A stretch of 64,000 bases of DNA. It comes from Candidatus Marinacidobacterium sp. (lineage in GTDB: Bacteria; Acidobacteriota; Vicinamibacteria; Marinacidobacterales; Marinacidobacteraceae). Position numbers and translations under genes: made by a program. The stretch is taken from positions 3,008,001 to 3,072,000 of the forward strand of contig OZ242011.1 of assembly GCA_965204755.1 (NCBI GenBank). The letters are read 5' to 3'. This document shows, one piece after another, positions 1 to 64,000 of the stretch (position 1 is its first letter; every line of letters starts with the position of its first letter). Under the pieces are notes generated by a model. It did no database searches. It saw nothing but the letters and a program-made list of their open reading frames with translations, and was not told the DNA's origin.

Positions 1-1
1 C

Positions 2-2095
2 GAGATCGGCGATCTCTATGAAGTCGAAGCGACGGGAACCGAAGCCGTTCGCCGTTGGCTGCACAAGACGCGCGTCCTGAAGAGGGTCGGCGCCCGGATC
101 ATCGTCTTTCTGGATCAGATCGAGTCGTTCCAGAAGATGCTGTGGGAAAAGCGGAAGTTCGTCACGGCGACGCACTACTGCATCGCGGTAGGCCAAGTCG
201 GAACCGAGTTCCTTCCGGCGCTCGCCGCGAACGAAGCCCAGTGGACCGAATGGCGGAACCTGGTCCAGCCCGAGTCGGAGGACGACCGGGCGCTCATGTC
301 CGCCTCCGGCCCGGAGGATCGGCGGATCCGGTTCCTGGAGCGGAATCCGTCCCTGTTGCTGGACACGAGCCACTTCGATCCCGAGTTCACCGAACGACTG
401 CTGGCGTCCTTCGACGATCTCGACGGGCTCACCGACGGTCTTCTCGTCCACGGCGACAACTTCCACGCGTTGACGCTGCTCGCCGCGCGGTATCGGGGCG
501 CGGCGCGGTGCGCCTACATCGATCCGCCGTACAACACCGGCGAATCGGAGATCCTCTACAAGAACGGCTACCTCCATTCATCGTGGTTGACCCTGATCGA
601 GAATCGGGTTACCGCGGCGATGCCCTTGATGGCGGACCCGTTCACGCTGTTCGTGGCCATAGACGACTTCGAGATGTCCGGCCTCTCTGCCTTGCTCGAC
701 GGCATGGGCCGGATCCACCGGGAGATGATCGTCGTGAACCATCATCCCCAAGGCGGGAAGTCGCGGCTGATGGCGACGACGCACGAGTACATGCTGGCGT
801 GCTTCGGCGGCAGGACGCCGATGCCGCTCAAGGCGAGGACGGGCGACGGGGAAGTCGAACTTCGGCCCTTCAAGCGGGCCGGCACGGCGGAGAGCAACTT
901 TCGACGGTGGCGGCCGAACAGTTTCTACGCGATCGTGGTGGATCCGAGCACCAACGAGGTCGTAGGCCTGGAGTCTCCCCCGTCCGGAGGCCCGGGTTCG
1001 TACGACCGGGAGAAAACGCCGGAGGGGTATTCCCGAATCTACCCGATCGGCGCCGGCGGTGAGGAACGAGTGTGGAGGCGGAGTTACGAGTCGTGTCTCA
1101 AGTTGGTCGAGTCCGGAGCGCTTCGGTGCAGCGGGAGGGGAACGATCTACCAGAGCATCGCCGCCGAGGACAAGACTTCGGCCGTGTTCAGCAACTGGAC
1201 CGGGCCCAGGTACAACGCGGGCACTTTCGGAGCGAATCTTCTCGGGGGGATCCTCGGCGCCAGAAACGCTTTTCCGTATCCCAAGTCGATCCACACGGTG
1301 GAGGACGCGATCGTTGCGGGGCGGGTGGGCGCGGAGGACACCTGCCTCGACTACTTCGCCGGCTCCGGCACTACCGGGCACGCCGTGATCAACCTGAATC
1401 GGGAGGACGGCGGTCGGCGCCGGTTCGTTCTCGTTGAAGTCGGGGACTACTTCGATCGGGTGATCCTGCCCAGGATCAAGAGGGTCGCCTTCACTCCCGA
1501 GTGGAAGGATGGCCGGCCGAAGCGGAGCGCGACGAAGGAGGAGGCCGCGCGCGGTCCCCGGATCGTGAAGTACGTGCGACTCGAGAGTTATGACGACGCC
1601 CTGGACAACATCGCGTTCGACCGGGACGCCGCTCGCGCCGGGCTCGGGTTCGAGGACTACCGGCTGCAATACATGCTGAAGTGGGAGACGAAGCGTTGCG
1701 AGACCATGCTGAACGCGGACGCGCTCTCGTCTCCGTTCGGCTACCGGCTGCGCAGTTTCGGCAACGGGGACGAGATGGTCAAGACGGCGGATGCGCCCGA
1801 GACCTTCAACTACCTGATCGGCCTCAGAGTGCGGACGCGTCGGGTGTTTCGGGATGACGACCGTCGGTACTTGGTCTATGCCGGAGAGGCGAAGCGCCGC
1901 CGTACCGTGGTCATCTGGCGGGACACGCGCGGCTGGGGCGAGAAGGAGTTGGCTCGGGACCACCGCTTCGTCGAAGAGAAGGAGATGACGAAGGGCGCCG
2001 AGGAGGTGTTCATCAACAGCCCGAAACTCGTTCGTGACGCGAAGGAACTCGAGCCGGAGTTCAAACGCCTGATGTTCGCGACGATCGGGAACTGA
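2..2095 (+). CDS. mod: Type III restriction-modification DNA methyltransferase (Mod), 5'-partial
   Basis: Frame is open from position 2. IDPPY motif IV precedes DYFAGSGTT motif I (beta-class amino-MTase). Directly upstream of a Res-like helicase. Confidence 0.9.
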   Translation, partial: EIGDLYEVEATGTEAVRRWLHKTRVLKRVGARIIVFLDQIESFQKMLWEKRKFVTATHYCIAVGQVGTEFLPALAANEAQWTEWRNLVQPESEDDRALMSASGPEDRRIRFLERNPSLLLDTSHFDPEFTERLLASFDDLDGLTDGLLVHGDNFHALTLLAARYRGAARCAYIDPPYNTGESEILYKNGYLHSSWLTLIENRVTAAMPLMADPFTLFVAIDDFEMSGLSALLDGMGRIHREMIVVNHHPQGGKSRLMATTHEYMLACFGGRTPMPLKARTGDGEVELRPFKRAGTAESNFRRWRPNSFYAIVVDPSTNEVVGLESPPSGGPGSYDREKTPEGYSRIYPIGAGGEERVWRRSYESCLKLVESGALRCSGRGTIYQSIAAEDKTSAVFSNWTGPRYNAGTFGANLLGGILGARNAFPYPKSIHTVEDAIVAGRVGAEDTCLDYFAGSGTTGHAVINLNREDGGRRRFVLVEVGDYFDRVILPRIKRVAFTPEWKDGRPKRSATKEEAARGPRIVKYVRLESYDDALDNIAFDRDAARAGLGFEDYRLQYMLKWETKRCETMLNADALSSPFGYRLRSFGNGDEMVKTADAPETFNYLIGLRVRTRRVFRDDDRRYLVYAGEAKRRRTVVIWRDTRGWGEKELARDHRFVEEKEMTKGAEEVFINSPKLVRDAKELEPEFKRLMFATIGN

Positions 2096-2115
2096 CCGGA
2101 GGGACCGACGCCCCG

Positions 2116-5100
2116 ATGCCCGGAAGGAGGCGCGCCGGCCGGGCGCGGAGGAAGCCCGGAGCGGCCGGGAAGCCGGGCGCGCCGTTCGAGAGGCGACTGA
2201 GCCTCCTCGGTTGGTTGAACGAACAACTCGGTTTCGAGGACAACCGCGAACTCCTGGGGGACCTGAAACACGCGGACGAGGGTTTCGACTCCGGCGCCGG
2301 TCGCAGTCATGTCCTTTCTCGGTTGCGCTCCCGCGCCGTCCGGCCCCGGGTCGCCCTCGCGGACCTCGACCGCTACGACGGGAACATCCGCCGGCGCCTG
2401 GACTCGATCAACCGGGGGCGGAGGCCGCCGGTCCGGTTGCGCTACTTCCAGCATCTGGCGGCGCTCCACACGGAGATCGTCCTCGACCGACAGGCCCGGG
2501 GGCCGGTAGAGTTGTTGCGATCGCTCAACGACTTCGTCCGGCGGAGAAACGCCAAGCGGGTTCCCGGGGAGGCCGCGCTGCCCGACTTCGACCGGGCGGA
2601 CCTGGCGAAACTGGCGTTCTGGATGGCCACGGGCAGCGGCAAGACGCTGATCTTCCACCTGAACTACCTCCAGTATCTCCACTACGCTCGGCGGCCGCCG
2701 GACAACATCGTGCTGATCACTCCGAACGAGGGACTGAGCGAGCAGCATCTTCTCGAACTGGCGGCTTCGGGCATTTCCGCCCGACGCTTCGACGAGGCAG
2801 GCGGATTGTTTCGATCCGGGGCGGACGCCATCCGGGTCATCGAGGTCACGAAACTGGTGGAGGAAAAGCGTGGGGGCGGGGCGAGCGTCCCGGTGGATTA
2901 CTTCGAGGGGGAGAACCTGATCTTCGTGGACGAAGCGCACAAGGGGTCGGGAGGCGAGAAGTGGCGGACGGTGCGGGACCGGCTCGGGGAGACCGGTTTC
3001 ACCTTCGAATACAGCGCGACCTTCGGGCAGGCTCTCGGCGCGGCGCGCAACGAGGCGCTCACCGATGAGTACGGGAAAGCGATCGCCTTCGATTACTCGT
3101 ACCGCTACTTCCACGGTGACGGTTTCGGCAAGGATTTCGGCATCCTGAATCTCAAGGAGTGGGCGGCCGACGAGACTACGGATCTGTTGTTGTTCGGCAA
3201 TCTCCTGTCCTTCTACCAACAGCAGCGCGTCTTCGCCGAGCGCCGCGAGGAAGTCCGGCCCTACGGCATCGACAAACCGCTGTGGGTCTTCGTCGGCGGC
3301 CGCGTGAACGCGGTGTACAGCCGGGACGGGATTCGGCGGAGTGATGTGCTCACGGTGGTCCGCTTCCTCCAGCGCTTCGCTTCGGATCGCCGGTGGGCCG
3401 AGCGCCGACTCGCGCGGCTCCTGGATGGGCGTTCCGGGCTGGTGACGGAGGCGAAGAACGACCTGTTCCACGGCCGCTACGAACACCTTCGCGGTCTTTC
3501 ACTTTCGCCGGAGGAGTTGCGGAGAGACATTCTGAGCCGACTCTTTCATGCGGAAGCCGATGGGAGTCTCCACCTCGCTTCGCTCGGCAACAGCCCCGGA
3601 GAGATCGGGCTGCGTCTCGGTACTTCGGAGAAGTACTTCGGCTTGATCTACATCGGCGATGTCTCGAAGTTCCGGAAACTCGTGGAGGATGACGGGAGTG
3701 GAGTGCGCTGGGAGACCGAGGCCATCGTGGACTCGCTGTTCTCGAACATCGGGGAGGCGGATACGAACATCGAAATTCTCATCGGGGCCAAGAAGTTCAT
3801 GGAGGGTTGGAACAGTTGGCGCGTCTCGAACATGGGACTGCTCAATGTCGGGCGCGGGGAAGGCGCCCAGATCGTTCAACTGTTCGGCAGGGGGGTCCGG
3901 CTGCGAGGCCTGCGGGCCGGGATGAAGCGGAGCAGCGCGGTCACGGGAACGCATCCCCCGGACCTCGGCCTGCTGGAGACCCTGAACATCTTCTCGGTCC
4001 GAGCCGATTACATGGCGCGGTTCCGCGAGTATTTGGAACTGGAGGGAATTCCGGCCGCGGATCCCGTGGTCCTGCCCTTGCCCGTTCGCCGGAACACCGA
4101 GTTCCTGAGGCGCGGTCTTCTCGTGCCGAAGCCGCCGGAGGAGCGGCGTTTCGAACGGGAGAGCGACCTCGTCTTCACGGTGGACACTTCCATTCAGGCA
4201 TGGGTGGACCGATCCCCGCAACTGCAGTGGCTGTCGAGCGGTGACTCGGGAATGAGCGCGGAAGACATCGACACCGAGACGGACATCGAGATACCCGAGG
4301 CGAGTCTGGACATCCTCGACTGGGAGGAGATCTGGCTGAAACTCATCGACTACCGCGAGGAGAGAGGGTGGAGGAACTTGGCGATACCGCCGGAGGTCCC
4401 GCGCCGGATACTCTCCGTCCGCGAGCCTCACCGCCTCTATCGACTCGGCGCGGAGCGTTCCGTCGTGGAACCGCCGTCGTTTGCGGATCGGGAGCGCCTC
4501 CAGGACCTGGTGTTGGACATTCTCCGGAACTACGCCGACCGGTTCTACCGCGCCCACAGCGAGAGTTGGGACACGGGGAATCTCGAACTCGAAGCGCTCA
4601 CCGAGAAGGACGCCAACTTCCGCGACTACACGGTGCGGGTGGAGCGCGAGGAAGTGAAGTTGGCGCGGGACATCGAGGAGTTGATTCGGGAGACGGACGC
4701 GCTATACGAGAGCGCGCGCGGCCGTCTGCCGCGGATCTACTTCGACCGGCACTTGTACCAGCCCCTTCTCCTCGGACAGGCGGAGGGCATTCGGAGCGAT
4801 CCTCCGGGGCTCAACGAGAGCGAGGAGCGGTTCGTGCGCGACTTGCGGCAGTTCTGGACGGACCGGCGCGACGAACTCCCGGAGGAGACCGAGTTGTTCC
4901 TGCTCCGCAATCTCGAGCGCGGTCGCGGGATCGGCTTCTTCGAGGGGCGGGGCTTCTTCCCCGACTTCATCCTCTGGATCGAGAGTCGTTCCGAACAGCG
5001 GATCGTCTTCGTCGAACCTCACGGCATGGTCCACGCAGCGGCTTATGCCAACGACCACAAGGCGCGTCTCTTCCAGGTGCTGGATCGCTTCACCGAGGAG

Positions 5101-5319
5101 CGCCGCCGCCGGCGTCCCCGCCGGAAGAGGGTGACGCTCGACTCGTTCATCGTTTCCAGGACCTCGTACGAGGACATCCGCCCGAGGTACGATGACGGTA
5201 CTTGGACTCGGGAACGTTTCGCCGACGCCCATATCCTGTTTTTCGACCGGGACCGGGAATACCTGCGCCGGATCCTGCTCCGCGAGGGTTCCCGGACATC
5301 CGATACCACCGGGCGCTGA
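2116..5319 (+). CDS. res: Type III restriction endonuclease Res subunit (SF2 helicase plus C-terminal PD-(D/E)XK-like nuclease)
   Basis: MATGSGKT Walker A, DEAH, SAT motif III, QLFGRGVR motif VI, C-terminal FFPDFILW...FVEPHG. Confidence 0.88.
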   Translation: MPGRRRAGRARRKPGAAGKPGAPFERRLSLLGWLNEQLGFEDNRELLGDLKHADEGFDSGAGRSHVLSRLRSRAVRPRVALADLDRYDGNIRRRLDSINRGRRPPVRLRYFQHLAALHTEIVLDRQARGPVELLRSLNDFVRRRNAKRVPGEAALPDFDRADLAKLAFWMATGSGKTLIFHLNYLQYLHYARRPPDNIVLITPNEGLSEQHLLELAASGISARRFDEAGGLFRSGADAIRVIEVTKLVEEKRGGGASVPVDYFEGENLIFVDEAHKGSGGEKWRTVRDRLGETGFTFEYSATFGQALGAARNEALTDEYGKAIAFDYSYRYFHGDGFGKDFGILNLKEWAADETTDLLLFGNLLSFYQQQRVFAERREEVRPYGIDKPLWVFVGGRVNAVYSRDGIRRSDVLTVVRFLQRFASDRRWAERRLARLLDGRSGLVTEAKNDLFHGRYEHLRGLSLSPEELRRDILSRLFHAEADGSLHLASLGNSPGEIGLRLGTSEKYFGLIYIGDVSKFRKLVEDDGSGVRWETEAIVDSLFSNIGEADTNIEILIGAKKFMEGWNSWRVSNMGLLNVGRGEGAQIVQLFGRGVRLRGLRAGMKRSSAVTGTHPPDLGLLETLNIFSVRADYMARFREYLELEGIPAADPVVLPLPVRRNTEFLRRGLLVPKPPEERRFERESDLVFTVDTSIQAWVDRSPQLQWLSSGDSGMSAEDIDTETDIEIPEASLDILDWEEIWLKLIDYREERGWRNLAIPPEVPRRILSVREPHRLYRLGAERSVVEPPSFADRERLQDLVLDILRNYADRFYRAHSESWDTGNLELEALTEKDANFRDYTVRVEREEVKLARDIEELIRETDALYESARGRLPRIYFDRHLYQPLLLGQAEGIRSDPPGLNESEERFVRDLRQFWTDRRDELPEETELFLLRNLERGRGIGFFEGRGFFPDFILWIESRSEQRIVFVEPHGMVHAAAYANDHKARLFQVLDRFTEERRRRRPRRKRVTLDSFIVSRTSYEDIRPRYDDGTWTRERFADAHILFFDRDREYLRRILLREGSRTSDTTGR

Positions 5320-5357
5320 GGGGCCGTCGCCGACCGCGCGGGAGGGCGCGCGGAGGG

Positions 5358-6749
5358 TCAGCCGGTGGACGCTCCGTCCGCCGGGCGGCGGGTGCGGAGG
5401 AAGACGAAGTAGGCGGCGAGGCCGAGGGCGAGGAAGGCGAGGGAGAACCAGGCGCCGCTCGGGGGGCCGGTGAAGAAGAGGGCGATCCAGAGGGCGAGCG
5501 AGAAGAGCGCCGGGATCGGGTAGAGCCACATCCGGAAGGGTTGCGGGATGTCCTTTCGATACCGGGAGAGCAGGAGCACGGCCAGGCACTGCCAGGTGAA
5601 GCGCAGGAGGATCTGCACCTGCATGAGCCAGTTCACCAACTGGCCGAGACTGAAGAAACAGAAGGGCAGGGAAGCGGCGATCAGGCAGACCAGCGAGACA
5701 TGCGGGAAACCGCGTTTCGAGTGGAGGCGGCCGAACACGGAGAAGAACTGGCCGTCGCGGGCGGCGGCGTACGGCATTCGGGAATACCCGAGCGCGAAGG
5801 CGAACACCGAAGCGATGGCGACGAAGAGGATGAGGGCGGTGATGACCGAACCGGCGGTGCGCGCGAGGTTCGGGTCGGTGACGGTCCCGGCGATGAAGGT
5901 GGAGGCGAGGGTGGTGCTTCGGGCGGCTTCCCGCCAGGGAACGGCGCTCAGCATGGCGGTGGTCATGGCGATGTAGATCGCCGCGACCACGCCGATGGAG
6001 AGCAGGATCGAGCGCGGCACCGTCCGCTCCGGCTCCCGGACTTCGCCGGCGATGTTGCAGACCTGGTTGTATCCGCCGAAGGAATACATGGCGATCACCG
6101 AAGCGGCGCCGAGCGCCGGCCAGAACGAGGTGTCCGAAGTCGGCGGAGGGGCGAGCGCCGGCCATTCGAGTCCGTGCAGCACGCCGGCGGCGATCACCCA
6201 ACCCGTCGTGGCGAGCACCAGGGCGAGCATCGCCTTCGACAGGCGCTCCACCGATTCGATGTTTCGATACAGCAGGAACAGCACGAACAGGCAGACGCCG
6301 GTGGCGGCCAGGTCGTGCGCCAGCGCGCCCATCCCGGGCAGGTAGAAGCCGAGGTAGTCGGCGAAGCCGACCGCGCCGCCGGCGAGCGAGAGCGGCGCGA
6401 CCAGGAGGATGTGGAAGAGGAAGAGGAAGGCCAGCGGGCGCCCGAGTCCGAACGGTCGAAACGCCTCGCGGAGGTACAGGTACGGGCCGCCGCTCCCGGG
6501 GAGCGCGGCGCCGAGTTGCGCGTACACCAGGCCGTCGGCCAGCGAGAGCACGGCGCCGACCGCCCAGGCCCAGAGGATGTGCGGGCCGCCCATCGCGGTG
6601 AGCATCAACGGGATCGTGAGGAACGGGCCGATCCCCACCATCCCGATGATGTTGGTCGCGGTGGCGCCGCCGAGGCCCATCCGCCGGGCGAGCGCCGGCG
6701 GAGCGGTTCCTCCCCGGCGGCGGTCCGCCGCCCGGCGGGGCGCGCTCAC
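5358..6749 (-). CDS. APC-family amino acid permease
   Basis: GMVGIGPF TM1, YAQLGAALPGSGGPYLYL, YSFGGYN, SRMPYAAARDG; many hydrophobic helices. Confidence 0.88.
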   Translation of the reverse strand: MSAPRRAADRRRGGTAPPALARRMGLGGATATNIIGMVGIGPFLTIPLMLTAMGGPHILWAWAVGAVLSLADGLVYAQLGAALPGSGGPYLYLREAFRPFGLGRPLAFLFLFHILLVAPLSLAGGAVGFADYLGFYLPGMGALAHDLAATGVCLFVLFLLYRNIESVERLSKAMLALVLATTGWVIAAGVLHGLEWPALAPPPTSDTSFWPALGAASVIAMYSFGGYNQVCNIAGEVREPERTVPRSILLSIGVVAAIYIAMTTAMLSAVPWREAARSTTLASTFIAGTVTDPNLARTAGSVITALILFVAIASVFAFALGYSRMPYAAARDGQFFSVFGRLHSKRGFPHVSLVCLIAASLPFCFFSLGQLVNWLMQVQILLRFTWQCLAVLLLSRYRKDIPQPFRMWLYPIPALFSLALWIALFFTGPPSGAWFSLAFLALGLAAYFVFLRTRRPADGASTG

Positions 6750-8230
6750 TCGATGCGGAGCGGGCGGTCTTCGATGTAACTCGCCCAGGCGAACCAGTAG
6801 GCGATGTGGCCGGGCAGCCGCTCCAACGCAGCGGTCTCCGCGCCGATTTCACCGTCCTCCGGAGCGAGCGCCCCTTCGGTCAGGCGCCAGCGTCCGCCCG
6901 CTTCGTCCACCAGGCGCGCCGGATCGTCCGGGGCCCGGGAGAAACGACGGCCGCCGCTTTCGTAGGCGCGCACCGTCTCCGTTTCGGCGTCGCCGACCAG
7001 CACCAGGTCCAGCCCGTCCACCCGGTCGTGGAGCACGGCGCCGCCCTCGAACAGGGAAAGCGCCCAAGCCATCTGCGTCTTCCCGGCGCGGAGCGCGAAG
7101 ATGCGGTCCTTCGGGGCGAGCCGGCGGTCGCGCACGACGACCGGGAACATCAACTCCGGACTGGCGAAGTACTCGCCGTAGGGCCTGCCCGGCCGGTAGT
7201 CGCGTTCGTACCCGGTGTCCAGCGACAACACCGTGGTGTCCGGGTGGTCGCTCCGCCACGATTCCCAACTCGCGATCACCACCGGAAGGACGCGCAGTTC
7301 GAGGTCCGAACCGGTGAGTTCGCCGACCACCGGCCGGCCGGTGAACTGGTTCCAGAGCGATTCCGTCTGTTCGTCGTACATCAACTTGTTCGACCGGTAG
7401 AGCAAACCCGAAGAGCCGAACACGAAGGGCTCGCGCCGCCCCGGAACGCGCGCGTCGAACAGGATGCCGGAGCCGCAGAGCGTGCAGTAGGCGAGCGACA
7501 CCGGAACGCCGCCGACGACATCGTTGAACATCTCGTGCCAGTCGAGGATGCGCAGCGGATAGGCGCGCGCGTCGCCGCCGACGGCGACGCCGAAGACGAG
7601 TTCGCGGTCGGTCAGGTAGTCCGCCTCCGCCGCCGGAATCCGTTTCGGGTTCGTGAGCGCCGGAATGCCGTCCTTGACCACGCCGCCCCAGACGATCTCT
7701 TCCAGCCGGATCTCGTGTTTCACCCCCCGGTAGAGGAAGTCGCGGAAGTTCGGATCTATCCCGGCCAGCACATCCGCCTTGAAGGCGTCGAATCCGTCGA
7801 AGGGGCGGATCTGCGGACGCTCTTCCTGCCATTCGGTCCAGGCCTTCCAGTCGCGTCCGATGCGGGCGCGGCTGAGGCGCTGGAGCGCGCGCAACAGCCG
7901 GCCGTCCTCGTCCGGGAGGACGCGGAGGACGGCGATGAACGCCGGCACGACATCCTGCCGGTTCCGTTCGATCAGGTGTTGGAGCGCGCGGTTCCGGGAA
8001 ACGCCGCGGCGTCCGAAGAGCGCGGCGCGCACCAGGGATTCGATGTCTTCGTCCGAGCGGAACCGGTCGCCGAACGGGTCCGAGGCGAAGGGGTCGGAAC
8101 CGGGAAGCGCCGGCGGCCCCGGTTGCGCCGCCGCCGCGCCGGGACCGAGGAATCCCGCGGCGAGAGCCGGGAGGAGGAGTCCGGCGGCGAACCGCGCCGC
8201 CGCCCGTCGAATGCGGAGCGTCTTCTTCAT
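6746..8230 (-). CDS. Exported DUF3179-family protein
   Basis: Signal peptide; GGVVKDGIPAL, AYP..IL.WHE..ND, YCTLCGSG, SGLLYRSN..MYD..TESLW.Q, YWFAW. Confidence 0.8.
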   Translation of the reverse strand: MKKTLRIRRAAARFAAGLLLPALAAGFLGPGAAAAQPGPPALPGSDPFASDPFGDRFRSDEDIESLVRAALFGRRGVSRNRALQHLIERNRQDVVPAFIAVLRVLPDEDGRLLRALQRLSRARIGRDWKAWTEWQEERPQIRPFDGFDAFKADVLAGIDPNFRDFLYRGVKHEIRLEEIVWGGVVKDGIPALTNPKRIPAAEADYLTDRELVFGVAVGGDARAYPLRILDWHEMFNDVVGGVPVSLAYCTLCGSGILFDARVPGRREPFVFGSSGLLYRSNKLMYDEQTESLWNQFTGRPVVGELTGSDLELRVLPVVIASWESWRSDHPDTTVLSLDTGYERDYRPGRPYGEYFASPELMFPVVVRDRRLAPKDRIFALRAGKTQMAWALSLFEGGAVLHDRVDGLDLVLVGDAETETVRAYESGGRRFSRAPDDPARLVDEAGGRWRLTEGALAPEDGEIGAETAALERLPGHIAYWFAWASYIEDRPLRIE

Positions 8231-8333
8231 CCGGTCTCGGTCGATCTCGTCTGCGTCATCCCCCGGGGCGCCCCGATCGGCGCGGCGCCGAAGGGTAGCC
8301 GCGAGGCGTCCGCGCCCCGTCCGCGCCCCGTCG

Positions 8334-9800
8334 TCACCGGAGCCTCAGGGAAGAGAAGACCTCCGCCGCCGCCGGGCCGCCCGCCGGGTGTTCCCGGAGC
8401 GCCTCCGCCGCCCGCGCCGCGTCTCCGGCGACCGCCGCCGCCGTGATCTCCCGCTCGCAGGACTTCACCCGCCGCAGCAGGCGTCCGGCCTCGACCGGGA
8501 GGGGCGGCTGCGGGCTGGGAACCGCCCCGTCCGAGCCCACCCGCGCCGGGGCTTCGACGAAGTCCTCCACCGGGAGTTCCGGCACGGCGGGGCTGCCGTC
8601 CGCCGTCCGGTTGCGCGTGTTCAGAACGATCTCGGCGGCGCTGTCCCGGCCGCTGTCCCGGCCGCCGCCCCCGCCGTCGTCCTCGGCGGCGAGCGCCGCC
8701 CGGATCACCGCGAGCCCGATCCGGTCGTATCCCGACGGCGCGAGACCGGCGCCGCCCCCGGGGCCCGGCTTCGCCGCGCCGCCCGCCGTCCCGGCCCCGG
8801 TCGAACCTCCGCCGGCCTCGATTCCGAAGTAGGTGGCCTCCCGTTCCGCGAGGACCTCGCGATAGACCCGCAGCCCGGCTTCCTCGTCCGTCCCGGCGCT
8901 CGCGCCGGCGGGCGCGCGGAGCGCCGCGAACAGCCGGGCCTCCAACTCCAGGACTTGCCGCCCGCGGGTGGTCCCCGCCGCGCGCGCCCGCTCGACCGCC
9001 CGGTCGGGGTGGAGCGCGAAGTACACATACTCGGACGGGACCGCCCCCCGGAATTCCTCCGCCTCGAACAGCCCGGGCGGATGCGCCGACCGGAGCCGCT
9101 CCGGCGCGCCGAAGAGGCCGGCCAACCGGTCCTCCGGCGGGAGAGGCGGGTCGTCGGGGGAAGGCGCGGAGAGATGCGCCGGGCAGCGCGCCGAGCAGTC
9201 CGGGGGCGCGTAGAGCCGGGTCAGCCAGCCCAGGTGGTTCACGCCGGACCAGGAGACGGAATACCGGCCGGGCGCCGCGCCGACCAGCCCGGCCACCCGG
9301 TCGGCGAGCGCCGCCGGGGTGTCGCAGACGCCGACCACCCGCGCGCCGGAATGGTTCGCCAGCGCCTCGGTAACCATCCCGGCCGGGTTCGCGTAGTTCA
9401 CGACCAGGGCGTCGGGCGCTTCGCGCTCGACGGTCCGGGCGAGGTCGAGCGCCGCCGGGAGGTTCCGGAAGGCGAGCGCGGCCCCGGCCGCGCCGACCGT
9501 CTCCTGCCCGACCGCCCCCGCTTCGAGGCAGGCCCGCTCGTCCGCGGCCCGGGCCTCCTGCCCGCCGACCCGGATCGCCAGGACGACGAACCGGCTCCCC
9601 CGCGCCGCTTCCGCCGGGCTGCCCGCCGGTGTCACCGCGAGCCCCGGCGCCGCCGCCCGCAGCACCGGGAGGAGGGCGGCGAGCCGTTCCCCGTCCGGGT
9701 CGTAGAGCGCCGCTTCCCGAAACCCCGGTCCGCTCCGGTCGAGCGCGGACAGGAGCAGCGGGGTCCGCAAACCCCCGCCGCCGAAGACGGCGACCTTCAT
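8334..9800 (-). CDS. Glycoside hydrolase family 4 (6-phospho-beta-glucosidase-like)
   Basis: Start MKVAVFGGGGLRTP (ATG at 9800, overlapping the upstream stop); GQETVGAAG, NYANPAG, VGVCDTP, GVNHLGW. Confidence 0.87.
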   Translation of the reverse strand: MKVAVFGGGGLRTPLLLSALDRSGPGFREAALYDPDGERLAALLPVLRAAAPGLAVTPAGSPAEAARGSRFVVLAIRVGGQEARAADERACLEAGAVGQETVGAAGAALAFRNLPAALDLARTVEREAPDALVVNYANPAGMVTEALANHSGARVVGVCDTPAALADRVAGLVGAAPGRYSVSWSGVNHLGWLTRLYAPPDCSARCPAHLSAPSPDDPPLPPEDRLAGLFGAPERLRSAHPPGLFEAEEFRGAVPSEYVYFALHPDRAVERARAAGTTRGRQVLELEARLFAALRAPAGASAGTDEEAGLRVYREVLAEREATYFGIEAGGGSTGAGTAGGAAKPGPGGGAGLAPSGYDRIGLAVIRAALAAEDDGGGGGRDSGRDSAAEIVLNTRNRTADGSPAVPELPVEDFVEAPARVGSDGAVPSPQPPLPVEAGRLLRRVKSCEREITAAAVAGDAARAAEALREHPAGGPAAAEVFSSLRLR

Positions 9801-10948
9801 CGGTCGTCCTCGGCGCCGTCCTCCGATTCCCTGCTCCCCGCGGCCGCGCCCGCCGCCGGCCCGGTCGCCGCGGGTCTCGGTGCGCGGGGGCCCTCGGACT
9901 TCCCGTCCGGCCCAGATTCCGGCCCAATTTCCGGCGGCGCCCAGGGCTTGGGCGGCAGCCCCCCCAGCCGCTGGACGCAACGCGCGCCGAGGGCGTTTCC
10001 CGCCGCGAGTTGTTCCGCGAGCGAACCGCCGGCCAGCCGCTTCGCCAGGAAGCCGGCGTTGAAGGCGTCCCCGGCGCCGGTGGTGTCGCGGACGCCGCGA
10101 AGCGGGATCGGCGCCGGGACCCGGGTCTCCGAGCGGCCGATCTGCTCGGCGCCCCGCGGCCCCAACTTCTCGATCACCAGCGTTCCGGCCCCGGCGGCGC
10201 GCCGCAGCGCCCCCTTCCGCCCCCCGTAGAGCCCGGCTTCGAGTTCGTTCACGAACACGCCGTCCGCCGTTCGCAGCAGGGCCTCGAACCCCGGCCGACC
10301 GGCGAGGTCCGGGTCGTGGCCGAAGTCCCAGAACAGCGGCGGGACCGGGAGGCCGGCCGCTTCCGCGCGCTCCCGGAACTCCGACCAGTGCTTGGGGCTG
10401 GCCGGGGAGAAGGCGAACAGCACCGCCCCGAACCGCGCGTCGGGGCCGAGCGCCAACTCGGTGGGCAGCACCGAGTAGATCCGCGACTCGACCGGGGCGT
10501 TCGGCGCCGCGTAGGTGACGAAACTCCGGTCGTCGCCGAAGGAGAGGCAGGCGGTGACGGCGTGGGGCGTCCCGGCGCGCCGGAGGTCGCGGTAGCCGAC
10601 GCCTTCGCCCTTCAGGGTGCGCGAGAAGCGCGGCGGAAGCGCCGAGAGGATCCGCACCGAGAGCCCGGCCGCCCGCGCCCACGCCGCCGAGATCACCGCC
10701 CCGCCGCCGACGGTGCGCTCGAACGCCCCGGTGCGCATCTCTTCGCCGGCTCGGGGGAGGCGTCCGAGGTCGGCGAAGACCAGGTCCTCGAACGACTCCC
10801 CGGCGACGAGCAGCCGGTTCCCGTCCTGCGCCTCCTCCCAACTCGGGTCCGGCGAGGCGGCGGCGCCCGGGGGGAACGATCCCTTCGCGCCCGCGGCGCG
10901 GAGGCGGGGCCCCTCGCCGGCGTTCCCGGAGTCCCCGCCGGCGCTCAT
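9797..10948 (-). CDS. PfkB/ribokinase-family carbohydrate kinase (start uncertain)
   Basis: VFVNELEA, KLGPRGA and DTTGAGDAFNAGF PfkB signature. Confidence 0.85.
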   Translation of the reverse strand: MSAGGDSGNAGEGPRLRAAGAKGSFPPGAAASPDPSWEEAQDGNRLLVAGESFEDLVFADLGRLPRAGEEMRTGAFERTVGGGAVISAAWARAAGLSVRILSALPPRFSRTLKGEGVGYRDLRRAGTPHAVTACLSFGDDRSFVTYAAPNAPVESRIYSVLPTELALGPDARFGAVLFAFSPASPKHWSEFRERAEAAGLPVPPLFWDFGHDPDLAGRPGFEALLRTADGVFVNELEAGLYGGRKGALRRAAGAGTLVIEKLGPRGAEQIGRSETRVPAPIPLRGVRDTTGAGDAFNAGFLAKRLAGGSLAEQLAAGNALGARCVQRLGGLPPKPWAPPEIGPESGPDGKSEGPRAPRPAATGPAAGAAAGSRESEDGAEDDR

Positions 10949-11017
10949 CCGGCGGGGGAGGCTACCGGTTTTCCCCGGTCCCGACGCCGCGGATTCCCGG
11001 AGTCCCCGCCGGCGCTC
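10923..11017. repeat. 24-bp direct repeat pair TTCCCGGAGTCCCCGCCGGCGCTC
   Basis: Identical copies at 10923-10946 and 10994-11017. Confidence 0.85.
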
Positions 11018-11070
11018 TCCGGTAACCTCCCCGCCGCCCCCGGCGGCGCCCACCCGACAGGAAACACGCG

Positions 11071-11610
11071 ATGGTCCTCGGCCTGCTGACCGTGCACCTG
11101 CTCGGCGCGGCGGCGTTCGGGTTCACCTGCTTCGGCGTCTTCGACTCCGGGTCCTTCGCCGTCCACATCTGGGCCGGGCTCATCTCGGTGATGCTGGTGC
11201 TCTTCGCCCACACCATGAGTTACATGTACCTGGTGGCGATGACGAGCACCATGCGGAAGGCGCTCGCCGGGGAGAACGGGCCGCGGGCGTTCGAGGGCGA
11301 CCCGCGCGGCCCGGAGTTCCTCGCCCGGAGCCGCCGGCTGAAGGCCTCCGCGGCGCCGTGGGCGATGGGTGGCATGTTGCTGCCGATGGTGGCCTTCATC
11401 CTCGGCGGCGGCGCCCACACCCGGGCGTTCCCGGCGGTGATCCACTCCGGTTTCGGCTACGCGGTCTTCGCCTTCCTCCTCGGCGCGCTGGTCGTCGTGG
11501 GGCTGGCGCTCCTCCGCCAGAACCGGCTGGTCGAGGCGTTCGGGCTCGCCGCCGCCGAGCCGGAGTCTTCGGGGGAGGCCGGACGCCCGCTCCCCGAGCC
11601 CTCCGCCTGA
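11071..11610 (+). CDS. Hypothetical membrane protein (about 4 TM, several His)
   Basis: Four hydrophobic segments; first gene of a + strand run. Confidence 0.65.
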   Translation: MVLGLLTVHLLGAAAFGFTCFGVFDSGSFAVHIWAGLISVMLVLFAHTMSYMYLVAMTSTMRKALAGENGPRAFEGDPRGPEFLARSRRLKASAAPWAMGGMLLPMVAFILGGGAHTRAFPAVIHSGFGYAVFAFLLGALVVVGLALLRQNRLVEAFGLAAAEPESSGEAGRPLPEPSA

Positions 11611-11631
11611 AAGGCCGGGCGGGCGGCCCCG

Positions 11632-12567
11632 TTGGTACGATCCGACTCCCTCCCGATGCGCTCCCCGGACGACCGCCGGCGCCGGCCCCGGATCAACGGC
11701 CGGCTCGCGCTCGCGCTCACGGCCGGCGGCTTCGCCGCTCTTCCGGCGAACGCCCAGCGCGTGTCCGCGCCCGAGGACGCGGGCATCGGCCCGGACACGG
11801 TGTTCGTCGAGGAACTCACCTGGACGGAGGTCGCCGCGCGCGTCCGCGCCGGGACCCGGTCGGTGATCGTCCCCACCGGCGGGACCGAGCAGAACGGCCC
11901 GCACATGGTCCTCGGGAAGCACAACTTCATCATCCGCGCCGCCTCGGAACGGATCGCCCGGGAACTCGGGGACACCCTGGTGGCGCCGGTGATCGCCTAT
12001 GTCCCCGAGGGCGGCCTCGACCCGCCGACCGGCCACATGCGCTACGCCGGCGCGATCACGCTGCCGGAGGAGCCGTTCCGGGCGCTGCTCGAGTACGCCG
12101 CCCGCAGTTTCCGGGTCCACGGTTTCGAGAATGTGATCTTCATCGGCGACAGCGGCGGCAACCAGCGCGGCATGGCGGCGGTGGCCGAGGCCCTGAACGC
12201 CGAGTGGGGGGCCGCCGGCTCGCCGGCCCGCGTCCTCTACATCGAGGAGTACTACCGGGCGAACGGCTTCCGGGAGTACCTGGCGGAGCAGGGGCTCGAC
12301 GAGGAGACGATCGGGCGCCACGCCGGCGTCAGCGACACCTCGCAACTGTGGTTCGTCGCGCCGGAGATGATCCGGCCGGAGGCCCGCGTTCCGAACGGCG
12401 GCTTCGAGGGCAGCGGCGTCAGCGGCGACCCGACGCTGGCGTCCCCGGAGTTCGGCGAACAGGGCCTCCGGCTGAAGGTGGAGACCACCGTGCGCCGGGT
12501 GCGGGAACTCGTCGAGGAACTTCGCCGGGAACGCGCCGGTTCCGGCTCGCCGGACTCCTCCCGCTGA
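11632..12567 (+). CDS. Creatininase-family amidohydrolase (possibly exported)
   Basis: EELTWTE, PTGGTEQNGPHM, GDSGGN, HAGVSDTS; N-terminal signal-like segment. Confidence 0.85.
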   Translation: MVRSDSLPMRSPDDRRRRPRINGRLALALTAGGFAALPANAQRVSAPEDAGIGPDTVFVEELTWTEVAARVRAGTRSVIVPTGGTEQNGPHMVLGKHNFIIRAASERIARELGDTLVAPVIAYVPEGGLDPPTGHMRYAGAITLPEEPFRALLEYAARSFRVHGFENVIFIGDSGGNQRGMAAVAEALNAEWGAAGSPARVLYIEEYYRANGFREYLAEQGLDEETIGRHAGVSDTSQLWFVAPEMIRPEARVPNGGFEGSGVSGDPTLASPEFGEQGLRLKVETTVRRVRELVEELRRERAGSGSPDSSR

Positions 12568-12616
12568 TGCCGGCCGCCGCGCCGGGCCCCCGCCCGGCCG
12601 GCGGCGTCCGCGCCGG

Positions 12617-13795
12617 ATGATCCTCCCTTCGCAGCGCTCCCGGTTCGACCTGCCGCGGGAAGTGGCGTGGTTGAACTGCGCCTACATGTCGCCGCTGATG
12701 GATACGGTGGTGGCCGCCGGCGAGGCGGCGCTCCGCCGGAAGGCGCGCCCCTGGGAGATCGGGACCGACGACTTCTTCGACGACTCCGAGGAACTGCGGT
12801 CCGCCTGGGCCGCGATCCTCGGGGCGGGTCCGGAGCAAGTCGCGCTGACGACTTCCGCGAGTTACGGCCTCTCGCTCGCCGCCGCCGCCGTGGAAGTCCC
12901 TCCCGGCGGGCGGATCCTGCTCGCCGCCGAGCAGTTCCCGTCGAATGTCTATCCGTGGACCGAGAAGGCCCGCCGCAGCGGCGGCGAAGCGGTGTTCGTT
13001 CCCCGCCCCGAGGACGGCGACTGGACGCGCGCGGCGCTCGGTCTTCTGGACGAGCGGGTGGCGGTCGTCGCCCTCCCGCAGGTGCACTGGACCGACGGCG
13101 GGCTCTTCGACCTGGAGCGGATCGGCGCGGCGGCCCGCGAAGTCGGCGCGGCGCTCGTGGTGGACCTCACCCAGTCCCTCGGAGCGCTGCCGTTCGACGC
13201 CGGGCGCGTCCGCCCGGACTTCGCCGCCGGCGCCGCCTACAAGTGGCTGCTCGGCCCCTACTCGCTCGGCTACCTCTGCTTCGCCCCCGACCGCCTCGAC
13301 GCGGCGCCGCTGGAATACAACTGGATCCAGCGCGCGAACGCCCGGGACTTCGCCCGGCTGGTGGACTACACGGAGGATCCCCAACCCGGCGCCCGCCGGC
13401 ACGACGCCGGCGAGCGGTCGAACTTCGCCCTCGTCCCGGCGGCGCTGGCCGCCGCCCGGCAACTCCTCGAATGGGGTCCGGAGAACATCGCGGAGACCCT
13501 CGCGCCGCTCACTCGGCGGCTGGCCGCCGACGCCGCCGGGTTCGGGCTCGCTGCGCTTCCCGAAAATCTGCGGGCGCCCCACTACCTCGCGCTTTCGCTG
13601 CCGGACTCCCTCGGGGCCGGAGCGGGAACCGAACGGGCGACGCGGGTGGGGCGCGCGCTGGCCCGGCGGCGCGTCTTCGTGAGCGTCCGAGGCTCGGCCC
13701 TCCGGATCACGCCGCACCTCTACAACGACGAGGCCGACCTCGACGCGTTCGCTTCGGCGCTTTCGGAAGCGGCGGCGCCGTCCGCCGCGGTATGA
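12617..13795 (+). CDS. Class V PLP-dependent aminotransferase (cysteine desulfurase/kynureninase-like)
   Basis: LNCAYMSP, EQFPSN, VDLTQSLG, AYKWLLGP (PLP lysine), LRITPHLYN. Confidence 0.85.
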   Translation: MILPSQRSRFDLPREVAWLNCAYMSPLMDTVVAAGEAALRRKARPWEIGTDDFFDDSEELRSAWAAILGAGPEQVALTTSASYGLSLAAAAVEVPPGGRILLAAEQFPSNVYPWTEKARRSGGEAVFVPRPEDGDWTRAALGLLDERVAVVALPQVHWTDGGLFDLERIGAAAREVGAALVVDLTQSLGALPFDAGRVRPDFAAGAAYKWLLGPYSLGYLCFAPDRLDAAPLEYNWIQRANARDFARLVDYTEDPQPGARRHDAGERSNFALVPAALAAARQLLEWGPENIAETLAPLTRRLAADAAGFGLAALPENLRAPHYLALSLPDSLGAGAGTERATRVGRALARRRVFVSVRGSALRITPHLYNDEADLDAFASALSEAAAPSAAV

Positions 13796-13805
13796 CCGCC
13801 GGCCG

Positions 13806-14672
13806 GTGAAGGCTTACCTCGACGCCGCGCGCCGGGTTCTCGACACCGGGGTCCGGAAGCCGAACCGCACCGGGGTGGACACCCTCTCGGTCTTCAACCT
13901 GAACTACGAGGTATCCCTCGCCGACGGTTTCCCGCTGCTTACGACCAAGAAGATCAGTTGGAAGAACATCGTCATCGAAAACCTCTGGTTCCTCTCCGGC
14001 GAACCCTCGATCGCCCTGTTGAAGAAACACGGCTGCCGGTTCTGGGATCCCTGGGCGGACGAAGAGGGTTTCGTGCCGAGCGCGTACGGCCACTTCTGGC
14101 GGCGCTTTCCCGGTTCCGCGGGGCCTTCCGACCAGGTCCGCTGGGTGCTCGACGAGTTGGAGCGCAACCCGATGTCCCGCCGGCTGGTGGTGAGCGCCTG
14201 GGCGCCGGAGAACGCCCGGTCGAGCGGACTTCCCCCCTGCCACTTCGCGTTCGTCCTGAACGCCAGGGACGGCGCCGACGGCGTCCGCCGGCTCGACCTC
14301 CACCTCACCCAGCGCAGTTGCGATGTCGCGCTCGGCCTCCCCTACAACATCGCCGGCTACTCGCTGCTGCTGCACCTGTTCGCCGCCTGGGCCGGGCTCG
14401 AGCCGGGGACGATGGCTTCGACGCTGGTGGACGCCCATGTCTATACCGACAAGCCCGACGGCTCCATGCCGGAATACGACCATGCGCCCGGACTCCGGCG
14501 GCAACTCCGCCGGGCGCCGCGTCCGCTGCCCCGGCTGCACCTGTCCGAGCGGGTGCGGTCGCTCGACGGGACGCTCTCGCTGCTCGACGAGGGCACCGAC
14601 GAAATCCTCTCCCACTTCCGACTGGAGGGGTACGACCCGCACCCCGCCATCCGCTTCGCGGTGGCCGTATGA
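13806..14672 (+). CDS. thyA: Thymidylate synthase
   Basis: NRTGVDT, FPLLTTKK, LPPCH (catalytic Cys), QRSCD, DAHVY. Confidence 0.96.
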   Translation: MKAYLDAARRVLDTGVRKPNRTGVDTLSVFNLNYEVSLADGFPLLTTKKISWKNIVIENLWFLSGEPSIALLKKHGCRFWDPWADEEGFVPSAYGHFWRRFPGSAGPSDQVRWVLDELERNPMSRRLVVSAWAPENARSSGLPPCHFAFVLNARDGADGVRRLDLHLTQRSCDVALGLPYNIAGYSLLLHLFAAWAGLEPGTMASTLVDAHVYTDKPDGSMPEYDHAPGLRRQLRRAPRPLPRLHLSERVRSLDGTLSLLDEGTDEILSHFRLEGYDPHPAIRFAVAV

Positions 14673-15229
14673 GCGCCGGCGCCCCGGACCCGCTCCGGGC
14701 GGCGCGGCTCGACCCCGACGCGCTGCCGCCGTCCCCGTTCCGGGCCAGCATGGCGGCGGTTTCGCCGGAGGGGATCATCGGGGTGGGCGGCGGGATCCCC
14801 TGGGACTACCCGGCGGACCGGCGGCGTTTGTGGCGGCTGACCCGCGGCCGGACCATCGTGCTGGGCCGGCTCACCTGGCTCTCGCTCCCCCGGCGGCCGA
14901 TGCGCGGACGCCGGAACCTGGTCATCGCGTCCCGGCCGGTCGAGGGCGCCGAGACCTTCGGTTCGGTCCGGGCGGCGCTCGAGACCTGCGCCGGGGAGGA
15001 TGTGTGGTTCCTCGGCGGGACCCGCGTCTATGCCGAGGCGATGGACTACGCCGACTTTCTCGATCTCACCGAGATCCCGGACCGGATCCGTCCGGCGCCG
15101 GGGAGTTCGGTGGCTCGATTCCCCCCGATTGATCCGGCCCGCTGGGAGGCGGGGCCGGCCAAACCCGACCCGGACGAACCGGGCGTGCTGCGCCGGCGCC
15201 AGGTCCGGCGCGAAGGAGTACCGCGATGA
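14669..15229 (+). CDS. folA: Dihydrofolate reductase
   Basis: ATG overlaps the thyA stop; GIIG..GGIPW.YPAD, GRLTW.SL, GRRNLV, GGTRVY. Confidence 0.9.
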   Translation: MSAGAPDPLRAARLDPDALPPSPFRASMAAVSPEGIIGVGGGIPWDYPADRRRLWRLTRGRTIVLGRLTWLSLPRRPMRGRRNLVIASRPVEGAETFGSVRAALETCAGEDVWFLGGTRVYAEAMDYADFLDLTEIPDRIRPAPGSSVARFPPIDPARWEAGPAKPDPDEPGVLRRRQVRREGVPR

Positions 15230-15627
15230 GCGATTCCGCGACTGCCCCGCAGTTGATCACCGGCGAAGGCCTGCCGAAACCGGCCGGCCCCTACAGCCCC
15301 GCCGCCCGGGTCGGGGACCTGGTCTTCGTCTCCGGCCAGGTGGGCGTGGACCCGGCCACCGGGAAAACCCCGGAGGGCGTGGCCGCCCAGACCGAGCAGG
15401 CGCTCCGGAATGTGGCGGCGATCCTCGAAGCGGCCGGGTCGAGCCTCGACCGGGTGGCGCGTTGCGGCGTCTTCGTGGACGACATGACCCGCTTCGCCGA
15501 GATGAACGAGGCCTATGTCCGCATGTTCGGCGGCCACCGCCCGGCGCGGACGACGATCGAGCCGCGGAGCCTCCCCGGCTCCGGCTTCCTCGTCGAGATC
15601 GACGCGATCGCCGTCGCCGGTTCCTGA
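15226..15627 (+). CDS. RidA/YjgF-family enamine deaminase
   Basis: GPYSPA, VFVSGQ, MNEAY, RPARTT, LVEIDAIA. Confidence 0.9.
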   Translation: MSDSATAPQLITGEGLPKPAGPYSPAARVGDLVFVSGQVGVDPATGKTPEGVAAQTEQALRNVAAILEAAGSSLDRVARCGVFVDDMTRFAEMNEAYVRMFGGHRPARTTIEPRSLPGSGFLVEIDAIAVAGS

Positions 15628-15678
15628 ACCGCGCCGGGGGCCTCTTCGCGGAGGCCCCTGCGTTCGCGGACTCGGCGT

Positions 15679-17271
15679 TTACGGGTCGGCGCCCGGCGGC
15701 CCCGCTGTCGCGACCGGTTTCAGGGTCAGCGGGTCGCGTTCCGGCAGGTGGGTGACCCGGCCGCCGAGCAGGTCGGCGATCTTCGCCCGGCCTTCCGGGT
15801 CCCCGCCTTCGATGTCCGAGAAGACGCCCACCACCAGCATGACCAGCCGCTCGGGGTCGAGGTACTTCGCCGCGGCCGCGCGGACATCCTCGGCGGTGAC
15901 CGCTTCGACCTGCTCGCGCCAGCGGATCCAGTAGGTATGGGCGCGGCCCAGGAAGGCGTCGTTCGCGAAGATGGAGGCGCGCGCCTGGGCGCTCTCGAAC
16001 CGGCGCGGGAAACTGTCGGTGAGCGACCGCTTGGCGAGTTCGAGTTCCTCTTCGGAGACCGGCTCTTCGCGGATGCGGGCCACCTCCTCGAGCGCGATGG
16101 ACGCCGCGAGCGCCACGGTCTCGCTCTTCGACTGGTAGCCGAGCACATAACTCCCGGGGCCCAGCGGGTTGAACCGGAACCGGCCGCCGGCGCCGTAGGC
16201 CAGCCCTTCGTCGGAACGGATCCGCTGCATGAGCCGGGAAGTGAACCCGCTCGCGCCCAGGATGTGGTCCATGACCTGGATGGCGGCGCGCTCCGGGTTG
16301 TCCCAGTCGTCCCATCTCGGCGCCGGGTGGCCGATGCGCACCTTCCCCTGCGGGATGTCCTTCTCCAGGTGGTAGATGCCCGGAGTCGGTTCGGCCGGTT
16401 CTCCTTCCGGCGGCCAGGGGACGGCGGCGGCTTCCTCGGCTGACGGCCAGTCCGCGAGCCGGCGCTCGAGTTCCGCGAGGATGGCCGCGGTATCTATGTC
16501 GCCGGAGACGGCGAACACCATGTGCTCGGGCCGCCAGTAGCGGCGGTGGAAGGCGCGGAGGTCGTCGGGAGTGATCCCGTCGAGGTGGGCCTTCGTCATG
16601 CGCCGCCCGAGGTAGTGGTCTTCGCCGTGGAGCAGCATCGCCCATTCCCGGTTCAGCAGGTCGTCCGCGTCGTCGTTCCGCTGCCGGAGGTCTTCCAGCA
16701 CATTGCGCTTGCGAATGGCGAACCGCTCGGCGTCGAAGCGGGGCGACCTCAGGAGATCGAAGAAGAGGTCGAGGCCCTCTTCGAACACCGGGGTGATCGT
16801 CCGGAGCGACGCCCGCGCCTCCGTGTCGCTCGACGAAGCGGAGAGGGACGCGGCCAGGTATTCGACCCGTTCGTCGAACTCTTCCGGCGCGCGCTCGCCG
16901 GCGCCGCCGTCCCGCATCATCGCCGCGGTGAGCGACGCCAGGCCGATCCGGTCCGCCGGGTCGAGGAAGTTCCCGATGCGCAGGCTGACGGAGAGCCGGA
17001 TGAGCGGCAGCGCGCGGTCCTCGACCACGACCACCGGGATGCCGCCGGGGAGTTCGTGGCGGTAGTCGTTTCCGTCCGGCGTCTCGAAGACGAAGTCCGG
17101 AAAGACGAGTTCCTCCGGCCGATCCGGAATGGCCGGAAGGTCCTGCGCGGCGGCCGCGCCGCCGGCGGCGAACAGGAGACCGAGCGCGGCCGCCGGGAAG
17201 CCGGCGAACGGGGACGATCGCCGGGGAGCGTTCTCCCGACCGGCGTCCACGGTGGTTCTCGCGTCGTTCAT
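15679..17271 (-). CDS. M16 peptidase, non-catalytic subunit
   Basis: M16 motifs (GLASLTAAM, SRLMQRIRSDEGLAY) but no HxxEH; ATG at 17271 overlaps the partner's stop. Confidence 0.85.
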   Translation of the reverse strand: MNDARTTVDAGRENAPRRSSPFAGFPAAALGLLFAAGGAAAAQDLPAIPDRPEELVFPDFVFETPDGNDYRHELPGGIPVVVVEDRALPLIRLSVSLRIGNFLDPADRIGLASLTAAMMRDGGAGERAPEEFDERVEYLAASLSASSSDTEARASLRTITPVFEEGLDLFFDLLRSPRFDAERFAIRKRNVLEDLRQRNDDADDLLNREWAMLLHGEDHYLGRRMTKAHLDGITPDDLRAFHRRYWRPEHMVFAVSGDIDTAAILAELERRLADWPSAEEAAAVPWPPEGEPAEPTPGIYHLEKDIPQGKVRIGHPAPRWDDWDNPERAAIQVMDHILGASGFTSRLMQRIRSDEGLAYGAGGRFRFNPLGPGSYVLGYQSKSETVALAASIALEEVARIREEPVSEEELELAKRSLTDSFPRRFESAQARASIFANDAFLGRAHTYWIRWREQVEAVTAEDVRAAAAKYLDPERLVMLVVGVFSDIEGGDPEGRAKIADLLGGRVTHLPERDPLTLKPVATAGPPGADP

Positions 17272-19073
17272 TCGGCTCCTCCCTTCGAGTCGAAGTCGTC
17301 CGGTTCGAGTTCCGCGAGGCGGGCGCGGATCGCGTTCTCCACGAACGCCAGGGCGCCTTGCATCTCCGGGGGCGCCTGCGCCCGCATCGCCGCGAACTGC
17401 TCGAGGCCCTGCCGGAGCGCGTCCGCGTCGTCCGACGCCCGGATCTCCCGCAGTTGCGCCATCACCTGGTTTCGCACCGGCGGAGGGAGGTCGGCGAGTT
17501 CCGCCGGGACCTCTTCCGCCGGGGCGTCGGCGTCGCGGGTGTAGTAAGCGACCGCGCGGTTCGTCGGCGTGAGGTACTGCGCCGCCACCCGCTTGATGTC
17601 CGCTTCGGTCACCGCCAGCGTCGCGTCGGCCCAGGTATCGATGTACCGCCAGTCGCCGAGCGTGTCGTACACCAGCAGTTGGAGGAGCAGGAAGAAGCCG
17701 CTGTCCAGCCGCTCCCAGGCGCTGGCCGAGGCCTGGTTCTTCACCTTCTGGATCTCGTCCGCCGGGATCGGTTCCTCGACCAGCCGGGCGATTTCCCGGT
17801 CGATGGCCGCCGCCAGTTCCGCCGGCGTCGTTTCCCCCTTCGCTTCCGCGGAGACCTGGAGCAGGCCGGCCCACTTCCGGTTGTCGTGGAACGCCCCGGC
17901 CGAACTCGCGATCTCGTCGCCCAGCACCATGCTCCGGTAGAGCCTCCCGGTGCGCCCGTTGAGGAGTCCGGTCAACACATCGAGCGCGTACTGGTCCCGG
18001 TGCCGGAACGGGACCGTGTGGTAGCGGAGTTTCACCTGCGGCTGGCAGTCGCAGGAGGCGTCGAGCCGCTTCTCCGCGTTCTGCTCCATCTCGAGCGTCA
18101 CCACTTCCGGCGCCGCTTCTCCGGGTTTCAGCCGTCCGAAGTAGCGCTCGGCCAACTCCTTCGCCTGCGCGGGGTCGAAGTTGCCCACGAGCGCCGCGGT
18201 GAGGTTGCCCGGCGAGTAGTAGGTCGCGTAGAACTCCTCGGCCTGCTCCAGCGTGAACACGCGGAGATCGGAAGGCCAACCGATGACCGGCCAGGAATAG
18301 GGATGCGACTGCCAGAACATCGCGTCGAAGGCTTCGTCGAACTCGCCGGTGGGCGTGGACTCCGTGCGGAGCCGCCGTTCCTCGTGCACCACATCCCGCT
18401 CCGTGTAGAACTCGCGGAACACCGGGCGCAGCAGCCGCTCCGATTCCATCCAGAACCACAACTCGAGCCGGTTCTGCGGCACGGTGATGAAGTACACGGT
18501 CTGGTCGTTCGAGGTGAACGCGTTCATGCCCGAAGCCCCGGCTTCGGTGTAGATGCGGTCGAACTCGTCCTTGACCATGAGCGAGCGCTGCTCTTCGGCC
18601 AGCGAGTCGAACTCTTCCAGCAGCGCGGTGAGTTCTTCCGGCAGGTCGTCGGTCCCGAAGGGGTCGCCGATCAGGCCCAGCCGGCTCTCTTCCCGCCGCT
18701 TCCGGTAGATCTCCCGGATCCGTTCCTGGATCTCCTCCTGCTCCCGGATGATCGCTTCGTCCCGCTCCGCGTCGGTGGTCCCGATCCGGGGCGTCCCCTT
18801 GAACATCATGTGTTCGAAGAAGTGGCTCATCCCGGTGATCCCCGGGCGCTCGTTCGCCGACCCCACATGCGCCGCCCAGCCGGCGGACACGGTGGTCATC
18901 TCCGGCCGGACCACGGCGAGGAACCGCATCCCGTTGTCGAGGGTGAACTCCTCCACCGGAACGCTCGCCTGCGCCCCGGCGGGCGCCGGCGCGGCGAAGA
19001 ACCCCGCCCCGGAGAGCGCGAACGCGGGAAAAAGTGCGCCGGCGGCGGCCCGCCGGAAACCGCGAAAACTCAT
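17268..19073 (-). CDS. M16 (pitrilysin-family) zinc peptidase, catalytic subunit
   Basis: Signal peptide; GMSHFFEHMMFKGT (HxxEH), NAFTS. Confidence 0.92.
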   Translation of the reverse strand: MSFRGFRRAAAGALFPAFALSGAGFFAAPAPAGAQASVPVEEFTLDNGMRFLAVVRPEMTTVSAGWAAHVGSANERPGITGMSHFFEHMMFKGTPRIGTTDAERDEAIIREQEEIQERIREIYRKRREESRLGLIGDPFGTDDLPEELTALLEEFDSLAEEQRSLMVKDEFDRIYTEAGASGMNAFTSNDQTVYFITVPQNRLELWFWMESERLLRPVFREFYTERDVVHEERRLRTESTPTGEFDEAFDAMFWQSHPYSWPVIGWPSDLRVFTLEQAEEFYATYYSPGNLTAALVGNFDPAQAKELAERYFGRLKPGEAAPEVVTLEMEQNAEKRLDASCDCQPQVKLRYHTVPFRHRDQYALDVLTGLLNGRTGRLYRSMVLGDEIASSAGAFHDNRKWAGLLQVSAEAKGETTPAELAAAIDREIARLVEEPIPADEIQKVKNQASASAWERLDSGFFLLLQLLVYDTLGDWRYIDTWADATLAVTEADIKRVAAQYLTPTNRAVAYYTRDADAPAEEVPAELADLPPPVRNQVMAQLREIRASDDADALRQGLEQFAAMRAQAPPEMQGALAFVENAIRARLAELEPDDFDSKGGAE

Positions 19074-19079
19074 CTCGAA

Positions 19080-19085
19080 ATGCTA
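19080..19085 (-). promoter_or_regulatory. Putative -10 box (TAGCAT), 6 nt before the M16 ATG (leaderless type)
   Basis: Minus strand reads gggcTAGCATttcgagATG; no Shine-Dalgarno. Confidence 0.4.
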
Positions 19086-19144
19086 GCCCGCGCGCGCCCG
19101 CGGCCCCGTTCGCGGTTCGGCGAACGGCGGGAAAACCGTTCGGC

Positions 19145-19153
19145 TGCTACAAT
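19145..19153 (+). promoter_or_regulatory. Putative extended -10 promoter TGCTACAAT for ggt
   Basis: TGn+TACAAT in the divergent intergenic region. Confidence 0.5.
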
Positions 19154-19234
19154 TTCGCGTTTCCGCGGCGTCCCTCCGGGGGCCGACCCAGGTCGCGTCC
19201 GGGCGGAGGGGGCCAGAGCGAGAGGTAGCGGCAC

Positions 19235-21736
19235 ATGAGTCTTCCCCTGCGCATTCGCCCGAGCGATTCCCCGAGCGATCCGCCGACCGGTCCCTTGTTC
19301 TCGACGAACCCGCCGGCGGGCCGGCGGGCGGCGGCGCCGATTTCGTCGCCGGTCCCGCGCGGCGCGCGGCGGCGCCTTCCCGTCGCGGCGGCGCTGCTCG
19401 GGCTCGCGGCCGCGCTCCTCCCGCCGCCGGCGGCGGAGGCCCGGAGTTTCGCGGTTCGCGCCCGTCACGGGATGGTGGTCTCGCAGAACCACCTCGCCTC
19501 GGAAGTCGGCGCCGCGGTGCTGCGCGAAGGGGGAAACGCGATCGACGCGGCGGTCGCCACCGCGTTCGCGCTGGCGGTGACCCATCCCACCGCGGGGAAC
19601 ATCGGCGGGGGCGGCTTCCTGGTCTATCGGCCGGCTTCGGGCGACCCGCTGGCGTACGACTTCCGGGAGATGGCGCCGGCGGCGGCGACCCCGGACATGT
19701 GGCTGGTGGACGGTGAATACAGTTTCGAGGTCCACCACCTGAGCCATCGCGCGGTCGGCGTCCCGGGGACGGTCGCCGGGCTGCGGCTGGCCTGGGAGCA
19801 GCAGGGGAGCCTCCCCTGGGAGCGCCTGGTCCGCCCGGCGGTGGAACTCGCGCGGGACGGTTTCCCGGTGTCGCACGGGCTCGCCGCGTCGCTCGCCCGG
19901 GTGCTCGACCGGATGCAGAAGTACCCGGCGTCGGTCGCCCAGTTCTCGAAGGCCGGGACTCCCTACGAGCCGGGCGAAGTCCTCCGCCAGCCGGACCTCG
20001 CCGCTTCGCTGGAGCGAATCCTGGAGCGCGGCGCCGCCGGGTTCTACGAAGGCGAGACCGCCGACCTGCTGGTCGCGGAGATGGAAGCGGGCGGGGGCCT
20101 GATCACCCACGAGGACCTGCTCGCCTACGAGGCGAAAGTGCGCGAGCCGGTGCGCGGCGAATACCGCGGCCACGAAATCATTTCGATGCCCCCGCCGAGC
20201 AGCGGCGGGACCGCGCTGGTGCAGATGCTGAACATCCTGGAGGGTTACGACCTCGCGGACAGCGGTTTCGGCTCCGCCGAGACCCTGCACTCCATGGCGG
20301 AGGCGATGCGCCGGGCCTTCGCCGACCGCGCGCTCCACCTCGGCGACCCGGACTTCAACCCGGCGATCCCGATCGACCGGCTGACCTCGAAGTCCTATGC
20401 GAACGACCTCCGGGCCACGATCACGCCGGAAGCCGCTTCGGTGTCTTCGCCGGAGAGTTTCGAGTGGCCGACGGAAAGCGAAGAGACGACGCATTTCTCC
20501 GTGGTGGATTCCGAACGGAACGCCGTCTCCCTCACCTACACGCTGGAGTTCGGCTACGGCTCCGGCATCGTGGTTCCCGGCGGCGGTTTCCTGTTGAACA
20601 ACGAGATGGGGGACTTCAACGCCGCGCCGGGACTGACGGACGAACGCGGACTCATCGGCACCGACCCGAACCTCGCCGAAGGCAGGAAGCGGATGCTCTC
20701 CAGCATGACGCCCACCATCGTGGCGAAGGACGGCGACCTGTTCCTCGTTACCGGCACTCCCGGCGGACGCACCATCATCAACACCGTGCTGCAGACGATC
20801 GTCAATGTGGTGGACCACGGGATGAACGCCCAGGAAGCGGTGGACGCCGGCCGCATCCACCACCAGTGGCTCCCCGACCGGATCAACTACGAGCGGCAGG
20901 AGTTCTCCCCGGACACGCTGTCGCTGCTCGCGCGGTACGGCCATACCCTGAACGAAACCACCGCGCAGGGCGCGGCGGAAGTCATCCTCCACCGGGCGGA
21001 CGAAGGCGTGCTCGAAGGAGGCGTGGACCGCCGGGCGCCCGACGGCGGCGCCGGCGTCCACGACGACGGCTTCATGGCGACGGGGGCGGCGGACGCCGGC
21101 GCAGACCCGGCGGCGCCGGGCGAAGATACGGCGGAGGAATCCGGGGCGGACTTCTGCGGCGAGCCTCCCGGGGCGCCGGCGGAAACCTCCGCGGCCGGCG
21201 AGTCGGCGGGAGGGACGGAGTCTTTCGCGCTCCTCGCCGAACAGGAAACGGTTTCGACCGATTCGTCCTCGCTCTCCTCCGCCTACAACTTCGTCGAGAT
21301 CTCCGATTCCCTCTCGACGGCCGGGCAGATCACGAACGAGGAGATCGCGGCCGCCGGCGAGGCCGGGTTCGAAGTCGTCGTGAACCTCGCCCCGGCGCGG
21401 CGCGACCGGAACCTGGAAGAGGGTTTCCGGGTGACCGAAGCGGGTATGACCTATGTGCAGATCCCGGTGGACTGGCAGGCCCCGTCGCTCCGCGACCTCG
21501 AACTCTTCTTCGATGTGATGGACGCGAACCGGGATCGACGCGTCTTCGTCCACTGCTTCGCCAACATGCGCGTTTCGGTCTTCGTCTATCTCTACCGCAC
21601 GCTCCGCCGAGGCGTGCCGGAAGAGGACGCTTGGGACGAGGTGCTGGAGGTCTGGGATCCCGGCGCCGATCCGGAGACCGCGCAGTGGCCGGCGTTCATC
21701 GAACGCGCCAAACGGGCGCGCGCTTCCGTCGGCTGA
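19235..21736 (+). CDS. ggt: Gamma-glutamyltransferase fused to a C-terminal PTP-like/DUF442 domain
   Basis: GGNAIDAAVA, GNIGGGGF, ETTHFS (catalytic Thr), LNNEMGDF, SSMTP, GTPGG; acidic linker; then STAGQ...VVNLA...VHCFANMRVS (CX5R). Confidence 0.9.
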   Translation: MSLPLRIRPSDSPSDPPTGPLFSTNPPAGRRAAAPISSPVPRGARRRLPVAAALLGLAAALLPPPAAEARSFAVRARHGMVVSQNHLASEVGAAVLREGGNAIDAAVATAFALAVTHPTAGNIGGGGFLVYRPASGDPLAYDFREMAPAAATPDMWLVDGEYSFEVHHLSHRAVGVPGTVAGLRLAWEQQGSLPWERLVRPAVELARDGFPVSHGLAASLARVLDRMQKYPASVAQFSKAGTPYEPGEVLRQPDLAASLERILERGAAGFYEGETADLLVAEMEAGGGLITHEDLLAYEAKVREPVRGEYRGHEIISMPPPSSGGTALVQMLNILEGYDLADSGFGSAETLHSMAEAMRRAFADRALHLGDPDFNPAIPIDRLTSKSYANDLRATITPEAASVSSPESFEWPTESEETTHFSVVDSERNAVSLTYTLEFGYGSGIVVPGGGFLLNNEMGDFNAAPGLTDERGLIGTDPNLAEGRKRMLSSMTPTIVAKDGDLFLVTGTPGGRTIINTVLQTIVNVVDHGMNAQEAVDAGRIHHQWLPDRINYERQEFSPDTLSLLARYGHTLNETTAQGAAEVILHRADEGVLEGGVDRRAPDGGAGVHDDGFMATGAADAGADPAAPGEDTAEESGADFCGEPPGAPAETSAAGESAGGTESFALLAEQETVSTDSSSLSSAYNFVEISDSLSTAGQITNEEIAAAGEAGFEVVVNLAPARRDRNLEEGFRVTEAGMTYVQIPVDWQAPSLRDLELFFDVMDANRDRRVFVHCFANMRVSVFVYLYRTLRRGVPEEDAWDEVLEVWDPGADPETAQWPAFIERAKRARASVG

Positions 21737-21791
21737 CCCCAGCCGGCCCGGCCCCCGGCGTTCCGACCGGCGCGGGCCGACCACCGGGCCG

Positions 21792-22796
21792 ATGACCCCC
21801 GAGCCGCCCTCCCCCGCGCCTCCGGCGGCGGAGTCTTCCCCCTCGCCGGACGCCCCCCCTTCGCCGGAGGCGGGCCTGTCGCCGGAGGCCCGAAGGCTCG
21901 CCGGCCTCTCCGGCGGGGGCGCCCTCGCTGCCGCCGCGCCGCTCTGGAAACAGCGGTCGTCGTGGGCCTCGGCGGCGTTCCACCTCTCCCTCGGGCTCCT
22001 CCTGTTCGCGCCCGGCCTGTTCGGCGGGCTCCGGTCGGAGGACGCCGGGCGGGACGCCCTGCCGCGCTTCCACTTCGATGTGGCCGGGGGGAGCGGGCCG
22101 GGGGGCGGGGGCGGAGGCGGCGGCAGCCGTGGCGACCGGATCACCGCCTACATCCCGCAGCGCGACGATCCCCCGCCGGAACCGGAGCGGGCCGAGCCGG
22201 AGACCCCGCGCGAAGCGCCGATCGCTCCCCGGAAACCCCGGCCGCTCCGGTTCGAGGACCTGGACGACCTCACCGACCGGACGCCGCCGGTGGACCTGGC
22301 GCTCGGCTCCGTCTTCTCGCCGCAGGCGGTGGAGTCCCCGGGGCTCTCCCTCTCCGACTTCGAGGACCGCGGCGGCCGGGACCGGACCCGGAGCGCCGGG
22401 ACCGGGGGCGGGATCGGCGGCGGCGAAGGCGTGGGCACCGGGGAGGGCCGGGGCTGGGGCGTCGGGCCGGGCTACGGCGGCGGTTCCGGCGGGGGCGCTT
22501 ACTCGCCCGGCGGGTACGATGTGGAGCCGCGCCTGATCTATGAGCCGCCCGAGCCGCCCTACCCGGAGGGCGCCCGCCGCCGCCGGGTCACCGGCGAGGT
22601 GATGCTGCAGGTGCTGGTGAAGTTGGACGGCAGCACCCAGGTGCTCCGGGTCATCAAGTCCGGCTGCCGCGCCTGCGTGGAGACCGCCCGCCGCCACGCG
22701 CTCCGCTACCGCTGGAAACCGGCGCTCAAGGACGGGAAGCCGGTCGAGGCCGTCGGCGTGATCCGGGTTTCCTTCGGCCTCTTCTCCCCGCGGTGA
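21792..22796 (+). CDS. TonB-family energy transducer
   Basis: TM segment with SxxxH, Pro/Gly-rich linker, YPEGARRRRVTGEV...WKPA.KDGKPV. Confidence 0.82.
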   Translation: MTPEPPSPAPPAAESSPSPDAPPSPEAGLSPEARRLAGLSGGGALAAAAPLWKQRSSWASAAFHLSLGLLLFAPGLFGGLRSEDAGRDALPRFHFDVAGGSGPGGGGGGGGSRGDRITAYIPQRDDPPPEPERAEPETPREAPIAPRKPRPLRFEDLDDLTDRTPPVDLALGSVFSPQAVESPGLSLSDFEDRGGRDRTRSAGTGGGIGGGEGVGTGEGRGWGVGPGYGGGSGGGAYSPGGYDVEPRLIYEPPEPPYPEGARRRRVTGEVMLQVLVKLDGSTQVLRVIKSGCRACVETARRHALRYRWKPALKDGKPVEAVGVIRVSFGLFSPR

Positions 22797-23377
22797 CGGG
22801 CGGCGGCTTCCCGGTTCCGGCGGCGGCGCCGGACGCGGAGGCGCGGGCCGCCGGCCGCCCGGTCGAACTCCTCTCCGAAGACGCCATCGCCGGCCGCGTC
22901 CGGCAGATGGCCGAGGAGATCGCCGCCGCCCGGGAGGGGCAGCGCCTCCACCTGCTGGTGGTGCTGAGGGGGGCGTTCGTCTTCGCCGCGGACCTCATGC
23001 GCCGCCTCGACGACCTCGGCCTGGAGACCACCGTGGACTTCTGCCGGGTCGCTTCCTACGGCGATGGCACCGAACCCGGCGAGCCCGCCGTCGAGTTGTA
23101 CCACCCGGAGACGCTCACCGACCGGGATGTGCTCATCGTGGAAGACATCGTGGACACCGGCCTCGCGCTCGACGCGCTGGTGCGCGCGGTCCGCCGGGCC
23201 GCGCCCCGCTCGCTCGGCTCCGTCGCCTTCCTCTCCAAGCCGGAGCGCCGCCGCGTGCCCATAGACCCGGACTACACCGGCTTCGTGATCCCGGACCGCT
23301 TCGCCGTCGGCTACGGCCTCGACTACGCCGGCCGCTGGCGCCACCTCCCCTTCGTCGGAATCCTGGAAGTCGGCTGA
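22793..23377 (+). CDS. hpt: Hypoxanthine phosphoribosyltransferase
   Basis: VLRGAFVFAADL, VLIVEDIVDTG, FAVGYGLDY. Confidence 0.93.
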   Translation: MTGGGFPVPAAAPDAEARAAGRPVELLSEDAIAGRVRQMAEEIAAAREGQRLHLLVVLRGAFVFAADLMRRLDDLGLETTVDFCRVASYGDGTEPGEPAVELYHPETLTDRDVLIVEDIVDTGLALDALVRAVRRAAPRSLGSVAFLSKPERRRVPIDPDYTGFVIPDRFAVGYGLDYAGRWRHLPFVGILEVG

Positions 23378-23405
23378 CCGGGGACTGCGGATCCCGCCGT
23401 CCCGG

Positions 23406-24164
23406 CTACTTCGGGTTCGGGATACCGCGATCCGCCAGGGCGAGCAGGTCCCCGTTTCCGATCGCCCGCGCGGCCATGCGGCCGACGACGCTGATCCGGC
23501 CGGGGTCGGCGCCGGCGCGCAGCAAGGCCCGCACGAAGCGGGGTTCCCCGGCAAAGATCGCCGTCAGGATGGGCGGAGTTTTTTCGTTTTCCGCACCGTC
23601 CGGGTTGGCGCCGGCTTCGAACAGGGAGTCCAGGCACCGCAGCCTCTCTTCGATGTCGAGGGGTGACCCGGGTTCTCGGTCGAGCCCCGGTGTCGCTATC
23701 GTCTCGACGGTGAGGCCGCCCTCGCCCTCGCTTTCGGTCGAGGACAAGCTCGACTCGACGACCGGATTCATCACCTCCTGAATCGGGCTCACCGCGCTGC
23801 CGCAGGCGTGGTCCGGACTCGCGCCGGCGGCGAGGAGCGCATCCACGAGGGCCGGCTCGCCGAGCAGTGAGGCGATTCCGAGCGGCGAGCGGTCGTCGTC
23901 GCCGCAGGTGTCCGGGTCCTGCGCCGCAGCCGCGCGGGCGACCCGGTCGGGATCCTTCGCCCAAACCGCTCGACGGAGCGTGTCCGGGTCCGCCGCCTGC
24001 TCGGCCTCCGTGAGGGCTGGTTCGCTTCCGCCGCTGCCCGGGTCGAAGTGGAACCGCACGCAGCCGTCCGACCCGAGTGCGAGCGAGAAAACACCAGTAG
24101 CCGCATCGGTTCTGACCATAACGACGAAACCGGGTTTCCGGTTCCGACTCCTTCGACCAGCCAC
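23406..24164 (-). CDS. Ankyrin-repeat protein (start uncertain)
   Basis: SPLGIASLLG...VDALLAAGASPD, LFEAGANPD, RALLRAGADP. Confidence 0.7.
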   Translation of the reverse strand: MAGRRSRNRKPGFVVMVRTDAATGVFSLALGSDGCVRFHFDPGSGGSEPALTEAEQAADPDTLRRAVWAKDPDRVARAAAAQDPDTCGDDDRSPLGIASLLGEPALVDALLAAGASPDHACGSAVSPIQEVMNPVVESSLSSTESEGEGGLTVETIATPGLDREPGSPLDIEERLRCLDSLFEAGANPDGAENEKTPPILTAIFAGEPRFVRALLRAGADPGRISVVGRMAARAIGNGDLLALADRGIPNPK

Positions 24165-24212
24165 GAGGTCGCGAACCGTCGCTCGCTGCTTCCGGCGAGG
24201 ACGGGCGGCTTC

Positions 24213-25316
24213 TCAGGACGGCCCGAGCAGGCGGGCGTGCAACTCCCGGAGCCGGACGAAGCGCTCCGGGGTCGAAGGGTGGCTCGCGCCGTGGACGGCG
24301 GCGACGCTTCCCGGGCTTTCGGTGGACATCCGCCGCCAGAAGTCGATCGCCTCGCCGAAATCGATGTTCGCGGCTGCGAGGATCTCGGCGCCGATCAGGT
24401 CGGCCTCGCGCTCGAAGTCCTGGCTGAACTTCCGGGCCCCGGCGATCGCGCCCGCGTCGGCCAGGTCCCGCGCGTTCCGCCCGTAGGTGGGGGCGCCGAG
24501 CGAGCCGGAGAGTCCGTCCACCAGCCCGCCGAGGGCGGCGCCCAGGACGCTGCCCCAGAGGGCGTTGGATTTCTGCTTCGACAGGTGGTCGCCGATGATG
24601 TGGCCGATCTCGTGGCCGACGACCAGGGCCAACTCCTCGTCGGAGAGGACATAGTCGAGCATTCCGGAGGTCACGAAGATGGACTCGCCGTCGGTGAAGG
24701 CGTTCGTCGAGGAGTCCGTCAGGACGGAGGCCGGTCTTCCACAGGCGCGGGTCGGCGTGACTTCCACGCGGAGCGGTTCTTCGCCGCGCAGCAACTCGAG
24801 CCGGCCGATCCGTCCGCGGTCGAGCCGCTTCGACACATCCTCCACGCCGCGTTTTCCGTCGCGGACCGCCCGGCCGTTGACTTCGACGACCACATCCCCG
24901 GCCCGGACGCCGGCGGCGTCCATCGGCGACCCCGGCGTGATGAACAGGAACATGGGGCGGTCCGCGATGCCGTATTTCGACCACGCCCCGTGGCGGTATT
25001 CCTCCGGGAGCGTCTCCGCGACGGCCACCGAGTAGCCCCAGGCCGGCGTGATCCGTTTCTCCGGACACCACTCCAGAGCCGCCCGGCGCAGCGGGAAGGC
25101 GACGCGCCCGAGGCGCTCCGTCTGCGCGACCAGGGTGTCGAACGCCATCTCGGACTGCCGGCGGGCCTCGGCTTCGACCGCGGCGCGGTCCACGGCGGAG
25201 AGTTGTCGGGTGGCCCCGACGCAACCGGCGGCGAAGAGGACGCCGCCGACGAGGGCGATGACGGGGTATGCGGCCGGGAAAGCCGTGGCGGCGGACAGCC
25301 GCGTCGTGCGGTTCAT
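24213..25316 (-). CDS. PDZ-containing M48 metalloprotease lipoprotein
   Basis: SD gaggag upstream; lipobox-like LFAAGC; PDZ GSP..AAGVRAGDVV.EVNG; NAF, HEIGH, FSQDFEREAD, SHP...ER. Confidence 0.85.
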   Translation of the reverse strand: MNRTTRLSAATAFPAAYPVIALVGGVLFAAGCVGATRQLSAVDRAAVEAEARRQSEMAFDTLVAQTERLGRVAFPLRRAALEWCPEKRITPAWGYSVAVAETLPEEYRHGAWSKYGIADRPMFLFITPGSPMDAAGVRAGDVVVEVNGRAVRDGKRGVEDVSKRLDRGRIGRLELLRGEEPLRVEVTPTRACGRPASVLTDSSTNAFTDGESIFVTSGMLDYVLSDEELALVVGHEIGHIIGDHLSKQKSNALWGSVLGAALGGLVDGLSGSLGAPTYGRNARDLADAGAIAGARKFSQDFEREADLIGAEILAAANIDFGEAIDFWRRMSTESPGSVAAVHGASHPSTPERFVRLRELHARLLGPS

Positions 25317-25561
25317 GGAGGCTCTCCTCGGGAAGTCGAGTTCTGCGCCGGGACGGCTGCCGCCGCCTCCGGAGCGGGCATCCTCCCGCCGCCGGGCGAC
25401 AGAACCTGACATCCCCTTCCGCCGGACGCCTCCGCGCCCCTTGCGGCGCCCGCCCCGGTTCCTGCCGTCAGCGAACCGGCGGCGGCTGCCGGCCGGTCCG
25501 GCCCCTCAGAAGGATTCCGGGACTCCGCCGCCCCTCCCGGCGGGGCCCGGCGGGCGGCGGG

Positions 25562-25595
25562 GCCTGACGACCGGCGGCGCCTGACGACCGGCGGC
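25562..25595. repeat. 17-bp tandem duplication GCCTGACGACCGGCGGC x2, intergenic
   Basis: Read directly. Confidence 0.8.
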
Positions 25596-25612
25596 GCGCG
25601 GTCGGGCCCGGC

Positions 25613-26479
25613 TCAGGCCCCCTGGAACTCGGGTTCCGCCGCCGCGGACGACAGGAGCCGCGCCAAGTTCGGGGCGGCGGCGTCGGAGGCCTCGTTCACG
25701 GCTTCGGCGTCTATCTCGCCGTCGCCGGTCCCGGCGGCCGGGTTCGAGGCGAAAGCCAGACCGGCGATCTTCACGCCGAGTTGGCGGGCGGCGATGGCCT
25801 CGAGCACGACCGACATCCCGACCACATCGGCGCCGAGCGTCCGCAGCATCCGGACTTCCGCCGGGGTCTCGAAGTGCGGCCCCCGCACGCCGGCGTACAC
25901 GCCGGTGGGAAGCCGCATCGAGATGCGCAGCGCCGCGCGGTCGAGCGCCGCGCCGAGGCCCGGGTCCCAGGCCTCGGTCAGGTCGGGGAATCGCGGCTCC
26001 GGCCCCGGTTCCGGGCCTTCGAGCGGGCTCACGCCGGTGAGGTTCAGGTGGTCGGTGATCCGGACGAAGTTCCCGGGCCGGATGTCCGGGCGGATCGCGC
26101 CGGTGGCCGCGGTCAGCACGAGACGCTCGACGCCGAGGGCGGCGAGCAGCCGCACGCCGAACACCACTTCGTCCGCGGAGTAGCCCTCGTAGAGGTGCTG
26201 CCGCCCGGACAGCAGCGCGATCGGGAGTTGCGGCAGGAACGAGGGCGCGCCCTCCTCGTGGCGCAACTTGCCGACGATGAGCCGACCCCGGTGGCCGGGG
26301 GCGGTGCACTCGCCGAGACCGGGGACGGAGCCGTAGGGGAGTTGCCAGTGCCGCTCCACGCCGCGGGCGCCCCGCGCCAGCCCGGAGCCGAGCACCACCG
26401 CGGTCTTCGGGAAGTCGTCGCCGCGCTCGCGCACCGCCGCGGCGGCTTCGGCGACCTGCTTGCGGATTTCGTCTCTCAC
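25613..26479 (-). CDS. punA: Purine nucleoside phosphorylase (trimeric type)
   Basis: VLGSGL, GH.GRL, GR.HLYEG, GPHFETPAE, VGMS.V.E. Confidence 0.88.
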   Translation of the reverse strand: MRDEIRKQVAEAAAAVRERGDDFPKTAVVLGSGLARGARGVERHWQLPYGSVPGLGECTAPGHRGRLIVGKLRHEEGAPSFLPQLPIALLSGRQHLYEGYSADEVVFGVRLLAALGVERLVLTAATGAIRPDIRPGNFVRITDHLNLTGVSPLEGPEPGPEPRFPDLTEAWDPGLGAALDRAALRISMRLPTGVYAGVRGPHFETPAEVRMLRTLGADVVGMSVVLEAIAARQLGVKIAGLAFASNPAAGTGDGEIDAEAVNEASDAAAPNLARLLSSAAAEPEFQGA

Positions 26480-26495
26480 GGGCGCTCGGCGGGGG

Positions 26496-27710
26496 TCAGG
26501 AAGTCGGGGCGGCGGCGAGCATTCCGGCGATCGCCGCGCTCACGAGGGTGGCAAGCGTACCGCCCGCGAGCGCCCGCAGGCCCAGCCGGGCGAGGTCGGA
26601 CTTCCGCCCCGGGGCGATCGCGCCGATGCCGCCGATCTGGATGCCGACGGAACTCAGGTTGGCGAAACCGCAGAGCGCGAAGGTGGCGATCACCTCGCTC
26701 CGCAGCGACAGCGCGCCCTCGGCGCGGAGCGCCGCGAGGTCGAGATAGGCCACGAACTCGTTGAGGATGAGTTTCTTCCCGAGCATCGCCCCGACCGCCG
26801 CCGCTTCCGCCGGCGGCGCCCCGACCAGGAAGGCCACGGGGGTGAAAACGAAGCCGAGGATCCCGGAGAGCGAGAGGCCTAGCGCGCCGAGCGGCAGGTC
26901 CACCAGCGCCACCAGACTCAGGAAGGCGATGAGCATCGCCACCACATTCAGCACCAACTTCATCCCGGCGGACGCGCCGGAAGCGGCGGCCCCGATCAGG
27001 TTCACCTCCCGGCCGCCGGCGAGTTTCGCCTTTCGTCCCGCTGTCTCCGGCTTCGCGGTCTCCGGGACGATGACCTTCGCCATCATGAGCGCCGCCGGAG
27101 CGTTCACCAAACTGGCCGCCAGCAGGAAGCGGGCGTCCACGCCGAGCGCGATGAACGCCGCGAGCATCCCCCCGGAGACGGTGGCCATCCCCGCCACCAT
27201 CACCGCGTGGAGTTCCGAGCGGGTCATCCGCTCCAGGTAGGGCGCGACGATCAGCGGCGCCTCGGTCTGCCCCATGAACACATTGGCGGCGGCCGCGAGC
27301 GTTTCCGCCCCGCTCGTCCCCAGCGTCCGCATCATCAGCCAAGCCATCGCCGCGACCAGCCGCTGCAGGACGCCCAGGTGGTAGAGCACGGAGAACACCG
27401 AGGCCACATAGATGATGCTGGGGAGCGCGGTTACGGCGAGGATCACGCCGAACCGCTCCCGGTCGGCCAGCGGGCCGAAGACGAGTTCGATCCCGGCGTT
27501 CGCCTGGCGGAGCGCCAGGTCGATGAGGTCGGCGGCGCCGGAGAGCGCGGCGGCGCCGAAGGAACTGCGCAGGACCAGCAGCGCGAAGACCGCCTGGAGG
27601 CCGAGCGACCAGAGGACGATCCGCCAGGGGAACTTCCGCCGGTCGGTCGAGATGGCCCAGGCGAACCCGACCAGCGCCCCGATCCCGAGGACCGGGACCA
27701 AGTTGTTCAT
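26496..27710 (-). CDS. nupC: CNT/NupC-family nucleoside transporter
   Basis: ANVFMGQTEAP, MT.SEL...M..GMATVSG, KLILNEFVAY, ALCGFANLSS. Confidence 0.92.
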   Translation of the reverse strand: MNNLVPVLGIGALVGFAWAISTDRRKFPWRIVLWSLGLQAVFALLVLRSSFGAAALSGAADLIDLALRQANAGIELVFGPLADRERFGVILAVTALPSIIYVASVFSVLYHLGVLQRLVAAMAWLMMRTLGTSGAETLAAAANVFMGQTEAPLIVAPYLERMTRSELHAVMVAGMATVSGGMLAAFIALGVDARFLLAASLVNAPAALMMAKVIVPETAKPETAGRKAKLAGGREVNLIGAAASGASAGMKLVLNVVAMLIAFLSLVALVDLPLGALGLSLSGILGFVFTPVAFLVGAPPAEAAAVGAMLGKKLILNEFVAYLDLAALRAEGALSLRSEVIATFALCGFANLSSVGIQIGGIGAIAPGRKSDLARLGLRALAGGTLATLVSAAIAGMLAAAPTS

Positions 27711-27765
27711 GCCGGCGGGGTCGCCGGGGAGCGTGGCCGGGGGATTCGCGCCGCGATGCCGGCCG

Positions 27766-27933
27766 TCACCCGAGCAGGTACATGAGCCAGCCGACGCCGT
27801 ACGCGAAGGCGAGGAAGGTTCCGAACGCCTTGGCGGCGAACCGCGCGCGGTCGCCCGTTCCCTCGCGCATCAGGCAGGCGAAGACCGGCGCGACCAGCGC
27901 CGCGAAAACGGTCAGCGCCAGGTAGTGGCTCAT
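27766..27933 (-). CDS. Small 55-aa membrane protein (not in the ORF track)
   Basis: MSHYLALTVFAALVAPVFACLMREGTGDRARFAAKAFGTFLAFAYGVGWLMYLLG*; ATG overlaps the upstream TGA; two hydrophobic helices. Confidence 0.7.
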   Translation of the reverse strand: MSHYLALTVFAALVAPVFACLMREGTGDRARFAAKAFGTFLAFAYGVGWLMYLLG

Positions 27934-28436
27934 GGAACTCGGCCCGGCCCTTCCGCCGCCCGCTCCGCTCCGCCGGTCTTCCCGCGCCCGTCGTCGGGGC
28001 CTTCCGCGAACGCGGCCTGGCGGGCGCCGGTCGCGAGGTCCCAGGCGTCGAGGGTCACCAGCAGGTTCAGCAGGCCGGCGGCGATCAGGAAGGCGTAGCC
28101 GTACTCGTAGGTCGTGGCCGCCGGTTCGCCGCCGCCGAGGCCGGCGAGCGCCGCCGCCAGGTAGAAGCCGCCGGCGCCCATCTCGGCGAGTCCGGCCAGC
28201 AGCGTCAGCGGCGCGCCGGTGTCCAGCGGGAACAACTCGCCTTCCATCCCGATCCCGAAGACGAACAGCAACCCGATACAGACGAAGTACACCGCCCCGG
28301 TTCCCCGCCGCTCCAGCGTGAAGTGGCCGAGTCCGGGCACGAGCAGCGCCAGCGCGCCGTGGAGCAGCGGCCGCGCCGTCGTCCCGACTGCCGCGCCTTC
28401 CGGCCGGGCGCGGGTCCCGCCGGCGGTCTCGGCCAC
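27930..28436 (-). CDS. DUF6677-like membrane protein
   Basis: LVPGLGH, EYGYAFLIAAGLLN.L...DA.D. Confidence 0.7.
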   Translation of the reverse strand: MAETAGGTRARPEGAAVGTTARPLLHGALALLVPGLGHFTLERRGTGAVYFVCIGLLFVFGIGMEGELFPLDTGAPLTLLAGLAEMGAGGFYLAAALAGLGGGEPAATTYEYGYAFLIAAGLLNLLVTLDAWDLATGARQAAFAEGPDDGRGKTGGAERAAEGPGRVP

Positions 28437-28501
28437 GGCGCGGGAGTGTAGTCGGCGGCCGGCGCCGGCTCCGGGGTCAAGAGATAAGGTTTTCGCCCGC
28501 C

Positions 28502-29754
<1,253 letters not shown>

Positions 29755-29758
<4 letters not shown>

Positions 29759-30546
29759 GCGGCGGCCCTCCCGTCCGGGTGGAGCGGCGCGAAACGCCCG
29801 GCGGCCACCGGACGGCGCTCGTCACCCTCGACCGGCCGAAGGCGCTCAACGCGCTGAACCGGGCGACCCTCGACGCGCTCGGCGCGGCCTTCGCCGAACT
29901 CGCGGGCGACGCCGAAACGCAGGGGATCGCGCTCACCGGCGCCGGCGGCCGGGCTTTCGCCGCCGGGGCGGACATCTCCGAACTGCAGGGGCTGACACCC
30001 GAGTCCGGCCGCGCCGCCATGCAGCGCGGGCAGGCGCTGCTCGGCGCCATCGAAGGGACCGAGGTTCCCGTCGTGGCCGCGATCCCCGGGTTCGCGCTCG
30101 GCGGCGGGCTGGAACTCGCGCTCGCCTGCCACCTGCGGGTGGCCCGCCCCGGGTCGAAACTCGGTCTCCCCGAAGTCGGGCTCGGCGTGATTCCGGGGTA
30201 CGGCGGGACGCAGCGGCTGCCGCGGCTCGTCGGGCGGGCGGCGGCGCTGCGGATGATCCTCACCGGGGATCCGGTCTCCGCCGAGGAGGGGCTGGCGCTC
30301 GGCCTCGTGGACCGGCTGGCCGACGACCCGGTGGCCGGGGCCGAGGAGTTGCTCGACCGGGTGCTGGCGAACGGGCCGCTGGCGGTGCGCGCGGCGATCG
30401 CCGCGGTGAACGCCGCCTCCCCCCCGCTGGAGAGCGGGCTGGCCCACGAACGCGCCCTCTTCGCCGCGCTCTGCGGCTCCGAGGACATGCGCGAGGGGCT
30501 GACCGCGTTCCTGGAGAAACGCCGCCCCCGATTCGGTGGCCGCTGA
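29755..30546 (+). CDS. Enoyl-CoA hydratase/isomerase
   Basis: GTG overlaps the thiolase stop; RPKALNAL, AFAAGADI, ALGGGLELALAC, PEVGLG.IPGYGGTQRL. Confidence 0.93.
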
Positions 30547-31171
30547 GCCTCCGGCCGGGGCGGGCGACCGCGCCGCCGGGGCGGGGGGGAGAACCGGCGC
30601 CCCGACTTCCGGGGCCGCCGGGCCCGGCGCTGCCGGAGGGACGGCTCGCGAGGACGGGGCGAACGCGCTCGCCGGACGGAGGTTCGGCGTGGTGTTCTCG
30701 CAGCGCGACGGGCCGTCGGCGCGGCTCGCCGACGCGGCGGAGGCCTTCCTCGCCGCCCGGGGGGCCGAGGTCTCCCGTTGGCCGGCGAAGGGGGCGTTCG
30801 AGGTCGCTCAGTTCGCCGGGTGGCTCGCCGAGTCCGGGCGGGTGGAGGCGGTCGTCGCCTGCGCCAACATCGTCCGGGGCGAGACCAGCCACGACCGCCA
30901 CCTGGCGGCGGCGGTCACCGGGGCGCTCCTCGACATCGGCGTCCGCACCGGCGCGCCGGTCGGGAACGCCGTCTTGACGGTGGACACCGCCGAGCAGGCG
31001 GAGGCCCGCTCCGGCGGCGCGAAGGGCAACCGGGGCGAGGACGCCGCCCGCGCCGCCGCGCACCTGCTGCTCGCCCGCTCCGGGCTCGCCGGCGCCTCGG
31101 GGAGGGCCGGGAACCCGGGGCGCGATCTCGGGCCGCCCGACTTCGCTTCCGGTCGGCCCGGGGGCCGGTGA
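30536..31171 (+). CDS. ribH: 6,7-dimethyl-8-ribityllumazine synthase (divergent)
   Basis: GAFE, IVRGETSH, NAVLT...EQA..R.G...GNRG..AA; upstream of nusB. Confidence 0.82.
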   Translation: MAAEPPAGAGDRAAGAGGRTGAPTSGAAGPGAAGGTAREDGANALAGRRFGVVFSQRDGPSARLADAAEAFLAARGAEVSRWPAKGAFEVAQFAGWLAESGRVEAVVACANIVRGETSHDRHLAAAVTGALLDIGVRTGAPVGNAVLTVDTAEQAEARSGGAKGNRGEDAARAAAHLLLARSGLAGASGRAGNPGRDLGPPDFASGRPGGR

Positions 31172-31210
31172 GCCGGTGAGCCGGTGAGCCCCCGGTGAAC
31201 CCCCGGTGAA
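31165..31210. repeat. Short CCGGTGA(G/A) reiteration (5 copies) at the ribH-nusB junction
   Basis: ccggtgag x3, then ccc-ccggtgaa x2. Confidence 0.8.
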
Positions 31211-31697
31211 TCCGAAGACGGCGCGGGAGCGCCGGAGGGGTCGGGAACTCGCCGTCCAGATGCTCGCTTCGTGGGACGCGAACCCCACCGACCCGAAACT
31301 CACCGTGATCCGGATCGCGGAACTGACCCGCGCCAGCGCCAGGCACCTCCGGGCCGCGGAGCGGCTGGCCCGCACCGTCTGGGACCGACTGCCCCGGATT
31401 GACGCCTGCCTCGACCGGACGATCCACACCCCCTGGCGCGGGAAACTGGGTCGCGTGGAGCGCAGCGTGCTGCGCGTGGCCGTGGGCGAACTCCTGACGG
31501 AGACCGCTCCGCCGGCGGTCGTCCTCTCCGAGGCGCTGGAAGTCGCCCGCCTCTACGCGGGCGAAGCCGCCGTCCCCTTCGTCCACGGCGTCCTCGACAG
31601 CGTGGTGCGCGGCGGCGCGTCCCCGGCGGACGGGGAAGGGGACGGCGCGCCGCCCGCCGACGCGCGGACTCCCGCCGGGACGAGCGGCCCCGAATGA
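31206..31697 (+). CDS. nusB: Transcription antitermination factor NusB
   Basis: RRRGRELAVQ.L, VERSVLR.AVGEL, VLSEALEVA..Y, FVHGVLD. Confidence 0.88.
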   Translation: MNPKTARERRRGRELAVQMLASWDANPTDPKLTVIRIAELTRASARHLRAAERLARTVWDRLPRIDACLDRTIHTPWRGKLGRVERSVLRVAVGELLTETAPPAVVLSEALEVARLYAGEAAVPFVHGVLDSVVRGGASPADGEGDGAPPADARTPAGTSGPE

Positions 31698-31715
31698 GCG
31701 GCCCCGAATGAGCGG
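31682..31715. repeat. 14-bp tandem duplication GAGCGGCCCCGAAT at the nusB-lysS junction
   Basis: Two full copies plus GAGCGG; each copy boundary regenerates an ATGA. Confidence 0.85.
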
Positions 31716-33264
31716 GCAGGAAACTCCGGGCGCGGCGGCCCGACCGAACCCCGGCCGGGATGAGCAGGGCCGCCGCCGCAAACTCGCCGAGATCGCCGAA
31801 CTCGCCGCCGAGTCCGGAGTCCCGCTCTGGCCGGCGCGCTTCGAGACCACGCACACGCCCGCCGGGGCCTTCGCCGCCTGGGGCGCCCTCGACGCCGAGG
31901 CGCTGGAGGCGCTCCCCGAGTCCGAACGCCGGACGCGCGTGGCCGGCCGGATCGTCGGCCACCGCTCCTTCGGCAAGGCCGCCTTCGCCACGCTCGCCCA
32001 AGGTTCGGAGACCATCCAGACCCACCTGCGCCGGGACATCCTCGACGAGTCCGGGTTCCGCCTCTCCCGGCTGCTTGACCTCGGCGACTGGATCGGGGTG
32101 GAAGGCCCCGTCTTCCGGACCCGCGCCGGGGAGTTCACCGTCCGCGCCGACTCGCTCACGCTGCTGGCGAAGGCGCTGCTGCCGCTCCCGGAGAAGTGGC
32201 ACGGGCTCGCCGACCGCGACCTCCGCTACCGCAAGCGCTACCTCGACCTGGCGGCGAACGCCTCGACCCGCCGGGTCTTCGAGCGGCGGGCGGCGACCGT
32301 CCGGGCGCTCCGGGCCCACCTCGACGACGACGGGTTCCTCGAAGTGGAGACGCCGATGCTGCAGCCGCTGGCCACCGGAGCGGCGGCCCGGCCCTTCGTC
32401 ACCCACCACCGGGCGCTCGATCTCGAACTCTTCCTGCGGGTCGCCCCCGAGTTGTACCTGAAGCGGCTGGTCGTCGGCGGCTTCCCCCGCGTGTACGAAA
32501 TCAACCGCAACTTCCGCAACGAAGGCCTCTCCACCCGCCACAACCCGGAGTTCACCATGCTGGAGGCCTACCGCGCGTTCAGCGACTGCGCCGACATGAT
32601 GGCCCTCACCGAACGGCTGGTGGCCGCCGCCGCGAGGGCGGTCCTCGGCGACGAACCGGCCCGGTTCGGAGACCGGGAGATCCGCTTCGAAGCCCCGTTC
32701 CGCCGGGAGTCGCTGACCGGGGCGACCGTTTCCGCCCTCGCCGGGCGCGGGTTCGAGTTGGACCCGGCCCGCGCGCTCGAAGAGCCGGAGCGGCTCGCCG
32801 AAGCCCACGAGAGGTTGGAAGTCGTCCTCCCCGAAGCGCGCACTCCGGGGAAACTCCTCGTGAGCCTCTTCGAGGCGCTGGTCGAAGATTCGCTGACGGA
32901 ACCGACCTTCATCACCGGCTACCCGACCGAGGTCTCCCCGCTCTCGAAGGCCGACCCGAGAGATCCCCGCTACGCCGAGCGGTTCGAACTCTTCGCCGGC
33001 GGACTCGAAGTCGCGAACGGCTTCTCCGAACTCAACGATCCCGACGAACAGGAGTCCCGGTTCGGCGAGCAGATGGCGCGCCGGCAGCGCGGCGAGGAGC
33101 ACGCCATGGATCGCGACTACATCGAGGCGCTGCTCCACGGCCTCCCGCCCACCGGCGGCGTGGGCGTGGGCGTGGACCGGCTGGTCATGCTGTTCACCGA
33201 CTCGCCGGCCATCCGCGATGTGATCCTGTTCCCGCACCTGCGGCCTCGGAGCGCCGCCCCCTGA
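31708..33264 (+). CDS. lysS: Lysine-tRNA ligase (class II)
   Basis: LPEKWHGL, RYRKRYLDL, FLEVETP, FRNEG.S.RHNPEFT, GLPPTGG.G.GVDRL. Confidence 0.97.
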   Translation: MSGQETPGAAARPNPGRDEQGRRRKLAEIAELAAESGVPLWPARFETTHTPAGAFAAWGALDAEALEALPESERRTRVAGRIVGHRSFGKAAFATLAQGSETIQTHLRRDILDESGFRLSRLLDLGDWIGVEGPVFRTRAGEFTVRADSLTLLAKALLPLPEKWHGLADRDLRYRKRYLDLAANASTRRVFERRAATVRALRAHLDDDGFLEVETPMLQPLATGAAARPFVTHHRALDLELFLRVAPELYLKRLVVGGFPRVYEINRNFRNEGLSTRHNPEFTMLEAYRAFSDCADMMALTERLVAAAARAVLGDEPARFGDREIRFEAPFRRESLTGATVSALAGRGFELDPARALEEPERLAEAHERLEVVLPEARTPGKLLVSLFEALVEDSLTEPTFITGYPTEVSPLSKADPRDPRYAERFELFAGGLEVANGFSELNDPDEQESRFGEQMARRQRGEEHAMDRDYIEALLHGLPPTGGVGVGVDRLVMLFTDSPAIRDVILFPHLRPRSAAP

Positions 33265-33338
33265 GCGCGGCGCCGGCGACCCCCGCCGCGTCGGGCGGCG
33301 GCCGCTCCTCCCGCCGCCCTCCGACCCGGTTCGGGCGG

Positions 33339-34574
33339 GTGTCCGCCAGGTTGCCGTTCGAACTGCAACTCGCCTCGCGCTACCTGATGGTGCACCGGCG
33401 GGGGCTGTTCATCTCGGTGATCTCCGCCGTCTCCGCCGTCGGCGTCGTCCTCGGCGTGGCGATCCTGCTGGTGGCGCTGGCCATCATGACCGGCTTCCAG
33501 GGCGAACTGCGTGAGCGCATCCTGGGCGCGCTCTCGCACCTCACCGTGTACAGCCGTTCGCAGGACGGCTTCACCGACTACCCGGAGGCGATCGCCCGGC
33601 TGGAGGCGGTGCCCGGCGTGGAGGCGGCCGCCCCGGTGATCTACGGCAAGGCGCTGGCGGTCGCCCGGCGGACCGCCTTGGTCACCCTGAAGGGCGTGGA
33701 CCCGGAACTCGAACCGGCGGTGAGCGAGTTCGCCGACCGCATGGTGTCCGGCCGGTTCGCCGACCTCGCGGAGTCGCCGGAGGGCGAGCCGCCGCCGGTC
33801 GTCCTGGGCGAGGAACTCGCGCTGGCGCTCGGGGTCGCCGCCGGGGACCCGGTGCGGCTCATCGTCCCGGAGGGCGACCTGACGCCGCTGGGGGTGATCC
33901 CGGCGAGCCGCCGGTTCCGGGTCGCCGGGACCTTCCGCCTGGGCCTGTTCGACTACGACAACGCCTGGGCGCTCCTCCCGCTCCGGGAGGCGCAGCGGCT
34001 CACCGGCCTCGCCGGCGAAGCGGGGCGCCTCGAGGCGCGCGCCGAGGACCTGTTCGCCGTCCGCGAAGTCGAAGCGGAGGCCGCCCGGGCGCTCGGCCCG
34101 GGGTTCTCCACCCTGAACTGGATCGACCTGAACACCACGCTGTTCTCGGCGTTCTGGCTGGAGAAACTGGCGGCGGCGCTCTTCGTGAGTTTCATCGTGG
34201 GCGTGGCGGCGCTCAACATCGTCGCCGGACAGATCGTCACCGTCATCGAAAAGACCCGCGACATCGCCGTCCTGCGGGCGATGGGCGCGACGCGCCGCTC
34301 GGTGATGGCGCTCTTCATGGCGCAGGGGGCGATCATCGGCCTCGCCGGGACCGCGCTCGGGGCCGCGCTCGGCGTCGCCGCCTGCAGCGCGCTCGACGGG
34401 CGGATCCGCATCCCGGAGGATGTCTACCAGATCACCGCGGTCCCGTTCACCCTGCTCCCCGGCGACCTGGCGCTGGTCTGCCTGTTCGCCCCGGTGGTCT
34501 GTTTCCTGGCCACCATCTACCCCGCCCGTCGGGCGGCGGCGCTCGTCATCACCGACGCGCTGCGATTCCAGTGA
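33339..34574 (+). CDS. lolE: Lipoprotein-releasing ABC permease LolC/E
   Basis: ASRYL...F.SVIS, IMTGFQ, EKTRDIAVLRAMGA, ATIYPARRAA.....ALR; start approximate. Confidence 0.85.
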   Translation: MSARLPFELQLASRYLMVHRRGLFISVISAVSAVGVVLGVAILLVALAIMTGFQGELRERILGALSHLTVYSRSQDGFTDYPEAIARLEAVPGVEAAAPVIYGKALAVARRTALVTLKGVDPELEPAVSEFADRMVSGRFADLAESPEGEPPPVVLGEELALALGVAAGDPVRLIVPEGDLTPLGVIPASRRFRVAGTFRLGLFDYDNAWALLPLREAQRLTGLAGEAGRLEARAEDLFAVREVEAEAARALGPGFSTLNWIDLNTTLFSAFWLEKLAAALFVSFIVGVAALNIVAGQIVTVIEKTRDIAVLRAMGATRRSVMALFMAQGAIIGLAGTALGAALGVAACSALDGRIRIPEDVYQITAVPFTLLPGDLALVCLFAPVVCFLATIYPARRAAALVITDALRFQ

Positions 34575-35365
34575 CCGCCGCCGGCGACGGGGCCCGGCCG
34601 CTGCTCCGGGCCCGCGGCCTGGTGAAGGGTTTCGGCGCCGGCGCCGCCCGGATCCCGGTGCTCCGGGGCCTCGACTTCGACGCCGCCGCCGGGGAGATGG
34701 TGGCGGTGGTGGGCCGGAGCGGGGTGGGGAAGACCACGCTCCTCCAGGTGCTCGGCCTCCTCGACCGGCCGGAGGCCGGCTCGCTCGACTTCGCCGGGGA
34801 GGACGCGGCGGCGCTTCCCGAACGCGCCGCCGCCGCCTTCCGCAACCGCCGCGTGGGGTTCGTCTTCCAGCACCACCGCCTGCTCCCCGAACTGACCGCC
34901 GTGGAGAACGCCTCGCTCCCGCTCCGCATCCGGCGCGAGCCGAGAAGGCGCGCCGAGTCCCGGGCGGAGGCGCTCCTCGCCGACCTCGGGCTCGGCGACC
35001 GGCTCCACCACCGGGCGGAAGAACTGAGCGGCGGGGAGCAGCAGCGGGTGGCGGTGGCCCGCGCGCTCGCCGGCGAGCCCTCCCTGCTCCTCGCCGACGA
35101 ACCGACCGGGAACCTCGACGACGAATCCAGCGCCCTGCTCATGGATCTCCTGGTCCGGCTTCACCGGGCGCGGGGGCTCACCGCCGTCATCGCCACCCAC
35201 AGCGGAGCGGTCGCCGGGCGCTGCGGCCGGGCGCTCCGGCTGGAGGGCGGCGTCCTGCGCCCGGCCGGCGGCGGCCCCGGCCCGCTCCCGCCGGCAGCCG
35301 GTCGAGGGAGTCCGGGGAGCGCCCGCCCGGGCGAGGCGCGGGGCGCTTTTTCCGCGGGCTGCTAA
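34571..35365 (+). CDS. lolD: Lipoprotein-releasing ABC ATPase LolD
   Basis: GRSGVGKTT, GFVFQ.H.LLPE, LSGGEQQR, ADEPTGNLD. Confidence 0.88.
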   Translation: MTAAGDGARPLLRARGLVKGFGAGAARIPVLRGLDFDAAAGEMVAVVGRSGVGKTTLLQVLGLLDRPEAGSLDFAGEDAAALPERAAAAFRNRRVGFVFQHHRLLPELTAVENASLPLRIRREPRRRAESRAEALLADLGLGDRLHHRAEELSGGEQQRVAVARALAGEPSLLLADEPTGNLDDESSALLMDLLVRLHRARGLTAVIATHSGAVAGRCGRALRLEGGVLRPAGGGPGPLPPAAGRGSPGSARPGEARGAFSAGC

Positions 35366-35405
35366 ATTCCGGCCCGGCAACCGATTCCCGACCCCCGGCC
35401 GGGGG

Positions 35406-37910
35406 ATGACTTCCATGTTCGAGCGTTATACGGAGAGCGCCAAGAGGGTCATCTTTTTCGCCCGCCACGACGCCTCGCAACTCGGCGGGGATGCCATCGA
35501 GGCCGAGCACCTGCTGCTCGGGGTGCTGCGCGAACCGGAGGGGCTGACCGCCTCCATCTTCAGCCGCCTCCACATCTCCCCGGACCAGGTCCGGCGCGAA
35601 GTCCGCAGCCATGTGCTGCTCCGCGACTCCGTCTCCACTTCGGTGGAGATCCCGCTCTCGGCGGAGTCGAAGAAGGTGCTGCAGACCGCCCGGGAAGAGG
35701 CCGACCGGATGCGGAGCGACGCCATCGGCACGGAACACCTCCTCCTCGGCCTGGTGGAAGCGGAGGGGACGGCGGCGGCCAAGATCCTGGCCCGCCAGGG
35801 AGTCCGCGCCCCGGTGGTCCGGGAAGCGCTGGACTCGCGGGCGCTCCGCCGCCCGGCCAAGAAGGCCCGCGAAACGCCGCTGCTGGCCGAATTCTCGGTG
35901 GACCTCACCCAGGCCGCCGCCGAAGGCAAACTCGATCCGCTGATCGGGCGCGGCCCGGAACTCGAGCGGGTGATCCAGGTGCTCTGCCGCCGCACCAAGA
36001 ACAACCCGGTGCTCATCGGCGAACCGGGGACCGGGAAGACCGCGATCGTCGAGGGGCTCGCCAGCCGGATCGCCGGCGGCGACTGCCCGATCTTCCTCTC
36101 CGACCGCCGCATCCGCTCGCTGGACATCTCGCTCGTCGTCGCCGGCACCAAGTACCGCGGCCAGTTCGAAGAGCGGCTGAAGGCGATCCTGAAGGAACTC
36201 CGGGAAGCCTCCGACTGCATCATCTTCGTGGACGAACTCCATACCCTGGTGGGCGCCGGCTCCGCCGAAGGCTCGCTCGACGCCGCGAACATCCTGAAGC
36301 CGGCGCTCTCCCGCGACGGCATCCAGTGCATCGGCGCCACCACGCCCGCCGAATACCGGATGCACATCGAGCGCGACCGCAGTCTGGAGCGCCGCTTCCA
36401 GGGCGTCCGGGTGAACGCGCCGAGCGACGAGGAGACCATCGTGATCCTCAAGGGCGTGAAGGAACGCTACGAGCGGTTCCACCGCGTGCGGTACGACGAC
36501 GAAGCGGTGGACGCCGCGGTCCGCCAGGCGCAGCGCTACCTGACCGACCGATTCCTCCCGGACAAGTCGGTGGACCTGCTCGACGAAGCCGGCAGCCGGG
36601 TCAAGTTGCGCGACAACCGGGTGTCCAACGAGTTCAGCGCGGTGCGGCGGCGCATCCGGGACATCCGCCGGAGGAAGGACCGCGCCTTCGGCGAGAACGA
36701 CCTCGAACGCGCCTCGCTGGCCCAGGACGAAGAAAACGGCGAGCGCGAGACCCTGCGGGCGTTGAAGCGCGAGTGGCAGGAGCGGGACGCCGATCCGCCG
36801 GCGGTCACCCGCCGGGACATAGACGAAGTCGTCGCGGACTGGACCGGGATCCCCATCGGTTCCATCGAAGAAGAGGAGAGCCGCAAACTGCTGAGGATCG
36901 AAGAAGTCCTGCACCGCCGCATCGTCGCCCAGAACGAAGCGGTCTCGCGGGTGGCGAAGGCCATCCGCCGGGCGCGGGCCGGAGTGGGGAGTCCGCACCG
37001 TCCCGGCGGCGTCTTCCTGTTCCTCGGGCCGTCGGGCGTCGGCAAGACGGAAGTGGCGCGCTCGCTCGCGGAGTTCCTGCTAGGAACGGAACAGGCGCTG
37101 CTGCGTTTCGACATGAGCGAGTACCTGGAGCGCCACTCGGTCTCGCGGTTCATCGGCTCCCCTCCGGGGTATGTCGGCTACGGCGAGGGAGGCCAACTCA
37201 CCGAGCGCGTCCGGCGAAACCCCTACTCCGTGCTCCTGCTCGACGAGATCGAAAAGGCCCATCCCGATGTCTGGAACCTGCTCCTCCAGGTCTTCGAGGA
37301 CGGCCGGCTCACCGACGGGCTCGGGAACACCGTGGACTTCAAGAACACGATCATCGTCATGACCAGCAACCTCGGCGCGCGGCACCTGCAAAAGCAGTCG
37401 GTGCCCGGATTCGCGCCTTCGGACCCGGCCGGGCGGAAGAGGGCGATGCGCGACCTCATCTCCGGCGAAGTGAAGAAGACCTTCACGCCGGAGTTCCTGA
37501 ACCGCCTCGACGCGACCGTCCTGTTCGACCCGCTGACCCGGGAGGACCTGGCGGCGATCCTGCGCCGGATGATCGCCCGGATGAACGAGGATCTCGAAGG
37601 ACGGCGGTTCACCGTGTCGCTGTCCCCCGAGGCCGAGGAGTTCCTGGTGCGGGTGACGCTGCGCGATCCGGCGTACGGCGCCCGGCCGCTGCGGCGGGCG
37701 ATCCAGAAGCATGTGGAGGACCCGCTCTCGGAGGCGGTGCTCGGCGGCGAAATCGAGCCGGGGGGGGAAGTGGCGCTCGACTACCGGGAGAAACCGGCGA
37801 TCCGCGCCGGCGCCTCCGGCGCGGAGGACGGGGCCGGCGGCGAGGAGGACGACGAAGCGGGCGGCGAACTCTTCGTCCGGGTAGCCGAGTTGGAGGCGGC
37901 GCTGGCGTAA
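35406..37910 (+). CDS. clpC: ATP-dependent Clp protease ATPase ClpC
   Basis: MFERYT Clp_N, two AAA+ modules ([16 protein letters not shown]), UVR-like middle region, PGF loop, GARPLRR. Confidence 0.93.
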
Positions 37911-40450
37911 TGCGGCTCCGCTCGCTCTTCCGCTTCGCGCTCGCCGGGGCGCTCGGACTCGCCGCTCCGGTTTTCGCCGGCGCCGGTCTCGCAGAAACCG
38001 GTTTCGCCGCTCCCGGTTTCGCCGCTCCCGGTTTCGCCGCTCCCGGTTTTGCCGCTCCCGGTTTCGCCGAAGCCGCGCCCGAAGCGGCGCCCCAAGCCGC
38101 CGAGACCGTGGAGTCGGTGGTCATCGAAGGCAACGACCTGATCCCCGAGGACGCCTGGCTCGCGCACCTCACGGTGAAGGCCGGCGACCCGGTGGACCGG
38201 GAGGCGCTCCGCGCCGAGTTCCGGACGCTCTGGGACGCCGGTTTCGCCGATGACCTGCGGCTCGAACTGCGCGACGGGCCCGGCGGCGGCAAGGTGGTCG
38301 CGTTCGTCGTCCACGAGCGGCCCCGGATCGCCGCCGTGGAATTCCTCGGCTCGGAGGAACTCGACGACGACGAGATCCTCGAAAAACTCGAGGAAGAAGA
38401 CGCCCGGATGCCGCTCGACGCGCCCTACGACCCGGACAAGGTGGTGCGCGCGCGCGAAGTGATCGCCGAGATGCTGGTGGACAAGGGCCGCACCGAAGGC
38501 GCGGTCGAGAGCCAGATCCACGAGGACGAGGCCGGCGTCCGCATCGTCTTCCAGATCCGGGACGAACAGCAGGTGCGCATCCGCCGCGTCCGGTTCACCG
38601 GGGTCGAAGCGCTCGACGCATGGGTGCTCCGCTGGGCGATGAAGAAGACCCGCGAGAGCCACGCCCTCGGCGCGCTGCTCGGCGGCTCCACCTATACCGA
38701 GGAGCAGTACGGGGAAGACATCGAAAGCGTCCGGCAGGAATACCTGAAGCGCGGCTACCTCGATGTGTCCTTCGGCCCGCCGCAGATGAGTTACGAAGAC
38801 GGCCATTCCCGTTCGTTCCTCTTCTGGAAGCGGCCGAAGCGGTGGATGGACATCACCATCCCGGTGGTGGAAGGCGAGCAGTACCGGGTGGGCGAAGTCA
38901 CCGTCGAAGGCGCGGAAGTCCTCCCGGCGGAGATCGTCCGGGGTTTCTTCCCGCTCGTGGCGGGCGCGGTGTACGACGAATCGCAGGTGAACGACGGCCT
39001 GGAATCGCTCCGCGAGATCTACGGCGCCCGGGGGTATGTGCAGTTCACCGGTTTCCCGACCTGGCGCCGCCGGGAGGAGCCGGAGACCGGCGAGAAGATC
39101 GTGGATGTGGTGGTCAACCTCGCCGAGGAAGACCAGTTCCTGGTGAACCGGATCGAGTTCCGCGGCAACTCCACCACCAAGGACCGGGTGATCCGCCGCG
39201 AGATGTGGCTGAACGAGCAGGACATCATGAACATGGAACTGCTCAAGGCGTCCATCCAGCGCATCAACCAACTCGGCTACTTCCGGCCGATCGAGCAGCC
39301 GGAGATCCAGCCCAGCCCCGAAGACGAGACCAAACTGGACATCACCCTCGACCTGGTCGAAGAGAACCGGAACCAGTTGACCTTCGGCGCCGGCGTGTCC
39401 GGCCTCGAAGGCTTCTTCGCGAACGCTTCGTTCGGTACGACGAACTTCCTCGGGCGGGGAGAGACGGCGAACTTCACCATCCAGGCCGGCAACCGCACGC
39501 AGAACTACCAGATCGCCATCACCGATCCCTACTTCATGGACAAGCCGGTGACGCTCGGGTTCGATGTGTTCCGGCGGACGCTGAAGTTGCGCGAGTTCAC
39601 CCGGGACGACATCGGGGGCCGCATCGTGTTCGGCCTGCCGATCGGCCGGTGGTCGAGGGCCTTCCTGAACTACGGCTACTCGGTGATCACCGTCCGGGAA
39701 CCGGACCCGGACATCGTCCTGAACCTCTACGACCTCTACTACAACAGCACCTACCTCGATCCCCGGTTCTTCGGCCTCTCGGGCAACTTCCGCGAGAGCA
39801 AGATCAGCCCGACCTATGTGTACAACACCGTGGACCATCCGATCTTCCCGAGCACCGGGAGGAAACTCACCGCGTCCTTCGATGTGGCCGGCGGCCGGCT
39901 GGGCGGGAATGTCCACTACTACAAGCCGACGCTCGAGGGCGTGCTCCATACCCGGCTCATGGCCGGCACCTCGCTCGGACTCCGCGTGATGGGGAGTTAC
40001 CTCCACGGGTATGGCGGGGTGGCTCCGCCGGACGGCGAACCGATCGACATCTTCGATGTGGAGCAGACCGGCGTGCCTTACTACAACCGGTTCTTCATGG
40101 GCGGCGAGTACCAGATCCGCGGCTTCTACATCCGCTCCGTGGGCCCCCGGAACGAGGCCGGCCAGTTGCTCGGCGGGAACAAGATGCTGCTGTTCAACGC
40201 GGAGTACGCCATACCGCTCGCCGGGCCGCTGCGCGCCATCCTGTTCTTCGACGCCGGCAACGCCTTCGCCGAGGAGACCTCCTGGGGTTTCTCCATGCTC
40301 CAGAACTTCCGCACCTCGACCGGGATCGAGATGCGCGTCTTCATCCCGATGCTGAATGTGCCGTTCCGGCTCATCTTCGCCTACAATCCCCACCGGGACT
40401 ACTACCACCGGCCTACGGCGTTCGTCTTCGGGATCGGAACGACCTTCTAG
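37910..40450 (+). CDS. bamA: Outer membrane protein assembly factor BamA
   Basis: ATG overlaps the clpC TAA; POTRA repeats (GNSTTKDRVIRRE), IRGF, FFDAGN, C-terminal Phe. Confidence 0.92.
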   Translation: MRLRSLFRFALAGALGLAAPVFAGAGLAETGFAAPGFAAPGFAAPGFAAPGFAEAAPEAAPQAAETVESVVIEGNDLIPEDAWLAHLTVKAGDPVDREALRAEFRTLWDAGFADDLRLELRDGPGGGKVVAFVVHERPRIAAVEFLGSEELDDDEILEKLEEEDARMPLDAPYDPDKVVRAREVIAEMLVDKGRTEGAVESQIHEDEAGVRIVFQIRDEQQVRIRRVRFTGVEALDAWVLRWAMKKTRESHALGALLGGSTYTEEQYGEDIESVRQEYLKRGYLDVSFGPPQMSYEDGHSRSFLFWKRPKRWMDITIPVVEGEQYRVGEVTVEGAEVLPAEIVRGFFPLVAGAVYDESQVNDGLESLREIYGARGYVQFTGFPTWRRREEPETGEKIVDVVVNLAEEDQFLVNRIEFRGNSTTKDRVIRREMWLNEQDIMNMELLKASIQRINQLGYFRPIEQPEIQPSPEDETKLDITLDLVEENRNQLTFGAGVSGLEGFFANASFGTTNFLGRGETANFTIQAGNRTQNYQIAITDPYFMDKPVTLGFDVFRRTLKLREFTRDDIGGRIVFGLPIGRWSRAFLNYGYSVITVREPDPDIVLNLYDLYYNSTYLDPRFFGLSGNFRESKISPTYVYNTVDHPIFPSTGRKLTASFDVAGGRLGGNVHYYKPTLEGVLHTRLMAGTSLGLRVMGSYLHGYGGVAPPDGEPIDIFDVEQTGVPYYNRFFMGGEYQIRGFYIRSVGPRNEAGQLLGGNKMLLFNAEYAIPLAGPLRAILFFDAGNAFAEETSWGFSMLQNFRTSTGIEMRVFIPMLNVPFRLIFAYNPHRDYYHRPTAFVFGIGTTF
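37998..38069 (+). repeat. 15-bp coding tandem repeat CCGGTTTCGCCGCTC x~4.8 (GFAAP)
   Basis: Read directly; lies just after the BamA signal peptide. Confidence 0.9.
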
Positions 40451-40553
40451 GCCGCATTCGCGCGCGCCGGCCCGAAACGCCTCGGAGCGAACCCGGACGG
40501 GACGATCCGTGATCGAAGCGAGCGCCCGGCGCCCCCAGGAGTTGACTCTGGCC

Positions 40554-41156
40554 ATGAACCTTCCCGCGCGTACCGCGCTTCGCCCTTCCGCCCGCCGGCC
40601 CGCCCGGGCGCTTTCCGCCGCCCTCCTGGCCTGCGCCGCCCTCCTGGCCGGGGCCGCCTTCCCGGCCGCCGCGCTCGCGCAGACCGCCGAGCCCACCCGG
40701 GTCGCCGTGATCGACATAGACCGGATCGCCCAGGAGTCGGAGCGCGGCCAGGCGCTCATCGAGGAGTTCCAGGGCCTCCAGGAAGAGATCCTGCGCGGGC
40801 GGCAGACCCGGGAGCAGGAGATCCGCGACCTCACGAACCGCGCCGGGTCCCAACTCCTGTCCGCCGAGGCGCGCGCCGACATCACCCGCGACATCGAGCG
40901 CAAGCAGACCGACCTGCAGCGGTGGCTCGAAGACCAGCAGCGCGACTTCAACGAACGCCAGACCACCGGCTTCCAGGCGCTCGAACAGGAACTCGGCCCG
41001 GTGGTCGAGGAAGTGGCCCGCGAACGGGGAATCCAACTCATCTTCCGGGTCACGCCCGGCCTCACCTTCATCATGGACGCGGCCCTCGACATCTCCCCGG
41101 AAGTGATCCAGCGGTTCAACTCCCGCGCCGGGGGCGAAGGTTCGGAGCAGCCGTAA
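40554..41156 (+). CDS. skp: OmpH/Skp periplasmic chaperone
   Basis: Signal peptide, VAVIDIDRI, coiled coil, DIS.EVI..FN; follows bamA. Confidence 0.85.
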   Translation: MNLPARTALRPSARRPARALSAALLACAALLAGAAFPAAALAQTAEPTRVAVIDIDRIAQESERGQALIEEFQGLQEEILRGRQTREQEIRDLTNRAGSQLLSAEARADITRDIERKQTDLQRWLEDQQRDFNERQTTGFQALEQELGPVVEEVARERGIQLIFRVTPGLTFIMDAALDISPEVIQRFNSRAGGEGSEQP

Positions 41157-41193
41157 GGCGCGGCCGGCGCCCGGCGCGCCGGCGCCACGAGCG

Positions 41194-41607
41194 ATGACCC
41201 CCACCCCGGCGCCCCGGCCGCTCCTCGATCCCGACCCGACCGGGGGGGCCTTTCGCGGGCGGCGGTCGTTCCCCGCCGACGAACCCTTCTTCGCCGGGCA
41301 CTTTCCCGGCCTGCCGGTCGTTCCGGGCGTCTTCCTGCTCGAGGCGATGGCGGAGTGCGTCCGCGCCGGCCTCGCTGAGGGGAGCGCCGGCCCCGCCGGG
41401 GAAAGCACCGGTCCGGCGGGGGTGCTGCGGCTCCGCGGCGTGACCGGCGCGCGCTTCCGCCGGCGGATCGAGCCGGGGGACCGGGTGGACTTCGAGGCCC
41501 GCGAGTCGGAAGCGGACCCCGCTTCGCCGGCGGGCGGCCGCCGCTTCCGGGCGGAGGGCCTCGTGGACGGGCGACGGGCCGTCGAGGCGACGCTGGAGTT
41601 CGCGTGA
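41194..41607 (+). CDS. fabZ: FabZ-like 3-hydroxyacyl-ACP dehydratase
   Basis: EPFFAGHFPG.PVVPGV.LLEAMA, ARFRR.I.PGD. Confidence 0.75.
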   Translation: MTPTPAPRPLLDPDPTGGAFRGRRSFPADEPFFAGHFPGLPVVPGVFLLEAMAECVRAGLAEGSAGPAGESTGPAGVLRLRGVTGARFRRRIEPGDRVDFEARESEADPASPAGGRRFRAEGLVDGRRAVEATLEFA

Positions 41608-41714
41608 ACCGGGTGCTGCCCGGCTCTTCGCCTCCGCGCGCCCGCCGGTTTCGGGACCTCCGGCGGCGGGCCGAGCGTTAGAGGCGCGCGAGGGAGCACC
41701 GGGACGCGCGCCGC

Positions 41715-43022
41715 ATGAGTTCGGAGTTGTTGGGGCTCCGGCCGCCCCCGGAGGAGACTTCCGGCGGGCGCGCGCCAAGCCGCCCGAAGCGCGCCGCCCC
41801 GCCGTTCCCCCGCCGGGCCGGCGCCCGGGCCCGGGCGGCCCGCCCCTCCGGGCCGCGCCCGCCGGCCCCGGCCCGCCCGGCGCTCGCCGGCCTGAGCCGG
41901 GGCGGGACGACCGATGTCCTCGTCCGGACGAGCCGCCGGCGGGCGCTGGGGGTGGCCGGCGGTTCCTTCGGCTTCCACCTCCTGCTGCTGCTCGCCCTCC
42001 TCGGCCGGTTGATCCCCCTGCCGGAGGGCCAACCGCTCCCGGTCGCCGCGGAGGAGGCCGAGCCGCTGCTCTACGCCTTCGAGGCCCCGCCGGACCTCGC
42101 GGTCGAGGAGCCGCCGCCCGCCGACCTCGTCCCGCTGACCCCGCCGACTCCCGAACCGGAACCGCCGCCGGAGGCGCCCGCCCCCCCGCCGGCCGCCGCG
42201 CTCGTCATCCCCGAAGCGCAGATCGCCGTCCCCTCGACCGGCTTCCAGAACGACCTCCCCTTCTCCGAGGGGGACACCGACGAGTTCTTCACCGACACCG
42301 AGGCCGGCGAGGACCCGGACGCCGCGCGCGAGAACGAGGAGCGGACGGCGCTCGCCGCGGCGGAGGCGGCGGAGGAGGCCGCCGCCGAAGCGATGCTCGC
42401 CGAGGCGCTCGCCGAAGAAATGCCCGAATCGGTCTCCGACCCGGAGCGCCCCTTCGCCTCTCCGCTCGACGACCGGCTGCGGTTCGACGAAGACGCCTTC
42501 CGGGAGCGGATCCGGGACCCGGCGGCGGAAGTGCGGCGGCTCGCCTCCGACCTGGCGCGCCGGAACGCCCGCCGCCAGGCGCGGGAAGAGGAGCGCCGGC
42601 GCGGCGCACCGACGGACATCTGGCGGTTCCTGGAAGGCAAGCGGTTCCGCAACCCCGAAGGAGGCCTGGTCTCCAACCGGAACAACACCCTCTACTACGA
42701 CGACCGGGGCGCGAACCTGGTCCCCTGGATCACCCGGCTCATCGCCGAAGTCCGCCGCAACTGGTATGTCCCCTACGCCGCCTCCTACCAGGCCGGCCAT
42801 GTGGCCATCGCCATCAGCGTGCTGCGGAGCGGCGAACTGGCCTGGCTGCAGGTGGTCATCCCCTCCGGCGTCCCCGGTTTCGACAACGCCGCCGTCGGCG
42901 CGCTGCAGGGAGCGCAACTGCTCCCGCTCCCCGACGACTACCCGGGCAACGACTTCGAGATCATGTTGGTCTTCTGGTACAACGAGCAGCCCTACGACCT
43001 CTTCGGTTCCTCGAAGCCCTGA
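41715..43022 (+). CDS. TonB C-terminal domain protein
   Basis: TM segment with SxxxH, Pro/Glu-rich linker, RRNW..P...SG...FDNAA..AL....LLPLP. Confidence 0.75.
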   Translation: MSSELLGLRPPPEETSGGRAPSRPKRAAPPFPRRAGARARAARPSGPRPPAPARPALAGLSRGGTTDVLVRTSRRRALGVAGGSFGFHLLLLLALLGRLIPLPEGQPLPVAAEEAEPLLYAFEAPPDLAVEEPPPADLVPLTPPTPEPEPPPEAPAPPPAAALVIPEAQIAVPSTGFQNDLPFSEGDTDEFFTDTEAGEDPDAARENEERTALAAAEAAEEAAAEAMLAEALAEEMPESVSDPERPFASPLDDRLRFDEDAFRERIRDPAAEVRRLASDLARRNARRQAREEERRRGAPTDIWRFLEGKRFRNPEGGLVSNRNNTLYYDDRGANLVPWITRLIAEVRRNWYVPYAASYQAGHVAIAISVLRSGELAWLQVVIPSGVPGFDNAAVGALQGAQLLPLPDDYPGNDFEIMLVFWYNEQPYDLFGSSKP

Positions 43023-43038
43023 CCGCCGGCCCGCGATT

Positions 43039-45309
43039 GTGACTGCGGCCGCCTTCCGTCCCTGCGCCGCCCGTTCCGGCGCCCTCCGCCGGCGACTGCT
43101 CGCCGCGGCGGCGCTCGGCCTGTTCCCGTCGGCGGCGGCGGCCCAGGACGCCGCGAACCGCGACATCCGGGTGGGCCTCGCCGACGGCGTCCCGGCGGCG
43201 CGCCTGGGCGCGGCGGCGCCCTTCCAACTCCGCGCCGGCGAACTCGCGATCGAGACCGCGTGGGTGCTCATCTCGCCGGAGGCCGGCCCGGCGGAACCGG
43301 CGCTCGCCCTCGGCTCCTTCGACTCCGAGGAAGGCGCGGAGCGGGCCGCGGAGTCCTACCGCGCCGCCGCCGGGACGGGCGGCGGGGCCTCCGTCCGCGT
43401 CCGGCGGAACCCGGCGGACGGCCGCTACCTGGCCGTCCTGCCGTCCGCCCGCGGCGAGCCGCCCTCCGCCGCCGTCCGGCGCCTCCGGGAAGGGGGATTC
43501 CCCGGCGCCGGGCTCTTCGACCTCCCGGAACCGGTCGGCGACGCGCTGGTCCTCCGTCCGGTCGGGGGCGCCCCCATCCGCATCCCCGGCGGGGTCGCGC
43601 TCACCGCCGCCCCGCCCGCCTCCGGCTTCCTCGAGTGGGAGGGCCGGCCGTACCGGGGCTCGCTCACCGTCTTCCGGAGCGGCGCCGGCGTTACCGTGGT
43701 GAACCGGCTGCCGCTCGAGGACTACCTTCTCGGCGTCGTCCCCCGCGAACTGCCGCCGGACCTCTTCCCCGAACTCGAAGCCCTGAAGGCGCAGGCGCTG
43801 GCGGCGCGGACCTACGCGCTCCGGCCCCGCGACGCCTACCTCGAACGCGGCTACGACCTCTGCAGCGGCCCGGCCTGCCAGGTGTACGGCGGCGTCGGCG
43901 CCGAGCGCCCGCTCTCCAGCCGGGCGGTGCGCGAGACCGCCGGCGAGGCGCTCTTCCACGACGGCGCGCTGATCGACGCGCTCTACACCGCGGCCTGCGG
44001 CGGCGCGACCGAGAACGCCGAGAACATCTTCACCACGAAGACTCCCTACCTGGTGAGCCGCGCCTGCATCCGGGACTCCGGCGGGCTCCGCCTCGAAACC
44101 TCCGGCGCCGCCCCGCTCGACGCCGCCCTCGTCCGCGCCGCGGGTCTGCTCCCCGCGGGCTGGGCCGACGCGGACGCCCTCGCCGCCCCGGCGGGCGCCG
44201 CCGAGTCGGAGCGCCTGCTCCGGGAGACCGCCCGGGGCCTCGGCGCGCCGGTCTGCGACCTCCCCGATGCTCCGCGGGGAGACGCGCCGCTCACCCTCGG
44301 CGCTTTCGCCGAGTCCGTCCGGGCGCTCCGCTGCCGCCCGGCGCCGTCCGAAGGCGCCGCCGGAGCGTCGGCGGTCTCCCCCTTCGGGCCGGGGACCGGG
44401 GAAATGCCCCCGGCGGTTCGCGCCCTCCTCGACGAGGGCCTGCTGGACGCCGGGGAGCGGGGCCTCGCCCCCGACCGGCCGGTGAGCCGCCGGGAAGTCC
44501 TGTTCGCCGCCGCCGCGCTCCTCCGCCGGGAGGCGCCCTCCTTCCGCCGCGGCCAGGTGCGCGGGATCGAAGGGGGAGCGCTGCTCGTCGAGGAAGACGG
44601 GGAGACCCCGCGGGGCGGCCCTTCGCCGGGCCCCTCCGCCGACCGGCCGCTGCTGCGCCTCACCCCGGCGGGGCGCCCCCCGGCCGAAGCGGAGGCCTGG
44701 CTCTACCGCGAGACGAGTTCGCGCCGGATTCCCGGGCGCGGCGACCCGGCGCCCACCGCCGCGCCGGTCCGCTCGCTGACCGCGCGCCTCGGCGACTTCG
44801 TCCGCTTCCTCGCCCCGGGGCCCGGAGGCGGCAGCCCCGCCGCCGACGGAGAGGCCCCGCCGCTCCGCTTCGAAGCGCTGATCCTCGAAGACCTCGGCGC
44901 GACCTGGGACCGCTTCTCCCGCCAGCGCTCCTGGCTCGTCCCGAAGGACGCCGCCTCGCTCGCCGAGGCCGCCGCCCGGCGGCGCCCCATCGGCGACCTG
45001 CTCGCCCTCGAGCCCCTCGAATACGGCGCTTCCGGGCGGATCGTCCGGCTCCGGCTGGTCGGGAGCGAAGGCAGCCTCGAAGTGCGCGGCCTCGGCGTCC
45101 GCCGCCTCCTCGGCCTCTCCGACAACCTCTTCTTCGCCGAACCCCGCCGCGACCCCGACGGCCGGCTGACCGGCTACTGGTTCATCGGGCGCGGCTGGGG
45201 CCACGGCCTCGGCCTCTGCCAGGCCGGGGCCTACGGGATGGCCGCCGCCGGCGCCGACTACCGGGAGATCCTGACCCACTACTACGCCGGCGTGGAGATC
45301 CGCCGGTGA
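43039..45309 (+). CDS. SpoIID/LytB-domain protein
   Basis: VN.LPLEDYL.GVVP.E, EALKAQALAARTYA, CQVY.G, G.GWGHG.GLCQ.GA, IL.HYY.G. Confidence 0.88.
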   Translation: MTAAAFRPCAARSGALRRRLLAAAALGLFPSAAAAQDAANRDIRVGLADGVPAARLGAAAPFQLRAGELAIETAWVLISPEAGPAEPALALGSFDSEEGAERAAESYRAAAGTGGGASVRVRRNPADGRYLAVLPSARGEPPSAAVRRLREGGFPGAGLFDLPEPVGDALVLRPVGGAPIRIPGGVALTAAPPASGFLEWEGRPYRGSLTVFRSGAGVTVVNRLPLEDYLLGVVPRELPPDLFPELEALKAQALAARTYALRPRDAYLERGYDLCSGPACQVYGGVGAERPLSSRAVRETAGEALFHDGALIDALYTAACGGATENAENIFTTKTPYLVSRACIRDSGGLRLETSGAAPLDAALVRAAGLLPAGWADADALAAPAGAAESERLLRETARGLGAPVCDLPDAPRGDAPLTLGAFAESVRALRCRPAPSEGAAGASAVSPFGPGTGEMPPAVRALLDEGLLDAGERGLAPDRPVSRREVLFAAAALLRREAPSFRRGQVRGIEGGALLVEEDGETPRGGPSPGPSADRPLLRLTPAGRPPAEAEAWLYRETSSRRIPGRGDPAPTAAPVRSLTARLGDFVRFLAPGPGGGSPAADGEAPPLRFEALILEDLGATWDRFSRQRSWLVPKDAASLAEAAARRRPIGDLLALEPLEYGASGRIVRLRLVGSEGSLEVRGLGVRRLLGLSDNLFFAEPRRDPDGRLTGYWFIGRGWGHGLGLCQAGAYGMAAAGADYREILTHYYAGVEIRR

Positions 45310-45421
45310 CGCGCCGTTGAGCGGGCCGCTCGCCCGTTTCAGCGCCGGACAACTCCGCGCCGGCGCGATCCTCGTCGCCGCGCTCGCGCTCCTCGCCCTC
45401 CTCCGCCGGTGTTGACGGCCC

Positions 45422-46435
45422 GTGGAAGAAGCGCCTCGCCCGGTCCTGGCGCTGGTCGGGCCGACGGCTTCCGGCAAGTCCGGACTGGCCGTCCGGCTGG
45501 CGCTCGACCTCCCGTTCCCGGTGGAAGTGGTCTCCTGCGACGCGTTCCAGATCTACCGGGGGCTCGAGATCGGCGCCGGCGCGCCCTCCGAAGGAGCCCG
45601 CCGCGCCGTCCCCCACCACCTGCTGGGCGTCCTGGAGCCCGACGATCCGGCCACCGCCGGCCGATACGCCGGCCTCGCCGCCCGCGCCGTCCGCGCGACC
45701 TGGGCGCGCGGCGGCATCCCGCTGGTGGTCGGCGGAAGCGGGCTCTACTTCCGGGCGCTCCGCGAGGGCCTGTTCTCCGGTCCCGCCCCGGACCCCGCCC
45801 TCCGCCGCCGCCTCGACCGGCTGTTCGACCGCCCGCGGGGCGCGGTGTGGCTCCGCCGGCTGCTGGCCCGGCTCGACCCGGCGGCGCACCGGGCGATCCA
45901 CGGGAACGACCGCGTCCGCCTCGCCCGGGCACTGGAAGTCGCCGTCCTCGCCGGGGCGCCGATCTCGGCGCTCCGCGCCGCCCGCGCGGTTCCCCTCCCC
46001 GAAGCGCGGTGGCTCGTCGTCGGGCTCGACCCGGGCCCGGAAGCGCTGGATCGCCGCATCGCCCGTCGCGTCCGGGGCATGTTCGCTTCGGGGCTGGCCG
46101 GGGAGGCGGCCGCGATGGAGGAGCGTTTCGGCGAGAAGTGGCCCGGGCGGTCGGCGATCGGCTACCGGGAGGCGCTGGCCGCTCTCGCCGGGGATCCCGC
46201 CCCGGAAAACCTGCCCGCCCGGATCGAGGACGCGGAGGCCCGGACCGTGACCGCGACCCGCCGCTACGCGAAGCGCCAGCGCACCTGGTTCCGCGCCGAA
46301 CCGGGCGTCCGCTGGCGGCGCGGCGACCCGGGCGCCCCGGAGACCCTGGCGGAGATCCGGGCGGAATTCGTCCGCTTCGTCGAGGGGGAGGGCGGGGGCG
46401 GGGCGTCGGTTCCCGCTCCTAGAATTCCGGTGTGA
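45422..46435 (+). CDS. miaA: tRNA dimethylallyltransferase
   Basis: GPTASGKS, D..QIYRG, VPHHLL, VGGSGLY, TRRYAKRQRTWFR. Confidence 0.95.
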   Translation: MEEAPRPVLALVGPTASGKSGLAVRLALDLPFPVEVVSCDAFQIYRGLEIGAGAPSEGARRAVPHHLLGVLEPDDPATAGRYAGLAARAVRATWARGGIPLVVGGSGLYFRALREGLFSGPAPDPALRRRLDRLFDRPRGAVWLRRLLARLDPAAHRAIHGNDRVRLARALEVAVLAGAPISALRAARAVPLPEARWLVVGLDPGPEALDRRIARRVRGMFASGLAGEAAAMEERFGEKWPGRSAIGYREALAALAGDPAPENLPARIEDAEARTVTATRRYAKRQRTWFRAEPGVRWRRGDPGAPETLAEIRAEFVRFVEGEGGGGASVPAPRIPV

Positions 46436-47103
46436 TGCGTTCGCCCGAAGCGTCCCGTCCGCCGCGGCCCCGGGGCCGCCGCTTCCCGCGGCGTTCGGCC
46501 CTCGCCGCCGCGCTGGCGGCCGTCGTCCTCGCCGCGCCGGGCGGCGCCGGCGCGGGAGTCGGCCCGGGAGTCGGCCAGACCGCCGCCGAAACCGCGGCCC
46601 TCGACGCCTGGATGAAACTGCTCGGGCTGCTGGGCGGCGCCGCGGCGGAACCGGTAACGCTCACCGAGGACGAGGCGAGCCTCCTGCTGGCGACCCCTCC
46701 CGCCGCCCCCATCCTCGCGGAGGAGGCCGGCCTCTCCTCGGTTTCCACGCGGTTCCGACCGGGCGAGGTCCGCTTCTCCGCCTCCGCCGAACCCGAAGCG
46801 CTCGCCGCCCTCCTGCCGCTCCCGCTCCCGCTCGGCGGCACCGCCGTCCCCCTGCGCGCGACGGTCCGGCTCGTCGGCGAAGACGGCCTCGGCCGGGCGA
46901 CCCTGGTCGAGGCGAGCGCCGGCGGCCTCCCCGTTCCCCCGGAGGCGGTCGCCGAAGCGCTGCTCGAACGCCTGCTGGCCGCGTTCTCGGTCGCCGAGGG
47001 CTCGCCGGAGGTCGAGGGCGCGACGGCGCGGTTCCCGCTGCCGGCCGGCCTCCGCGCCCTCGAAGTGGGCCCGGGGGAAGTCCGGCTGACTCCGGGCGGC
47101 TAG
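46432..47103 (+). CDS. Hypothetical exported protein
   Basis: Signal-like N-terminus; fills the gap between miaA and recG; TAGAAT box just upstream. Confidence 0.6.
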   Translation: MMRSPEASRPPRPRGRRFPRRSALAAALAAVVLAAPGGAGAGVGPGVGQTAAETAALDAWMKLLGLLGGAAAEPVTLTEDEASLLLATPPAAPILAEEAGLSSVSTRFRPGEVRFSASAEPEALAALLPLPLPLGGTAVPLRATVRLVGEDGLGRATLVEASAGGLPVPPEAVAEALLERLLAAFSVAEGSPEVEGATARFPLPAGLRALEVGPGEVRLTPGG

Positions 47104-47154
47104 CGGACCGGCGGCGGACCGGGGGCCGGGCGTAACCCGAGCGGCGCGCCCGCG

Positions 47155-49344
47155 ATGCCGGAACTCGGCCCGGACACCGAAGTCCGCTTCGTCAAGGGCG
47201 TCGGCGAACGCCGCGCGAAGGCGCTGGCCGAAGCCGGCATCCGCCGGGTCTCCGACCTCCTGCTGCGGCTGCCGTACCGCTACGAGGACCGCAGCGCCGG
47301 CCGCCCGGCGTGCGAGGTCCGGGACGGGGAGTCGGCGTCGGTCGAAGTGGTCGTCGAGTCGCTGCGCGTCCGCCCCACCCGCCGGCGCAACCTGAAGATC
47401 GTCGAACTCCGCGCCCGGGACGACACCGGCCCGGTGCGCGCCACCTGGTTCAACCGGCAGCACCTGAAGCAGGTCCTCCGGCCGGGCCGCCGCCTCGTCC
47501 TCTTCGGCGCCGCCAAGGTCGCCTATCCCGGTGCGCCCCCCGAGTTCCAAAACCCGAAGTACGAACTCATCACCGGTCCCCCGCCGCCCCGGTTCGAATC
47601 CTCGAGCGGGGACGAGCCGCCCGGTCCCGACGCCACCGACTCCGGCCCCACCGACGCCGGCCCCGATCCCCTGCATGTCGGGCGCATCGTCCCCGTCTAT
47701 GAACGCCTCGGCGAGATCCACCCCCGCCAGTTCCGCCGGATCCTCCACGACCTGGTGGAGTCCGGCGCCGGCGCCGAAACGGGCTGCCTCCCGGAGGAAC
47801 TCATCACCCGACTCGCCCTCCCCACGCGAGAAGAAGCCCTCCGGGAAGTCCACTTCCCCGAACCGGACGCGGAACTCGAAGCCCTCGCCGGGCGCCGGTC
47901 ACCGGGACACCGCCGGCTCATCCTCGAGGAGTTCTTCTCCTTCGCCCTCGGCCTCCTGCTGCGCCGCCGGGAAGACCGCACCGGGCGCGCCGGCGGCGGC
48001 GTCTTCCCGGTCAGCGACGCCGTCCGCGGCCTGTTCCGCCGGGTCGTCCCCTTCCGGCTCACCGGCTCGCAGCGGGACACGCTCCGGACGATCGCCCGCG
48101 AGTTCGCCGGCCCGCTCCCCATGCGCCGGCTGCTCCAGGGCGATGTGGGGTCGGGGAAGACCATCGTCGCGGTCGTCGCCGCGCTCATCGTCATCGACAA
48201 CGGGGCGCAGGCGGCGCTCATGGCGCCGACGGAGGTGCTCGCCGAGCAGCACTACGCCACGATCCGGCGCCTGCTGGAGCCCCACCGCATCCGGGTGGCG
48301 CTGCTCACTTCCGGCCTCTCCGCCGCCGACCGCCGGGCCACCCTGACCGCGGTGGCCAGCGGCTGGGCGCAGTTCGTCATCGGCACCCACTCGCTGATCC
48401 AGGAGGGGGCGCAGTTCCGCAACCTGGGTTTCGCGGTCGTGGACGAGCAGCACCGGTTCGGCGTGGAGCAGCGCCAACTGCTGGTCGAACGGGGCGCCGG
48501 CTGCGACCTGCTGGTCATGACCGCGACGCCGATCCCCCGGACGCTGACCATGGCCCTCCACGGCGACCTCGACCTCTCCGAACTCACCGAACTCCCGCCC
48601 GGCCGCCAGCCGATCGAGACGATCGTCCGCAGTTTCGCCGAGTTGGACGGCGTACACGACGCCGTGCGCGAGGAAGTCCGGCGAGGCCGACAGGCGTTCT
48701 ATGTCTGCCCGTTCATCGAGGACTCCGAAGCGGTGGACGGCAGCGGCGTCGAGCGCCGCTTCGCCGAACTCGCCGAAGGGCCGTTCCGCGGCCTGCGGCT
48801 CGACCTGGTCCACGGCCGGGTCCCGGCCGCGCAGCGCGACCGGGTCATGACCGCCTTCGCCACCGGCGAGGTGGATGTGCTGGTCGCGACCACGGTGATC
48901 GAAGTCGGCGTGGACATCCCGAACGCGACGGTCATGGTGGTGGAGAACGCCGAGCGGTTCGGCCTCGCCCAACTCCACCAGTTGCGCGGCCGGGTGGGGC
49001 GCGGGCGGTTCCCGTCCACCGCGGCGCTGGTGCACGGCGACGAACTCACCGAGTCCGCGAAGCGGCGGCTGGAAGTCCTGAAAGAGACCGCCGACGGCTT
49101 CCGCATCGCCGAGGAGGACCTGGCGATCCGCGGGCCGGGCGAGTTCTTCGGCGCCCGCCAGCACGGAGTCCCCCCGTTCCGCGTCGCCGACCTGGAGCGC
49201 GACGCCGAGTTCCTGCGGCAGGCGCGCCGGGAGGCGCAGCGTTTCCTCGACTCCGGCGCCGAGGAGCGGGAGGAGGGGCGGCGCATCCTCGGGGAAGTTC
49301 GCGCCGCCTGGGGCGACCGCTTCGGGTTGACCAAGGGCGGCTGA
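47155..49344 (+). CDS. recG: ATP-dependent DNA helicase RecG
   Basis: QGDVGSGKT, APTEVLAEQH, DEQHRFG, MTATPIPR, QLRGRVGR, DGF.IAEEDL..RGPGE. Confidence 0.97.
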   Translation: MPELGPDTEVRFVKGVGERRAKALAEAGIRRVSDLLLRLPYRYEDRSAGRPACEVRDGESASVEVVVESLRVRPTRRRNLKIVELRARDDTGPVRATWFNRQHLKQVLRPGRRLVLFGAAKVAYPGAPPEFQNPKYELITGPPPPRFESSSGDEPPGPDATDSGPTDAGPDPLHVGRIVPVYERLGEIHPRQFRRILHDLVESGAGAETGCLPEELITRLALPTREEALREVHFPEPDAELEALAGRRSPGHRRLILEEFFSFALGLLLRRREDRTGRAGGGVFPVSDAVRGLFRRVVPFRLTGSQRDTLRTIAREFAGPLPMRRLLQGDVGSGKTIVAVVAALIVIDNGAQAALMAPTEVLAEQHYATIRRLLEPHRIRVALLTSGLSAADRRATLTAVASGWAQFVIGTHSLIQEGAQFRNLGFAVVDEQHRFGVEQRQLLVERGAGCDLLVMTATPIPRTLTMALHGDLDLSELTELPPGRQPIETIVRSFAELDGVHDAVREEVRRGRQAFYVCPFIEDSEAVDGSGVERRFAELAEGPFRGLRLDLVHGRVPAAQRDRVMTAFATGEVDVLVATTVIEVGVDIPNATVMVVENAERFGLAQLHQLRGRVGRGRFPSTAALVHGDELTESAKRRLEVLKETADGFRIAEEDLAIRGPGEFFGARQHGVPPFRVADLERDAEFLRQARREAQRFLDSGAEEREEGRRILGEVRAAWGDRFGLTKGG

Positions 49345-49670
49345 CCCCGGGCATGTGTCTTCGACCCGTGTCTTTCGCGGGAGCGACGCTTCGGACGAGT
49401 CGCCCGCGGGTTCGCGCGGCTCTGCCCATGCGGCTGCTGCCGGGCGATGCCGGGTCGGGGAGGACCGTCTTTACGAAGGACCTCTCGCGTTTGGCTGGGG
49501 CAGGTCCGCGATCCGCTGTCCGGTCATCGCTCGCCGGAAGAAACCGACCGGTTCGGTCTTGCCGGTCACCGGGTCGCGCTCCCCTACCGCTCCGCGGAAT
49601 CGGGCCGCGCCTGCACACCTGAACCGAGGAAGCCGGCGCCGATGTTGATCGTGCGCTATCCTCTGTTTCC

Positions 49671-49804
49671 AAGGGCCGCATCCTACTAGCTTTCCTATAA
49701 AAGGAGTGCCTGGCAACTCCCAGAACAGGGACTCGGCTTGCCGAGCGGCGGACAGTGCGCGGCGTCCGTCGGGCGGCCCCACGGGGACTACCAGGCGCAG
49801 TCCC
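49671..49804. ncRNA. Putative structured RNA, array copy 1
   Basis: GGGCCGC/GCGGCCC long-range helix; hairpins GGAGT-GCCTGGCA-ACTCC, CTCGG-CTTG-CCGAG and GGGACT-ACCAGGCGC-AGTCCC; the two loops are complementary. Confidence 0.55.
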
Positions 49805-50021
49805 TACCCCCGCTTCGGGGTTTGCGAAGGACCTCTCGCGTTTGGCTGAGGCAGGTCCGCGATCCGCTGTCCGGTCATCTCTCGCCGGGAGGAAGCGACC
49901 GGTTCGGCCTTGTCGGTCACCGGGTCGCGTTCCACCACCGCTCCGCGGAATCGAGCCGCGCCTGCACGCCCGAAACGAGGAAGCCGGCGCCGAGGTTGTT
50001 CGTGCGCTATCCTTGGCATCC

Positions 50022-50159
50022 AAGGGCCGCATCCTACTAGCCCTACCGAACGGTTGAGGAGTGCCTGGCAACTCCAAAACAAGGGACTCGGCTTGCCGAG
50101 CGGCGGACAGTGCGCGGCGTCCGTCGGGCGGCCCCACGGGGACTACCAAGCGCAGTCCC
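50022..50159. ncRNA. Putative structured RNA, array copy 2
   Basis: Same stems; loop variant CCAAGC (G>A at 50149). Confidence 0.55.
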
Positions 50160-50375
50160 TACCCCCGCTTCGGGGTTTGCGAAGGACCTCTCGCGTTTGG
50201 CCGAGGCAGGTCCGCGATCCGCTGTCGGGTCATCGCTCGCCGGAACGAACCGATTGGTTCGACCCTGCCGGTCACCGGGTCGCGCTCCGCCACCGACCCG
50301 CGGTATCGAGCCGCGCACGCCCACCCGAACCGAGGAAGATCGCACCGATGTCGATCGTGCGCTACCCTCACGCGC

Positions 50376-50511
50376 AAAGGCCGCATCCTACTAGCTGACC
50401 CAAAAGGTGAGGAGTGCCTGGCTACTCCAAGATCAGGGACTCGGCTTGCCGAGCGGCGGGCAGTCGCGGCGCCCCCGGGCGGCCCCACGGGGACTACCAG
50501 GCGCAGTCCCC
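50376..50511. ncRNA. Putative structured RNA, array copy 3
   Basis: Same stems; compensatory GGGC/GCCC in place of GGAC/GTCC. Confidence 0.55.
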
Positions 50512-50724
50512 ACCCCCGCTTCAGGGTTTGCGAAGGACCTCTCGCGCTTGGCCGAGCAGGTTCGCCAGTTGCTTCTCGGTCATCTCTCGCCGGAAGAAAC
50601 TGATCAGATCGACCTCGTCGGTCGCCGGGTCGCGCTCCACCACCGCTCCGCGGTATCGAGGCCGCCCGCACACCCGAACTGAGGAAGCCGGCGCCGATGT
50701 TGATCGTGCGCTATCCTCACTCGT

Positions 50725-50861
50725 AAGGGCCGCATCCTACTAGCTAACCGAACGGTTGAGGAGTGCCTGGCAACTCCAAGAAAGGGGCTCGGCTTGCCGA
50801 GCGGCGGGCAGTGCGCGGCGTCCGTCGGGCGGCCCCACGGGGACTACCAGGCGCAGTCCCC
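50725..50861. ncRNA. Putative structured RNA, array copy 4 (adjacent to the nuclease stop codon)
   Basis: Same stems; hairpins at 50760-50777 and 50839-50861; ends 9 nt from the gene's TGA. Confidence 0.6.
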
Positions 50862-50870
50862 ACCCCCGCT

Positions 50871-51368
50871 TCAGGGTTTGCGAAGGACCTCTCGCGCTCG
50901 GTCAAGCAGGTTCGCGAGTTGCTGCTCGGTCATCTCTCGCCGGAAGAAACTGATCAGATCGACCTTGTCGGTCACCGGGTCGCGCTCCACCACCGCGAAG
51001 TAGAAAATCCCGTCGACTTCGCCCCACAGGCACAGGCGGTTGTCGAAGGCCTCCGGCGGCCGGTTCGCCGGCGGGCTGGGTCGGAATACGACCCTCGGCG
51101 CTTCCAACAGCGCCGGCAGCCGCCGGTAATCCTCGGTCCCAAGTTCGGGATGGCCCCTCTTCTTCCTCCTGGGTTGTGCGAGCCGTCCATCCTGTTTCTT
51201 CATGATGCGGTCGGGGAGTCGCACCACGGCGGTCCGGGCCCCGATCCAGTCGCGGACTTCGGGGTCCAGCGCGCCGGCGCGCAGGGCGCCCCGGGGTTCG
51301 GCTCGGAACCGGGCGAAGATCGGGCTCTCGAAGACGGAGCGGGCGAGTGTCCCGTTCAGGTCATCCAT
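50871..51368 (-). CDS. Stand-alone PBECR2-like (BECR-fold) putative ribonuclease, 165 aa
   Basis: VVRL...IMKKQ...HPELGTEDYRRLPALLEAP...Y.AVV.......DLISFFR resembles the PBECR2 pattern (recalled, not searched). Confidence 0.65.
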   Translation of the reverse strand: MDDLNGTLARSVFESPIFARFRAEPRGALRAGALDPEVRDWIGARTAVVRLPDRIMKKQDGRLAQPRRKKRGHPELGTEDYRRLPALLEAPRVVFRPSPPANRPPEAFDNRLCLWGEVDGIFYFAVVERDPVTDKVDLISFFRREMTEQQLANLLDRAREVLRKP

Positions 51369-51577
51369 CGGGCCCCGGCCCCGGCCTCTTTCCGGGAAGG
51401 GCGTTCGCCGGCGGGGATGGCCCGCCCGGGTCGGCGCGCGGGGCTCGTTCCGTCCGGCGGTCCGGAGGTTCGATCCGCCGATTACCGCGGCCCCGGCCTC
51501 CGGCGGCGCGAGCGTTCGCGCCTCCCGACGGTGCGGGAGTTCGCGCCTCCGGACATCCGCGTCGTTTGGTTATGGTT

Positions 51578-51698
51578 CCGGGTGGCGCATGTGACACGGT
51601 GAAATTCTCCCGGCCGTAACCGATCCCTTTCGGGATGAGAGTGCTATGTGGGGTTCCCGGCTCCGGCCGGATGGGAGGCCCCACCATGCGCCGCCCGG
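51578..51698. ncRNA. Putative 121-nt multibranched structured RNA next to the 3' end of the second PBECR2-like gene
   Basis: 14-bp closing stem CCGGGTGGCGCATG/CATGCGCCGCCCGG; internal ACGGT/GCCGT, ATCCC-TTTC-GGGAT and GTGGGG/CCCCAC; CTCCC/GGGAG possible pseudoknot. Confidence 0.6.
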
Positions 51699-51710
51699 GT
51701 GGGCAGCGAG

Positions 51711-52361
51711 TCACCACCGGGGGGGAGGTCGCGTCGCCCGTCGCTTGGCGCGTCCGACATCCTTCTCGTGGATCCTCTGGAAGTTCGTGAGGAAGATTTC
51801 GTTGTTCACGGTCTGCTTTATGGCGGCCTTGTAGTGATGGCCTTCGCGCTCTCCGAGGAAGAGAGTGAGATGGCGTCCGCTCGGTTCGGTGATCACCGCT
51901 CCCCCTTCGATGACATCCGGAAGCCGGCGATAGTCGTCGAGCGTGAGGTCCGGGTGGCGAACCACCTGCTTCACTGCGCTTTCCGCTGACAGTCGCACGA
52001 CCCGCGCGGGAGGGAACCCCCCTTCCGGCAGGGGCTCCAAGCCGGCTCGCGCCTCGTCGGTCAGGACCGCAACCGGCAATTCGCCGATTCGCGCCTTGAT
52101 GGCGGCGTCCTCGATCTTTATGAACAGCGCCTTTCCGGCATCCGGCAGGACTTCCCGGTAGGCCTCCACTCGCTCGAAGAACCCGGGGAGGACGGGACTC
52201 CCTTCGCCGAGGAGCCGTCGCACCGTCGCGCGGGCGGTCTCCGGGTCGGTGTTCTCGACCCATTCGAGGAGGGCGAGCAGGGCCGCCGGGCCCCGACCCG
52301 TCCGCGGAGGTGAGGCCGCGGGCGGGGGTCGGCTCCTTCGGCGGGGCGGCGCCGGAGGCAT
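51711..52361 (-). CDS. Second PBECR2-like putative ribonuclease (start uncertain; ATG 52361 chosen)
   Basis: VVRLSAESAVKQ..RHPDLTLDDYRRLPDVIE.G...YKAAIK.T..NEIFLTNFQR; paralogous to 50871-51368 (shared HP.L..(E/D)DYRRLP). Confidence 0.7.
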   Translation of the reverse strand: MPPAPPRRRSRPPPAASPPRTGRGPAALLALLEWVENTDPETARATVRRLLGEGSPVLPGFFERVEAYREVLPDAGKALFIKIEDAAIKARIGELPVAVLTDEARAGLEPLPEGGFPPARVVRLSAESAVKQVVRHPDLTLDDYRRLPDVIEGGAVITEPSGRHLTLFLGEREGHHYKAAIKQTVNNEIFLTNFQRIHEKDVGRAKRRATRPPPRW

Positions 52362-52368
52362 CCGGATG

Positions 52369-53583
52369 TCAGCCGGCGCGGGCGGCCGCGGCGGGCGACT
52401 CCGACTCCGCCGACTCCTCCGCCGGAGGCAGGTCCACGCCGACCCCCAGCGGATGGAGGGCGTCGCCGTCCGCCGTCGGTTCCCGGAGGGCGCGAGCCAC
52501 GACATCGTCCGGGGCGCCGTCCGGGGCATCGTCCGGGGCGCGTTCCCGCGCCGAGTCGGCGGCGAGCAGGACCGGGCGGAGCGGCTCCGACAGCCGGCCC
52601 GCCTCCGGGGCCTGGCGGGAGATGCTGGCGTCGGCGGCCTCCCTGGTCAGGAAGTTCACGAACTCCCGCGAGCCGCCCTTCCAGCCGCTCAGGGTCTCGG
52701 CGAGCGCCATCGGGTGCCGCTCTTCGCGCTCGCCGAAGACGCAGCCGGGGTGGTAGGTCCGCACCGCGTTCCCGAAGACGCTGAACCGCCGTCCCACGCG
52801 GTCGCTCAGGACGAAGGTCATCGGCCCGGTGAGGACCGCGACATGGGCCAGCCCGACGGTCCGCCAGGCCAGGTCGGCGACATCGATGGCCGCGGTCTCC
52901 GGGTCGGTCTCGCCGATCTCCAGGCCGGTGAGGAACACCGGGCGCGTCCGCTCCGGGTCGGAGATCAGGTCGATGAGGCCGGCCACGCTCTCGGCGTCCT
53001 GCACCACCCAGGGCGTCGCGCGGAGCCGCCAGCCGTAGTCGGTCAGCCCCGGGGAGTCGGCCAGCCGGCGGACGATCTCCGGCGCGGCGGCCGTGTGCGC
53101 CGCCCTGCCGGTCAGCAGCGTGGCGGAGAGGCGGGTGCAGTCGGTGGTCTCCACCAGGAAGACCTCGACCCGCCAGGCGGCCCGCGGCCGCCGGCGGCGC
53201 TCCACCGCGGCGCCGAAGCACCGGCCGTCCGGGAACTCCCGCTCCTCGGTGACGACGGCGGGGCGCGCGTTCGGGCGGCGGGGCGGGCCGGCCGCCGTCG
53301 GCGTTTCGGGCCGCGCCGGCGGTTCGACGCGCTGCCCGCGGCCCCGGCGGGGGCCCTCCAGGAAGCGGAGGATGCGGTCCCGCGACGCGGCGAACTCGCC
53401 GCCGCGCCCGTCGCGCGCCACATCGGCGCAGACCGCGGCCGCCGGGGCGAGCGCCGCCCGCCCGGACCGGACGCGGCGCGCCGGGCGGCGGTCAGCCGCG
53501 GGAAGGGGATGCGGCGCCGGCTGGCGGGCCGGGAGGGGCAGGGGATTCGGTCGGGGTTGGGGTAGGGTCGGCGGATGGGGCAT
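52369..53583 (-). CDS. Hypothetical protein with a globular alpha/beta core and low-complexity ends
   Basis: Core LI.DPER.RPV...DLA....GLAHVAVL...VG..FSVF..AVRTY.PG; stop lies 7 nt before the next gene. Confidence 0.6.
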   Translation of the reverse strand: MPHPPTLPQPRPNPLPLPARQPAPHPLPAADRRPARRVRSGRAALAPAAAVCADVARDGRGGEFAASRDRILRFLEGPRRGRGQRVEPPARPETPTAAGPPRRPNARPAVVTEEREFPDGRCFGAAVERRRRPRAAWRVEVFLVETTDCTRLSATLLTGRAAHTAAAPEIVRRLADSPGLTDYGWRLRATPWVVQDAESVAGLIDLISDPERTRPVFLTGLEIGETDPETAAIDVADLAWRTVGLAHVAVLTGPMTFVLSDRVGRRFSVFGNAVRTYHPGCVFGEREERHPMALAETLSGWKGGSREFVNFLTREAADASISRQAPEAGRLSEPLRPVLLAADSARERAPDDAPDGAPDDVVARALREPTADGDALHPLGVGVDLPPAEESAESESPAAAARAG

Positions 53584-53639
53584 CGAGCCTCCTGGGGTGG
53601 GGGATTTCCGATGGGGTCGGGGGGAGGTCTCCCGCGGGC

Positions 53640-53787
53640 GGCGGGTGGAGTTCGCCGGCCGGGGGCGGGTGGAGTTCGTCCGCCGGGGGCGGGCGGAGTT
53701 CGTCCGCCGGGGGCAATGGGAGTTCGCCGGCCGGGCGCGAGGGGAGTTCGCCGGCCGGGCGCAGTGGGAGTTCGCCCGGCGGGGGCG
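53640..53787. repeat. 24-bp tandem repeat x6, core GGAGTTCG
   Basis: Core at 53647, 53671, 53695, 53719, 53743 and 53767. Confidence 0.9.
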
Positions 53788-53801
53788 GGCGGGGGCCGGG
53801 C

Positions 53802-54461
53802 GTGAGCGTCCGGGTCGGGAGCGGGCGGTTCGCGGGTCGGGAACTCCTCGGCCCGCCCCCGGAGCGGCGGCGGCGAGGGACCGCGGCTCCCGGCGGCGGG
53901 ACGCGGCCGACGGCGGCCCGCCTGAAGAAGAGCCTCTTCGCGGTCATCGGCGACGAACTCCCCGGCGCGCGGGTGCTCGATGTCTGCGCCGGGACCGGGG
54001 CGCTGGGCTTCGAGGCCATCTCCCGGGGCGCCGCCGGGTGCGTCTTCCTCGAACGGTCGCGGCCGATGGGGGAGCGGATCGGGAAGAACGCGGAGCGCCT
54101 GGGTCTCGACGGCGCCCGCCTCCTCGCCGGGGACGCCGCCCGCTCGCTCCGCGTCCTCGCCCGCCGCGGCGAGCGGTTCGACGCGGCCTTCTTCGATCCG
54201 CCCTGGAGCGAATGGGAAGAAGGCGGCGCGGCGGCCGCGCTGGCCGCGATCGCGCCTCTCGTTTCGCGCTTCGTCGCCGCCGTCCACCCGGCCGCCCGGA
54301 GCGCTCCGCCGGAAATCCTCACCCCGGAGTCCGCATCGTCCCCCGAAGTCCGCTTCCGGCGCGTCCGGGAGGTCGCGGCGGGGGACGGGGCCTTCTCGCT
54401 CTTCCGGCCCGCCGAGCCGCCGCCCACCGGGCAGGAACCGCCACTCACGCCGATTCCTTAA
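53802..54461 (+). CDS. rsmD: 16S rRNA m2G966 methyltransferase RsmD
   Basis: TRPT..RLK.SLF, VLD.CAGTGALG.EA.SRGA, FFDPPW; upstream of coaD. Confidence 0.88.
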   Translation: MSVRVGSGRFAGRELLGPPPERRRRGTAAPGGGTRPTAARLKKSLFAVIGDELPGARVLDVCAGTGALGFEAISRGAAGCVFLERSRPMGERIGKNAERLGLDGARLLAGDAARSLRVLARRGERFDAAFFDPPWSEWEEGGAAAALAAIAPLVSRFVAAVHPAARSAPPEILTPESASSPEVRFRRVREVAAGDGAFSLFRPAEPPPTGQEPPLTPIP

Positions 54462-54623
54462 CGGATGGCCAAGGTTTTCCGCCCACGAAAGCGCCCGGAA
54501 CGCGCCCGGTTCGGATAAGTCGCCTTTTCGCCGCCGAAAACGGCCCCGGAATCCGCCGCCGTCGGGGGCGGGGCGTGTGTTAGGTTTTTCGCCCGCGCCG
54601 GCGGCGCCCCGTTCCCCGACCCG

Positions 54624-55166
54624 TTGCAACCCGTCTCGCCCGAGGGCCGCGTCGCCATCTGCCCCGGGTCGTTCGACCCGCTGACGCTGGGCCATGTGGA
54701 CATCATCCGGCGCGCCGCCCGGATGTTCGACCGGGTGGTCGTGTCCGTGCTCGAGAACACCGAGAAGACGCCGCTCTTCGGCGTGGAGGAGCGGCTCGAC
54801 CTGATCCGCGCCACCTTCCGGGACGAAGACCGGGTGGAGGCGGCGGCGTTCTCCGGGCTCCTCGTGGACTACGCCCGCCGCTCCGGCGCCGGCGCCATCG
54901 TCCGCGGCATCCGCGCGCTCTCCGACTTCGAGTACGAGTTCCAGATGGCGCTCATGAACCGGCGGCTCGCGCCGGAACTCGAAACCGTGTTCCTGACTCC
55001 CGCCGAGGAGTTCTTCTATGTGAGTTCGCGGCTCATCAAGGAGATCGCGGCGCTCTCCGGCGATGTGTCCGGGCTCGTCCCCGAACCGGTGGCCGCCGGA
55101 CTCCGCGAGAAGTTCGCCGCCCGCGCGCCGGCCGCCGGGAGTGCGCCGCCGCCGCCCTCCGCCTGA
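54624..55166 (+). CDS. coaD: Phosphopantetheine adenylyltransferase
   Basis: PGSFDPLTLGH, RGIR..SDFEYE.QMA..N, VSS.LIKE. Confidence 0.96.
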   Translation: MQPVSPEGRVAICPGSFDPLTLGHVDIIRRAARMFDRVVVSVLENTEKTPLFGVEERLDLIRATFRDEDRVEAAAFSGLLVDYARRSGAGAIVRGIRALSDFEYEFQMALMNRRLAPELETVFLTPAEEFFYVSSRLIKEIAALSGDVSGLVPEPVAAGLREKFAARAPAAGSAPPPPSA

Positions 55167-55180
55167 AGGAGACCCCGCCC

Positions 55181-56371
55181 ATGACCGGAAACAACCCGAA
55201 ACTCGCGGCGCGCGTCCGCGCCATCGCCCCCTCGCCCACGATGGCGGTCATGGCGGAGGCGCTGCGGCTCAAGGCCGCCGGCGAGGATGTGGTGGACTTC
55301 TCCGCCGGCCAGCCGGACTTCGACACGCCGGAAGTGGCCCGCGCCGCCGGCGTCGCCGCCATCGAGTCCGGCTACACCCGCTACACCCCGAACCCCGGCG
55401 CCCCGGAACTGCGCGAGGCGGTCGCGGAGAGTTACCGGCGCGACTTCGGCCTCGACTGCGACGCCCCCCAGGTGCTCATCACCAGCGGCGGCAAGCACGC
55501 CCTCACCGGGCTGCTGCTCGCCACCTGCGAGGAGGGTGACGAGGTCCTGGTCTCCACCCCCTACTGGCCGACCTTCCCGGAGCAGGTGAAGATCGTGGGC
55601 GCCACCCCGGTGATCGCCGAGACCTCGGCCGCCGACGGCTTCCGCCCCACCCGCCGGAGCATGGAGCCGGCGGTCACCGACCGCACCCGGCTCATCATCC
55701 TGAACATCCCGGGGAACCCGTCGGGCGTGGTGCTGCCCCCGGACGAGTTGGAGGCGGTGGCGAAGTTGGCGCTGGACGCGGACGCCTACCTCCTCTGGGA
55801 CGACACCTACGCCCGCCTGACCTTCGAGCCCGCCCCGGAAGGCGCCTACCGGCGGATGGCGGACATCCTGGGGCACCGCTTCCTCATCGCCGGCGGCGCG
55901 TCGAAGTCCTACGCGATGACCGGCTGGCGCCTCGGCTGGGCCATCGGCGACGCGGCCATCATCAAGGGCGCGGCGTCGCTCCAGAGCCAGATGACCTCGA
56001 ACGCCTGCTCCATCTCCCAGCGCGCGGCGCTCGCGGCGCTCCGGGAGGACCCGAAGGAGTTCGCCTGGATGAGCCGGGAGTTCGCCCGCCGCATGGAGCG
56101 GATGCGCGGCCTGCTCCTGGGGATCGAGGGCGTCCGCTGCGAGGCCCCGGACGGCGGCTTCTACCTGTTCCCGGACTTCGCGGCGCGTTTGGGGGAGGGC
56201 GAGGGCTCGCAGGCGCTGGCGACGGCGCTGTTGACTTCGGAGCGCGTGGCGACGGTGCCGGGGGCCGCTTTCGGGTGCGACACGCACCTGCGGTTCAGTT
56301 ACGCGACTTCGGACGAGCAGATCGACAAGGGCCTGGCCCGCGTCCACAACTTCTTCGCCCAGCGAGGCTGA
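55181..56371 (+). CDS. Class I/II PLP aminotransferase (aspartate aminotransferase-like)
   Basis: GQPDFDTP, NPSG, DDTY, SKSYAMTGWRLG, LRFSYA. Confidence 0.9.
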   Translation: MTGNNPKLAARVRAIAPSPTMAVMAEALRLKAAGEDVVDFSAGQPDFDTPEVARAAGVAAIESGYTRYTPNPGAPELREAVAESYRRDFGLDCDAPQVLITSGGKHALTGLLLATCEEGDEVLVSTPYWPTFPEQVKIVGATPVIAETSAADGFRPTRRSMEPAVTDRTRLIILNIPGNPSGVVLPPDELEAVAKLALDADAYLLWDDTYARLTFEPAPEGAYRRMADILGHRFLIAGGASKSYAMTGWRLGWAIGDAAIIKGAASLQSQMTSNACSISQRAALAALREDPKEFAWMSREFARRMERMRGLLLGIEGVRCEAPDGGFYLFPDFAARLGEGEGSQALATALLTSERVATVPGAAFGCDTHLRFSYATSDEQIDKGLARVHNFFAQRG

Positions 56372-56413
56372 GACGGCGGCGCCGAGGAACGAGGTCCAGA
56401 CGGAGAGCGCGCC

Positions 56414-58945
56414 ATGAGAAACATGTACGCGTGGGTCCCGTGGTTTCGGCAACTCGCCGCACGGATCGCCGAAGGCGGCAAGGAGGGACTCATCGAGCGC
56501 GTCAAGAGCGTGGTGTGGGAGGAAAAGAGTCCAGCCCTTCTGGAGTTCGGCGACAAGTACATTGATCCGCTGTCATTCCTGAACCATCTTGCGTCCGTAG
56601 ATCTGGCGATGACATCCGTCAGCAGCGTGTTCGATGTGGATGCCGAAATTCCCCAAGACGACGACTGGGCGCTCATCTTTCCTACGGTCTTCCACTTGAA
56701 GGCGCCTCTGGGTGAGCAAGAGACCTATGACCCAGACCTTCTGTGGGCTCTCTTCCGGCAGGCCGTCCCGGACAAGGCGAAGATCGACGCGAACACCTTC
56801 GACTCTGTTCTGAACTTGCCGCAGGTGGGCGTCTTCAACCTCACGTCGGCTCTCTGTCTGACCAATGCTCACTCGTTCCTGCCCCTCGGAAAGAAAGCCA
56901 TCGCTCTGGGCAAGAAGGTGCAGACGCTGAGCGGGTTGGGAAAGTGCAAGAAGAAGACATTCACGCTCTCTACCTACGAAGCCATCATGCGCCAAGCCCG
57001 GAAAGCATTCCCCGGGTGCCGCATGTACGAGATCGGGAGGTTCCTGTACGAACACGGATCTTGGGACACAGGGCTCGTCTCCAAGGAATCATCGTCCTTC
57101 CACATCAGCACCAAACTCAAGGGGGACAAGGGGCCGGACTTCTGGAACGAATTCGAGCGGGACAATTCTGTCTGGACGGCTGGCAAGGCGTCCGCGATCG
57201 CATGGGACGTCCCGCTGCCATCGGGAAAGAAGCCCTACCCTGTGACTGAGCCGGAAGCGGGCGACATCATGCTCGTTCGGTGTGGTACCGGGCAGGGTCG
57301 CGGCATCGGGGTTGTCCTGCACAACGATTACGCGAAGGAGGGCGGCCTCCGGCCGAGCAGTCGCATTCATGTGGTCTGGATCAACAAGTCTCGAACCGTT
57401 CTGGCAAAGCCATCACCGAGATTCGCCATGGATCGTGCTGCGAGCGCGGATCGAGGCGCTCTCCCCGGATTTGGGAAGAGCGACGACTACCGGTCGTCCT
57501 TCGATCTGTTTCGCGATCTCGACGTTCCGGTTCCTAACGGGCATCCACTTCCGCGAAGGAAACAGCACTTGAACCAGATCCTCTACGGGCCACCCGGAAC
57601 CGGGAAGACTTGGAACACGGTGGCGTGCGCCGTTTCGATGATTGAAGGGCGCGAAGTTGCAGCGGAAGACCGGGGAGAAGTCAAGAAGCGGTTTGAGGAG
57701 TACCGCAGGGTGGGCCAAGTGGAGATGGTCACCTTCCACCAGAACTACGCCTACGAAGACTTCGTTGAGGGTATTCGCCCGACGGTGGAGGACGCATCCG
57801 CCGAGGGGGTCGGCTATGTGTTGCGTCCCGGTGTCTTTCGCGAAATGGTGGAGCGAGCAGCGCAGAATCTCAGAACATCGCAAACGGTGGAGAAGGACGC
57901 GTGGACGTCTCAGGAAGTCGTTCAGGGGTTCCTTGAGTGGATCAGGAGTGAGACTGCTTCCGGCGGAGCAAAGCGGCTGGCGAAGGGTGCCGGTGGTCGC
58001 GACATCCTCGTGTCGGGCGTGTACGAAAGCCGGGATGGAGACATCGCCGGAGTGCAGCTCGGCGGTACGACAAACCAGAAGCTGTTTCGACGCGTTCTGG
58101 ACCGGGATTACCGTGCCTTTCACGATGGGGGCATCACGGAGTACACGGAAATCGGCCGAACGAGGCCCGGGTCTTCGACATGGCACGGCCAAGCCGTCTA
58201 TTTCTTCGAACTCCTGAAGATGGTGAGGAAGTACCACAAGGATGTGTGGCGCCGGCCGGAGCGGAAGGCGATCGAGCGCAGGAACTTCGTTCTCATCCTC
58301 GATGAGATCAACCGAGGGAACATCGCGCGGATTTTCGGGGAACTCATCACGCTGGTGGAGGAATCCCGACGGATCGGGCGCGGGGATGAGACGAAGGTGA
58401 CGCTGCCAAACTCCGGGGACGAGTTCGGCGTTCCGGAGAACCTGTATCTCATCGGGACCATGAACACGGCGGACCGGTCGATCGCCTTGCTCGACACGGC
58501 GCTTCGGCGAAGGTTCGAGTTCGTGGAGATGATGCCGGACTCGTCGCTCTTGGACCGGGAAGTCGCCGAAGTCCACCTCGGCAGCCTGCTCGATGCCATG
58601 AACGAGCGGATTCGCTTCCTGCGCGACCGGGAACATCAGATCGGCCACACCTACTTCCTCGAAGTGTGCGACCTCGAGGGACTGAGGAGGGTGTTCCAGA
58701 ACCGTATCCTTCCGCTGCTGCAGGAGTACTTCTACGACGACTGGGCGAAGATCGAGGCGGTGCTGGGCAAGAACGGGTTCGTCGAGTCCGTGGAGCCCCC
58801 GCCGGGACTGGCCGGAGGGGACCTCGTGGACGCGGGCGCGAAGTCCTACGAACTGCTGTCGTTCGACGACGGGAAATGGGGAGAGCCGGCGTCATACCGG
58901 AAGATCTACGAGAAACCGGCAGGGGGCGGCGCGAAGGACGAATGA
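56414..58945 (+). CDS. mcrB: McrB-family AAA+ GTPase (type IV restriction)
   Basis: NQILYGPPGTGKT, FHQNYAYEDFVEG, DEINRGN, GTMNTAD.S, DTALRRRF, HQIGH. Confidence 0.92.
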   Translation: MRNMYAWVPWFRQLAARIAEGGKEGLIERVKSVVWEEKSPALLEFGDKYIDPLSFLNHLASVDLAMTSVSSVFDVDAEIPQDDDWALIFPTVFHLKAPLGEQETYDPDLLWALFRQAVPDKAKIDANTFDSVLNLPQVGVFNLTSALCLTNAHSFLPLGKKAIALGKKVQTLSGLGKCKKKTFTLSTYEAIMRQARKAFPGCRMYEIGRFLYEHGSWDTGLVSKESSSFHISTKLKGDKGPDFWNEFERDNSVWTAGKASAIAWDVPLPSGKKPYPVTEPEAGDIMLVRCGTGQGRGIGVVLHNDYAKEGGLRPSSRIHVVWINKSRTVLAKPSPRFAMDRAASADRGALPGFGKSDDYRSSFDLFRDLDVPVPNGHPLPRRKQHLNQILYGPPGTGKTWNTVACAVSMIEGREVAAEDRGEVKKRFEEYRRVGQVEMVTFHQNYAYEDFVEGIRPTVEDASAEGVGYVLRPGVFREMVERAAQNLRTSQTVEKDAWTSQEVVQGFLEWIRSETASGGAKRLAKGAGGRDILVSGVYESRDGDIAGVQLGGTTNQKLFRRVLDRDYRAFHDGGITEYTEIGRTRPGSSTWHGQAVYFFELLKMVRKYHKDVWRRPERKAIERRNFVLILDEINRGNIARIFGELITLVEESRRIGRGDETKVTLPNSGDEFGVPENLYLIGTMNTADRSIALLDTALRRRFEFVEMMPDSSLLDREVAEVHLGSLLDAMNERIRFLRDREHQIGHTYFLEVCDLEGLRRVFQNRILPLLQEYFYDDWAKIEAVLGKNGFVESVEPPPGLAGGDLVDAGAKSYELLSFDDGKWGEPASYRKIYEKPAGGGAKDE

Positions 58946-60162
58946 CGGAGATCGTCGTTCGGGAGCACAAGGAGATCAGGGGACTCGACGACACCGAGAG
59001 CGAGGCATTGAGGCGCCTTGCTCAGGAGGCGGAGTGGGGCGGGCTCGCCGTGAGGCACGGCGGGCTGTACGCGACGAACTATGTCGGGATCGTGGAGGCG
59101 AGCAGGAAGACCAGCGTCGTCATTCTGCCGAAGGTGGACTTGGCGAAGCCGGACCCGAACCTCGAAGGAGCGAAGGCCGCGTTCCTCAAGATGTTGCGGG
59201 ATTGGCGCGGGCTCCACGAAGCGCAGTTTCCCGAGGCGTCTATCCGCGATCTCGAGCGCTTCGAGATGTGGGAGGCGTTCTACTACCTGTTCCTGCGCAG
59301 CGTCGTCCGGCTGGCGCAGCGCGGGTTGGCCCGGCGGTACCGCACGGTGGAGAACGACTTGCCGTTCCTCCGGGGCCGCATCCGGTTTCCGGAGCACCTG
59401 CGCCGCAACTTGGTGAACCGCGCCCGGTTCTTCGTCGGTTACGACGAGTTCTCGGCGAACCGGCCCTCGAACCGACTGATCCGGACGACTCTCGACGAAT
59501 TGGCGACGCGGGCGAAGCGGCCGAGGAACACGCAACTGCTCCACGGCCTGCGAGTGGTGTTCGCCGACATTCCACCCTCCGCGCAGCCCGCGGTGGATTG
59601 GGAGCGTCGGCTGGTGGATCGCTCGATGCGCCACTACGGCGAGGTGCTGCCCTGGGTCGGGCTCCTCCTGTTCCACCACGGCCTCGCCACTTTCGCCGGG
59701 AAGCACCGCAACCGCGCGCTCCTCTTCCCCATGGAGGAGGTCTTCGAGGACTTCGTTACCGCCTCCTTCCGGCGCCACCAGACGGACTACCGCGTTCATT
59801 CCCAAGGCCCGATGCGGCCCTTGGTCGAAACGGAGGACGGAAGAGGCGCCTTCCAAATGAAGCCGGATATCTCGCTCATGAAGGGGGGTAAGCCCTCGTT
59901 CATCCTCGACGCCAAGTGGAAGCGGCTCGCGGCCCCGGCTGCCGACCCGAAACTCGGTATCGTCCAAGCCGACCTCTACCAACTTTTCGCCTACGGCAAG
60001 AAGTACGGCGTCCCCGAAGTGGCGCTGATCTATCCGAAGTCGGAGGCGTTCTCGAAACCTGTCCGCTACCGTTTCGACAAGGACCTGTCGCTCGTTTGCT
60101 TTCCCTTCGATGTGGAGGCGCCCGGAAAGAGCGTGAACGATCTACTCGGCCATCTGCAGTAG
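58942..60162 (+). CDS. mcrC: McrC-family restriction endonuclease subunit
   Basis: ATG overlaps the mcrB stop; NYVG, I.PK, LFPME.VFE, KPDI...LDAKWK, ADLYQL.AY. Confidence 0.92.
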   Translation: MTEIVVREHKEIRGLDDTESEALRRLAQEAEWGGLAVRHGGLYATNYVGIVEASRKTSVVILPKVDLAKPDPNLEGAKAAFLKMLRDWRGLHEAQFPEASIRDLERFEMWEAFYYLFLRSVVRLAQRGLARRYRTVENDLPFLRGRIRFPEHLRRNLVNRARFFVGYDEFSANRPSNRLIRTTLDELATRAKRPRNTQLLHGLRVVFADIPPSAQPAVDWERRLVDRSMRHYGEVLPWVGLLLFHHGLATFAGKHRNRALLFPMEEVFEDFVTASFRRHQTDYRVHSQGPMRPLVETEDGRGAFQMKPDISLMKGGKPSFILDAKWKRLAAPAADPKLGIVQADLYQLFAYGKKYGVPEVALIYPKSEAFSKPVRYRFDKDLSLVCFPFDVEAPGKSVNDLLGHLQ

Positions 60163-60194
60163 AACAGGCCGCGTGAACCGCGGCGGGCCGGGAG

Positions 60195-61643
60195 TCAGTC
60201 CGGTTTGGGCAGGCGGAGGGATCGGGCGGTGAAGAGGAAGCGGTAGTGGCCGTCCGGGGGAGAGGAGGCGGGGAGGAGCAGCGGGGAGTTGGTGATTTGG
60301 GCGGCGGCGGTGGCTTTCGTCATCTCGGTGGCGCGGAGGGCCTCGAGGATGCGGCGGCGGGGCAGGGCGTGGCCGGGGCGACGGGCGGCGAGTTCCGCGA
60401 TGGTTCGGTCGGCGGGGGACAGGGGTGGCCATTCGGGGCCGGGCTTGCGGTGGATGGCGCGGGGGGTGACTTCGAAGAGGCCGGACCCGGCGGCGATGCC
60501 GGCGAGCACCGGGGCGGGGATCGGGCGGCGGAGGCCGCGGGCGCGGGCGGCGGCGAGCGCTACGGACGGGCGCGGCGCGGCGTCGCCGAAGGCGAACTGG
60601 CGGCGGAGGGCGCGGAGCACCCGGTTGCGGTCCGCGGACGGCGCCATCGCCGAGCCGTCGCGCGGCCGATCCGGGAGGCGGCGGAAGTAGCGTTCGCCGG
60701 GGCCGAGGAAACTCCAGCGGAGGCTGCGGCGGACGACGGAGCGAACGACCGGCGCGCCCTTGCGCCGGGGCGCGGGGAGGAGCGCGGCGAGGTCGTGCCA
60801 AGGGGCGGAGGGGAGCGCGGCCAGCCATTCCAGTGCCCGGATGGACTCGGCTTGGCGGTCGCGTTCGTCGCTGACGACCCAGATTTCCGCGAACGGGCCG
60901 TCGAGGAAGGAGAACGGGAACTCCAGCGCCAGCAGCGACGCCGCCCGCGCGAGCCAGTGGCCGAGGCGGAGCGGGCGCGGCTCCTCCGGGGCGTAGCCGA
61001 AGAGCGCGAGGAAGTCCGGGAGCGGGAGCGGTGATTCGGCGCGCGCCCGGGCCACGGCGGGTTCCCAGTGGCGGAAGCGGACGCGGGGGGCGGCGGCGGC
61101 GAGGATCTCCCGGCCCTGGACCGCCGCCTGGCGCACGCGTTCCCGGCTCGGGCGGGTGCGCCGGCCGTGCTCGAAGGTGGTTTCGGCGATCGCCCGCGTG
61201 CTGCGGCTCGGGCCGCCGGCGAGGCCGGTGTTCTCGGCGAAGAGGGCGGCGACGGCCCGGCCGGCGTCCGGCTCGACGAACTCGGTGATGACCGCCGCCA
61301 TCTCCTCCCGGAAACTGGCGGCGGTCCCGGGAGCGGTGAACGGCGTCGGCCGCGCCGGAGGGGCGGGCGGCGGGTTCGCCTCGGCGGGAGGGCGGCGGCG
61401 GAGGAAGCCCGGCGGCGCGAGGCCGCAGTCCACGCCGAAGTCCGTTTCCTCCGGGCCCCGGAGCGCCGGATGACGGCGCGGCGGAACCGGAACACCGGGC
61501 GCGCGCCCCTCGTCCGACTCCGGGTCAGCCGGGACCGGCCCGCCCTCCGGCGTCCCGTAAACGCCCCGCTCCTCCCGGAGCGGGAACCCCGCGCCGGGAA
61601 CGCCCGCGGCCGCCCGCGGCGCGGCTACCGGCGTTTCTGCCAT
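60195..61643 (-). CDS. Hypothetical protein with a sigma70 region-4-like HTH motif (start uncertain)
   Basis: SRERVRQ at 61128-61148; fills the gap between mcrC and mltG, co-oriented with mltG. Confidence 0.5.
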   Translation of the reverse strand: MAETPVAAPRAAAGVPGAGFPLREERGVYGTPEGGPVPADPESDEGRAPGVPVPPRRHPALRGPEETDFGVDCGLAPPGFLRRRPPAEANPPPAPPARPTPFTAPGTAASFREEMAAVITEFVEPDAGRAVAALFAENTGLAGGPSRSTRAIAETTFEHGRRTRPSRERVRQAAVQGREILAAAAPRVRFRHWEPAVARARAESPLPLPDFLALFGYAPEEPRPLRLGHWLARAASLLALEFPFSFLDGPFAEIWVVSDERDRQAESIRALEWLAALPSAPWHDLAALLPAPRRKGAPVVRSVVRRSLRWSFLGPGERYFRRLPDRPRDGSAMAPSADRNRVLRALRRQFAFGDAAPRPSVALAAARARGLRRPIPAPVLAGIAAGSGLFEVTPRAIHRKPGPEWPPLSPADRTIAELAARRPGHALPRRRILEALRATEMTKATAAAQITNSPLLLPASSPPDGHYRFLFTARSLRLPKPD

Positions 61644-62803
61644 CTCCGCACCGCGTTGTTGTGTTCGCGGAGGGACCGCGAGAACTGGTGGGTGCCGTCG
61701 TTCCGGGAGACGAAGTAGAGGAAGTCCGTCTCCTCCGGGTCGAGCACGGCGTCGAGCGCCGCCGCGCCGAACGACGAGATCGGCCCCGGCGGAATCCCCC
61801 GCACCCGGTAGGTGTTGTAGGGCGATGCGATGTCCAGGTCGCGCACCCGGATGTTGTTGCCGTAGTCCCCGGCGCGGCGCATGGCGAAGAGCACCGTCGG
61901 GTCGGATTGCAGCGGCATCCCGATCCGCAGGCGGTTCCGGAACACCGACCCCACCCGCCGCCGCTCGCCGGCGCTCCCGGTCTCCTTCTCCACGATGGAG
62001 GCGAGCGCGGCGGCTTCGGCGATGGTGAGCCCGGCGGCCTCCGCCAGTTGCCGCCGTTCCTCGTTCCACAGCGCCCGGAACTGCCCCACCAGGATCCCGG
62101 CGATCACCTGCGGGGCGGCTTCCGGCGGGAGTTCGTAGGTGCTCGGGAACAGGTAGCCCTCGAGGGTCCCCGCCGCCGGGTCGAGGTCGCCGACCAGCCG
62201 CCGGGCCGCTTCCGGGTCGGCGAAGAAGGCCGCCAGCGCCTCCTCTTCGCCGGCGCCCTGCTCGGCAAGGCGGCGGGCGGTCTCTTCGAGGTCGAGCCCC
62301 TCCGGGATCGTCACCCGCCGGGTCGCGACGCGCCCCCCGGCCAGCCGCTCGATGACTTCCGTCGGGGTAACCGCGCCGGCGAACCGGTAGAGCCCCGCCT
62401 GCAGCCGGGCGCCGAGTTCCCGCTCGCGGACGCCGTAGAGGAAGACCTCCCGGTCGGCGATGACGCCGGAGGCCTCGAGGCGGGCGGCGATGGAGTCCGC
62501 CGTGGAGCCGCGCCCCACCCGGAAGAGGACGCTCTCGCGGTGGCCGCGATGGGGCGCCGCGAGCGCGCTCTCCATGCGCCGGGCGTGGACGGCCTGCCAG
62601 CCGAGCCCGGCGGCCGCCGCGCCGACCAGCGAGAGCCCGGCCACCGCCGCGAAGCGCCGGCCGCCCCATCGAGAAGGCTGTCGGGAACGCTGTTGGGAAC
62701 GCCGACGAGCGGCCCCGCCGCCTCCCGGTTCGTCGGTCGGTTCGCCGGCCGGTTCGTCGGTCGGTTCGTCGGTCGGCGGCGGGGTCTTTGGCGCCGACGC
62801 CAC
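61625..62803 (-). CDS. mltG: Endolytic transglycosylase MltG
   Basis: LQAG.Y, VTIPEG, LEGYLFP.TY, ASIVEKE, LQSDPT, SPYNTY, GIPPGPI, LYFV. Confidence 0.95.
   Translation of the reverse strand: MASAPKTPPPTDEPTDEPAGEPTDEPGGGGAARRRSQQRSRQPSRWGGRRFAAVAGLSLVGAAAAGLGWQAVHARRMESALAAPHRGHRESVLFRVGRGSTADSIAARLEASGVIADREVFLYGVRERELGARLQAGLYRFAGAVTPTEVIERLAGGRVATRRVTIPEGLDLEETARRLAEQGAGEEEALAAFFADPEAARRLVGDLDPAAGTLEGYLFPSTYELPPEAAPQVIAGILVGQFRALWNEERRQLAEAAGLTIAEAAALASIVEKETGSAGERRRVGSVFRNRLRIGMPLQSDPTVLFAMRRAGDYGNNIRVRDLDIASPYNTYRVRGIPPGPISSFGAAALDAVLDPEETDFLYFVSRNDGTHQFSRSLREHNNAVRRWQKRR
62726..62776. repeat. 12-bp coding repeat x4 (PTDE/PAGE) in the MltG N-terminus
   Basis: CGGTTCG(T/C)CGG(T/C) x4. 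Confidence 0.8.
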
Positions 62804-62807
62804 GCCG

Positions 62808-64000
62808 CTACCGGATCGCTGCTTCGACCGTCGGCGCCCCGGCGCGCTGGCGGCGCGCCGCCCGGAGCGCGAAGTCGAGTTCCGGGTCGTCCTCGTCGAG
62901 GTCGGAACCGCGGAGATCCAGGTCCTCCGGCGTCAGCGTGGGCGCGACCCCGGCGCCGAGGAGGTCGTCCCCCTCCGGGCCGAGCAGGTGCGAGGAGGAC
63001 ATCAGGATCGAGTCGCCGTCGGGCAGGGGAATGAGTTCCCCCCGGCCGGTGCGCCCCGCCGTGCGTCCGCCCACGACTTCGCCGTTCGGGAGCGGCCCGA
63101 CGGCGGCGGCCACGACTTCCCCCGGCCCGGCGGTGCTCGCGTTCACGAGCGCGGTGATCCTCAGCCCCGCGCCGACCGGCTCCCGGTCCGCCGTCAGGTC
63201 TTCCAGCACCCGCTCCCCCTCCTCGGCGCGTTCCGCCCGCCGGGCGACGACGCCCTCCCGGAACAGCGAGGCGGTGGCCACGCCGAGGAGCGGATCGGCG
63301 GCCGCCCGGTTCCCGGCCGGCCGGCTCCCGCGCAGGTCGAGCACCAGCGACTCCGCCCCCGACGCGCGGAGCGACTCCACCGCCGCCGCCACCTGCTCCG
63401 CCGTCTCCGGGGAGAACCGGCGGACGCGGACCAGCCCGACGCCCGGCTCGGGTTCGCTCGCCTCCACCGGCGGCGGGGCGATGCGGCGGCGCTCCAGGGT
63501 GAGGACGGTCGGCGCCGTTTCCGCCGCGCTCTTCCGCACCGCGAGTTCCACGGTGGTTCCGGGCGGGCCGGAGAGCAGCAGGCGGCCGATCGGCGTCCGC
63601 ACTTGCCGGGTGCCGCGACCGTCTATCGCGGCGATCGCGTCGCCGCGCTCGATCCCCGCTTCCGCCGCCGGGGAGCCCGGCAGCACATCGTCCACATGGA
63701 GGTAGTAGCGCTTCTCCAGCCCGATCCCGACCGCGCCCTCCGCGTCCGCGCGTTCGTGGAACAGCGCGGTTTCTTCGGGGTCGAGGTAGGCGCTGTCCGA
63801 GTCGAGCGCCTCGAAGATGCCCCGGACCGCTCCGTCCATCAGCGTTTCTTCCTCGACCGGCTCGAGGTAGTGGTCGCGGATCAGCGCCAGCGCGTTCGAG
63901 AAGACATCGAGCGTCTGGTAGGTGTCTTCCTGGATCGCGGCGGGACTGCCGCCGGCCCCGCGCGCGGCGGCGGCGAGCAGTTGCTCCGCGCCGGCCCGGC
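62808..64000 (-). CDS. S41 (CtpA-like) PDZ protease homolog, 5'-partial
   Basis: LD.DS.YL, PDZ GSPA.EAGI..GD.I..IDG, LVLDLRG, LVN..TA...E, GV.P. Confidence 0.85.
   Translation of the reverse strand, partial: RAGAEQLLAAAARGAGGSPAAIQEDTYQTLDVFSNALALIRDHYLEPVEEETLMDGAVRGIFEALDSDSAYLDPEETALFHERADAEGAVGIGLEKRYYLHVDDVLPGSPAAEAGIERGDAIAAIDGRGTRQVRTPIGRLLLSGPPGTTVELAVRKSAAETAPTVLTLERRRIAPPPVEASEPEPGVGLVRVRRFSPETAEQVAAAVESLRASGAESLVLDLRGSRPAGNRAAADPLLGVATASLFREGVVARRAERAEEGERVLEDLTADREPVGAGLRITALVNASTAGPGEVVAAAVGPLPNGEVVGGRTAGRTGRGELIPLPDGDSILMSSSHLLGPEGDDLLGAGVAPTLTPEDLDLRGSDLDEDDPELDFALRAARRQRAGAPTVEAAIR

Follow-up and report, generated by a model that had tools for sequence, protein, structure and literature searches.

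Type III toxin-antitoxin systems are the closest described counterparts of a ribonuclease gene lying beside a tandem array of structured RNAs. Their toxins belong to the ToxN/AbiQ-type endoRNase family, and their antitoxins are encoded as tandem RNA repeats of ~34-40 nt that lie upstream of the toxin gene, behind a terminator. According to the available source text on these systems, several RNA repeats make up the antitoxin, and together with the toxin they form a cyclic complex. Arrays of orphan toxin-tip/immunity cassettes are reportedly found downstream of CDI and Rhs toxin genes, and in phage phi29 the loops of the packaging RNA link RNA molecules to one another. A further point of comparison is offered by the MuF toxins: in the available text of Jamet 2017 (PMC5576092), a small putative immunity ORF is found after 89.4% of 191 MuF toxin genes. 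The available part of Iyer 2017 (PMC5512222) describes the active site of the PBECR domain as a His in the N-terminal helix together with a C-terminal Ser/Thr. No RNA partner for MuF/PBECR is mentioned in the available text of either paper, and literature searches aimed at the pairing of a MuF-C/PBECR RNase with an RNA found no description of one.

Within a window of 64,000 nt (the whole stretch of DNA analyzed, from contig OZ242011.1 of Candidatus Marinacidobacterium sp.), we find a locus that is best explained as two cognate protein-RNA modules. In our analysis there is roughly an even chance that the RNAs are partners that bind and neutralize their own RNase, either in a manner resembling type III systems or as an RNA in place of an immunity protein. 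The first module contains a 165-aa ORF from the ORF list (50871-51368, minus strand; family A), a stand-alone domain of the MuF-C/PBECR type, and continues on the same strand as an array in which copies of a structured RNA (RNA-A) alternate with remnants of the C-terminus of the ORF. Tandem Repeats Finder places this array at 49470-50996, with a period of 351-355, 4.3 copies, 87% matches and a score of 2144, and a separate repeat search of the window recovered the same register. RNA-A unit 1 (50696-50864, minus strand; 161.8 bits with the R1 covariance model) starts 7 nt past the stop of the 165-aa ORF and is followed by remnant 2 (50521-50646, minus strand), which has kept its frame and stop and is 94.4% identical in nucleotides, without a gap, to the last 42 codons of the ORF. 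The remaining elements, all on the minus strand, are unit 2 (50347-50514; 156.5 bits), remnant 3 (50170-50295; 81.7% identity, 1 gap), unit 3 (49992-50163; 164.8 bits), remnant 4 (49815-49941; 83.5% identity, 1 gap), unit 4 (49641-49808; 154.7 bits), and remnant 5 (49470-49590; 81.0% identity, 1 gap), where the array ends according to Tandem Repeats Finder and after which there is no RNA-A unit. Remnants 3, 4 and 5 (81-83% identity) have a single 1-nt indel in common, so that three of the four remnants, each about 41-42 codons long, are frameshifted. Four non-coding elements and four extra C-terminal remnants, repeated at ~350 bp, had been counted in an earlier note on this DNA, and the repeat analysis, the covariance-model matches and the nucleotide identities agree with those figures. 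The note was also right that the repeat joins the end of the ORF to a non-coding part; the conserved RNA, given there as ~225 nt, in fact measures ~170-185 nt, and the remainder of each unit is spacer and ORF remnant.

Neither strand of 49345-50870 contains an ORF that a GC3 test would call coding, so that no immunity ORF follows the 165-aa gene, as had been claimed, and RNA-A occupies the slot where MuF toxins keep one. The chance that the array is an assembly artefact is negligible. No short-read contig from four public DNA runs spans the whole array; against such an artefact, the four RNA-A units are 83-90% identical pairwise and hence differ by 10-17%, contig pieces specific to individual units (0-4 differences) are present in 4 public runs from 2 studies, one run possibly being the source sample, and another genome, assembled independently into a single contig, has similar arrays at many loci. 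The earlier note had expected as much from the divergence of the units. Two of the public runs contain a joint that "goes back 1404", which may be a copy-number variant. A search for RNA runs that contain the locus returned none.

The 165-aa protein is predicted to be a metal-independent RNase, and its homologues and predicted fold support its membership in the PBECR/MuF-C group of BECR-fold proteins. In an AF2 model (pLDDT 89.9), a helix at 78-89 is followed by strands at 93-96, 111-118, 121-129 and 136-143, which corresponds to the N-terminal helix and four- to five-stranded sheet of the BECR core. Comparison with BFVD gave 14 matches at E<=1e-3 to MuF C-terminal and polyvalent proteins (TM about 0.55-0.61, best E 1.2e-6). 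Among solved structures, the VIA list is headed by BECR RNase toxins (BrnT, CdiA-CT tRNases, colicin D and RelE) at Z 4-5.5; matches this weak (Z<=5.5) count against the neutralizing reading. Foldseek searches of the PDB returned nothing at E<=1e-3, a profile of 29 family members had 0 matches at E<=1 among PDB sequences, and the protein itself matched no Pfam model at E<=1 and no model of NCBIfam, PHROGs or the defense-system collection PADLOC. Across the 29 family-A members, Pfam recognizes PBECR3 in 3, PBECR2 in 2, Phage_Mu_F in 2 and MuF_C in 2. With no match of its own and such scattered matches among relatives, the protein can be assigned to the wider group and not to PBECR2; the PBECR2-like nuclease of the earlier note therefore stands as a PBECR/MuF-C protein, its specific label does not, and the fold check proposed there succeeds with BFVD and fails with Pfam and with Foldseek against the PDB.

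The predicted active site is largely retained. His73 is present in all 29 family members, in agreement with the PBECR active site. Ser140 and Arg143 are invariant in a 12-sequence alignment and are absent from the list of positions conserved at >=90% in the 29-sequence alignment, which takes in fragments. In our reading of the alignment, the RNA-linked phage proteins retain S-x-[RH]; in one subgroup of RNA-linked proteins an Arg replaces the catalytic His, and this too counts against neutralization. Relatives of the 165-aa protein form the C-terminal part of Phage_Mu_F, beside Portal_Mu, in six viral contigs and in a prophage of the same genome. The 165-aa gene is borrowed from the MuF genes of Mu-like phages; whereas the phage domain is the C-terminus of Phage_Mu_F next to the portal gene, the window copies are solo domains outside any prophage.

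RNA-A is folded into a 5' hairpin with an invariant loop, followed by a multi-stem domain closed by a long-range helix, and its five helices (P1-P5) carry compensatory changes. When 13 copies are aligned with MAFFT, 93.2% of cells pair, compared with 46-53% when the partners are slid, and 8 pairs change on both sides compared with 0-2 in the slid controls. In a broader set of 66 copies, drawn from several phyla, both sides have changed in 26 of 31 pairs. Within the four window units, variation touches 38 of 115 unpaired columns as against 5 of 31 pairs, and the stems are retained in every unit of the array. An invariant G-U closes P2, and the G-U pairs of RNA-A are strand-specific. Covariation in both the 13-copy and the 66-copy alignment bears out the suggestion that the repeat units are structured RNA, and translations across RNA-A in diverse loci have no common frame beyond the invariant hairpin. 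ARAGORN detected no tRNA or tmRNA. Rfam 15 had 0 matches at E<=1 in window positions 48500-53000, which cover RNA-A and the RNA of the second module (RNA-B), and a scan of nine diverse RNA-A loci recovered only CRISPR repeats, beside one copy. RNA-A and RNA-B are previously undescribed folded RNAs, and the earlier view that the architecture had not been described agrees with these scans and with our targeted literature searches.

Two loops of RNA-A are nearly invariant from Acidobacteria to Gammaproteobacteria, across a range in which the linked proteins are only 30-40% identical. Such constancy may reflect a universal partner that is not the protein, and it counts against the neutralizing reading. 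The loops probably form a 6-bp loop-loop pairing of GCCUGG with CCAGGC; in our reading of the alignments the pairing has no compensatory change and is weakened in three variant copies, which was counted against the neutralizing reading. The invariant loops resemble the ends of E. coli 5S rRNA, and mimicry of 5S rRNA was considered and rejected: local alignment to the 5S rRNA of the same genome scores 15, compared with 17.5 +/- 2.6 for shuffles.

A second protein-RNA module lies immediately upstream of the family-A module, at 51536-52361. Its gene (51711-52361, minus strand; family B) encodes a PBECR-like protein of 216 aa, counted from Met57 of a 272-aa ORF, and is a paralogue of the 165-aa protein by BLASTP (E 2e-7), with the similarity centered around an H-P-[ED]-L..DYRRLP motif. 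Homologues of the family-B protein are 194-218 aa long. RNA-B (51536-51700, minus strand; 148.3 bits with R2) begins about 10-15 nt past the family-B stop. This structured RNA is about 120-165 nt long and is different from RNA-A; in an RNAalifold consensus of 13 copies from this genome, 9 of 28 pairs have changed on both sides. RNA-B lies within 40 nt of 9 of 9 strong family-B genes and is arrayed elsewhere in 4-5 units. The adjacent module, the wider occurrence of the RNA element and its origin in the MuF genes of Mu-like phages had all escaped the earlier note.

The linkage between protein and RNA extends well past this locus. Of 41 related genomes, 5 contain the family-A protein and these same 5 contain RNA-A, which is directly downstream of 18 of 18 intact family-A genes and often arrayed in 3-7 units. 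Many copies of RNA-A occur without the gene. A gene that always has the RNA, together with an RNA that often lacks the gene, is the uneven pattern that a toxin and its antidote should leave. Both RNAs are also found as orphans and in mixed RNA-A/RNA-B arrays. Array periods range from ~180 to 440 nt across loci, some arrays being pure RNA and others carrying C-terminal remnants, and arrays recur independently.

Dispersal on this scale could also be explained if the units were selfish or neutral repeats, that is, mobile or recombination-prone DNA amplified by slippage or unequal crossing-over, with hairpins kept at the DNA level and no benefit to the host. Copy numbers are high (15 of RNA-A and 13 of RNA-B in this genome, 32 and 34 in a sister genome), copies are scattered beside unrelated housekeeping genes, one orphan RNA-A is 89% identical to the array units at a distance of 1 Mb, and periods vary within arrays. 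We nevertheless regard this as highly unlikely, given that, across phyla and in phages, the element keeps to the stop codon of a single protein domain, that strand-specific G-U pairs such as the one closing P2 are kept, and that covariation extends through a complex multi-helix fold; moreover, no transposase, integrase or reverse transcriptase was found among those neighboring ORFs that were scanned for families. Single matches to a strict 19-mer in genomes were not counted as RNA-A, many of them being the hairpin alone at 17-18 bits, of which we estimate that ~17 would be expected by chance. A looser two-motif pattern applied to viral contigs gave 67 new loci, all coding and without the hairpin, with 0 matches to R1, and was dropped.

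Outside the host family, 19 of 25 assessable RNA-A copies are placed close to the stop of a MuF-PBECR-type ORF, at offsets of -64 to +6 nt, 14 of these ORFs having been called by HMM and 5 by reading of the motif. In Mu-like phage contigs, and likewise in several other phyla, MuF-PBECR head genes have RNA-A starting at their stop codon, and the phage gene order is Portal_Mu, Phage_Mu_F, RNA-A, Phage_tail_S. The Mu-like prophage of the genome studied here also has a MuF-PBECR gene followed by RNA-A. Such positions would suit a structural or cargo role, in which RNA-A is a partner of MuF-C that acts in head assembly or is delivered with the DNA by the virion, its complementary loops linking RNA molecules, and solo chromosomal copies are decayed or co-opted pieces of prophages. 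The location between head genes F and G, beside the portal gene, the length of ~170 nt and the two near-invariant, complementary 6-nt loops fit this explanation, as does the RNA binding that Iyer 2017 (PMC5512222) predicts, in its available text, for the inactive MuF-C domain of phage Mu. RNA-A is in these respects like the phi29 packaging RNA, also a phage RNA of ~170 nt tied to head morphogenesis genes and bearing two complementary loops. Unlike that RNA, RNA-A has no Rfam match in any copy scanned, hence no packaging-RNA match on record, its loops are invariant where those of a packaging RNA would covary, it is also found in chromosomal arrays away from phage genes, and it has no known link to a packaging motor. 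Solo modules adjoin housekeeping genes far from head genes, it is hard to see what arrays, orphans and mixed arrays would contribute to assembly, the family retains its catalytic His, and four cultured Mu-like phages lack RNA-A; together these leave the assembly or cargo role unlikely.

The same loci raise the question of whether RNA-A is a cis-acting part of its mRNA, such as a 3'-UTR or intergenic structure serving stability, termination, stop-codon recoding or translation of the next gene, or perhaps a site where the RNase cleaves or binds to regulate itself. In most loci RNA-A starts 0-11 nt from the stop codon, and some gene calls extend 60-90 nt into it. In phage contigs the 3' end of RNA-A reaches into the ribosome-binding site and the beginning of gene G, which fits a cis-regulatory role. 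In two of the four window units, P4 and a U-rich tract resemble a terminator; these account for two of the four terminator-like sites found, compared with 2.3 expected. Regulation in cis is nonetheless rather unlikely. Head-to-tail units with no gene between or after them, orphans and mixed arrays cannot regulate in cis, stems are kept in every array unit, and the window array runs into a convergent recG gene, so that no gene lies downstream. A scan for sigma-70-like promoters found none.

Neutralization, the reading we prefer, has points of its own to answer. Being downstream, a single copy of RNA-A would be made at <=1:1 with the mRNA, and most phage loci have a single copy. The R1 model found nothing above 10 bits in the cultured Mu-like phages DMS3, SuMu, Kp4852-3 and BcepMu, and RNA-A was found neither in a Sphingobium MuF-PBECR prophage nor beside alphaproteobacterial MuF-PBECR homologues; its absence from these four phages and the Sphingobium prophage is counted against a neutralizer, as are the single copies and the stoichiometry. 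A blastn search with two phage RNA-A copies had no match among 50,697 records of cultured phages. In favor of the partnership are a gene that is always followed by the RNA, an RNA that is sometimes alone, a second cognate pair, and mixed orphan arrays. On this comparative evidence a specific protein-RNA partnership is very likely and a neutralizing role for the RNA is plausible. The RNA-antitoxin or ribonucleoprotein defense/addiction module proposed in the earlier note is partly supported.

Reasoning from anatomy, fold, RNA structure, linkage and distribution, we infer how binding, cleavage, inhibition and benefit might be connected. Each protein is the C-terminal MuF-C/PBECR domain of the Mu-like head protein F in stand-alone form, and in both modules this BECR-fold domain is a predicted metal-independent RNase, with the active-site His kept, as is Ser-x-Arg in the closer relatives. 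Each RNase gene would be co-transcribed with the structured RNA that starts at its stop codon, and the RNase may bind, and perhaps cut out, its own RNA. The bound RNA could then hold the enzyme inactive, as in type III toxin-antitoxin systems, making it the RNA equivalent of the small immunity protein usually encoded after MuF toxin genes. The RNA dose would rise with tandem amplification. Diverged units that carry the last 41 codons may be comparable to orphan toxin-tip/immunity cassettes, which could extend protection to further RNases of this kind, among them any that incoming phages bring in their particles, or could alternatively permit the swapping of toxin tips.

Set beside the described systems, the locus has features of several. 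Like ToxIN, CptIN and TenpIN, it places an endoribonuclease gene next to a co-oriented tandem RNA that is structured and probably pseudoknotted and that would be expected to bind and silence the enzyme, and both phages and bacteria carry such systems. The enzyme, however, is of BECR/PBECR type, judging by its fold and the Pfam matches of its homologues, and not ToxN/AbiQ-like. Its RNA units are 120-185 nt long with five or more helices where type III repeats have ~34-40 nt, they lie downstream, from the stop codon, instead of upstream, they differ by 10-17%, and single copies are common; of the arrangement, only the tandem organization is common to both. MuF toxins and polyvalent PBECR proteins have the same domain family, a predicted RNase and an immunity-factor slot just downstream, but this slot holds an immunity ORF in the MuF toxins and a structured RNA here. 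As in CDI and Rhs orphan cassettes, tandem diverged units combine the 3' end of a toxin gene with a protective factor, and the break point of the array falls at a conserved block (..VVERDP..) in the same arrangement; unlike in those cassettes, the protective factor would be an RNA, and the remnants have 41 codons with three of four frameshifted.

If the RNAs neutralize the RNases, they would constitute an RNA-antitoxin system whose toxin has an unrelated fold and whose RNAs are four- to fivefold longer than ToxI-type repeats, and an RNA would occupy the immunity-gene slot of a polymorphic toxin, a case for which we found no precedent in the literature. The MuF-C/PBECR domain of phage head proteins, whose function is only predicted in the available text of Iyer 2017 (PMC5512222), would also gain a testable function. 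More tentatively, and on balance doubtfully, the modules may represent RNA-based immunity to phage RNase effectors, with each MuF-C/PBECR subtype silenced by its own 120-185 nt RNA and bacteria and prophages stockpiling diverged, mixed arrays, some with toxin-tip remnants. Were this so, we would be dealing with a polymorphic toxin-immunity system with an RNA immunity factor and two new widespread RNA classes. Whichever role they play, the two structured RNAs define classes that covary strongly and lack an Rfam entry. New here are RNA-A after 18 of 18 intact genes, RNA-A at the stops of phage MuF-PBECR genes, the RNA-B module, and the orphans and mixed arrays. RNA-A is common to Mu-like phages and at least five bacterial phyla, and the near-invariance of its 12-nt loop over that range is an unusual constraint that calls for explanation. 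The two cognate pairs, A and B, lend themselves directly to a test of specificity.

Next to the family-B gene lies a 404-aa gene (52369-53583, minus strand) with a HEC-07-like domain (PADLOC HEC-07, E 2.5e-43). A role for it as a third component was considered and rejected, and we treat it as context and not as part of the module: of 28 genomes from the family, 27 carry a single copy of the gene, and most of these lack the module.

The 165-aa ORF (50871-51368, minus strand) adjoins one tandem array, which Tandem Repeats Finder placed at 49470-50996 (period 351-355, 4.3 copies, 87% matches, score 2144) and for which a separate repeat search of the window gave the same register. Aligning the last 42 codons of the ORF to the array located remnants of its C-terminal end at 50521-50646 (94% identity, frame and stop intact) and at 50170-50295, 49815-49941 and 49470-49590 (81-83% identity, with one 1-nt indel common to all three). 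A non-coding element in four copies, with pairwise identities of 83-90%, alternates with these remnants, and no ORF with coding-type GC3 was found within 49345-50870. The source genome is a single contig (3.98 Mb, G+C 71.7%), and unit-specific contig pieces are present in 4 public runs from 2 studies, one of them possibly the source sample; no contig in these 4 runs bridges the whole array. On this repeat, remnant, GC3 and public-run evidence, the earlier note described the array correctly (the ORF, its remnants, four elements and no immunity ORF after the gene) except for element size, the conserved element being ~170-185 nt and the remainder of each unit spacer and remnant. In contigs from two runs of one study, position 50995 is joined back to 49592 (1404 nt or four periods, the joint having one extra base), which may reflect related strains with a recombinant array or a different number of units.

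The ~104 nt following the stop codon recur at other sites in the source genome, where the exact 5' hairpin motif is found at 14 sites. We set five helices by hand on a MAFFT alignment of 13 copies of this unit (RNA-A): a 5' hairpin (P1), a long-range closing stem (P2) and three helices enclosed by that stem (P3, P4 and P5). In this alignment 93.2% of cells pair, versus 46-53% with partners slid, and both-side changes occur in 8 pairs versus 0-2, which argues that RNA-A is a structured RNA, as had been proposed for the repeated units. Across 66 copies from several phyla, both-side changes occur in 26 of 31 pairs (223 cells) and 91.9% of cells pair versus 46-55% slid, in an alignment that is model-fitted and biased towards the model. 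Among the four window units, variation falls in 38 of 115 unpaired columns versus 5 of 31 pairs, mostly as G-C/G-U. The loops of P1 (UGCGCCUGGUA) and P5 (CCAGGC) are almost invariant across the 66 copies, and six Watson-Crick pairs between them are possible; the aligned copies show no compensatory change for this pairing, and three variants weaken it. In the suggested comparison with Rfam, neither the window (E<=1) nor nine diverse RNA-A copies had a match, and no tRNA or tmRNA was found in the window. A sixth, variable hairpin was seen by eye. The final ~25 nt of the ORF (50871-50910 region) are near-identical at the nucleotide level in remnants 3-5 despite the frame-changing 1-nt indel; since this segment is kept at the nucleotide level and might fold into a small hairpin, RNA-A may start inside the coding sequence.

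Relatives of the 165-aa protein (family A) and RNA-A co-occur in the same 5 of 41 related genomes. A covariance model of RNA-A finds 15 copies in the source genome, 32 in a member of the same genus (G001), 4 in G008 and one each in G014 and G021. RNA-A lies directly 3' of all 18 intact family-A genes in these five genomes, every other copy being an orphan or belonging to an array. Five G001 loci carry 3-7 units after the gene, at periods of ~180 to 440 nt; some of these arrays are head-to-tail RNA only (for example, seven matches at a 182-189 nt period, part of one array), and others carry a C-terminal remnant ahead of each unit, as in the window. Copy numbers this high would suit a selfish or neutral repeat, a very improbable explanation for an element tied to the stop codon of one type of protein domain. 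The gene calls of many homologues extend 60-90 nt into RNA-A, and two stop at a UAG within the P1 loop; such overlap would suit a cis-acting mRNA element, which is quite unlikely for an RNA that also stands apart from any gene.

Scans of the 165-aa protein against Pfam, NCBIfam, PADLOC and PHROGs gave no match. Its family is a small one, with 23 clusters at E<=1e-3 in a set of 5.8 billion proteins and 27 representatives in another of 1.84 billion. Pfam matches among 29 family members are to PBECR3 (3/29), PBECR2 (2/29), Phage_Mu_F (2/29) and MuF_C (2/29). A Foldseek search of its AlphaFold2 model (pLDDT 89.9, pTM 0.85) against PDB returned nothing at E<=1e-3. Structural alignment of the model with 48,161 chains is headed by BECR-fold RNase toxins, namely BrnT (Z 5.5, rmsd 2.8, 75 aligned), a CdiA-CT tRNase (Z 5.5) and colicin D (Z 4.7), then RelE, YoeB and ParE; all of these solved-structure matches are under the level that would be convincing on their own. 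Among predicted viral structures, 14 match at E<=1e-3 over ~160 columns and are "Phage MuF C-terminal domain-containing" proteins, a minor capsid protein and polyvalent proteins. His73 is invariant in 29/29 members, and the 12 closer ones all keep Ser140 and Arg143. According to passages of Iyer et al. 2017 (PMC5512222), the active site of PBECR domains pairs a His of the N-terminal helix with a C-terminal Ser/Thr, and fusion partners of the domain include MuF, portal and polyvalent proteins. Because of the homologue Pfam matches, the fold comparisons and the conserved His73/Ser140/Arg143, the protein is a solo MuF-C/PBECR-type domain and looks catalytically competent; the earlier "PBECR2-like" label is supported for the wider type, not for PBECR2 as such.

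A second PBECR-like gene in the window (family B; ORF 51711-52529, its start placed at 52361 because homologues are 194-218 aa) is a paralogue of the 165-aa protein around H-P-[ED]-L..DYRRLP (E 2e-7). A distinct conserved element, RNA-B, starts ~10-15 nt past its stop, and RNAalifold on 13 copies from the source genome gives 28 pairs with both-side changes in 9. The covariance model of RNA-B finds 13 copies in the source genome, 34 in G001 and 1-2 in each of four more genomes. Outside the window, RNA-B arrays of 5 and 4 units (contig C1 of the source genome, 2824373-2825532 and 3087855-3088778) each directly follow another family-B gene, repeating the family-A architecture with the other protein/RNA pair. 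RNA-B lies <=40 nt from 9/9 family-B genes with E<=1e-20, and three weaker matches are without it. The orthologous locus of G014 and G021 has the order 404-aa gene, PBECR-A, RNA-A, RNA-B, and G001 has mixed RNA-A/RNA-B stretches too.

More widely, the strict P1 motif is present in 60 stretches of genome sequence, 83 of metagenome sequence and 9 viral contigs; in the genome collection ~17 chance matches were estimated, and many matches are indeed the hairpin alone. Full-length RNA-A matches of 25-60 bits occur in MAGs labelled Calditrichia, Halothiobacillus, Gammaproteobacteria, Thermodesulfovibrionales, Saprospiraceae, Flavobacteriaceae, Zhongshania and Porticoccaceae, with further model matches in ~20 metagenome contigs and in 8 of the 9 viral ones. 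The 34 matches outside the family represent 27 distinct RNAs, of which 25 were assessed, two having too little upstream sequence; 19 lie within -64 to +6 nt of the stop codon of an ORF ending in a PBECR-type domain (14 by family HMM at E<=0.01, 5 by motif read by eye), and six are orphans. In six viral contigs the linked ORF is a 395-433-aa Phage_Mu_F protein adjoining or slightly 3' of Portal_Mu; in three of these Phage_tail_S (Mu G homologue) comes after the RNA, two also having a Mu-like protease. The source genome itself carries a Mu-like prophage with a 437-aa MuF-PBECR gene, Portal_Mu (C1 3970682-3971704) and one RNA-A copy (C1 3967294-3967466); a second Phage_Mu_F match lies at 573651-574046. 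Solo modules adjoin recG, a GAPDH gene and coaE. The place of RNA-A among phage structural genes in these contigs and the prophage would be in keeping with a cargo or assembly RNP, an unlikely reading given the solo modules and arrays. RNA-A is absent from the cultured phages DMS3, BcepMu, SuMu and Kp4852-3 and from a Sphingobium prophage. In DMS3 (NC_008717.1 15046-19224, locus L164), F and G overlap by one base, leaving no space for an RNA, and an annotated anti-CRISPR gene comes immediately after G; Mu-like phages may thus generally use their F-G-protease stretch as a place for accessory conflict elements. On a Halothiobacillus MAG contig (L147:4069-4726), a frameshifted MuF-PBECR gene is followed by RNA-A, which ends 3 nt short of an opposite-strand CRISPR array with six CRISPR-DR16-like repeats.

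Two RNase-like domains each have their own structured RNA at the stop codon; the RNA frequently stands without the gene but the gene never without the RNA; and array amplification has been repeated and independent. From these observations we infer that each RNA would be a specific partner of its cognate RNase, most likely one that neutralises it, and we give this neutralising role about even chances; the near-invariant loops could, speculatively, dock into the conserved active site. Against such a role, the RNA is downstream of the gene, is single-copy at most phage loci and in phages overlaps the start region of gene G with its 3' end, and its cross-phylum invariance could mean a universal partner.

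In type III toxin-antitoxins an RNase is silenced by tandem RNA repeats, to which a PBECR RNase with its RNA would be analogous. Each window array unit joins the final 41 codons of the putative toxin to the RNA and opens at the conserved ..VVERDP.. block. CDI and Rhs loci carry orphan toxin-tip/immunity cassettes, which these units appear to resemble. For MuF toxins, parts of Jamet 2017 (PMC5576092) report an immunity ORF after 89.4% of 191 toxin genes, and a structured RNA at the stop of a PBECR-type gene would be the parallel of that 3' ORF. The earlier note did not recognise the architecture as described, and we likewise met no report of MuF or PBECR genes with a linked RNA in the literature searched, whether for this pairing or more broadly for MuF toxins and type III systems; the portions consulted of PMC5512222, PMC5576092 and a 2026 BECR preprint mention no RNA partner for MuF/PBECR. 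A tandem-copy RNA partner for an RNase is an already-known arrangement, of which the window modules would be a variant, with RNA-A and RNA-B as two new RNA classes.

The 404-aa gene, both modules and the array lie in a 4.4-kb minus-strand stretch flanked by plus-strand genes named from sequence, recG (47155-49344) and an rsmD-like methyltransferase gene (53802-54461). The 404-aa ORF (52369-53583, minus strand) has no Pfam match, but its residues 133-325 match HEC-07, a candidate defence protein in PADLOC (E 2.5e-43). It is single-copy in 27 of 28 genomes of the family, and a PBECR-like gene directly follows it in 4 of 5 genomes examined.

What the first reader, a model, noticed from the sequence alone, without database searches (positions are those of the whole stretch)
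49657..50861. Array units keep a complex fold with a kissing-loop pair and covarying stems
Seen in all four copies: hairpin GGAGT-GCCTGGC(A/T)-ACTCC and hairpin GGGACT-ACCA(G/A)GCGC-AGTCCC, whose loops GCCTGG/CCAGGC are complementary; hairpin CTCGG-CTTG-CCGAG; long-range GGCCGC/GCGGCC. One helix reads GGAC/GTCC (copies 1, 2), GGGC/GTCC (copy 4) and GGGC/GCCC (copy 3), an A-U to G-U to G-C series. Variation concentrates in three short segments: CTGTTTCC/TGGCATCC/CACGCGC/CACTCGT; TTTCCTATAAA/CCTACCGAACGGTTG/TGACCCAAAAGGTG/TAACCGAACGGTTG (each still a small hairpin); and CAGAAC/AAAACA/AAGATC/AAGAA. Inference: selection acts on RNA structure, and the variable segments are either neutral loops or specificity elements. 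Strand is unresolved because wobble evidence points both ways.
Basis: partly seen in the sequence, partly recalled or inferred. Interest (0 to 1): 0.8.

Follow-up and report, generated by a model that had tools for sequence, protein, structure and literature searches.

The report
Structured small-RNA array beside RNase gene
Four tandem copies of an undescribed, intricately folded small RNA gene lie tail-to-tail with a phage-type RNase gene, and this constant pairing suggests that the RNA keeps the RNase in check.

Summary
Window 49470-50996 is a 351-nt tandem array of 4.3 units. Each unit holds a ~137-nt RNA gene and a decayed copy of the last ~42 codons of the minus-strand gene 50871-51368.

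The fold is a closing helix P1, four hairpins and a 3' hairpin P6. Across 54 copies from five genomes, 23 of 39 pairs show changes on both sides (0 of 500 shuffles). The two "kissing" loops are complementary in nearly every copy but never covary.

The strand is now resolved as +. There is a TAnnnT box before P1 in 45 of 50 copies, 88 G-U against 18 A-C cells, and a U-run after P6 in low-GC relatives.

The partner gene encodes a PBECR-type (BECR-fold) RNase domain, which in paralogs is fused to phage MuF. All 18 strong gene copies in five genomes have a convergent RNA. In Mu-like viral contigs the RNA lies antisense between genes F and G.

Rfam has no match and my literature searches found no description. 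Most likely it is an RNA antidote or regulator of the RNase. That function is inferred, not shown.

The parts
49470..49599 (-). Relic copy 1 of the last ~42 codons of gene 50871-51368. It is frameshifted and has no RNA gene to its left.
   Evidence: blastx gives 58% identity to residues 122-154. The frame is broken near the end. No similarity to the RNA was found in 49330-49480.
49657..49662 (+). -10-like box TATCCT of RNA copy 1. The equivalent boxes are at 50008-50013, 50363-50368 and 50712-50717.
   Evidence: TAnnnT lies 14-17 nt before P1 in 45 of 50 copies. No full sigma-70 match was found.
49671..49805 (+). RNA copy 1, from AAGGGCCGC to the end of P6.
   Evidence: Model R1 scores 153.2 bits, E 2e-43. 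The minimum-energy fold reproduces P1-P6.
49821..49950 (-). Relic copy 2 of the gene's 3' end, frameshifted.
50022..50160 (+). RNA copy 2. Helices: P1 50024-50030/50128-50134; P2 50045-50047/50052-50054; P3 50058-50062/50071-50075 with loop GCCUGGCA at 50063-50070; P4 50087-50091/50096-50100; P5 50102-50108/50119-50125; P6 50139-50144/50154-50159 with loop ACCAAGCGC at 50145-50153.
   Evidence: R1 scores 172.2 bits. Fold. Pair counts. This copy has a C-A mismatch in the loop-loop helix.
50176..50305 (-). Relic copy 3 of the gene's 3' end, frameshifted.
50376..50511 (+). RNA copy 3.
   Evidence: R1 scores 154.1 bits.
50524..50646 (-). Copy 4 of the gene's 3' end. The frame is intact, it is 88% identical to residues 125-165, and it has its own stop codon.
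50725..50861 (+). RNA copy 4. P6 ends 9 nt from the stop codon of the convergent gene.
   Evidence: R1 scores 166.3 bits. Sequence.
50871..51368 (-). Gene for P0001 (165 aa), a stand-alone PBECR/MuF-C-type (BECR-fold) RNase-like domain.
   Evidence: Homologs reach PBECR3. AlphaFold2 gives pLDDT 92.4. The best fold matches are CdiA-CT, BrnT, RelE and colicin D. The Atlas neighbours are PBECR2, MuF_C and PBECR3 clusters.
51361..52263 (-). Upstream overlapping ORF (300 aa) holding a second, more diverged copy of the same domain.
   Evidence: tblastn gives 28-30% identity at E 1e-7 to 3e-5 and a weak profile hit at E 2e-6. No Pfam hit. That it is a real gene is not shown.

Best explanation
The array holds four intact genes for a ~137-nt structured small RNA, read from the + strand. 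Each has its own -10-type promoter. Transcription starts at the conserved AA just before helix P1 and ends at or shortly after the invariant hairpin P6.

The RNA is the dedicated partner of the convergent gene, whose stop codon lies 3-9 nt beyond P6 or inside its loop. That gene encodes a PBECR/MuF-C-type RNase domain. The domain stands alone here and is fused to the phage head protein MuF (Mu gp30 type) in most paralogs.

The pair comes from Mu-like phages, where the RNA lies antisense between head genes F and G. In this acidobacterial lineage it has spread as solitary gene-plus-RNA modules.

Most likely the RNA is an antidote or immunity factor for the RNase. Two mechanisms are possible, alone or together:
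- it binds the protein as a compact, pseudoknotted decoy, as type III antitoxins do;
- it pairs with the 3' part of the RNase mRNA, to which it is fully complementary, as type I antitoxins do.

The array grew by duplication or recombination at the conserved AVVERDP motif. Each event carried along the gene's last ~42 codons, which then decayed while the RNA genes stayed intact. The extra copies raise RNA dosage.

Shown here: the array, the fold, the strand signals, the gene-RNA linkage and the phage origin. Inferred: transcription, RNase activity and the antidote role.
For: Fold.

Strand.

Linkage:
- Within the family of 28 genomes, the RNA and strong matches to the protein occur in the same five (G000, G001, G008, G014, G021).
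- All 18 protein matches with E <= 1e-20 have a convergent RNA match within 100 nt of the aligned protein end.
- Eight of 12 metagenome or viral RNA loci also have the convergent gene. In at least two of the other four the RNA lies at a contig end that leaves no room for the gene.

Protein:
- MuF (PF04233) is found in 8 of 21 convergent or nearby ORFs scanned and in 37 of 60 distant relatives.
- PBECR3 scores above its cut-off in P0024, P0103 and P0137.
- The model has pLDDT 92.4. Its top fold matches are BECR/RelE-fold RNase toxins, at Z 5.6 and 5.5.
- His73 is nearly invariant in 48 sequences. Ser140 is invariant in 12. This fits the His plus Ser/Thr signature described for PBECR in PMC5512222 (passages read).

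TA-like traits:
- No protein immunity gene sits downstream; the RNA holds that position.
- Modules lie among housekeeping genes.
- RNA genes outnumber strong protein matches: 13 full RNA copies to 4 in G000, and 32-33 RNA matches to 9 in G001.
- Orphan RNAs persist without a gene.
- Within units the RNA is better conserved than the spacer.
- The relic 3' ends are frameshifted in 3 of 4 units, while all 4 RNAs score 153-172 bits.

Phage origin: two viral contigs show gp27, terminase, Portal_Mu, MuF, the antisense RNA, the virion morphogenesis gene G, and in one of them the protease I gene.
Against: - No transcript has been seen, because no RNA run holds the locus.
- No -35 element or full sigma-70 promoter was found.
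- P0001 itself hits no Pfam, NCBIfam, PHROGs or PADLOC model.
- The fold matches are only Z 5-6, a range the tool calls common, and Foldseek gives nothing at E <= 0.001.
- RNase activity and toxicity are untested. PMC5512222 predicts that Mu's own MuF-C domain is inactive and perhaps RNA-binding, which would favour a cargo or cofactor role.
- Most relatives of the protein do without the RNA. Only 1 of 80 Mu-like viral loci matches and none of 3 proteobacterial loci does.
- The layout differs from type III systems, and the protein is unlike type I toxins.
- The loop-loop helix never covaries.
- A purely cis-antisense role would not require the observed sequence invariance, and a purely protein-binding role would not require the convergent overlap. 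Neither mechanism is established.
Confidence: 0.45

Rival explanations
1. The RNA is a pure cis-antisense regulator of the phage late (head) operon. It pairs with the F-G intergenic stretch of the polycistronic mRNA and sets processing, stability or read-through. This would uncouple F from G, I and T expression or silence leaky late transcription in lysogens, without any toxin-antidote relation.
For: In viral contigs the RNA lies antisense inside the head operon between F and G. The stop codon of F is 3-9 nt from P6 or inside its loop. The sequence before P6 is not A-rich, so P6 is not a terminator for the gene strand and the mRNA should carry the full complement.
Against: Solitary chromosomal modules have no downstream G, I or T genes to regulate. 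Orphan RNAs and arrays of 3-6 RNA genes have nothing to pair with in cis. Antisense pairs need no sequence conservation, yet the P3 and P6 loops are almost invariant from 51% to 77% GC copies. The G-U excess shows selection on the fold of the small RNA itself.
Confidence: 0.2
2. The RNA is a cofactor or cargo of the MuF-C domain rather than its inhibitor. The domain binds it and carries it to the portal or into the capsid. The two complementary loops may pair between molecules, so the RNA could form rings or chains, as in phi29 pRNA or the self-assembling GOLLD and ROOL RNAs.
For: PMC5512222 (passages) places MuF in the phage head and suggests RNA binding for MuF-C. Two invariant, mutually complementary 6-nt loops show no intramolecular covariation. 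Homo-oligomeric phage-associated RNAs are reported in PMC12286853 (abstract start seen in the listing).
Against: Most modules lie outside prophages and some lack the MuF domain, including the window's own gene. 79 of 80 Mu-like viral loci lack the RNA, so packaging does not need it. There is no Rfam pRNA match. The family keeps the His and Ser positions expected of an active RNase.
Confidence: 0.12
3. This is a self-cleaving or otherwise catalytic RNA in a tandem, satellite-like array, processed to unit length. The first reader raised this idea.
For: The array is tandem, and the fold is compact and multi-helical with a possible pseudoknot.
Against: No match to any Rfam ribozyme family, even at E <= 10. 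Each unit has its own promoter-like box, and low-GC copies have a terminator, so units need no processing. Most loci hold a single copy.
Confidence: 0.03
4. This is a DNA-level repeat, such as a recombination site or a miniature mobile element, with no RNA product. On this view the apparent fold is a by-product of palindromes.
For: The copies are dispersed and some sit near transposases. Units carry a gene 3' end, as site-specific insertions do.
Against: The G-U over A-C asymmetry (88 to 18) points to selection on one single strand. A conserved -10-like box and a U-run terminator frame the element. Compensatory changes keep six helices. No integrase is adjacent in the loci scanned.
Confidence: 0.03

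Closest known systems
Type III toxin-antitoxin systems (ToxIN, CptIN, TenpIN)
   Same: An endoribonuclease-type protein lies next to several tandem copies of a structured, pseudoknot-capable RNA that could neutralise it. RNA copies outnumber the protein gene. (Abstracts of PMC8860590 and PMC13682666 seen in the listing.)
   Different: Type III repeats are about 36 nt (recalled), lie upstream of the toxin on the same strand, and are cut from one precursor by the toxin. Here the units are 351 nt, each RNA is ~137 nt with its own promoter-like box, the orientation is convergent, most loci hold one copy, and the protein is BECR-fold rather than ToxN-like.
Type I toxin-antitoxin pairs with convergent, 3'-overlapping RNAs (par/Fst RNA I-RNA II, TxpA/RatA, BsrG/SR4). 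Recalled, not read here.
   Same: A small RNA gene lies tail-to-tail with the toxin gene. The 3' hairpin abuts or overlaps the stop codon, and the loops are available for kissing contacts with the mRNA.
   Different: Type I toxins are mostly short hydrophobic peptides. Here the product is a 165-480 aa RNase-like protein. The RNA also has a conserved multi-helix fold and invariant loops that antisense pairing does not require.
MuF polymorphic toxins and polyvalent proteins with PBECR domains (PMC5576092, PMC5512222, PMC3482391)
   Same: An N-terminal MuF domain carries a C-terminal BECR-type RNase domain next to the Mu-type portal. Downstream lie relic C-terminal gene pieces, each followed by the putative protector. 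This recalls the standalone toxin cassettes of polymorphic toxin loci (PMC3482391 abstract).
   Different: The protector position holds an RNA gene on the opposite strand, not an immunity protein. The relic pieces cover only the last ~42 codons, not a whole toxin domain. Most modules lie outside prophages. A term search of PMC5576092 found no mention of orphan modules or non-coding RNA.
phi29 pRNA (recalled) and the self-assembling GOLLD and ROOL RNAs (PMC12286853, listing only)
   Same: A phage-associated structured RNA of similar size is linked to the head and portal gene set, and has two loops complementary to each other.
   Different: No sequence or model similarity (Rfam). Oligomerisation is untested. 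The RNA is missing from 79 of 80 related Mu-like loci. It is abundant in chromosomal arrays.

Membership tests
Any Rfam 15 RNA family (4227 models, including pRNA, ribozymes, ToxI and known phage motifs) | Match at or near the family's gathering score | tested here: not met
   One search returned five matches at E 3.7-7.4 and 12-17 bits, against gathering scores of 40-106. None corresponds to the element.
Type III toxin-antitoxin | Short tandem RNA repeats upstream of the toxin gene on the same strand | tested here: not met
   The RNA genes are convergent with the protein gene and spaced 348-355 nt apart, and each has its own -10-like box.
Type III toxin-antitoxin | Toxin belongs to the ToxN, CptN or TenpN (or AbiEii-like) families | tested here: not met
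   P0001 has no Pfam or PADLOC hit. Its relatives hit PBECR3, PBECR2 or MuF_C instead.
Type III toxin-antitoxin | RNA binds and inhibits the RNase, and the toxin processes the RNA | not testable with these tools
   Needs co-expression, binding and cleavage assays.
Type I toxin-antitoxin | Cis-encoded RNA complementary to the toxin mRNA | tested here: inconclusive
   The geometry fits. The genes are convergent, with the stop codon 3-9 nt from P6 or inside its loop. Transcript ends are unknown.
Type I toxin-antitoxin | Small hydrophobic toxin peptide | tested here: not met
   The product is a 165-aa mixed alpha/beta RNase-like protein.
PBECR / BECR-fold RNase domain (for the partner protein) | Profile match to PBECR or MuF_C models | tested here: inconclusive
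   P0001 itself has none at E <= 10. Relatives score 30.3 (P0024), 37.2 (P0103) and 30.5 (P0137) bits against a cut-off of 30. Eleven of 60 relatives match PBECR3 at E <= 0.01. The Atlas neighbours score 0.91-0.93.
PBECR / BECR-fold RNase domain (for the partner protein) | BECR fold | tested here: inconclusive
   The best structural matches are CdiA-CT (Z 5.6), BrnT (Z 5.5, 75 of 77 residues aligned, rmsd 2.9 A), then RelE and colicin D (Z 4.0-4.8). Foldseek gives nothing at E <= 0.001. The matches are consistent, but Z is below 8.
PBECR / BECR-fold RNase domain (for the partner protein) | [quoted passage not shown] | tested here: met
   His73 is at least 90% conserved in 48 sequences. Ser140 is invariant in 12. 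Their equivalence to the published positions rests on my reading of the model.
MuF polymorphic toxin | N-terminal MuF domain next to a portal gene in a temperate phage | tested here: not met
   The window's P0001 lacks MuF, and its neighbours are recG and unassigned ORFs. Paralogs and viral homologs do meet the feature.
tRNA / tmRNA | ARAGORN detection | tested here: not met
   Zero genes found in 49300-51100.

The most novel reading that the evidence does not exclude
The two invariant complementary loops pair between molecules rather than within one. It would travel with the virion, or gate the packaged RNase. That would make it a second, independent case of a head- or portal-associated RNA after phi29 pRNA. 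The chromosomal arrays would be a domesticated store of such RNAs.
Probability: 0.07. Interest if true: 0.9.

Novelty: new variant of a known kind. Interest (0 to 1): 0.66.

Why it matters
This is a well-supported new structured RNA family with a fixed protein partner, which makes it directly testable.

If the RNA neutralises the RNase, it would be the first RNA protector of a BECR-fold toxin that I found in these searches. It would also be the first RNA standing where polymorphic MuF toxins keep a protein immunity gene. That would link three fields: type I/III toxin-antitoxin biology, polymorphic toxins and phage head proteins.

It would also explain how cells and Mu-like phages tolerate an RNase that is made for packaging.

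The arrays of relic gene tips plus intact RNA genes give a natural record of how such modules turn over.

Even if the antidote idea fails, an antisense RNA of conserved fold inside the Mu-type head operon is unreported in the sources I searched. Its invariant loop pair is a clean target for structure work.

Tried and rejected
- **Rfam**: at E <= 10, only chance-level rows.
- **tRNA/tmRNA**: none.
- **Folding energy**: z-scores of single units on both strands are -0.5 to -2.1, so energy does not discriminate.
- **Promoter scan**: no full sigma-70 site. Four terminator-like sites on the minus strand are not conserved across copies.
- **Fifth RNA copy**: a degenerate copy left of the array (49330-49480) shows no similarity. 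The 67% figure came from the gene-fragment part.
- **Protein libraries for P0001**: Pfam, NCBIfam, PHROGs and PADLOC gave no hits. A profile search of PDB sequences gave none at E <= 10.
- **RNA expression**: no RNA holder is listed among public runs.
- **DNA contigs laid on the locus**: short-read contigs break at the repeats. One joint, 50995 to 49592, appears in one contig each of X3, X5 and X6 (side 38 letters). It may mean another unit order or number in related strains, but it is too weak to use.
- **RNA model on three proteobacterial loci encoding relatives of P0001**: best hit 11.7 bits, partial.
- **RNA models on 80 Mu-like viral loci**: one match, L074.
- **150 other genomes of the phylum**: none found in those searched.
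- **BLAST of two RNA copies against 50,697 phage records**: no match.
- **Literature**: searches, and term look-ups in PMC5737381 and PMC5576092, found no description of this RNA. Supplementary tables of those papers were not available and could list it.
- **Other ideas rejected**: integron attC, riboswitch and IS-end were considered and dropped. No integrase is nearby, no gene lies downstream on the RNA's strand, and no transposase is consistently adjacent.
Full report
**1. What is in the sequence**

Window 49470-50996 is one tandem array with period 351/355, 4.3 copies, 87% matches and TRF score 2144. On the + strand each unit has three parts:
- about 125 nt that are the reverse complement of the last ~42 codons of the minus-strand ORF 50871-51368 (P0001, 165 aa);
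- about 70 nt of spacer ending in a TAnnnT box;
- a ~137-nt structured element.

The order is tip1, RNA1, tip2, RNA2, tip3, RNA3, tip4, RNA4, then the real gene. There are therefore five gene 3' ends and four RNAs. The 125 nt between tip1 and the recG stop at 49344 show no similarity to the RNA.

Tips 1-3 are frameshifted. Tip4 is intact and 88% identical in protein to the real end.

**2. The fold**

The parts are:
- P1, GGGCCGC/GCGGCCC, which closes a junction;
- P2, a variable hairpin;
- P3, GGAGU-GCCUGGCA-ACUCC;
- P4, CUCGG-CUUG-CCGAG;
- P5, which carries the A-U, G-U, G-C series;
- P6, the 3' hairpin GGGACU-ACCAGGCGC-AGUCCC, which follows P1.

On a structure-blind MAFFT alignment of 13 copies from this genome, 91.4% of cells pair and 10 of 39 pairs change on both sides. 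Slid controls give 36-50% pairing.

A covariance model (R1) found 15 matches in this genome and 54 in the loci fetched from five genomes. On that alignment 93.5% of cells pair. 23 of 39 pairs and 129 cells change on both sides, and 0 of 500 shuffles reach any of the measures. The alignment is fitted to the model and the copies are related, so these figures lean high. The compensatory series are nevertheless plain:
- P1 column 36/240: CG 33, UA 11, UG 6;
- P6 column 251/284: AU 46, GC 7.

The loop-loop helix (GCCUGG with CCAGGC) pairs in 99.3% of cells, but 4 of its 6 pairs never vary and 2 vary on one side only. It is conserved complementarity without covariation.

Folding energies are ordinary for this 72% GC genome.

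**3. Strand and ends**

Three signals agree on the + strand.
- TAnnnT, mostly GCTAnnnT, lies 14-17 nt before P1 in 45 of 50 full copies. A conserved AA then precedes P1.
- At paired columns there are 88 G-U cells against 18 A-C cells.
- Among the 12 distinct lower-GC metagenome and viral copies, 5 have a T-run directly after P6. Their -10 boxes also look more canonical: TATACT, TATGAT, TATTAT.

No full sigma-70 site is found, and no RNA-seq run holds the locus. Transcription is therefore inferred.

In the window the ~45 nt after P6 are as conserved among units as the RNA itself, with 2 variable columns. Here the RNA may run on over the last codons of the gene.

**4. The partner gene**

P0001 hits no library directly. 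The indirect evidence is consistent.
- Its relatives reach PBECR3: 30.3, 37.2 and 30.5 bits against a cut-off of 30.
- The protein-language Atlas places it among PBECR2, MuF_C and PBECR3 clusters at 0.91-0.93.
- A confident model, pLDDT 92.4, matches BECR/RelE-fold RNase toxins best: CdiA-CT at Z 5.6, BrnT at Z 5.5, then RelE, colicin D and YoeB. These Z values are modest.
- His73 and Ser140 are conserved.

In paralogs the domain is the C-terminus of a 390-550 aa protein with an N-terminal Phage_Mu_F domain. 37 of 60 distant relatives also carry that domain. This is the phage Mu gp30 architecture described in PMC5512222 (passages read).

The upstream ORF 51361-52263 holds a second, diverged copy of the domain.

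**5. Linkage**

In the organism's family of 28 genomes, the RNA is found in five. Strong protein matches occur in the same five. All 18 matches with E <= 1e-20 have a convergent RNA match within 100 nt of the aligned protein end. In the ORF maps the stop codon lies 3-9 nt from P6 or inside its loop, which yields proteins ending in DCAW. Six weaker domain matches have no RNA.

RNA genes outnumber strong protein matches:
- G000: 13 full RNA copies to 4;
- G001: 32-33 RNA matches to 9, with arrays of 3-6;
- G008: 4 to 3.

Orphan RNAs also exist.

Other arrays (L045, L004, L001) also carry gene-tip relics between RNAs. L043, L044 and L040 do not.

A record title ties the congener to Candidatus Marinacidobacterium (Acidobacteriota, Vicinamibacteria). 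None of 150 other genomes sampled from the phylum matched.

**6. Origin**

An exact scan for the P6 hairpin found 5 viral and 8 metagenome contigs. The full RNA is present in most of them. A convergent MuF gene is present in 8 of 12.

Two viral contigs show the Mu head operon: gp27, large terminase, Portal_Mu, MuF, the antisense RNA, the virion-morphogenesis gene G, and in one of them the protease I gene. The late mRNA must therefore carry the complement of the RNA.

The RNA is rare. Only 1 of 80 Mu-like viral loci has it. None of 3 proteobacterial loci has it. No deposited phage matches.

Where it is absent, the F-G gap runs from overlapping to 129 nt, against 171 nt in L074, the viral locus that matches.

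In this genome most modules lie among housekeeping genes. Only one lies beside Mu portal and transposase genes.

**7. Mechanism**

Shown:
- a conserved single-strand fold;
- promoter-like and terminator-like signals;
- strict pairing with a BECR-type RNase gene;
- phage ancestry;
- amplification of the RNA genes while the co-duplicated gene tips decay.

Inferred, and my best reading at about 0.45: the RNA protects against the RNase. It would do so as a compact protein-binding decoy, by pairing with the mRNA 3' region, or both.

The unit boundary falls at the conserved AVVERDP motif of the domain. This suggests recombination there, as in polymorphic-toxin cassette turnover (PMC3482391 abstract).

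The rivals are:
- a pure antisense regulator of the head operon (0.2);
- a cofactor or cargo RNA, possibly oligomeric (0.12);
- a ribozyme (0.03);
- a DNA-only repeat (0.03).

**8. Novelty**

There is no Rfam family, and my searches found no paper. Supplements could not be read.

It resembles type III and type I antitoxins in logic but fails defining features of both. I therefore file it as a new variant of a known kind, not as a member of either.

Noticed in passing
window 51361-52263 (-): A 300-aa ORF overlaps the start of P0001 by 8 nt and carries a second, diverged copy of the PBECR-like domain (28-30% identity to paralogs). It has no library hit, so it could be a tandem paralog or a decayed gene.
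   Followed up: partly
L005 (G000:C1:3963300-3972000): A Mu-like prophage remnant. The Mu portal gene, a MuF-PBECR gene and the convergent RNA are followed on the same strand by a Mu transposase. That order does not fit one intact Mu genome.
   Followed up: partly
L006, L047, L054 and database proteins P0003 and P0018: Several predicted proteins end in ...DCAW. Their reading frame runs antisense into hairpin P6 and stops at a TAG in its loop, so gene callers extend these proteins into the RNA gene.
   Followed up: partly
L046 (G001:C1:3535000-3549000): Three MuF genes lie in a row on one strand. The first and third have a convergent RNA, while the middle one has none.
   Followed up: no
L040 4607-5941 and L045 7297-9496: DDE transposase genes sit inside two RNA arrays of the congener and split them.
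   Followed up: no
P0145, P0154: Two arginyl-tRNA synthetases, of 807 and 752 aa, match the P0001 profile. They also show a weak MuF_C-like stretch in an N-terminal insert.
   Followed up: no
L075, L076, L077, L079 (viral contigs): Mu-like phages whose F-G gap is ~100 nt but match neither RNA model. They might hold a different small element.
   Followed up: no
window 50995 joined to 49592: One DNA contig in each of three runs joins the real gene's repeat boundary to a unit spacer. This hints that related strains have a different number or order of units. The evidence is weak (38 letters on the shorter side).
   Followed up: partly
L062, L063, L065, L070, L073: In these lower-GC copies the UGCCUGG loop sits on the next hairpin (AUCCAG-UGCCUGG-CUGGAU), while the hairpin at the P3 position has another loop. 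The loop motif is kept although its carrier helix changed.
   Followed up: partly
L001 4069-4543 (G000:C1:2041868-2042342): Two RNA genes lie head to head with divergent promoters, next to a lone gene-tip relic (74% identical to P0001 residues 128-165) that has no gene body.
   Followed up: no

Follow-up and report, generated by a model that had tools for sequence, protein, structure and literature searches.

A covarying, pseudoknotted RNA family downstream of MuF-C/PBECR-like genes in bacterial genomes and Mu-like phages

We have analysed a 64,000-nt stretch of the genome of Candidatus Marinacidobacterium sp. (contig OZ242011.1, positions 3,008,001 to 3,072,000; hereafter the window, G+C content 72%), in which two related genes lie side by side, each followed by a structured RNA of its own. 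The locus is flanked by recG (47155-49344) on one side and, on the other, by an rsmD-like methyltransferase gene and then a coaD-like gene; both gene-RNA modules and a 404-aa ORF fill the intervening 4.3 kb, and phage genes are absent. The features of the locus are as follows:

49470-50870, minus strand: array of four ~355-nt units (sequence, unit BLAST, alignment; 6 compensated pairs in the consensus fold)
50871-51368, minus strand: paralog 1, 165 aa counted from the first ATG (tblastn, family HMM, tree)
51578-51698, minus strand: class-2 structured RNA, one copy at this locus (fold, covariation, 132.5 bits with covariance model R1)
51711-52361, minus strand: paralog 2, a predicted 216-aa standalone MuF-C/PBECR-like protein (translation, codon-position GC, homologues, AF2 model)
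52369-53583, minus strand: 404-aa ORF, family unassigned (GC3 = 0.94)

The original prediction had placed a 121-nt element 12 nt beyond an ORF that ends at 51711, and both sets of coordinates (51711-52361 and 51578-51698) are confirmed. Paralog 2, whose translation includes HPDLTLDDYRRLP, terminates at the stop codon 51711-51713, and the 121-nt class-2 RNA begins 12 nt past it, running from 51698 to 51578, with no ORF between the two. The window holds no promoter- or terminator-like site between paralog 2 and the RNA that we could find, nor a U-tract or terminator-like site near the RNA. The G+C content of paralog 2 at codon positions 1/2/3 (0.74/0.52/0.79) is coding-like, with a third-position value below that of the neighbouring host genes (at least 0.9). 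Upstream, the 404-aa ORF ends 7 nt before the paralog-2 start codon and is possibly co-transcribed with it; it has no Pfam or PHROG match and one distant paralog elsewhere in the genome. We rejected it as the missing N-terminal half of a fused or split gene, as no relative of it lies beside the other family paralogs. Paralog 1 is related to paralog 2 (tblastn E = 5e-5) and matches the family HMM at E = 3e-32, and each unit of the adjoining array consists of a class-1 structured RNA and then a duplicate of the final ~130 nt of paralog 1. That the class-2 RNA bears no obvious similarity to the element of this array holds by BLAST; by eye, however, the two have in common a GUGGGGCC stretch and a 3' UAGCGC tail.

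Paralog 2 matches no Pfam family even at E <= 10, and PHROGs returned nothing for paralog 1, paralog 2 or the 404-aa ORF. A word-indexed search gave 12 close homologues, and a family profile gave 616 matches at E <= 0.001 among 1.84 billion representatives. When 32 of these profile matches were scanned against Pfam, Phage_Mu_F preceded the matched domain on its N-terminal side in 21, a pre-toxin PT-TG domain was fused to it in one, and PBECR3, LPD13 and MuF_C were matched weakly. The PBECR2 label initially given to the protein is not upheld: among 73 aligned family members, at a cut-off of E <= 0.05, PBECR3 is matched in 12 (best E 3e-4) and PBECR2 in one (2.7e-5), all of them weak matches, with only P0061 attaining the Pfam gathering score for PBECR3 (30.4 vs 30 bits), and paralog 2 lies below the gathering scores of PBECR2 (PF18810), PBECR3 (PF18812) and MuF_C (PF18819). 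The nearest named ESM Atlas clusters are PBECR2, PBECR3 and MuF_C (scores 0.90-0.93). In the AF2 model (pLDDT 88.4), residues ~25-110 are helical, and residues ~120-210 form a helix (126-135) and four strands (155-198); conserved in this C-terminal part are K131, Q132, H136, D143-Y-R-R146 and T184. H136 is invariant and K131, Q132 and T184 nearly so in a 14-sequence alignment, and H136, K131 and Q132 are each conserved to at least 90% in the alignment of 73.

Foldseek returned nothing from the PDB at E <= 0.001, and the family profile gave chance-level matches only against PDB chain sequences (E >= 0.14); among the best 20 chains found by VIA-align, about 14 are BECR/RelE-superfamily toxin folds, including CdiA-CT, BrnT, colicins D and E5, RelE, YoeB and ParE, at Z of 3-4.7, a range that by the tool's own warning can reflect a common arrangement. 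The sections on PBECR domains in Iyer et al. (2017, PMC5512222) describe a His plus Thr/Ser site, with which H136 and T184 agree, and an architecture of a MuF N-domain with a C-terminal PBECR-like domain that also occurs solo; fusion to MuF or portal domains alongside solo versions is likewise what we find (21 of 32 with Phage_Mu_F). Considering its relatives, the ESM Atlas clusters, the VIA matches and the His plus Thr site together, we read paralog 2 as the solo version of the MuF C-terminal, PBECR-like domain, and as a putative metal-independent BECR-type endoribonuclease.

The class-2 RNA belongs to a family of ~125 nt composed of P1, P2 (with or without P2a), P3 and P4, in which the loops of P2 and P4 pair as a pseudoknot. 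In the window copy its core, from P1 to P1, is 51584-51692, with the following helices:

51692-51685 with 51591-51584, gene-sense (minus) strand: P1
51684-51679 with 51653-51648, gene-sense (minus) strand: P2 (GUGGGG/CCCCAC)
51670-51666 with 51661-51657, gene-sense (minus) strand: P2a hairpin, inside P2
51635-51632 with 51627-51624, gene-sense (minus) strand: P3 hairpin
51617-51614 with 51599-51596, gene-sense (minus) strand: P4 (ACGG/CCGU)
51677-51673 with 51611-51607, gene-sense strand: 5-bp pseudoknot CUCCC/GGGAG, P2 internal loop with P4 loop

The main support for this fold is covariation rather than the single-sequence fold (z of -2.53 on the minus strand vs -1.65 on the plus strand). Across the 13 distinct copies of the window genome, 95.7% of alignment cells are paired (slid controls 34-50%), and four of the five pseudoknot pairs are compensated. 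The 40 distinct copies of seven related genomes are 97% paired (slid controls 37-55%), with the pseudoknot 99% paired and compensatory changes again in four of its five pairs. Among 64 distinct metagenomic copies (49-73% G+C), 92.8% of cells are paired (slid controls 36-59%), and compensation extends to seven of eight pairs in P1, all four in P3 and four of five in the pseudoknot. No slid control thus exceeds 59%, and the loop-loop helix is 99-100% paired, so that the unit folds as a pseudoknot, as do those of toxin-antitoxin (TA) systems of type III; its complementarity takes the form of at least seven different pairs among the 13 genome copies. The internal helices and the CTCCC/GGGAG pseudoknot of the original prediction are borne out by compensatory changes in the 40- and 64-copy alignments, except for P4 and most of P2, which are invariant, so that covariation speaks neither for nor against them. 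The 14-bp closing stem also proposed is present in the window, but only its inner 8 bp are conserved in the family, and its plus-strand G-U pair is real but becomes a C-A mismatch on the RNA (gene-sense) strand. The family's own U-G pairs are compatible with the gene-sense strand only: pair 13-131 is UG in nine of 13 copies in the window-genome alignment, and pair 32-215 in 18 copies of the 64-copy metagenome alignment. Many unpaired nucleotides are invariant as well, the length of P3 is highly variable, and conservation of the sequence spans 47% to 74% GC. We conclude that the structure of the class-2 RNA is under selection. A peptide-coding element was ruled out by inspection, since the helices covary and P3 varies so greatly in length, and an integron attC site was set aside by eye, the element being multi-branched with a pseudoknot.

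No Rfam family matches 51578-51698. Rfam 15 gave no match at gathering score in the window or 15 metagenome loci and none at E <= 1 in five loci; at E <= 10, only two chance-level matches, on the other strand, were returned around the element. The literature searched on PBECR, MuF, RNA motifs, type III TA and ncRNA holds no description of the class-2 RNA. Searched by term, the text of two 2026 genome-language-model preprints does not contain it either, and their supplements may list unnamed clusters that include it.

The pairing of gene and RNA recurs throughout the 3.98-Mb genome from which the window is taken, in which class-2 copies were collected by BLAST and with R1. Eight ORFs match the family profile, and seven of them have a structured RNA 0-6 nt past the stop codon: the class-2 RNA in three (0-1 nt) and the class-1 RNA, the element of the neighbouring array, in four (1-6 nt). 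One ORF, at genome 1183765-1185057, has its motif intact and neither RNA. The general rule of a gene with a 3'-adjacent RNA, originally extrapolated from the two pairs in the window, thus holds, and the pairing is a rule rather than a coincidence. Conserved, covarying structure does lie downstream of homologues, where its absence would have spoken against the rule. Structure is seen in the class-1 RNA too, with 6 compensated pairs among its 12 copies. The four proteins that carry it, paralog 1 included, group by maximum likelihood in one clade (100/98) nested in the class-2-bearing diversity, and this monophyly fits cognate, diverged partners.

Class-2 copies occur singly or in arrays. The 13 in the window genome include an array of five (genome 2824368-2825498) and one of four (3087850-3088744), each right after a paralogous gene, as well as two copies at 1990488-1990840 and one at 3092286-3092423; three of the 13, at loci C and D, have no family gene directly upstream. 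A long open frame before the gene of locus B has an Arg/Pro-rich, low-complexity translation. Arrays reach four to six copies across genomes, with spacers of ~65-390 nt. Of the 61 related genomes, eight encode the protein and seven the class-2 RNA, all within one family. A family gene precedes the RNA in six of the seven (G000, G001, G014, G021, G024, G027), and in G021, G024 and G027 the RNA begins about 20-25 nt past the gene match; in the remaining one, G007, no family gene was found. The sister genome G001 holds 34 copies, 18 of them in five family-gene-headed loci with arrays of up to six and 16 away from family genes. Beyond this group, the RNA was present in one of 150 other genomes sampled across the phylum.

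Gene and RNA also co-occur across distant hosts and Mu-like phages, the RNA always on the gene-sense strand and beginning 0-46 nt past the stop codon of linked family genes. Of 31 proteins encoded just before a class-2 RNA, 28 retain the putative catalytic His; at loci L100 and L234, the RNA is kept and the His of the protein lost. No class-2 RNA was found by R1 beside a relative in a Balneola MAG (L017), which is distant and the only genome-contig relative found, nor in phage POA1180.

A motif-pattern search of IMG/VR gave 105 stretches, of which 80 were fetched and scored with R1, yielding seven strong matches in viral contigs at 80-92 bits. In six of these the RNA starts at the stop codon of an ORF of ~200-440 aa that matches the family profile (one, in L090, being cut by the contig end), and in the seventh, L089, a MuF-type ORF ends 179 nt upstream of the RNA; Phage_Mu_F is present in all four of the seven ORFs that were scanned against Pfam. 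The occurrence of such an element after MuF genes of Mu-like phages, suggested in the original prediction, is verified by all seven following a MuF-type ORF, of ~400-440 aa. In L070, Portal_Mu is followed by MuF, the RNA, the Mu-like protease gene, a gene for a small virion protein and then the gpT capsid gene. The RNA there closes the portal-MuF transcription unit before an intergenic stretch conserved with the isolate phage B23. The B23 MuF is 76% identical to that of L070; in B23 the class-2 RNA is absent as a clean indel, and the K-Q...H motif is also gone. Of five related viral loci, L168 and L172 were scanned: L172 has no RNA match, and L168 (47% G+C) has a weakly scoring one in which P1 and P2 are compensated by eye. 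By blastn, the window copy and one viral copy found no match in 50,697 phage records, and the L070 copy none in E. coli genomes and plasmids.

In metagenomes, a motif pattern gave more than 118 stretches, and 80 were fetched and scored with R1, which matched at 67 sites in 66 loci from soil, sludge, gut and marine samples. Setting aside ten sites with too little upstream DNA leaves 57 that can be evaluated, 21 with a family ORF ending 0-46 nt upstream and 36 without one; the class-2 RNA is thus not exclusive to family genes. The neighbours of these orphan copies are mixed, including Exo_endo_phos genes (four loci) and a ProB-like kinase, and many of them are characteristic of conflict or mobile elements (Gp49/HigB-like, Mor, NusG-like, Fic, RHS repeats, rve integrase). 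About 20 near-identical orphan copies, with the pseudoknot arm GGGACUUGC, lie on soil contigs. The firm part of our result is that the class-2 RNA is a widespread family without an Rfam model or a description in the literature searched; whatever its function, the element defines a well-supported RNA family with a covarying pseudoknot.

A specific partnership between protein and RNA is suggested by the fixed orientation, near-zero spacing and selection on the fold, as well as by conservation of the arrangement from phages to chromosomal solo genes and the presence of a different RNA in the sister clade. We propose that the class-2 RNA may be the cognate partner of the MuF-C/PBECR-like protein encoded just upstream. 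The protein would act as a metal-independent BECR-type endoribonuclease, and the co-transcribed RNA would bind it and hold it inactive, much as type III antitoxins do, or as an "immunity" factor made of RNA. Tandem amplification into arrays of four to six would raise the dose of RNA; in Mu-like phages, the RNA would keep the RNase domain of MuF, a virion protein, from harming the producing cell; and orphan copies would provide stand-alone immunity. We prefer this antitoxin or immunity reading, at somewhat less than even confidence, on account of the toxin superfamily to which the protein points, the lack of an ORF for a protein immunity factor, the arrays and the joint loss of RNA and motif in phage B23. 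Retention of the putative catalytic His by 28 of the 31 proteins before a class-2 RNA is also in its favour. Several observations stand against it. The RNA lies downstream of the gene, is single at the window locus and is separated by spacers in arrays, and from a position in the 3' UTR each mRNA yields a single RNA, an unfavourable ratio for an antitoxin. Orphans are frequent. The relation between active site and RNA is mixed: B23 fits antitoxin logic, but the His-less L100 and L234 with their RNA, and the intact-looking paralog at genome 1183765 without one, do not. The lack of a class-2 RNA in the Balneola relative L017 and in phage POA1180 likewise counts against it. The RNase assignment is itself weak (VIA Z <= 4.7, no Foldseek match at E <= 0.001, no Pfam match). 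In its widest form, the proposal would describe a new and widespread RNA immunity in which structured RNAs of ~125-170 nt, belonging to two classes or more, would each neutralise the BECR-fold RNase domain cognate to it and orphans shield against injected phage RNases; we regard this broader form as doubtful. If true, it would cover both standalone chromosomal toxin genes and the virion-packaged MuF of Mu-like phages, and would extend protein-RNA toxin-antitoxin biology to polymorphic toxins and phage effectors.

The evidence of linkage and co-diversification would serve equally well for a partnership that is not inhibitory, in which the RNA is a cofactor, scaffold or cargo of the MuF-C/PBECR-like domain with a role in assembly, delivery or targeting; it could, for example, be packaged with MuF in the capsid, or form homo-oligomers via intermolecular loop-loop pairing. 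The RNA adjoins portal and MuF genes in Mu-like phages, and the freely varying loop-loop complementarity is compatible with such oligomers, as covariation cannot separate intramolecular from intermolecular pairing. Retention of the RNA by L100 and L234 beside a His-less domain fits a suggestion, made in the part of Iyer et al. (PMC5512222) on MuF-C, that inactive MuF-C domains bind RNA. Yet standalone genes and RNA arrays occupy non-phage chromosomal sites such as recG-rsmD, where there is no capsid, orphan copies are common, and phage B23 does without the RNA; we hold such a ribonucleoprotein role to be unlikely.

Two further explanations would dispense with a partnership altogether. Lying always immediately 3' of an ORF on the sense strand, and ending the portal-MuF transcription unit in L070, the RNA might be a cis-acting element of mRNA 3' ends (a stabiliser against 3' exonucleases, a processing signal, an unrecognised self-cleaving ribozyme or a terminator substitute where the operon ends) with no specific tie to the activity of the protein. 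Copies after unrelated genes (Exo_endo_phos in four loci, the ProB-like kinase and others) and the many invariant unpaired nucleotides, as in ribozymes, agree with this. No U-tract or terminator-like site accompanies the window copy, though, and no ribozyme or other Rfam model was matched even at E <= 1; tandem arrays of four to six make little sense for such a signal, and the different RNA found in the same place in the sister protein clade argues for partner specificity; a cis-acting role is in our view decidedly unlikely. We consider it very improbable that the element is a selfish repeat dispersed in the genome (MITE/REP-like, or small and mobile at the RNA level) with a tendency to insert or persist after family genes and in other mobile contexts. 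The multi-copy, dispersed occurrence (13 in the window genome, 34 in G001 including the 16 away from family genes), the patchy distribution (one of the 150 other genomes of the phylum), the clean indel between related phages and a P1 that could double as a terminal inverted repeat would all suit such a repeat. A dispersed REP/MITE was also the alternative against which the original prediction had set itself, and to that extent orphan dispersed copies do exist; on the other hand, selection acts on the internal helices and pseudoknot from 47% to 74% GC, which is unexpected of a DNA-level repeat, orientation and stop-codon distance are fixed at family genes, and no known repeat or Rfam family was matched.

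On the preferred antitoxin reading, the gene-RNA pair is perhaps a protein-RNA toxin-antitoxin-type variant undescribed in the literature searched. To our knowledge, the known inhibitors of the BECR/PBECR toxin superfamily are proteins. BECR-Tox3/DUF6883, for example, is fused to Phage_Mu_F, and the section of a recent preprint that deals with it proposes a downstream DUF4926 as the immunity protein (bioRxiv 10.64898/2026.08.28.747851). MuF polymorphic toxins and the PBECR domains of phage polyvalent proteins agree with our family in protein superfamily and architecture; the difference is that an RNA, not an ORF, lies downstream of the toxin domain here, and the passages on these proteins mention no RNA (Jamet et al., 2017, PMC5576092; PMC5512222). 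Should the class-2 RNA neutralise or otherwise partner the RNase domain, this superfamily would have its first described RNA counterpart. MuF is a head protein common in tailed phages, and its C-terminal domain, so far unexplained, would thereby gain a role. Orthogonal protein-RNA pairs may also serve as tools, and the second RNA class beside the sister clade makes matched pairs directly testable.

Among phage RNAs, the phi29 prohead (packaging) RNA forms homo-oligomers via loop-loop pairing at the portal and has an Rfam family. It resembles the class-2 RNA in being structured and encoded by a phage, in its size, in loop-loop complementarity that covaries and in a link to head or portal; the class-2 RNA differs in having no Rfam match, in its standalone genes outside phages and its arrays, and in that we see no tie to a packaging motor. 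Mu-gpT-DE, reportedly one of several phage-associated RNA motifs that Weinberg et al. presented in 2017, is likewise an RNA of conserved structure that directly follows a head gene of Mu-like type. The class-2 RNA, by contrast, follows MuF and not gpT, and matched no model in Rfam 15, which reportedly includes that study's motifs. Tandem arrays of ncRNAs, variable in themselves but conserved in structure, are also described next to a conflict gene carried by a prophage, in the part of a preprint on UG27 reverse transcriptases that treats these arrays (bioRxiv 10.64898/2026.09.22.753630). Here there is no reverse transcriptase, and RNA and protein are both different.

The closest comparison is with type III TA systems, in which short RNA repeats abut one another upstream of the toxin gene and a terminator separates them from it, the ToxI repeat being about 36 nt. 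In the accounts of ToxIN, CptIN and TenpIN that bear on this comparison (PMC3401426, PMC5086642, PMC13682666), as in the putative system here, an endoribonuclease, in our case a predicted one, is combined with a co-transcribed, pseudoknotted and tandemly repeatable RNA, in phages and defence-type loci. The toxin here is BECR/PBECR-like, with no ToxN/AbiQ, CptN or TenpN Pfam match; the RNA is downstream of the gene, not upstream; in place of a short repeat, its unit spans ~125 nt and has four helices; and its copies are spacer-separated (~65-390 nt), single at the window locus and unaccompanied by a terminator-like site. If the antitoxin reading is true, the pair would represent a system akin to type III in which the folds of toxin and RNA are both new and the gene order is inverted.

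Three features of the window lie in or near its two gene-RNA modules:

49470-50990, minus strand: class-1 array, four repeats of a ~355-nt unit
52369-53583, minus strand: 404-aa ORF, codon bias like that of the host (GC3 0.94), its stop 7 nt ahead of the paralog-2 start
56414-58945, plus strand: 843-aa ORF with an AAA_5 (dynein-related/McrB-type) ATPase domain

Each array unit consists of a class-1 RNA, the structured RNA that follows paralog 1 and the other genes of its clade, together with a duplicate, 85-95% identical, of the ~130 nt that end the paralog-1 gene; the 3’ end of the gene therefore travelled with the duplications. The array looks like an amplification of the RNA rather than a stack of differing toxin tips.

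As for the neighboring genes, the 404-aa ORF is without a family match; its single paralog elsewhere in the genome shares 30% identity, and no paralog adjoins the other gene-RNA loci in this genome. The third-position G+C of the AAA_5 ORF (0.77) is below that of the genes around it, and this ORF, near the gene-RNA island, may be a horizontally acquired gene of defence type.

Outside the window, two features of the same genome (G000) lie beside RNAs of these classes:

G000:C1:3092286-3092423 (locus L002): orphan class-2 RNA, 3’ of a 1,113-codon ORF
G000:C1:3895515-3895745 (locus L298): ~225 nt belonging to a dispersed repeat, directly 3’ of one class-1 RNA

The orphan, a copy of the pseudoknotted class-2 RNA that follows paralog 2 in the window, follows an ORF whose final 476 residues have no Pfam match. 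The L002 region holds several RNA copies because the four-copy array B is 3.5 kb away. BLAST places some 100 matches to the L298 repeat throughout the genome (72-97% identity), and the repeat bears no relation to either RNA class.

A UAGCGC-like tail ~12-20 nt past the last helix is common to both RNA classes in this genome (window 51570-51583, the class-1 units and loci A-D). Most class-2 metagenome copies retain UAG or UAUAG at that position, and many carry a purine-rich run 5’ of the closing stem, P1. Such elements may be sites of processing or recognition.

One low-G+C metagenome contig, L207, carries two divergent class-2 variants 290 nt apart:

L207 1462-1583: first variant
L207 1871-1982: second variant

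The second resembles the variant of viral locus L168, with GUGGGG/CCCCAC replaced by GAGGG/CCCUC. Between two close Mu-like phages, the class-2 RNA is cleanly present or absent between the F and I genes: viral contig L070 has it (region compared, 2490-2932), whereas Alteromonadaceae phage B23 (KY939598.1, locus L173; region compared, 3790-4064) lacks the RNA and has also lost the K-Q...H motif in its MuF C-terminal domain.
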